DNA of 12,223 bases from Thermoflexales bacterium (GTDB lineage Bacteria; Chloroflexota; Anaerolineae; Fen-1058): assembly GCA_030834825.1 (NCBI GenBank), contig JAUQXC010000619.1, forward strand, positions 1 to 12,223, written 5' to 3'. This document shows positions 1 through 12,223 of the stretch, in pieces (the stretch's first letter is position 1; the number at the start of each line of letters is the position of its first letter). The position numbers were made by a program, and so were the translations under genes. The notes below the pieces were generated by a model, which was not told the origin of the DNA, did no database searches, and saw nothing but the letters and a program-made list of their open reading frames with translations.

Positions 1-211
1 GTGCTCCGACCGCGATCTGCGCCCCCAGCGTTTCGGTGAAACGGTTGTAGCGAAAACGACCGGGACCGCGCACCCCGGCATACAGTCCATTGTTATAAAC
101 TACCTGCACCGTCATGTCCGGCACAAAGCCGGCGCCAAACCACTTCCCGAACTTCAGCAGCAAGCGCAGTGAAAGCGGGTAACGGTTCTCGGTCGAAGAT
201 GACTTGCTCAT
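1..211 (-). CDS. Hypothetical protein, N-terminal 70 codons only; the gene continues past the left window edge. Last gene of the minus-strand cluster.
   Basis: ATG at 211..209 (minus). AGGAG sits 7 nt upstream, directly after the TGA stop of the 452-aa gene. The frame is open to position 1 (I translated it by hand: MSKSSSTENRYPLSLRLLLKFGKWFGAGFVPDMTVQVVYNNGLYAGVRGPGRF...). Third-position GC is about 70%. It is absent from the ORF track only because it is truncated by the window. Confidence 0.4.
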   Translation of the reverse strand, partial: MSKSSSTENRYPLSLRLLLKFGKWFGAGFVPDMTVQVVYNNGLYAGVRGPGRFRYNRFTETLGAQIAVGA

Positions 212-222
212 GCCTGGCTCCT

Positions 223-1581
223 TCAGTGGCTCACAAAGCGATAACCGTCTGGCTCGCGCTGAATCGCTTCTGCGACCTTGCCCAGCTTGGCACGAATCTG
301 CAGCACGTATTGAGCGAGTCGCTCAACGGGGTTGCCCTGGGCACGGTCGTGCGTCCGGCCGAGCTCAGCGGGACGCATGGCTTCAAAGAGCTCGTTGATG
401 CGGCAGAGGTCAGGACGGTGATGGTACAGGTGGCGCAGGATTTCGTACTCGGGCCAGTTTAAGCTGCTGATCAGCTGACCGTTGACGCGCACCTGGCGCG
501 CGGTTCCTACAAACTCGATCGTGACGGCTTCCCGCGACGGCCCGAATTGCTGGCGGAGGTACACCTCAAAAACCGGCGCGAAGATCTGTGGTGTGTTCAA
601 CGCGGGTGACAGGATCAAGCCCCGCCGCTTGAGCCGCGCTAAACCATCGGTCGTGGGCGCGGCTTGCGTGACGAGGCGGCGCAGTTCGGCGCGTTCCTCG
701 TCTTCCAGGCTGTGCAAGATCTTGCTGCACTCATCTTCAATGTCGGCATTGGTCAGCAATTGCGCCGGCGTCATGTTTTCCAGTGAGTCGGGGTTGCGTC
801 GCACGGCGAAATAGATCGAGCGGATCAGGCCGGCGTGACCGCCGCTCAACTCATAGATGCGCCGTTTTTCGCTGTACGCCAGTAAGGGCGCCGTTTCCTG
901 GCGAGACGCCAGGCGCTGCAACATGAAAAGTGCATCGGCTTCCAGGTAAGGTGTGATGGCGATGGTATGACCGGTGGCGGAGATCAATTCGAATAGTTCT
1001 TCAAATTCAGGGGTATTCAAGCGCAGGAACGCCGGCTCGCGCCGCGTCAGCGTGAGGTAGACGACCTGGCGTTTGTGGTTATCACGCAGCTCGCGCAGAT
1101 CGGCGAACAAGACCGGCGGCGCTTTGCCAAACAGATCATCACAGTCGTCCAGTTCCACCACGATCAGCTCGGCTCCGGCACGTGCCACGTGATCGATCGC
1201 GCGATCGAAGTTGCGCTTGGCTAATGCTTCCGGGCTGGCCTGTGCGGCCTGCCAGAGCTCAGTGAGGACCGGTAGCAGCGGTTGATAGACGCCCGCCAGT
1301 TCCTCGGCCATGCGGGTCAGTTGATCGAGCGCCTGCAGGTAGAGGGCCTGCGGCGGATGATGCGCCAGCGGTTTGCAGTTCACATACAGCACAAAGATGT
1401 GCGGCGCGCGATTTTCAAAATAGGTCAGACGGACGTCGGCGCGGGGCAGATGGCGCGCGATGTTGGATTTGCCGGAACTGCCCACACCGACCAGTGCGCA
1501 CGACTCGCCCATGCGCAACAGATCGATCACAGGCTCGAGAATTTCACGGCGAAAGGTGACCGGCGGCAGCAGCTCTGGCAT
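223..1581 (-). CDS. STAND/AAA_16-like P-loop NTPase fused to a C-terminal OmpR/PhoB-type (trans_reg_C) winged-helix DNA-binding domain; putative ATP-dependent transcriptional regulator.
   Basis: 452-aa ORF with an ATG start and AAGGA 6 nt upstream. The N-terminus reads FRREILEPVIDLL..GESCALVGVGSSGKSN, an AAA_16-style signature with Walker A GVGSSGKS. Walker B-like LIVVELDDCDD. Conserved YELSGGHAGL motif. The C-terminal ~100 aa (NWPEYEILRHLYHHRPDLCRINELFEAM...VERLAQYVLQIRAKL...EPDGYRFV) matches the OmpR/PhoB wHTH pattern (L..E..lL..L.......R..L...vW...........l...I..LR.KL......I.tv.G.GYr). Confidence 0.75.
   Translation of the reverse strand: MPELLPPVTFRREILEPVIDLLRMGESCALVGVGSSGKSNIARHLPRADVRLTYFENRAPHIFVLYVNCKPLAHHPPQALYLQALDQLTRMAEELAGVYQPLLPVLTELWQAAQASPEALAKRNFDRAIDHVARAGAELIVVELDDCDDLFGKAPPVLFADLRELRDNHKRQVVYLTLTRREPAFLRLNTPEFEELFELISATGHTIAITPYLEADALFMLQRLASRQETAPLLAYSEKRRIYELSGGHAGLIRSIYFAVRRNPDSLENMTPAQLLTNADIEDECSKILHSLEDEERAELRRLVTQAAPTTDGLARLKRRGLILSPALNTPQIFAPVFEVYLRQQFGPSREAVTIEFVGTARQVRVNGQLISSLNWPEYEILRHLYHHRPDLCRINELFEAMRPAELGRTHDRAQGNPVERLAQYVLQIRAKLGKVAEAIQREPDGYRFVSH
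226..549 (-). other. Approximate extent of the C-terminal OmpR/PhoB-family winged-helix (trans_reg_C-like) domain of the 452-aa protein.
   Basis: The motif pattern was recognised by eye (see the CDS entry). The boundaries are approximate. Confidence 0.5.
1465..1488 (-). other. Intact Walker A / P-loop (GVGSSGKS) of the 452-aa NTPase.
   Basis: The reverse complement of 1465..1488 is GGT GTG GGC AGT TCC GGC AAA TCC, which translates to G V G S S G K S. Confidence 0.8.
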
Positions 1582-1620
1582 GGCACATCCTTTCCGGGCA
1601 AGTGACTGACTGGCCTACCA

Positions 1621-2718
1621 CTAAACGGCGGCGTCGAGATCGCGCAGTCGGGACGATCGAACCGGTGGATCGGGCGGCGCGATCGGGCCTTGCGTCTTGA
1701 CGAAGGCTTCAAAGATGATCGAGAAGATACCGGGCGGATGGCCGACGATCAGCCCTTGCTTGCGCAGCCGTTCCAGCTCGCTCGATCGGATCGCGGCGCG
1801 CCGATCGGCCGTCAAGGTGAACAGGGCAAAGCGCTCGCCCAGATCGAGATCGTCCCAGATCGCCGCACAGAGCTCGTGTAGATGTTGCTCTTGTTGCACG
1901 CCGCGCTCGAAACTGCTCCAAGGCAGATGCCGCTGCTCTTCCCACAGGCGCAACACAGCCACCAACAGCTTGGCATGGCCTCCGGTCAGGCGATACAGCT
2001 GATCTTCGTCATCGGCCGTGGGGGGCAGCCGCCAGTCGAAGGTTTTGCGCCGGATGGCTGCGTGCGCGTCGGCGCGGGCATAGGGCCGGAGCGGATAAGT
2101 ATCTTCGTCAAACAGTTCGGTGAATTTATCGACGGCTTCGTCGTGTGCGCTGCGCTGTTGGGCCAGTGTGGTGAGTTCGCGGCAGGTGCCTACCAGATAG
2201 CACAAGCGCAGCTTGTGTTCATCACGCAGCTGGCGCAGCCGGCGCAGCCGGGCGACCGGCATTTGTAAAAATGGTTGATCGAATTCGTCGAAGATCAGCA
2301 GCAGGCGGTGCTGCGGCGTACGGCATAACAGCGTCACGGCTTTGGAGAGCAGTTCGTCAGGTTCCGCCTGATCGAGCTGTTGTTCCAGATAGTGCAGCGC
2401 ATTTTGATCGGCTCTGGCGCTGTGGTGATGTTCCGCGGCGCGGTTAATCTGCCGGATGATCTCACGAGAGAACTCGGTGGGTTGGGTGAGCCAGCCGGTC
2501 TCCAAATAGACGGGCAATGTATAGGTGGCCAGGGCGTTCAGATAGTTGTCGATGACGCGGCGTTCGGCGCTAAACCGCAACGCGTTGGACAGACCGGCGC
2601 CGCGCAGCCCGACCACGGCACACGATCGACCGGCGTGGATGGCGCGAAAGATAGGCGACATTAAGTCACGGCGAAAGTTGAGCGTGAGTTCGGGAGGAGC
2701 AGCGGGTATATCTAACAA
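1621..2718 (-). CDS. Paralogous STAND/AAA_16-like NTPase with a degenerate Walker A (no lysine) and no DNA-binding domain; probably a catalytically inactive partner subunit.
   Basis: 365-aa ORF that aligns along the whole ATPase region with the downstream 452-aa protein: LNFRRDLMSPIFRAIHAGRSCAVVGLRGAGLSN vs VTFRREILEPVIDLLRMGESCALVGVGSSGKSN; LLLIFDEFDQ vs LIVVELDDCDD; YRLTGGHAKLL vs YELSGGHAGLI. It starts with TTG at 2718, three nt after the TAA of the upstream gene. There is no in-frame ATG before the conserved FRR motif. Confidence 0.7.
   Translation of the reverse strand: MLDIPAAPPELTLNFRRDLMSPIFRAIHAGRSCAVVGLRGAGLSNALRFSAERRVIDNYLNALATYTLPVYLETGWLTQPTEFSREIIRQINRAAEHHHSARADQNALHYLEQQLDQAEPDELLSKAVTLLCRTPQHRLLLIFDEFDQPFLQMPVARLRRLRQLRDEHKLRLCYLVGTCRELTTLAQQRSAHDEAVDKFTELFDEDTYPLRPYARADAHAAIRRKTFDWRLPPTADDEDQLYRLTGGHAKLLVAVLRLWEEQRHLPWSSFERGVQQEQHLHELCAAIWDDLDLGERFALFTLTADRRAAIRSSELERLRKQGLIVGHPPGIFSIIFEAFVKTQGPIAPPDPPVRSSRLRDLDAAV
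2587..2610 (-). other. Degenerate Walker A: G L R G A G L S, with the P-loop lysine replaced by Leu (CTG).
   Basis: The reverse complement of 2587..2610 is GGG CTG CGC GGC GCC GGT CTG TCC. Compare GxxxxGK[ST] in the paralog at 1465..1488. Confidence 0.75.
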
Positions 2719-2721
2719 CGT

Positions 2722-3867
2722 TTACTCGGTTGCTGGCGAATCTAACGGCGTCAATAGAGCGACGACGGCGCCGGCGATCTGCACGTCGTCTTCATGGTAA
2801 GTTTTGGTGTCTGTGCCATCCTGAAAAGCCCAGACTCGTTCGCCGATGATCAACGGCGAAGCCGGCGGCTGGTTGTGTACCAACAAGGCGCGTTGTTCCG
2901 TGGGGATCAAAATCACGATCGGCCAATCGGGCGGCAGCGTTCGATCGTGCGAGCGGACCAGCGCAAAGTCGGGCTGGCCCGGTGGCTGTGGCTCACGCGC
3001 AGCCGCAAACTGAAAGGCGTAGTAGGGTTGGCCGGTCTGCATGCGGAACTTGCCCCGGGTGGGTTCGGGCGCCAGAATTTGATAATGCTGCCCGCCGATC
3101 GAGAGCTGATCGACCTCGATGTAGTCCAGTTTGTCAGGCTGCAGCTGGACGTGCTGCGATAAGATGGCCACGTTGTGTTCGGCGCTCTGTACCGGCATCA
3201 ACTGCATGCCGGCCAGATCGATATGGGTCCAGATAAGCTCAGCGGGAATCTCAATCTGATCGAGCCAATCCCGGTCGCTGCTTTCCTCCAGGGGAGGTGA
3301 CAAATGGGCCGGTGTAGGGCGATCGGCTAATGGCACGCGACGCACGGCCTGCTGCGCCGCCTGTTTGAGTCCCTGGTACTCTGCCTCCAGCCGCGGATTA
3401 CTTTGGCGATGTTGAACAACCATCAGCTTATCAAGGCGTGGCAAGGCGGCTTGATAATGGCGCACAGCCACTTCAAAGCGTTCTTCTTCCCAGGCGATGC
3501 GGGCCAGAACTAACTCGGCCAACGCATGGTGATATTCATCATGGGCTAGCCAGGTTAAGGCGAGCTGACCCGTGAGCAAAGCCCGACCCCCTTCGGCCGG
3601 CACCATGGAGAGATGGCGTAGATAGGCCAGGTAGAGCAGGGCAATGCCGGCCGAAGTGCGCCGCACTGCTTCCGTGGCGATGTCGCGCTTATTGACACTC
3701 CGGGCACGCGCTGCCAGACGTGTCGTGGCCCGAGCCAGTTCCAACGCCTTGTCAATCTCCTTGCGGCGCAGCCAATGCTGGGCTTCCTTGCAGCGTACAA
3801 GGATCTCCGGATCAACCCGGCGGGTGTCGATGGAGCGGAGCAGGCGCGGAATATTCAGAGGCACCAT
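2722..3867 (-). CDS. Hypothetical protein with a TPR-like helical N-terminal half and an unassigned C-terminal domain.
   Basis: 381-aa ORF with an ATG at 3867, 5 nt after the TAA of the upstream SPFH gene. Its N-terminus is helical and repeat-like (ALELARATTRLAARA...ALLYLAYLRHL...ALAELVLARIAWEEERFEVAVRHYQAAL). The C-terminal ~180 aa match no family I recognise. Confidence 0.65.
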   Translation of the reverse strand: MVPLNIPRLLRSIDTRRVDPEILVRCKEAQHWLRRKEIDKALELARATTRLAARARSVNKRDIATEAVRRTSAGIALLYLAYLRHLSMVPAEGGRALLTGQLALTWLAHDEYHHALAELVLARIAWEEERFEVAVRHYQAALPRLDKLMVVQHRQSNPRLEAEYQGLKQAAQQAVRRVPLADRPTPAHLSPPLEESSDRDWLDQIEIPAELIWTHIDLAGMQLMPVQSAEHNVAILSQHVQLQPDKLDYIEVDQLSIGGQHYQILAPEPTRGKFRMQTGQPYYAFQFAAAREPQPPGQPDFALVRSHDRTLPPDWPIVILIPTEQRALLVHNQPPASPLIIGERVWAFQDGTDTKTYHEDDVQIAGAVVALLTPLDSPATE

Positions 3868-3872
3868 TGAGC

Positions 3873-5702
3873 TTAACGTCCCGGCGGTCCTGGCGGCAAG
3901 TTGAGGCGGCGCAGCCGTTCCAGAACTTGATCTGCTTCCTTGCGTGTCGTGGTGGATAATAACGGCAGAATGGTCTCTCGCTGCAGGGTGCGTTCGATGG
4001 CGCGCGCCAAGGCTTCCACCACATCGCGTGAAAGTTGATTATTCGGATCCATCGTGCGCGCCGCCTGCACGATGCTTTTCACCAGCTCGGCCTGTGCTTC
4101 AGCGCGCACTGTTTGAAGTTGCAACAGTCCTTCGGCCTCGCCGCCTGAACGGATAATGGTCGATTCTTTTTCCCAGCCGGCCTGCCACATGTTGGTGCGC
4201 TGTGTGGTCACCTCCCGTGGCAGTTGCAGGTTGCCAAAGGTGCTGTCCACCAGTTCAAGCCCGCGTGCGGCCAGAGCCGCTTTGGCCGCGTTGTCGAGTT
4301 TGGCTGCAATTTCGCGCCGTGGACTGCGCCCGGGATCGTCGGGCGCAAAGATCTGATCGAGCATGCGGCGGTTCAACTCGTCACGCACTTCACCCACGGC
4401 GGAACTGAAGGCCGCCTGAAACCACTTGATCGGTTTAGGTGGCCGATGCACCTCATAGCAGGCCATGCGCAGCGCCTCCGGCGAAACCGGCGGTTCGGTG
4501 CCCGCGCCATGTGGCGTGCGCGTCAGATAGTGATGCAGCACGCTCAAAAAACGCGGATGCTGCGCCGAGGTGGGCGGCTCGCCCGGCATGCGCTCCATGA
4601 AGCGGAACATGGCGCCCTCCGCCGCGCGCACAGGAATACCATCTTTCGTCAGGCTCATTTCCACGCCGTCAAAGCTCTGCGTGCGCAGATCATAGATGGC
4701 GCGAATGCGCTCGAACGGCATCAGGGTATGATCTTCCGGTCCCAGGACGCGTGAATAACGTGCGCCGCGCTCCGTCAGCACGGCCGTGTGATCTTTGATG
4801 GACAGCACACCCGGCCCGCCGATCTTCAATAAGACCTCGTTGTCGTCATTCTGGGGGTTCTCGTAATCGCCGTGCTGCACTGAAATCCAGCCGCCGCCCA
4901 CCGGCAGGCCCAGGGTGGTGTTCACAACAAAGGCGACTCCATGCCAGAGGGACTTCAGGCTGTACATCTGTGCGACAAAGGTGCCTGCGCGGATGAAGGC
5001 AATGGCAATGCCAATCAGGGCCGGGATGATAAACCACCAATCGACGAAGAACTTGGGCGGGGCAGGCACGATGCCTTCAATGCCGGTCGCGACATCGACG
5101 GTGAACGTGAACTCCGGACCAAACCAGTGGATACCATCGGGTGCGAACAAACGCCACTTCGTCACGTAGGAGCCGGGGGCCGCGGGCGCGATCATCTCGA
5201 CGACGGGTGCCAGGATACCTTCTGGCGCGATGTCCGGCAAAGTATTGTCTGGGAACTGATAGGCCGGGACCGAGAGCGTATCCGTCAGCGCCTCCACCTG
5301 TCCATAGATCAAGCGGAACTGCACATCGGCGCCCCAGGCACAGGAGCTGGTGTTGCGAATGAACCACTGCGCGTAAATCTGAGCACCGGGCGGAGCGGCA
5401 ATATTCAAAGCTGGCGAAGCTTGTGGACCGCCTGCCGGTTGTCCCGTAGCCAATGTGGCTTCAGCCGAAGTCGCATTATAAATGCACTCCTTGCCCGGTT
5501 CGCGCTCGACGTAGCGTTCGGCCGGCGGTCTGATCGATTGCACGATCAAACCACCCGCCAGCCCCACAACGAGCAACGCCGCAAACAACGCCCCAAAGCG
5601 CAGCCAGGCGCGCACTTGCTCGTCGTGGCTTAGCGAGTAAGCCAGTGTCGCGATCAGGTCTTTAAGTCGTGGATGAGAATCCATGAGCGTCAGGTGGTTC
5701 AA
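3873..5702 (-). CDS. SPFH/band-7 (stomatin/prohibitin/flotillin/HflKC superfamily) membrane protein. An extracytoplasmic NBR1-like (N_BRCA1_IG / FW-type) Ig domain is inserted between two TM helices, and the C-terminal region is coiled-coil.
   Basis: 609-aa ORF. TM1 is FGALFAALLVVGLAGGLIVQ. The loop domain carries the NBR1-FW-like signature (W)FIRNTSSCAWGADVQFRLIYG ... APAAPGSYVTKWRLFAPDGIHWFGPEFTFTVDV. TM2 is WWFIIPALIGIAIAFIRAGTFVAQMY. The SPFH core reads LLKIGGPGVLSI...YDLRTQSFDGVEMSLTKDGIPVRAAEGAMFRF; compare stomatin GPGLFF...VDLRTQ...TKDNV.V.VDAVVYYRV. The track start is a TTG at 5702; an alternative ATG at 5684 is possible. Confidence 0.75.
   Translation of the reverse strand: MNHLTLMDSHPRLKDLIATLAYSLSHDEQVRAWLRFGALFAALLVVGLAGGLIVQSIRPPAERYVEREPGKECIYNATSAEATLATGQPAGGPQASPALNIAAPPGAQIYAQWFIRNTSSCAWGADVQFRLIYGQVEALTDTLSVPAYQFPDNTLPDIAPEGILAPVVEMIAPAAPGSYVTKWRLFAPDGIHWFGPEFTFTVDVATGIEGIVPAPPKFFVDWWFIIPALIGIAIAFIRAGTFVAQMYSLKSLWHGVAFVVNTTLGLPVGGGWISVQHGDYENPQNDDNEVLLKIGGPGVLSIKDHTAVLTERGARYSRVLGPEDHTLMPFERIRAIYDLRTQSFDGVEMSLTKDGIPVRAAEGAMFRFMERMPGEPPTSAQHPRFLSVLHHYLTRTPHGAGTEPPVSPEALRMACYEVHRPPKPIKWFQAAFSSAVGEVRDELNRRMLDQIFAPDDPGRSPRREIAAKLDNAAKAALAARGLELVDSTFGNLQLPREVTTQRTNMWQAGWEKESTIIRSGGEAEGLLQLQTVRAEAQAELVKSIVQAARTMDPNNQLSRDVVEALARAIERTLQRETILPLLSTTTRKEADQVLERLRRLNLPPGPPGR
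5088..5420 (-). other. Approximate extent of the extracytoplasmic NBR1-like Ig domain of the 609-aa SPFH protein.
   Basis: Roughly aa 95-205, between the two predicted TM helices. The assignment rests on remembered motif similarity only. Confidence 0.45.
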
Positions 5703-6999
5703 GCTGCGGCGGCAGTTCGCCTGGCCGCGCTATCTGCAAGACGAAGCGCAGCTGATCTTCTTCCAGCAGCGACCGCGTTTTAGGATCGTCAGTGATTTTC
5801 TTGACGACTTTCCAGAAATGCTGAGTGATTTGATCTTGATCGCCGCTGAGCGGCAGGTCTTGTTCCAAAGCTTGTGTCAGGCGCATGATACTTTCCAGCC
5901 GGGCCTGGGCCCGGGCTTTCTCGCGCTGCCGATCGGCTTCGGCCTGCCCCTCGGCATTCAGTTTGATCATGCGGCTTTCCCACTCGGCCTTCCAGGCTTT
6001 GATGCGTTGCGCCGTGATGGGGTCCAGTTCCGGCTTTTCCTGGTTGAAGGTCTTGTCGGGATCAAACTCTTGCGGTAGAAACATGGCGATGCTGAGACTG
6101 AGCACCTTGACGCCTTGCTGCATCAAGACCGGTTTCAAGCGTGCGATGATCTGCTCACGAATGTCTTTGCGTGGATCCCGGGTCGGTTCGTTGGGCGAGA
6201 GCAGGTCGTCAAAGCGGTATTCGGAGATGATGGCGCGCAGCATGCCTTTAGCATACAACAACGGCAAGTCGTTCCATTTTGTCAGCGGGCCGCCGCCGTC
6301 GACCACTTGCAAGTTCGTCAAGGCCCGGGCCACGGGCCGCATCGACCAGCTGATCGGCGCCGGGAAGGGGGCCTTAGGATCGTGCGCATGCAGATTTTTG
6401 TTGAAGTTCGCTTGATCGATCTGGAAGCGCAGCGTCAAACGTGCCTTGATGGGAATGCCGTCGCGGGTCATGAACTCAAATTCCTGCGACCGGAATTGAA
6501 TCCGCAGATCGACGATGTGCCGCAGTTGTTCCGTTTCACGCATGAAGACCAGGCCGGGGCCTTTGATGCGGCTGAGATCGATTTCGGTGTGCAGGGTCAC
6601 CACGCTGGTGCTATCCACGTCGATGACACCGTGCCCCCAGACCTCTTCGCGCGGCTCGCCGCCCGGTCCCGGTACTACGACACCGTCACGCACCACGGCC
6701 ATCGCCACCCGACCGCCCGTGGCAAACCGGCGCAGGATACCGCGTGCGGCCGCTTTCTCCTGTCTGTCACGGGGGTTAACGGGCAAGACGTGTGACCCTG
6801 CCAGCAGCAGCGTCAGGTAGAAAAACACCATCACGATGACGAAGGCGACAAACAGGTTGAACAGACCCGTGATGAAAATATCGTTGGTCAGGGCGCGTAA
6901 GGGACCAATGAAGAAGCCGTACAGAATCAAGACGGCTACCAGGATCATAATCGAAAGGCGGCCGGTAGAGGGCCGTTTGCGCTTCCTCATAATGTTCAC
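5662..6999 (-). CDS. SPFH/band-7 family membrane protein, a paralog of the downstream 609-aa protein. Two N-terminal TM helices, SPFH core, charged coiled-coil tail.
   Basis: 445-aa ORF. TMs: IMILVAVLILYGFFIGPL and LFNLFVAFVIVMVFFYLTLLLAG. SPFH core: IKGPGLVFMRETEQLRHIVDLRIQFRSQEFEFMTRDGIPIKARLTLRFQI. The C-terminal stretch is rich in E/K/R/Q (AEGQAEADRQREKARAQARLES). The track start is a GTG at 6999. An ATG at 6989 (MRKRKRP...) fits the predicted promoter and TSS better. Confidence 0.75.
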   Translation of the reverse strand: MNIMRKRKRPSTGRLSIMILVAVLILYGFFIGPLRALTNDIFITGLFNLFVAFVIVMVFFYLTLLLAGSHVLPVNPRDRQEKAAARGILRRFATGGRVAMAVVRDGVVVPGPGGEPREEVWGHGVIDVDSTSVVTLHTEIDLSRIKGPGLVFMRETEQLRHIVDLRIQFRSQEFEFMTRDGIPIKARLTLRFQIDQANFNKNLHAHDPKAPFPAPISWSMRPVARALTNLQVVDGGGPLTKWNDLPLLYAKGMLRAIISEYRFDDLLSPNEPTRDPRKDIREQIIARLKPVLMQQGVKVLSLSIAMFLPQEFDPDKTFNQEKPELDPITAQRIKAWKAEWESRMIKLNAEGQAEADRQREKARAQARLESIMRLTQALEQDLPLSGDQDQITQHFWKVVKKITDDPKTRSLLEEDQLRFVLQIARPGELPPQLEPPDAHGFSSTT

Positions 7000-7000
7000 T

Positions 7001-7030
7001 ACTATAGCATAAAGACCGCACGTTGACCAA
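7001..7030 (-). promoter_or_regulatory. Candidate sigma70-like promoter for the minus-strand cluster: -35 TTGGTC (7030..7025), 18-nt spacer, -10 TATAGT (7006..7001).
   Basis: The hexamers were read from the reverse complement of the only AT-richer intergenic stretch. The predicted TSS is around 6992-6995, so the transcript is leaderless or nearly so onto the ATG at 6989. Confidence 0.3.
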
Positions 7031-7043
7031 ACCTGGGTATAAT
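7023..7043 (+). promoter_or_regulatory. Candidate promoter elements for rlmD: a perfect TATAAT at 7038..7043, 7 nt before the ATG at 7051 (leaderless mRNA). TTGACC at 7023..7028 is too close (9-nt spacer) to act as its -35.
   Basis: TATAAT and TTGACC were read directly from the sequence. There is no SD before the ATG at 7051. Confidence 0.3.
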
Positions 7044-7050
7044 TCTCAGC

Positions 7051-8217
7051 ATGCCCTCTCCACTTGACCCGGCACGTGAAATCACCTTGCGCCTGGAAGC
7101 CATGACTTACGGCGGCGAGGCGCTGGGCCGTCTGGGTGGCAAGGCCATCTTCGTCTCAGGCGGTCTGCCTGGGGAGCAGGTTCGCATTGCCGTGGAAGAC
7201 GATCGCACGCGCTTTGCCCGTGCGCGGGTGATTGAGGTGATCGAGCCGTCTCCCGATCGGATTGCGCCGCGCTGCCCGCATTTCGGGTTTGACTCCACCG
7301 CGTGTGGCGGTTGTCACTGGCAGCACATCGACTATGCGGCCCAACTTCGTTTCAAGACGGCCATTGTGCGCGAGCAGTTGCAGCGGCTGGGTCATGTGCT
7401 TGAGCCTCCGGTGCGTGATACCCTCCCCAGCCCGGCGATCTGGCATTATCGCAATCACGCGCAATTTCACCTCACCAGAGAGGGCCAGCCTGGCTTTCAG
7501 GCAGCGCGCAGCCATCGGGTCGTTCCGCTTGAAGAGTGTCCGGTGATTGAGCCGGTGCTGGAAGACTGGTTGAAGTCGAACCGGCACAGCGTCAAGCGCG
7601 CCAGCCGCGCGAGTGTCCGGTCCGGTCATTCCTCCGATCGAACGAGCGGCGCGACGAGGTTTCAACTCAAGGACGCAACCTTGCGCGTGTCCGACGAGAG
7701 TTTCTTTCAGGTCAATACTTCCTTGATCGAAGGGTTGATCGATCAAGTCGTGATGAAGTTGGACCCGCAGCCACATGAGACGATCGTGGATGCTTATTGC
7801 GGGGTGGGCTTGTTCAGCCGTTTTCTCACCGCCCGGGCCGGACGGATAGTCGGCATTGAGTCGAGCGCCAGCGCGGTACACGATTTCCGAATGAATCTGG
7901 CGGGTTTTGATCAAGTTGAAGTGCGGCACGGTCCGGTCGAGAAGGTGTTGCCTCAGTTGGACATACCGATCGCAGCGGCGGTGTTTGATCCGCCCCGGGC
8001 CGGATGTGGGGCGCGCGTGATCGAAGCCATTGTCGCGCAGCGGATCGATCGGGTGGTCTACGTCAGCTGCGATCCGGCTACGCTGGCGCGTGACGTGCGG
8101 CAGTTGATCGACAGCGGTTACGCTCTGATCGAGGTACAGCCGCTCGATCTGTTTCCACACACGTATCATATCGAAACCATTACGTTGTTGCGCCGGGCCA
8201 ATCGGGCTATACTATGA
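7051..8217 (+). CDS. rlmD: 23S rRNA (uracil-C5)-methyltransferase, RlmD/RumA (TrmA) family, with an N-terminal TRAM domain and a [4Fe-4S] cluster.
   Basis: 388-aa ORF. TRAM-like N-terminus (GGEALGRLGGKAIFVSGGLPGEQVRIAV). Cys cluster CPHFGFDSTACGGCHWQH plus a distal Cys (EECPVIEP). FFQVN motif. SAM motif I VDAYCGVGLFSRFL. Motif IV FDPPRAG. C-terminal DLFPHTYHIETITLL. The symbol is given at family level; the exact target uridine is not determined. Confidence 0.88.
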   Translation: MPSPLDPAREITLRLEAMTYGGEALGRLGGKAIFVSGGLPGEQVRIAVEDDRTRFARARVIEVIEPSPDRIAPRCPHFGFDSTACGGCHWQHIDYAAQLRFKTAIVREQLQRLGHVLEPPVRDTLPSPAIWHYRNHAQFHLTREGQPGFQAARSHRVVPLEECPVIEPVLEDWLKSNRHSVKRASRASVRSGHSSDRTSGATRFQLKDATLRVSDESFFQVNTSLIEGLIDQVVMKLDPQPHETIVDAYCGVGLFSRFLTARAGRIVGIESSASAVHDFRMNLAGFDQVEVRHGPVEKVLPQLDIPIAAAVFDPPRAGCGARVIEAIVAQRIDRVVYVSCDPATLARDVRQLIDSGYALIEVQPLDLFPHTYHIETITLLRRANRAIL

Positions 8218-8219
8218 GC

Positions 8220-8223
8220 GGAG
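8220..8223 (+). promoter_or_regulatory. Shine-Dalgarno GGAG for the histidine kinase gene.
   Basis: GGAG lies 7 nt upstream of the ATG at 8231, in the 13-nt gap after the rlmD stop. Confidence 0.6.
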
Positions 8224-8230
8224 ATGGGGC

Positions 8231-10468
8231 ATGCTCAAATCGTATGCCGTCCGTTACGGGTTAAGCGCGCTGCTGTTGTCCCTGGCAGCGGCGTTCCTCT
8301 ACGCTGTTATTAAACTGATGGAAGTCGGCCGTGCGATCGCGCCGCGTGAGTTTTTCACCACGGTGGGGCCGGCATACTGGCTGGTGTTGACGCTGCTGCT
8401 GACTTTTGCCGCGTTGGCCTATGGTGCCGGCAAGCAGCGCGATCGGGCTGTGGCACTGGCGCGCGAGCGTGAAACATTAACCGGTATTTTGAGCACGTTG
8501 ATGCACGCGCCTGATCCCGATCTGGAGCAAAGTCTGCCGCGCGTGCTGCAACAGATCGCGGCCGTGGTGAGTGCGGAAGAGGCGGCGCTGTTGACGCTCG
8601 ATCACGAGCAGTGGGTGCTGCGTGCGGCAACTTCACAGACCTTGCCGGCCTTGTTGCAATTGCCCAAGGCACTCCCTTGGCCACCGGTGGATTCACGACA
8701 GATCATTGCCTGTGAGGCGCGACCGGAAGAATCTGTGGCTTTAACGTCGGCGGACCTACCCCGCGTCACCGCGTGTGTCGCCGTGTATTCTGAAGCGCAG
8801 CCACTGGGCTGGCTGGTGTTAGTGAAGCCACGAACTCAGGTGGCGCTGGGCGATGCGGCTGATTTGCTGATCACCCTGGCCGATCAGATTGGCGCTGCCT
8901 TAGCGCGTTCGCGGCAATATGCCCTGGTGCGCCGCCGCGCGCGCGACTTGGAAGCCATTACTCAGACAAATCGGCTGCTGTTGGCCGGTATGGGGCTGGA
9001 TGAGCTGCTGACGACCATCGTGAATTCAGCTCAGGTGCGCTTTGGGTTGCCCTATGTGACCGTCATGTGGATTGACGAGGTCGCAGGTGATTTCTATATA
9101 CGCGCACAGGCTGGCCCGTTAGTGGCGCTGGCTGTACCGAACTTTCGGCAGAAACTCACAACAGGATTGGCCGCGCAAGTGTTGCGCACGGGGCAGCCTT
9201 ATCTGGCGCGAGACACGCGACAAGAGCCGGACTACATTCCCGCGGTCAGCGCTGCCATTCGATCGCTGTTGTTGACGCCGCTGAAAACAGCCGAGCGGGT
9301 GATCGGTGTGATGACGTTTGAAAGTCTGGCCGTCGAGGCCTTCAGTGCTGAGGAAGTGTCGGCGTTGACGGCACTCACCGATCAGGCAGCCATTGCGGCC
9401 GAGAATGCCGCCCTGCTGATTGAGGCGCAGCGGGAGCGACAGCGGGCGAGTGCAATTTTGCATAGTGCGCGCGATGTGGTGGTGTTGATCGATACAGCCG
9501 ACCGCGTGCAGTTATTGAATCCGGCGGCCGAGCGGTTGTTGGGCGTCAGTGCAGCGACGGCGGTCGGCCGCCCGATCGAGCAGCTGCTGACCTTCCCGTC
9601 CGTGCTGGAGGCCTATCAGCGGCACACTCCCAACTCGGAAGAGCAGTCATTTGAAGCGCCGCTGGATAATGGGCAGACCTACCTGGTCACGATTACGATC
9701 GCGAAAGATGAAACAGGCGCGCATCTGGGGCGGGTGGTGATCATGCGTGACATCACTTATCTGAAGCGGCTGGATCAGTTCAAGTCGCAGATGGTACAGA
9801 TGACTTCACATGATCTGCGTACGCCGTTGGGAGTCGCCATCGGATATCTGGATCTCTTGAAAGACGACCTGCAACCGGCCACGCCGTTTCGTGAACGGGC
9901 CTTGCAGGGCCTGGAGGCTGCGCTGAACCGCATGCAGACGCTGGTCACCGAGTTGCTCGATTTGGAACGGGTGGAAGCGGGGACCGATCGTTTGCGAGTG
10001 CGGGTCGATGTGGGTAGTCTGGCGGCCGAGGCCGTGGCGGAGTTTGAAGAGATGGCCCAGACCCAGCAACAACAGGTGGACTTTACGCTGCCGCACGATC
10101 TGCCGTCGATTCGGGGCGATCCCGCCCGCTTGAAACAGGCCATCGGCAATCTGATCAACAACGCCGTGAAGTACACGCCGGACGGCGGGTCCATCTGGGT
10201 GCGCGTGCGGCCCGACGATCAGCGTGTTTTAATCGAAGTGCAGGACACAGGTTACGGTATTCCAGCGGCCGCGCAGGCGAAACTGTTTCAGCGTTTTTAT
10301 CGGGTCAGGATTCCCGGCGCAGAGAACATTGCAGGGACCGGACTTGGCCTGAGTCTGGTGAAGGCCATCGTGGAGCAGCATGGTGGACGTGTGTCTGCCG
10401 AGAGCGAGGAAGGCAAAGGCAGCACGTTTCGCATCTGGTTGCCAATGGCGGATGGTGAAAATGGCTAA
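8231..10468 (+). CDS. Membrane-anchored sensor histidine kinase: two TM helices, two GAF-like domains, a PAS domain, then HisKA and HATPase_c.
   Basis: 745-aa ORF. N-terminal TMs (LSALLLSLAAAFLYAVI; WLVLTLLLTFAALAYGA). The GAF-like stretch ends in VIGVMTFES. PAS: ILHSARDVVVLIDTADRVQLLNPAAERLLGVS...RDITYLK. H-box MTSHDLRTPLG (His at 9809..9811). N-box GNLINNAVKYT. G1/G2 DTGYGIP...GTGLGLSLVKAIVEQHGG. No receiver domain, and no response regulator gene in the window. Confidence 0.9.
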   Translation: MLKSYAVRYGLSALLLSLAAAFLYAVIKLMEVGRAIAPREFFTTVGPAYWLVLTLLLTFAALAYGAGKQRDRAVALARERETLTGILSTLMHAPDPDLEQSLPRVLQQIAAVVSAEEAALLTLDHEQWVLRAATSQTLPALLQLPKALPWPPVDSRQIIACEARPEESVALTSADLPRVTACVAVYSEAQPLGWLVLVKPRTQVALGDAADLLITLADQIGAALARSRQYALVRRRARDLEAITQTNRLLLAGMGLDELLTTIVNSAQVRFGLPYVTVMWIDEVAGDFYIRAQAGPLVALAVPNFRQKLTTGLAAQVLRTGQPYLARDTRQEPDYIPAVSAAIRSLLLTPLKTAERVIGVMTFESLAVEAFSAEEVSALTALTDQAAIAAENAALLIEAQRERQRASAILHSARDVVVLIDTADRVQLLNPAAERLLGVSAATAVGRPIEQLLTFPSVLEAYQRHTPNSEEQSFEAPLDNGQTYLVTITIAKDETGAHLGRVVIMRDITYLKRLDQFKSQMVQMTSHDLRTPLGVAIGYLDLLKDDLQPATPFRERALQGLEAALNRMQTLVTELLDLERVEAGTDRLRVRVDVGSLAAEAVAEFEEMAQTQQQQVDFTLPHDLPSIRGDPARLKQAIGNLINNAVKYTPDGGSIWVRVRPDDQRVLIEVQDTGYGIPAAAQAKLFQRFYRVRIPGAENIAGTGLGLSLVKAIVEQHGGRVSAESEEGKGSTFRIWLPMADGENG

Positions 10469-11837
10469 AGCAAAGACTTATACTCAGTTTGTCTGCCAGC
10501 AGTGTGGTTCCGTTCAGCTGAAGTGGATGGGGCGCTGTCCCGACTGCGGCGAGTGGAATTCGTTCGTCGAGGTGATCGAGGAACGTTCGAGCCAGAAGAG
10601 TCGCGCGGGCGGAGGACAGCCGCGGGCGACGCCCATCCGCTTGAGCGACGTGAAGACCGATGCGCTTGATCGCATCCCCATGGCGATGGAGGAATTCAGC
10701 CGCGTGTTGGGCGGCGGCATCGTGCCGGGCTGCCTGGTGTTGGTCAGCGGCGATCCGGGCATCGGCAAATCGACGCTGCTGATGCAGGTTGCCACGCAAG
10801 TCGCCGCCACCCATGGACCGGTGCTGTATGTGTCGGGCGAGGAGAGCGCCCAGCAGATCAAGATGCGGGCGCAACGCCTGGGTGATGATGGCCAACAACT
10901 GTATCTTTTGACGGAAACCGATCTGGATGAAATCAATCTTCACATTGCGAACCTGAAGCCGCGCCTGGCGATCATCGATTCGATTCAGACCATGACGGTG
11001 AGTGAACTCACTTCGGCAGCGGGATCGATCTCGCAGGTGCGCGAGTGCGCGGCGCGCTTGCAAGGCGTCGCCAAAGGGAGCGGGACGAGCGTGTTTATCG
11101 TGGGGCACGTGACCAAGTCGGGGTCGATCGCCGGCCCGAAGGTGCTGGAGCATATCGTCGATACGGTCCTGTATCTTGAGGGTGATCGCTTCCACACTTA
11201 TCGCTTGTTGCGCTCGACGAAGAATCGTTTTGGTGCGACCAACGAGGTGGGTGTCTTCGAGATGCGCGGCAGCGGCATGGCCGAGGTGCTGAATCCCAGC
11301 GAAGCGTTTCTGGCCGAACGTTTGCCCAATGCGCCTGGTTCGTCGATTGCCGTAACGATGGAAGGGACGCGTCCACTGCTGGTGGAAGTACAAGCCTTAT
11401 GCAGCACCAGCGCCTTTGGTTTGCCGCGCCGCACCGCAAACGGCCTGGACATGAATCGCTTGCTGCTGTTGACGGCCGTGTTGAGCAAGCGCGTGGGACT
11501 GAAGCTGGGCGATCAGGATGTTTTTGCCAATGTGATCGGTGGGCTGCACATCACCGAACCGGCGGCGGACTTAGCGATGGCCTGTTCCATTGCGTCGTCG
11601 ATGCGCGATGTGCCGGTCGCCGTCGATCTGGCGATCATCGGCGAGGTGGGGTTGAGCGGTGAACTACGTACCGTGGGGCAGTTGCCCGCCCGCTTGAACG
11701 AGGCGGCGAAGTTGGGCTTTGCCCGCGCGCTGATCCCCAAGACGCAGCGCGCGGCTGAACTGCCGCAGGATAAGATCGAGATTGTGATGGCGCGCAGTGT
11801 GAATGAGGCACTGACTCTTGCGCTAATGAAGAAGTGA
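10461..11837 (+). CDS. radA: DNA repair protein RadA/Sms.
   Basis: N-terminal C4 zinc finger CQQCGSVQLKWMGRCPDCGEWN. Walker A GDPGIGKST. Walker B LAIIDSIQ. RadA-specific KNRFG motif. Lon-protease-like C-terminal domain. The true start is taken as the ATG at 10461 (MAKAKTYTQF...), not the track's 10380. It overlaps the kinase stop by 8 nt (ATGGCTAA). Confidence 0.9.
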   Translation: MAKAKTYTQFVCQQCGSVQLKWMGRCPDCGEWNSFVEVIEERSSQKSRAGGGQPRATPIRLSDVKTDALDRIPMAMEEFSRVLGGGIVPGCLVLVSGDPGIGKSTLLMQVATQVAATHGPVLYVSGEESAQQIKMRAQRLGDDGQQLYLLTETDLDEINLHIANLKPRLAIIDSIQTMTVSELTSAAGSISQVRECAARLQGVAKGSGTSVFIVGHVTKSGSIAGPKVLEHIVDTVLYLEGDRFHTYRLLRSTKNRFGATNEVGVFEMRGSGMAEVLNPSEAFLAERLPNAPGSSIAVTMEGTRPLLVEVQALCSTSAFGLPRRTANGLDMNRLLLLTAVLSKRVGLKLGDQDVFANVIGGLHITEPAADLAMACSIASSMRDVPVAVDLAIIGEVGLSGELRTVGQLPARLNEAAKLGFARALIPKTQRAAELPQDKIEIVMARSVNEALTLALMKK

Positions 11838-11869
11838 GGCCATACCATCGTGCCACAGCACGATAACCT

Positions 11870-11908
11870 AACAGGCCGACCGGAGTATTGTTCTCCGGTC
11901 GGCCTGTT
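11870..11908. terminator. Perfect 16-bp inverted repeat (aacaggccgaccggag / ctccggtcggcctgtt) with a 7-nt loop (tattgtt). Probably a bidirectional transcription terminator between radA and the convergent downstream gene. It has no U-tract.
   Basis: The arms at 11870..11885 and 11893..11908 are exact reverse complements. The hairpin sits 33 nt after the radA stop and 29 nt before the stop of the minus-strand gene. Confidence 0.4.
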
Positions 11909-11936
11909 GGTCACTATCGCCTGATCTCACTATAAA

Positions 11937-12223
11937 CTACTGGCTAATGCCAATGTGGAGCGAGCCGCGTTGCAGGCCATTGGCTGGAACTTCACTGCCG
12001 CTGGACATCCACTTGAAATGGCTCAAGTAATTGAGTACGGCCTCGACGCCCGCGCCAACATCCCCTTTTGCTTGGCTCTCGAGCCAATCCCACAACGGCT
12101 GGAAATTCATGAAGAACGTATTCAACCGGTTGCTGGGCAGCAAGCTGGTAGCCTGCTTGAATAGATCACTGTTGGACAGCGGCGCTTGCTCAGCATTGTC
12201 AATTGAAAACAGCGTGTCGGAAT
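11937..12223 (-). CDS. Hypothetical protein, C-terminal ~95 codons; the gene enters from beyond the right window edge.
   Basis: The minus frame ending at the TAG (11937..11939) stays open to position 12223 when translated by hand (...SDTLFSIDNAEQAPLSNSDLFKQATSLLPSNRLNTFFMNF...). Its third-position GC is about 70%, against about 50% for the overlapping plus-strand ORF 11955..12164. The track's TTG-start 68-aa ORF is a truncation of this frame. Confidence 0.4.
   Translation of the reverse strand, partial: SDTLFSIDNAEQAPLSNSDLFKQATSLLPSNRLNTFFMNFQPLWDWLESQAKGDVGAGVEAVLNYLSHFKWMSSGSEVPANGLQRGSLHIGISQ

Follow-up and report, generated by a model that had tools for sequence, protein, structure and literature searches.

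The operon comprises nine co-directional genes (A-B-C-D-E-F-G-H-I) covering approximately 14 kb in an uncultured Thermoflexales bacterium (Chloroflexota). The window, i.e. the whole 12,223-nucleotide stretch of DNA analysed, holds the promoter and the first five and one-third of these genes; contig L086, which is 99.83% identical to the window, adds G, H and I, three co-directional genes past position 1. Five complete minus-strand ORFs were found, with a sixth running from position 211 past the window edge, so that the six co-directional genes of the preliminary description are real. Its proposal that these six form a complete chain was not upheld, as the operon extends to nine genes and also encodes a histidine kinase, a receiver-kinase and one more STAND NTPase. 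The features in the window are as follows:

7001–7029, minus strand: promoter-like site, TGGTCA-17-TATAGT with extended TG, the sole sigma70-like match in positions 1–7300
5662–6999, minus strand: gene A, SPFH/Band_7 membrane protein of 442–445 amino acids
3873–5702, minus strand: gene B, SPFH protein of 603–609 amino acids, paralogue of A
5541–5597, minus strand: predicted transmembrane helix TM1 of B
5091–5396, minus strand: NBR1-type Ig-like domain of B, predicted to be extracytoplasmic, between the TM helices
4965–5048, minus strand: predicted transmembrane helix TM2 of B, followed by the SPFH domain and then a coiled coil
2722–3867, minus strand: gene C, cytoplasmic protein of 381 amino acids, directly following B in all contigs
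1621–2718, minus strand: gene D, STAND-like NTPase of 365 amino acids, paralogue of E
2587–2610, minus strand: degenerate Walker A of D (GLRGAGLS), with Lys replaced by Leu
223–1581, minus strand: gene E, 452 amino acids, STAND-type NOD (NBD-HD-WHD) with a C-terminal OmpR/PhoB-type winged helix
1465–1488, minus strand: Walker A of E (GVGSSGKS)
1135–1152, minus strand: Walker B of E (LDDCDD)
826–843, minus strand: GGHAGL motif of E
235–531, minus strand: OmpR/PhoB-type winged helix of E
1–211, minus strand: gene F, first 70 codons only (281 amino acids in L086)

The junctions measure -23/-41 nt (A/B), 5 nt (B/C), 3 nt (C/D), 39 nt (D/E) and 11 nt (E/F); the description of all of them as overlapping or no longer than 5 nt is therefore right for three of the five and wrong for the last two. 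The single promoter-like region was borne out by a scan of 7.3 kb: the promoter block (TTTGGTCAA..CTTTATGCTATAGT) is kept in L086 and in the orthologous loci L001, L089 and L090, a sigma70-like search of the same 7.3 kb found no internal promoter, and terminator-like sites occurred at chance level (7 found versus 6.8 expected), which removes the signs of separate transcription that had been named as grounds for doubting a shared unit. One operator-like repeat was seen at the promoter and is not conserved across orthologous loci. Gene A was present as an ORF at 5662–6999, but its start is most likely ATG 6990 rather than GTG 6999, the gene call in L086 being 442 amino acids; ATG 6990 lies 10 nt past the -10 element, implying a leaderless or near-leaderless transcript.

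A and B both exceed the Pfam GA of 23.6 bits for Band_7 (36.3 and 29.1 bits respectively) and share 25% identity (E 4e-18), in agreement with their description as paralogous SPFH membrane proteins. A has a predicted N-terminal TM hairpin (residues 15–33 and 49–67) and is related to the F family with an hhalign probability of 91%. The Ig-like domain reported for one of the two was located in B, between its two predicted TM helices (N_BRCA1_IG, 50.2 bits), and matched NBR1 structure 4ole at E 6e-6. There was essentially no sequence match of A, B or F to solved SPFH structures. Protein C belongs to no Pfam family, and none of its homologues (32 in all) has a Pfam match. Its residues 1–177 form a helical-repeat, TPR-like domain with only weak and generic TPR matches (best Foldseek E 8e-3), and residues from about 200 to 381 form a conserved beta-rich domain without assignable fold; the AlphaFold model has a pLDDT of 80–95 in the N-terminal half and below 50 in the C-terminal half. 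The label TPR-like thus has some backing from the fold of the N-terminal domain and none from Pfam TPR_2 (E about 1).

D and E are 28% identical (BLASTP, E 4e-24) and correspond to the dead and live members of a STAND pair, as had been proposed. In D the Walker-A Lys is Leu or Met in 7/7 orthologues; the protein retains Walker B and the GGH motif, has no wHTH, and ends about 20 amino acids past the NOD, with only sub-threshold matches to AAA_22 and AAA_16. In E the Walker A and Walker B motifs are intact and are invariant or nearly invariant in 32 homologues. E has the tripartite NOD organisation (NBD, helical domain with a GxP-type motif, and winged-helix domain), and its high-confidence model matches ATPase_2, NLR, Cdc6, CED-4 and MalT folds, with plant NLR resistosomes among the best structural matches. 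The winged helix assigned to the live NTPase was also confirmed, the C-terminal domain matching Trans_reg_C/OmpR DNA-binding domains in both sequence and fold. Neither D nor E carries a C-terminal repeat sensor (TPR, WD40 or LRR), and the wHTH of E directly follows its WHD. E scores 30.6 bits for AAA_16 (GA 32.6) and itself has no match to nSTAND1 (PF20703); its paralogue E' of L015 reaches 39.9 bits for nSTAND1 (GA 27.1) and is also above GA for Trans_reg_C. By hhalign the E family is also related to G (E 3.7e-8, probability 95%) and, at 78%, to the N-terminal part of H. Sequence and model together describe E as a STAND NTPase, related to nSTAND1, that carries a fused DNA-binding domain of OmpR type.

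Over the stretch inside the window, the translation of F matches the N-terminal part of the L086 protein exactly. F is a soluble SPFH/Band_7 protein with no TM segment (42.4 bits; 24.5–38.3 bits in its orthologues), so the idea of the sixth gene as a separate DNA-binding output was rejected; F is a third SPFH protein. G is a second nSTAND1 NTPase (31.1 bits versus a GA of 27.1). H combines a degenerate NOD with two GAF domains and a histidine kinase (HATPase_c 75.9 bits), its H-box-like motif (GLLHQINN) being read from the sequence and a Pfam HisKA match being absent. I joins a receiver (REC, 59.6 bits) to a TCAD9/APH-like kinase (TCAD9, 127 bits); D58 of the receiver is invariant in 20 orthologues, and kinase residues K221, HGD..N and D403 are invariant or nearly invariant in 20 sequences, from which the kinase is apparently active. 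With a HATPase_c domain and H-box-like motif on one side and a receiver with a conserved Asp on the other, H and I have the sequence features of a two-component pair, and both look functional.

Among 34 distinct loci, relatives of E adjoin an SPFH gene in 31, and in 30 the gene immediately downstream of E is F, across species with 28–62% identity in E. Of 33 E-F junctions (near-duplicate loci counted), nine overlap by 4 nt, and the median spacing is 4 nt. Conservation of the SPFH/STAND pairing across genomes, with a junction that is usually translationally coupled, is thereby established; the SPFH protein that stays with the NTPase, and the most conserved partner of E, is F, not A or B. Two modules make up the operon. 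The first (A-B-C) is confined to one Thermoflexales-like lineage and is also found without D-I; the second occurs across Chloroflexota, with E-F as its invariant, translationally coupled core and D, G, H and I as frequent accessories. The six genes are consequently not one evolutionary unit as had been supposed: A-B-C stands alone in L089 and is accompanied in L093 by a deletion scar with a 61-residue remnant of I, and about 30 other Chloroflexota species carry E-F but lack A-B-C.

L015 has the exact A-B-C-D-E-F order at only 27–38% protein identity, with C, D and E co-diverging, and carries a CHAT caspase-like protease in place of the kinase (TCAD9 kinase in 19/20). The L001/L095/L097 lineage has no F and places E behind SPFH genes A and B; D, G, H and I are likewise absent from the L001 lineage, in which E is kept beside A-B-C. 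In L029, E lacks F and the next ORF is not SPFH. In L090 the D-I slot is filled by LSDAT and TIR genes. Two loci, L019 and L025, are copies in one MAG, both from SHND01.

We found no match to a named system in PADLOC or NCBIfam and no description of an SPFH/STAND operon in the literature searched; the view that this is not any described operon was sustained, HflKC, NfeD-stomatin, AfsR/SARP and MalT all failing to fit. Searching proteins A–I against PADLOC-DB 2.0 gave nothing meaningful, the best result being a REC-only match of I to PD-T4-6 (E 1.5e-7). A and B resemble HflK/HflC as paralogous Band_7 membrane proteins encoded side by side with C-terminal coiled-coil regions; that identity was rejected (HflC 11.1 bits versus an NCBIfam cutoff of 427, and no ftsH in the 21-kb locus), as was an NfeD-stomatin operon (no NfeD match among the locus proteins in Pfam). 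Neither an NfeD nor an FtsH Pfam match was seen among the nine genes. B differs from HflK/C, stomatins and flotillins in its TM-Ig-TM insertion, and F in having no TM segment. MalT/LAL proteins possess a sensor (SUPR/TPR) and a C-terminal LuxR-type HTH, whereas E has no sensor and an OmpR-type DNA-binding domain; SARP/AfsR proteins run from an N-terminal OmpR-type wHTH through BTAD and NB-ARC to TPR, whereas E has the reversed order, NOD then wHTH, and no Pfam match to BTAD or TPR. To our knowledge, no SPFH or dead-paralogue partners are known for MalT, AfsR/SARP-LAL or GutR; E, unlike MalT, AfsR and GutR, is partnered with SPFH proteins and a dead paralogue. The pairing of a STAND-wHTH protein with SPFH proteins appears to be previously undescribed, and its function is one we infer from sequence.

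SPFH scaffolds organise signalling complexes, and the Bacillus sensor kinase KinC depends on flotillin; AfsK-AfsR and PspA-PspF are known regulatory pairs. In the Psp response a membrane-associated scaffold, PspA, binds and controls the ATPase activator PspF, which offers a conceptual parallel for SPFH-E by analogy only; there is no homology, PspA being of the ESCRT-III family and PspF a sigma54 enhancer-binding AAA+ protein. Paired NLRs (plant NRC networks, NAIP-NLRC4) likewise have adjacent P-loop-degenerate and P-loop-intact NOD paralogues; D/E differ from them in carrying neither a repeat sensor (LRR or other) nor a cell-death domain, and in having a wHTH as output, so that by this analogy their resemblance to sensor/helper NLRs is structural and organisational only. 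MalT, GutR and AfsR are STAND transcription regulators (cited in PMC13581612).

As the leading reading, we consider it quite possible, while stopping short of calling it probable, that the operon encodes an NTP-driven transcription switch resembling MalT/AfsR, under the control of SPFH assemblies and of a relay of kinases. E would be an oligomerising switch of the MalT/AfsR/GutR type without a sensor domain of its own, and SPFH assemblies would set its activity in trans by binding, sequestering or localising it; F would exert this control everywhere, and in this lineage an A/B membrane cage with an external Ig domain would do so too. D may serve, independently of a P-loop, as a partner subunit in mixed oligomers of NOD proteins, much as sensor/helper NLR pairs do, and a relay from H (GAF-kinase) to I (receiver-kinase) may phosphorylate the NOD proteins in the manner of AfsK on AfsR. 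The output would be clustered wHTH domains binding DNA, and the putative order of action would run from sensor to adaptor to switch to DNA. This proposed mechanism follows established precedents. The occurrence of E without F in L029 and the sub-GA AAA_16 score of E count against this reading, as do the non-conserved operator-like repeat at the promoter, the separability of A-B-C from D-I (L089 and the scar in L093) and the synteny common to all loci with A-B-C and E.

The main rival is that D-E-F-G-H-I form an NLR-like conflict system (anti-phage or programmed-death) of filamentous Chloroflexota, in which invader sensing and co-oligomerisation would fall to the NOD proteins, execution of the response to the REC-kinase or REC-CHAT protease and perhaps to SPFH, and either DNA sensing or the induction of effectors encoded elsewhere to the wHTH; we think this unlikely. 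It was in predicted conflict systems from multicellular bacteria that the nSTAND1 and TCAD9 families were defined (Kaur et al. 2020, 2021; PMC7159879, PMC8195603), and the operon shares with these systems above-GA matches to nSTAND1 (G and E'), a TCAD9 domain (I), a conserved inactive NOD paralogue akin to iSTAND proteins, displacement of the effector domain in a preserved context (kinase by CHAT protease in L015), and occurrence in filamentous Chloroflexota. Variable gene order and content, duplication within one MAG, replacement or deletion of the D-I slot (L090, L093), and a sparse, small family (463 representatives at E<=1e-10 among 1.84 billion) point the same way. Unlike those systems, the operon has no MoxR-vWA pair, VMAP, EAD or Death-like adaptor, or GTPase core; the MoxR-vWA ternary system (Kaur 2020) was rejected, only TCAD9 being in common. 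In the main texts of PMC7159879 and PMC8195603 the combination of SPFH, wHTH and histidine kinase is undescribed and SPFH is absent or confined to the reference list, and Kaur et al. 2020 note the absence of histidine-kinase domains among vWA-associated effectors. Further against a conflict system, no PADLOC model matches the nine proteins beyond the REC-only match, or the genes in the D-I slot of L090; known defence genes are not enriched near the loci (about 6–8/140 versus 6–7/138 in control loci); the minimal conserved pair E-F has no recognised toxic effector; no copies of E were found on phage, plasmid or viral contigs; and an OmpR DNA-binding domain on the component that never varies is what one expects of a regulator. 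Another doubtful possibility is a hitherto unrecognised immune-type pathway of filamentous Chloroflexota sensing membrane integrity or invaders, in which SPFH proteins (F, and here also an A/B membrane cage with an external Ig sensor) would serve as direct regulatory ligands or platforms for a STAND (NLR-like) NTPase and would gate oligomerisation of a D/E/G/H NOD signalosome whose outputs would be transcription and a receiver-controlled kinase or caspase-like protease. The nSTAND1/TCAD9 family origin and the CHAT replacement in L015 fit an immune reading.

It is rather unlikely that A-B-C is an independent, lineage-specific membrane-scaffold module and that D-I merely landed, or was inherited, in a variable slot between C and a PsuG-like gene, being read through from the A promoter while functionally unlinked. 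The two modules do occur apart (A-B-C in L089 and L093, E-F in about 30 loci), unrelated genes occupy the D-I slot in L090, the A promoter is equally conserved with or without E in the locus, and a RadA-HK-MTase flank is common to every A-B-C locus, including those with E; because this synteny is shared, the A-B-C/E adjacency could be inherited rather than selected. Against this, the 3-nt C/D gap contains no promoter or terminator signal, gene order is kept in L015 despite deep and coordinated divergence, D or E immediately follows C in 7/10 assessable C-bearing contexts, the L001 lineage keeps E next to A-B-C with D, F, G, H and I absent, and elsewhere E nearly always has an SPFH gene beside it.

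NTPases of the STAND/NLR type act as central switches in both immune and regulatory processes; SPFH proteins occur universally as membrane scaffolds, with mostly uncharacterised roles in bacteria. The reach of what is proposed here is limited to a small family confined to mostly uncultured Chloroflexota, with its functional statements all inferred. Within that family the four paralogous NOD modules of one operon (one dead, one degenerate and two intact) would provide a compact bacterial model for sensor/helper NLR logic; the E-F pair would show in-trans control of a sensor-less STAND regulator; and SPFH proteins would gain a concrete client in signalling from a STAND-wHTH/SPFH pair that is conserved and translationally coupled.

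In this genome the E–F gene pair sits inside a nine-gene composite operon on the minus strand, the first part of which lies in the window as six co-directional open reading frames, all of them as previously described:

5662-6999, minus strand: gene A, SPFH membrane protein (probable start ATG 6990)
3873-5702, minus strand: gene B, SPFH membrane protein
2722-3867, minus strand: gene C, 381-aa protein
1621-2718, minus strand: gene D, STAND-like NTPase
223-1581, minus strand: gene E, STAND-like NTPase
211 to beyond the left window edge, minus strand: gene F, SPFH protein (partial)

GC content is even across the window (~0.60) and Rfam and tRNA scans of it returned no match for non-coding RNA. Junctions of 5 nt or less had been claimed throughout, which holds for three of the five; A and B overlap by 23–41 nt, depending on which B start is taken, and the B/C, C/D, D/E and E/F gaps are 5, 3, 39 and 11 nt, so that the claim fails for the last two. 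The single promoter-like region proposed at 7001..7030 was borne out as TGGTCA-17-TATAGT (7029->7001, minus strand), the sole sigma70-like site in the 7.3 kb scanned, and terminator-like hairpins were at chance level (7 found versus 6.8 expected). The gene A promoter block is kept in orthologous loci with the ATG 6–10 nt past the -10 element, which points to a probably leaderless or near-leaderless mRNA for gene A and to ATG 6990 as its true start. A GGTCnnnnTGC direct repeat (11-bp period, over the -35 element) was considered as an operator and rejected, its second half-site being unconserved in three homologous loci (L001, L089 and L090).

Divergent from gene A is a tight plus-strand operon of unusual gene combination (7051-11837):

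7051-8217, plus strand: TRAM/U5-methyltransferase
8231-10468, plus strand: GAF-PAS histidine kinase
~10461-11837, plus strand: RadA/Sms (8-nt overlap with the kinase gene)

The methyltransferase gene has TATAAT exactly 7 nt ahead of ATG 7051 (site 7038-7051), a spacing found again in L001, L089, L090 and L095; both divergent genes thus appear leaderless. This operon is syntenic in L001, L015, L086, L089, L090 and L095.

The remainder of the minus-strand operon was read from a 213-kb Thermoflexales contig (L086) encoding a protein 100% identical to C. The L086 locus has 99.83% identity to the window, with differences between the E copies (e.g. Lys for Glu at residue 55), and there the operon continues as follows:

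Gene F: 281 aa, complete; Band_7 (42 bits)
Gene G: 521 aa; nSTAND1/AAA_22 NTPase
Gene H: 1131 aa; degenerate E-like NBD-HD-WHD module (NOD), two GAF domains and HATPase_c
Gene I: 537 aa; receiver domain and TCAD9/APH-like kinase

The F/G, G/H and H/I junctions are 55, -4 and 3 nt, and no transmembrane segment was predicted in any of C to I. The preliminary description of the cluster was therefore largely right but truncated; its unnamed sixth gene, which is not a DNA-binding output of its own, encodes the third SPFH protein of the operon. The N-terminus of H (L086 16120-17100) is a degenerate NOD of the E/D type (GPRYHHKS, CIDDLE, TGGDRTLV; hhalign probability 78%), so that four paralogous NOD modules are encoded in the operon.

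D and E are paralogues, and the proposed pairing of a dead with a live ATPase was upheld: both Walker motifs (A and B) and GGHxGL are retained in E, whereas D has lost the Walker-A Lys, with Leu at this position, and has no C-terminal domain. The Lys (replaced by Leu or Met) and the C-terminal domain are likewise missing from all seven D orthologues examined. As iterated D and E HMMs converged on one family, D and E labels were assigned by motif and length. The structure model of E (pLDDT 91) contains an NBD-HD-WHD module with archaeal ATPase_2, plant NLR resistosomes, Cdc6/Orc1, CED-4 and MalT as nearest folds; the domain that follows superposes at 2.0 A on OmpR-family DNA-binding domains, in agreement with the winged helix already assigned to E. 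Rare longer relatives of 759–912 aa (P0176, P0296 and P0297) carry an E-type NOD C-terminal to an uncharacterised region of 290–570 aa.

A and B are paralogues that both exceed the Band_7 gathering score; with a predicted transmembrane hairpin at the N-terminus of A and two predicted helices in B, they fit the original assignment as paralogous SPFH membrane proteins. B contains an N_BRCA1_IG domain (50 bits, matching NBR1 structure 4ole) with one of its helices on each side, which places this Ig domain, as previously suggested, at a predicted location outside the cell. C was assigned to no family in a Pfam search and only 32 homologues were found. Its N-terminal half is confidently modelled as a helical repeat, in line with an earlier TPR-like label for which the hits themselves are weak and generic; its C-terminal half is beta-rich and well conserved (pLDDT <50).

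The E-anchored search of GTDB species representatives returned 80 loci, with few exceptions from Chloroflexota, to which six contexts from metagenome assemblies were added. F lies directly 3' of E in 30 of 34 distinct loci with full-length E (one of the 34 not assessable for an SPFH neighbour), so the NTPase–SPFH adjacency recurs across genomes; the junction has a median gap of 4 nt, with a 4-nt overlap in 9/33 cases (near-duplicate loci counted). The L001 lineage has E after A-B-C with no F directly downstream, and an adjacent SPFH gene is absent beside E in L029 and L021; the ORF after E in L029 was ruled out as a divergent SPFH protein (probability 0.2%). In a set of 1.84 billion proteins the E family comprises 463 representatives (E-value <=1e-10), nearly all of them ~450 aa long.

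The genes around this pair vary. Of 36 loci scored, near-duplicates included, 20 have a TCAD9-kinase gene linked to E and 12 have G, in the orders E-F-G-H-I or G-H-I-(E')-E-F, where E' is an E-type paralogue; other loci have D-X-E-F or E-F alone. Receiver-fused partners carry TCAD9 in 19/20 cases, with catalytic residues invariant or nearly so; that of L015 carries a CHAT protease and adjoins an E' above gathering for nSTAND1 and Trans_reg_C. These L015 genes belong to a convergent second operon (12296-21133, minus strand) of a CHAT protein, a 1663-aa 8xGAF-HisKA-HATPase_c kinase, the 504-aa REC+CHAT protein and E'. L014, L017, L023 and L034 (~8630-11340) have a tandem E'-E, both full-length with intact Walker A, and ahead of this tandem lie REC-TCAD9 and a 1300–1700-aa GAF kinase; there a second active paralogue takes the place that D has in the window. 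L002 (5219-12288; also L006 and L009) has a D-type dead NTPase between a 208-aa and an 884-aa protein, followed by E and F; the 884-aa protein had no match in a Pfam search and was ruled out as an analogue of C (hhalign probability 0.5%). A subfamily of distant E-like NTPases of 360–400 aa (L037-L085; e.g. L076 2966-4700), with intact Walker A and without a winged helix, was excluded from the system for its conserved, unrelated surroundings of housekeeping-like type: in 28/49 loci the next gene 3' is of the UPF0029/IMPACT family, and other neighbours are TPR, SH3 and YkuD genes.

A-B-C is a separate module, seen only beside the conserved RadA–kinase–methyltransferase operon (L001, L015, L086, L089, L090 and L095). 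D or E directly follows C in 7/10 assessable contexts; of the remaining three, L089 has nothing, L093 a scar and L090 LSDAT and TIR genes. The scar is a 64-aa ORF (L093 4559-4753) between C and a PsuG-like gene, with 75% identity to I residues 477–537; these last 61 residues of I mark it as the final gene of the block, and the deletion shows that D-I, save for the end of I, was lost in one piece while A-B-C stayed. In L090 the slot (11594-15638) holds LSDAT_prok and TIR_2 domain genes, which matched no PADLOC model; A and B look fragmented there, possibly by assembly frameshifts. The idea that E had been replaced independently next to C in L099 was withdrawn, since D co-diverges with C, the contig stops at this point, and the divergent gene could be an additional paralogue. 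The exact A-B-C-D-E-F order in L015, kept at 27% (C), 38% (D) and 36% (E) identity, argues for long-term co-retention of A-B-C with D-E-F, and the common ancestry of all A-B-C loci means that they do not count as independent cases.

Such turnover of the D-I slot, together with the varying architecture, the exchange of kinase for CHAT, the dead paralogue D and the provenance of nSTAND1 and TCAD9 in predicted conflict systems, would also suit an NLR-like conflict system. We consider this less likely than a regulator, as PADLOC matched none of the operon proteins to a named system, defence genes were not enriched (140 neighbours scanned versus 138 control neighbours), E was absent from the phage, plasmid and IMG/VR collections searched, and the invariant E-F pair has no recognisable toxic effector.

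An SPFH–STAND system was described in none of the papers found in literature searches, and we conclude that a sensor-less STAND-type NTPase with an OmpR winged helix, paired with an SPFH protein, is conserved and previously undescribed. The preliminary interpretation, which proposed a chain from sensor through adaptor and NTP switch to DNA output, is supported in part; the mechanism we infer only tentatively, as a switch in which SPFH proteins would gate NOD oligomerisation, kinase activity may modulate it, and the output would be DNA binding.

Follow-up and report, generated by a model that had tools for sequence, protein, structure and literature searches.

Section 15 of Kaur, Iyer, Burroughs & Aravind (2021, eLife, PMC8195603) describes a two-gene operon encoding an active and an inactive STAND protein, which are predicted to form a hetero-multimer. 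Inactive STANDs (iSTANDs) have also been proposed as sensing or adaptor components, organised in iSTAND/iSTAND2 modules, and the corresponding ternary systems combine an inactive STAND that has N-terminal effector/adaptor domains with a vWA protein and a MoxR AAA+ ATPase (PMC7159879). The window analysed here, i.e. the complete stretch of 12,223 nucleotides from a Thermoflexales bacterium (Chloroflexota), is similar to the active/inactive operons as presented in that section in that adjacent paralogs are found, one intact and one with a defective NTP-binding motif. The published systems, as portrayed in the parts of both papers devoted to them, are mobile conflict systems in which the inactive copy has eroded motifs and is either fused to an effector (GT4, HEPN) or accompanied by MoxR-vWA, whereas in the window only the Walker A lysine is replaced and the live partner is predicted to bind DNA. 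No MoxR, vWA or effector domains were detected in the window or at loci syntenic with it. Furthermore, and unlike the mobile systems covered in those parts, the present locus occupies a syntenic chromosomal position neighbouring rlmD, a histidine kinase gene and radA in three lineages. A defence system as the primary reading was rejected in view of this synteny and of the PADLOC search, in which none of the five operon proteins gave a significant match.

Other described systems offer partial parallels. Plant sensor/helper NLR pairs (RGA5/RGA4, RRS1/RPS4) are, like the genes in the window, genetically linked STAND paralogs with divided labour, the P-loop of the sensor being dispensable or degenerate and the helper executing the response. 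By analogy, the defective protein of the window may resemble the sensor partner of such a pair; the plant pairs, however, are eukaryotic and involve LRR sensors, integrated decoys and cell death, whereas the proteins of the window carry no repeat sensor in cis and are presumed to act on transcription. MalT combines a large sensor domain with a LuxR-type HTH at the C-terminus, and AfsR has an N-terminal OmpR-type domain with BTAD and TPR domains; we know of no dead paralog partner or SPFH companion for MalT or the AfsR/SARP regulators, and none was found for MalT/AfsR in the literature. In PspF-PspA, a membrane-associated scaffold protein controls the AAA+-type transcription regulator encoded next to it, but this serves as a working analogy only, given that it involves a sigma-54 enhancer-binding ATPase and an ESCRT-III-like scaffold rather than an SPFH protein. 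The literature on SPFH with STAND and winged helix, on STAND paralogs with a degenerate Walker A and on AAA_16 with Trans_reg_C yielded no description of the present system. The active/inactive STAND pair is a known design, encountered here in a family without prior description.

All features of the window described below lie on the minus strand. The defective paralog (TFLX_05477, 365 aa; 1621..2718) comprises nucleotide-binding, helical and winged-helix domains followed by a short C-terminal tail, and the intact paralog (452 aa; 223..1581) is a STAND-like NTPase with a C-terminal OmpR/PhoB-type winged helix-turn-helix (wHTH), as identified by AAA_16, Trans_reg_C and PDB profiles. They are referred to as dead and live, the former being presumed ATPase-dead on account of its missing lysine. 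The initial annotation had taken the two adjacent ORFs to be paralogs, and this was borne out by BLASTP (28% identity over 361 residues, E=4e-24) and by profile-profile comparison of the two families (probability 100, E=5e-60, 334 columns), which places GLSN of the dead family over GKSN of the live one. The motifs that it had listed as common to both proteins were each recovered in both, namely FRR (NFRRD in dead, TFRRE in live), Walker B (LLLIFDEFD and LIVVELDDCD) and T/SGGHAxL (TGGHAKLL and SGGHAGLI).

The live Walker A motif, G32 to S39 (GVGSSGKS; 1465..1488, with the Lys38 codon at 1470..1468), conforms to the STAND pattern GxxxxGK[ST], from which the dead protein departs. Its degenerate counterpart, G37 to S44 (GLRGAGLS; 2587..2610), was read directly from the DNA as GGG CTG CGC GGC GCC GGT CTG TCC AAC (GLRGAGLSN) and located by alignment; Leu43 is encoded by CTG (2592..2590), from which an AAR codon is at least two substitutions away. 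In the BLASTP alignment Leu43 stands opposite Lys38 of the adjacent GVGSSGKSN, in a profile search of the PDB it is aligned to the lysine of GSGKS in ABC-transporter P-loops, and in the AlphaFold model it is the first helix residue after strand 33-37 (pLDDT 92.5), the canonical position of this lysine. Family profiles, ABC P-loops and the model thus agree that the degenerate position is that of the canonical lysine and that, as originally claimed, leucine has taken its place. An intact P-loop elsewhere in the 365-aa protein, which would have undermined the claim, was not found, GK[ST] being absent from its whole sequence.

The dead clade was sampled through 27 aligned orthologs, representatives from a scan of 1.84 billion proteins and copies in the fetched loci. 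The Walker A lysine is present in none of the 27 aligned orthologs (40-82% identity) and is missing from all of approximately 40 orthologous dead clusters, down to 34% identity, its place being occupied by L, M, A, T, G or V. The lysine is retained by 50 of the 51 live-family members, and by 126 of the 142 other superfamily representatives at the top of the list.

The remainder of the nucleotide pocket is conserved among the 27 dead orthologs. In the P-loop no change is seen at G40, G42, S44 or N45, and conservation of L43 exceeds 90%; R39 varies, and it was consequently ruled out as a compensating basic residue. Within the Walker B strand LLLIFDEFD (residues 139-147; 2278..2304; modelled strand 138-144) D144 is invariant in the alignments and E145 is mostly kept, and both paralogs display the STAND hhhhD[DE] pattern with a second acidic residue. 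The segment YLVGTCRE (residues 174-181; 2176..2199; modelled strand 172-178) occupies the strand-4/sensor-I region, and we take it to be sensor I with the STAND-type hhhT-x-R arginine. G177 is more than 90% conserved and an arginine occurs at position 179 or 180 in all dead orthologs, the consensus being GTRRE; the hhhT(T/S)R pattern is likewise found in the live protein (YLTLTRRE, T177 and R180 more than 90% conserved). The lid-domain motif TGGHAKLL (residues 245-252; 1963..1986), shared with the live paralog and reading GGHPGLL in superfamily relatives, corresponds to the STAND GxP/'GLPL' motif, and its residues G246, G247, H248, A249 and K250 are invariant. With the rest of the pocket fully conserved, the dead protein may still bind nucleotide. 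The dN/dS ratio of the dead gene (0.158) falls within the range of the neighbouring genes (0.138-0.169), i.e. purifying selection on it equals that on its neighbours, and the ORF is a conserved, selected gene that is neither an error nor decaying.

The OmpR-type DNA-binding domain is absent from the dead family, as seen in the alignment of the 27 orthologs. In a neighbour-joining tree the dead clade is monophyletic, and its sister group consists of wHTH- and Lys-bearing paralogs with the same DEFD Walker B, indicating a single loss of the lysine and of the wHTH.

The assignment as STAND-like receives partial support at the profile level. AAA_16 is matched at E <=0.01 by 13 of the 27 dead and 49 of the 51 live members, and nSTAND1 exceeds its cut-off in one paralog, that of locus L001 (39.9 vs 27.1). 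The window proteins individually remain below the Pfam cut-offs (dead: AAA_22 22 bits, AAA_16 16.9 bits; live: AAA_16 30.6 bits against a cut-off of 32.6), the NCBIfam search gave no matches, and a sequence-profile search of the PDB with the dead family matched only ABC-transporter P-loop fragments. The predicted dead fold consists of a nucleotide-binding domain, a helical domain with the GxP motif characteristic of STANDs and a winged helix, an arrangement shared by STAND and ORC/Cdc6 proteins. Correspondingly, the model matches STAND, ORC and PAB2304 structures, with NB-ARC proteins among the best structural matches; the best Foldseek matches were 1w5t, 1fnn and 2v1u (E 1e-7 to 5e-6, TM ~0.5). 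Nevertheless, the Pfam search gave no ORC/Cdc6 match for the proteins, the families recognised being AAA_16, AAA_22 and nSTAND1, and the system differs from ORC/Cdc6 in its STAND-like hhhTxR, in the extra OmpR-type domain through which the live protein is predicted to bind DNA, and in an SPFH rather than a replication context. PAB2304/SSO1545 (PDB 2qen, 2fna) show only 12-16% identity and have an intact Walker A, and no Arch_ATPase Pfam match was obtained here. A C-terminal repeat sensor (TPR/WD40/LRR) is absent from both polypeptides: the dead protein stops approximately 20 residues past the winged helix and the live protein ends in the wHTH.

This wHTH (approximately residues 350-452; 226..534), which has no equivalent in the dead protein, was delimited with the family profile. 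Trans_reg_C is detected in 24 of the 51 live-family members (best E 8.7e-19), and positions 343-448 of the live profile match dozens of OmpR-family DNA-binding domains in the PDB with E down to 6e-7; the match of the window copy alone to Trans_reg_C is weak (15.4 bits, E 0.02). The STAND-like ATPase-wHTH superfamily to which the protein belongs comprises 1462 clusters (50% identity clustering, E <=1e-3), and among the sampled loci of the members closest to the live gene of the window an SPFH gene is almost always next.

In the window, a promoter-like site identified by consensus match (TGGTCA-17-TATAGT with extended TG; 7001..7029), which is conserved in three orthologous loci, precedes a series of closely spaced genes. 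The first is SPFH1, a membrane SPFH/Band-7 protein (445 aa as listed; 5662..6999; Pfam Band_7 36 bits), whose true start, judging from the position of the promoter, is probably the ATG at 6990. It is followed by SPFH2, a membrane protein of 609 aa that combines NBR1-type Ig and SPFH/Band-7 domains (3873..5702; N_BRCA1_IG 50 bits, Band_7 29 bits), and by X381 (2722..3867), which matches no Pfam family. AlphaFold predicts for X381 a TPR-like helical repeat at the N-terminus, which a disordered linker connects to a C-terminal beta domain (overall pLDDT 66); residues 1-178 are helical with pLDDT 80-95, the rest is of low confidence, and the fold search gave weak TPR-like matches only, in the N-terminal half. 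X381 is syntenic in L001, L005, L008, L068, L070 and L071. Its stop lies 3 nt from the dead start, 39 nt containing a GGAAAGGA ribosome-binding site separate dead from live, and 11 nt lie between the live stop and the start of SPFH3, a soluble SPFH/Band-7 protein of which 70 N-terminal residues (2..211) are encoded before the gene runs off the window. This fragment was recognised by BLASTP through its 42-51% identity to the SPFH3 proteins of other loci, and Band_7 matches were obtained with the orthologs.

Locus contexts were collected from exact-protein look-ups and the metagenome scan. The operon is found in Chloroflexota, and its constant core is the live ATPase-wHTH gene followed by the soluble SPFH gene; SPFH3 adjoins the live gene in nearly all loci with room for it. 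All eight independently retrieved dead loci with enough contig include a Lys-bearing wHTH paralog and SPFH3, co-oriented with dead in one operon, which, together with the lysine-less dead clade, confirms that the live/dead asymmetry suggested for the window is kept across orthologous operons. Upstream of the core two architectures were observed, with either two membrane SPFH proteins and the TPR-like protein, as in the window, or an APH/TCAD9 kinase-like protein. X381 was compared with the APH/TCAD9 protein of the second architecture, and homology of the two was rejected (hhalign probability 0.1). The TCAD9 domains of these related loci constitute a distant link to 'ternary' conflict systems.

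The dead gene is an accessory to the live and SPFH core: it is absent from eight live loci that are flanked on each side by 2.5 kb or more of sequence, and the syntenic operon L008 has no dead copy. The order of the dead and live genes varies among loci, and the Lys-bearing partner may come from either of two clades, a different paralog clade being represented in L070 and L071. Between the window lineage and L068, live is 36% and SPFH3 approximately 42% identical, whereas dead (82%), X381, SPFH1 and SPFH2 are 82-85% identical; the live and SPFH3 cassette has been swapped between these two close relatives, and dead stayed with the upstream genes. This swap argues against a tightly co-evolved dead-live interface, and implies that dead either tolerates very different partners or has no direct contact with them.

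Since dead always occurs in an operon with a live ATPase-transcription factor and an SPFH gene, it is probably a non-catalytic helper subunit. The explanation that accounts best for the data overall, and to which we give an even chance, is that of a non-catalytic STAND-like paralog serving as an accessory protomer that tunes the live regulator; the clade-wide loss of the lysine combined with the otherwise invariant pocket of the 27 orthologs speaks in its favour. Live would then be a MalT/AfsR-like switch that regulates transcription in an ATP-dependent manner under the control of an SPFH membrane scaffold. Dead would enter the live assembly via common oligomerisation surfaces as a protomer that neither hydrolyses NTP nor binds DNA, would tune or gate assembly of the regulator, and would probably relay the state of the upstream module, its co-inherited partner. 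Judged from the sequences, a mixed live/dead oligomer is plausible, and, as dead has no OmpR-type domain, the two would not be equivalent protomers. Against this explanation, the link between SPFH proteins and regulation is drawn from gene adjacency only, and most live loci as well as L008 manage without a dead copy. Additionally, P-loop mutants of classical STAND proteins usually fail to oligomerise, which makes co-assembly of a Lys-less protomer by the canonical route uncertain.

It is possible, if rather unlikely, that dead instead functions as a nucleotide-independent scaffold on a protein encoded upstream, affecting live indirectly or not at all. Such a role would fit the co-inheritance of dead with SPFH1, SPFH2 and X381 rather than with the live and SPFH3 cassette, and its close coupling to the upstream gene in both architectures (the 3-nt gap in the window; in L002, a 4-nt overlap with the gene for a multi-pass membrane protein of approximately 208 aa). 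Docking could perhaps involve the clade-specific tail ...RLRDPxxxxxW (also written RLRDxxxxxxW), which is conserved throughout the dead clade; C-terminal peptides are typical ligands of TPR domains, and X381 contains a TPR-like domain. The same tail is nonetheless present in both architectures despite their unrelated upstream proteins, and in the window copy, where it reads S-R-L-R-D-L-D-A-A-V followed by TAG (1623..1621), TGG and TAG (1615..1653), a stop at the penultimate codon has removed the conserved terminal tryptophan. Moreover, the sole partners common to all dead loci are the Lys-bearing wHTH paralog and SPFH3, the live gene lies between X and dead in L005, and a purely scaffolding role would not readily explain why the full nucleotide pocket is conserved.

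A more specific form of the accessory-protomer explanation, which we regard as unlikely, holds that SPFH membrane scaffolds control the ATP-driven, STAND-type OmpR-like transcription factor and that the Lys-less paralog, which has no DNA-binding domain, is the dedicated signal-receiving protomer, a bacterial equivalent, acting on transcription, of the sensor in sensor/helper NLR pairs, with the hydrophobic substitution of the lysine locking it in one nucleotide state and the tail docking to the input module. If true, this would represent an undescribed signalling device of Chloroflexota and a pseudo-NTPase that has been precisely edited and selected rather than eroded.

The view that dead is not inactive, its Lys-less P-loop binding a nucleotide or another phosphate ligand, perhaps with slow turnover, and providing a second, differently tuned switch, is doubtful. 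The invariance of the non-Lys pocket elements (P-loop glycines, S44, N45, D144, the sensor-I arginine and GGHAK) agrees with this view, as does the restriction of the replacement to hydrophobic or small residues with no drift, unlike the eroded motifs of iSTANDs. However, the Walker A lysine makes contact with the beta and gamma phosphates, essentially all P-loop NTPases studied need it for binding and hydrolysis, and the dead loop contains no conserved compensating basic residue. Finally, a sequencing or assembly error at the Leu codon, or a dying pseudogene, might be suspected from the metagenome-assembled source and the suspicious stop at the penultimate codon of the same gene, but is negligibly probable and refuted by the ortholog comparison, given that every ortholog from independent assemblies lacks the lysine, that CTG and AAR differ by at least two changes, that dN/dS is 0.16, that 48 columns are invariant over 27 sequences with identities down to 40%, and that the dead protein yields a confident structure model.

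Dead paralogs that partner live ATPases are a recurring route to asymmetric switches, as in ORC, clamp loaders and paired NLRs, and the present pair is an unusually clean case, in which selection maintains the whole pocket around a single replaced catalytic residue and the lineage has also lost the DNA-binding domain. Should the dead subunit merely be an optional modulator, the finding would be useful as an annotation without establishing a new principle. The analysis additionally suggests that STAND-like ATPase-wHTH regulators form a large and as yet uncharacterised superfamily and, provided that the SPFH link is functional, would offer a way of testing to what bacterial SPFH scaffolds signal.

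The Walker A motif of the dead paralog, the 365-aa product of the minus-strand ORF at 2718..1621, is encoded on that strand as GGG CTG CGC GGC GCC GGT CTG TCC AAC (G37-L-R-G-A-G-L43-S-N), with the Leu codon CTG at 2592..2590, exactly where the initial annotation had placed it. BLASTP aligned this protein with its Lys-bearing neighbour, the live paralog (452 aa, 1581..223, minus strand; GVGSSGK38SN), at 28% identity over 361 residues (E=4e-24) with L43 opposite K38, while hhalign matched the two family profiles with a probability of 100 (E=5e-60, 334 columns). Additionally, L43 aligned with the Lys of the ABC-transporter GSGKS in a PDB profile search, and the AlphaFold model (pLDDT 92.5, pTM 0.91) places it first in the helix following strand 33-37. 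No second GK[ST] was found within the 365-aa dead protein. The alignment with K38, the lack of another GK[ST] and the modelled placement identify the degenerate position as the canonical Walker A Lys, ruling out an intact P-loop elsewhere in the protein, and a sequencing error at the Leu codon is equally ruled out since the orthologs also lack the Lys.

TFLX_05477, from a Thermoflexales bacterium, has the same sequence as the dead protein. All 27 orthologs that were aligned (40-82% identity) are without Lys at the Walker A position; among them, L43 is more than 90% conserved and G40, G42, S44, N45, D144, G246, G247, H248, A249 and K250 are invariant. A scan of 1.84 billion cluster representatives with the dead-family profile yielded 1462 relatives (E up to 1e-3), among which the dead clade formed a separate high-scoring group (at least 248 bits), all members of which carry L, M, A, G or V in place of Lys where the region is present; outside this clade, Lys was present in 126 of 142 other top representatives. 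A and M were also encountered among the dead copies from fetched loci. In a neighbour-joining tree, all proteins lacking both the Lys and the OmpR/PhoB-type winged helix (wHTH) fall into a single clade, whose sister comprises Lys-bearing, wHTH-bearing paralogs with the same DEFD Walker B. The dN/dS of the dead gene against its close relative in locus L068 is 0.158, with flanking genes at 0.138 to 0.169. As judged from these comparisons, the dead gene is functional and the Lys substitution a clade-defining, selected state. The Walker A Lys was lost independently in other superfamily members not found in the window, namely P0150 (GLRGAGQSN, wHTH still present), P0264 (GFYGVGLST, 781 aa), P0244 (Thr in place of Lys) and P0185 (Arg in place of Lys).

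In Pfam, the live protein of the window matched AAA_16 at 30.6 bits, and the dead protein AAA_22 and AAA_16, both sub-threshold. Across the families (E up to 0.01), AAA_16 matches came from 49 of 51 live members and from 13 of 27 in the dead family; of the 51 live members, eight matched nSTAND1 and five NACHT. nSTAND1 exceeded its cut-off in the third paralog of locus L001, a member of another Lys-bearing, wHTH-bearing clade. The top-ranked Foldseek match of the dead model was ORC/Cdc6. The module of nucleotide-binding, helical and winged-helix domains is common to STAND and initiator-clade AAA+ proteins, and the hhhTxR (YLVGTCRE / YLTLTRRE) and GGH(A/P)xL motifs favour the STAND side, in line with the STAND-like classification first proposed for the pair. 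At its C-terminus the live family has, in addition, an OmpR/PhoB-type winged helix, with Trans_reg_C present in 24/51 members, and the family profile matches dozens of solved OmpR-family domains (E from 6e-7). The dead family lacks this OmpR-type domain, ending about 20 residues beyond the winged helix with a conserved tail, ...S-R-L-R-D-P-x5-W-stop. The dead gene of the window terminates (1615-1626, minus strand) in ...GCC GCC GTT TAG TGG TAG, with TAG at the penultimate codon relative to the orthologs and the ancestral Trp codon and stop following; it thus lacks the near-universal C-terminal Trp, while its 82% identical L068 ortholog ends ...DLDADIRW-stop. This penultimate stop could have arisen by a recent nonsense mutation, or it could be an error in the MAG.

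Both genes belong to a minus-strand string headed by two membrane SPFH genes, SPFH1 (SPFH/Band_7, 445 aa, 6999..5662) and SPFH2 (NBR1-type Ig and Band_7, 609 aa, 5702..3873; N_BRCA1_IG at 50 bits), the last 41 nt of SPFH1 being shared with the start of SPFH2. X381, a 381-aa gene without Pfam family (3867..2722), precedes the dead and live genes, and a third, soluble SPFH/Band-7 gene, SPFH3, starts at 211, 11 nt past the live stop, its N-terminus (2-211) running off the left window edge. In the AlphaFold model of X381, which is conserved in about 30 clusters (48-86% identity), residues 1-178 form a TPR-like helical repeat predicted with confidence; a disordered linker of roughly 65 residues leads from it to a C-terminal domain that is beta-rich and modelled with low confidence. 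A promoter-like element, TGGTCA-17-TG-n-TATAGT (7001-7029, minus strand), recurs in L068 and L005. Since the -10 box of this element lies directly against the GTG listed as the start of SPFH1 (6999), SPFH1 probably begins at ATG 6990 (MRKRKRP...), with a leaderless or very short-leader mRNA. The opposite strand carries a conserved TATAAT that is probably used by the divergent rlmD-like gene. RadA, as listed with a start at 10380, shares 89 nt (10380-10468) with the end of the histidine-kinase ORF; its real start is probably a downstream Met (MAKAKT...).

Loci with the dead gene (L001, L002, L005, L068, L069, the P0030 contig, L070 and L071) were retrieved without recourse to the live gene, and 60 live-profile loci were fetched separately and then mapped. 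In all eight independent loci with enough contig, window included, the dead gene shares its operon with a Lys-bearing wHTH paralog and SPFH3; these operon partners, a Lys-bearing ATPase-wHTH plus an SPFH gene, are obligatory for the dead gene, and the live/dead asymmetry is kept across orthologous operons. The converse fails, as no dead copy is present in eight live loci whose contigs extend at least 2.5 kb to either side. Locus L008 (10001-12331) is syntenic (radA, HK, rlmD, then SPFH1, SPFH2, X, live), but SPFH3 and both the dead and the third paralog are absent, and its operon is followed by the same indigoidine-synthase-A-like gene as the complete L005 operon; the accessory genes seem to have been lost here through a natural deletion. 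SPFH3, not the dead gene, is the near-constant neighbour of the live gene, the two forming a near-universal pair. Upstream of this pair there is usually a gene for a protein of 730-890 aa that matches APH kinases and TCAD9 and carries the APH-type kinase motif HGDCHSRN...D.E (L011 6156-8804, L022 7312-9978, L069 3345-6002; also L027, L033 and L038). This protein shows no homology to X381 and stands in for the SPFH1-SPFH2-X381 module in most related loci. The dead gene itself occurs in two architectures, SPFH1-SPFH2-X-{dead, live in either order}-[third paralog]-SPFH3 and TM protein-dead-...-APH/TCAD9 protein-live-SPFH3, and in L070 and L071 the sole Lys-bearing partner belongs to the third clade.

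Comparison with L068 revealed that six flanking genes (SPFH1, SPFH2, X381, dead, rlmD and kinase) are 81-85% identical, but the live gene (223-1581) is only 36-37% and SPFH3 (2-211) about 42% identical to the L068 cassette (9317-11586). That cassette is closest to the one in distant locus L001 (live 65%, SPFH3 73-76%), while the dead proteins of L001 and L068 are only 35% identical. Live and SPFH3 have thus been exchanged together between the two close relatives and move as a cassette, the dead gene staying with the upstream module.

The dead protein is a selected Lys-less paralog whose remaining pocket is intact and whose DNA-binding domain is absent. The live protein would be an ATP-dependent oligomerising transcription regulator, with which the dead protein may co-assemble as a protomer that neither hydrolyses NTP nor binds DNA, modulating assembly and relaying the state of the upstream module. 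Cassette exchange, the variable clade of the Lys-bearing partner and dispensability in many genomes lower our confidence in a specific, co-evolved dead-live interface, making it less likely, and they leave room for an alternative in which the dead protein would serve an upstream-encoded protein as its adaptor rather than being a co-protomer of live. The conserved dead C-terminal peptide would be a natural candidate ligand for the TPR-like N-terminal half of X381, although the second dead-containing architecture lacks X381. Residual nucleotide binding by the dead protein is still conceivable, since only the Lys of its P-loop is altered and the other pocket residues are invariant. The initial interpretation is partly supported: the pair is STAND-like and its asymmetry is conserved, but the putative heteromer of equivalent protomers, only one of which would hydrolyse NTP, is too simple, as the dead protein is an optional accessory that is also devoid of the DNA-binding domain.

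The same live/dead logic as in the co-assembly reading operates in ORC and in paired plant NLRs. From bacterial conflict systems, the inactive STAND modules iSTAND and iSTAND2 have been described, as has a two-gene operon that pairs an active STAND with an eroded one, the two being predicted to assemble into a hetero-multimer (PMC7159879, PMC8195603). Unlike these, the window locus lacks MoxR, vWA or effector genes, has SPFH companions, holds a conserved chromosomal position beside rlmD, histidine kinase and radA, and has transcription as its presumed output; furthermore, its dead P-loop is surgically altered rather than eroded. The operon proteins of the window matched no defence-system model in PADLOC, and a literature search found no published description of this operon. 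A more interesting lead than the dead copy is the uncharacterised family of SPFH-linked STAND-wHTH regulators to which the live protein belongs.
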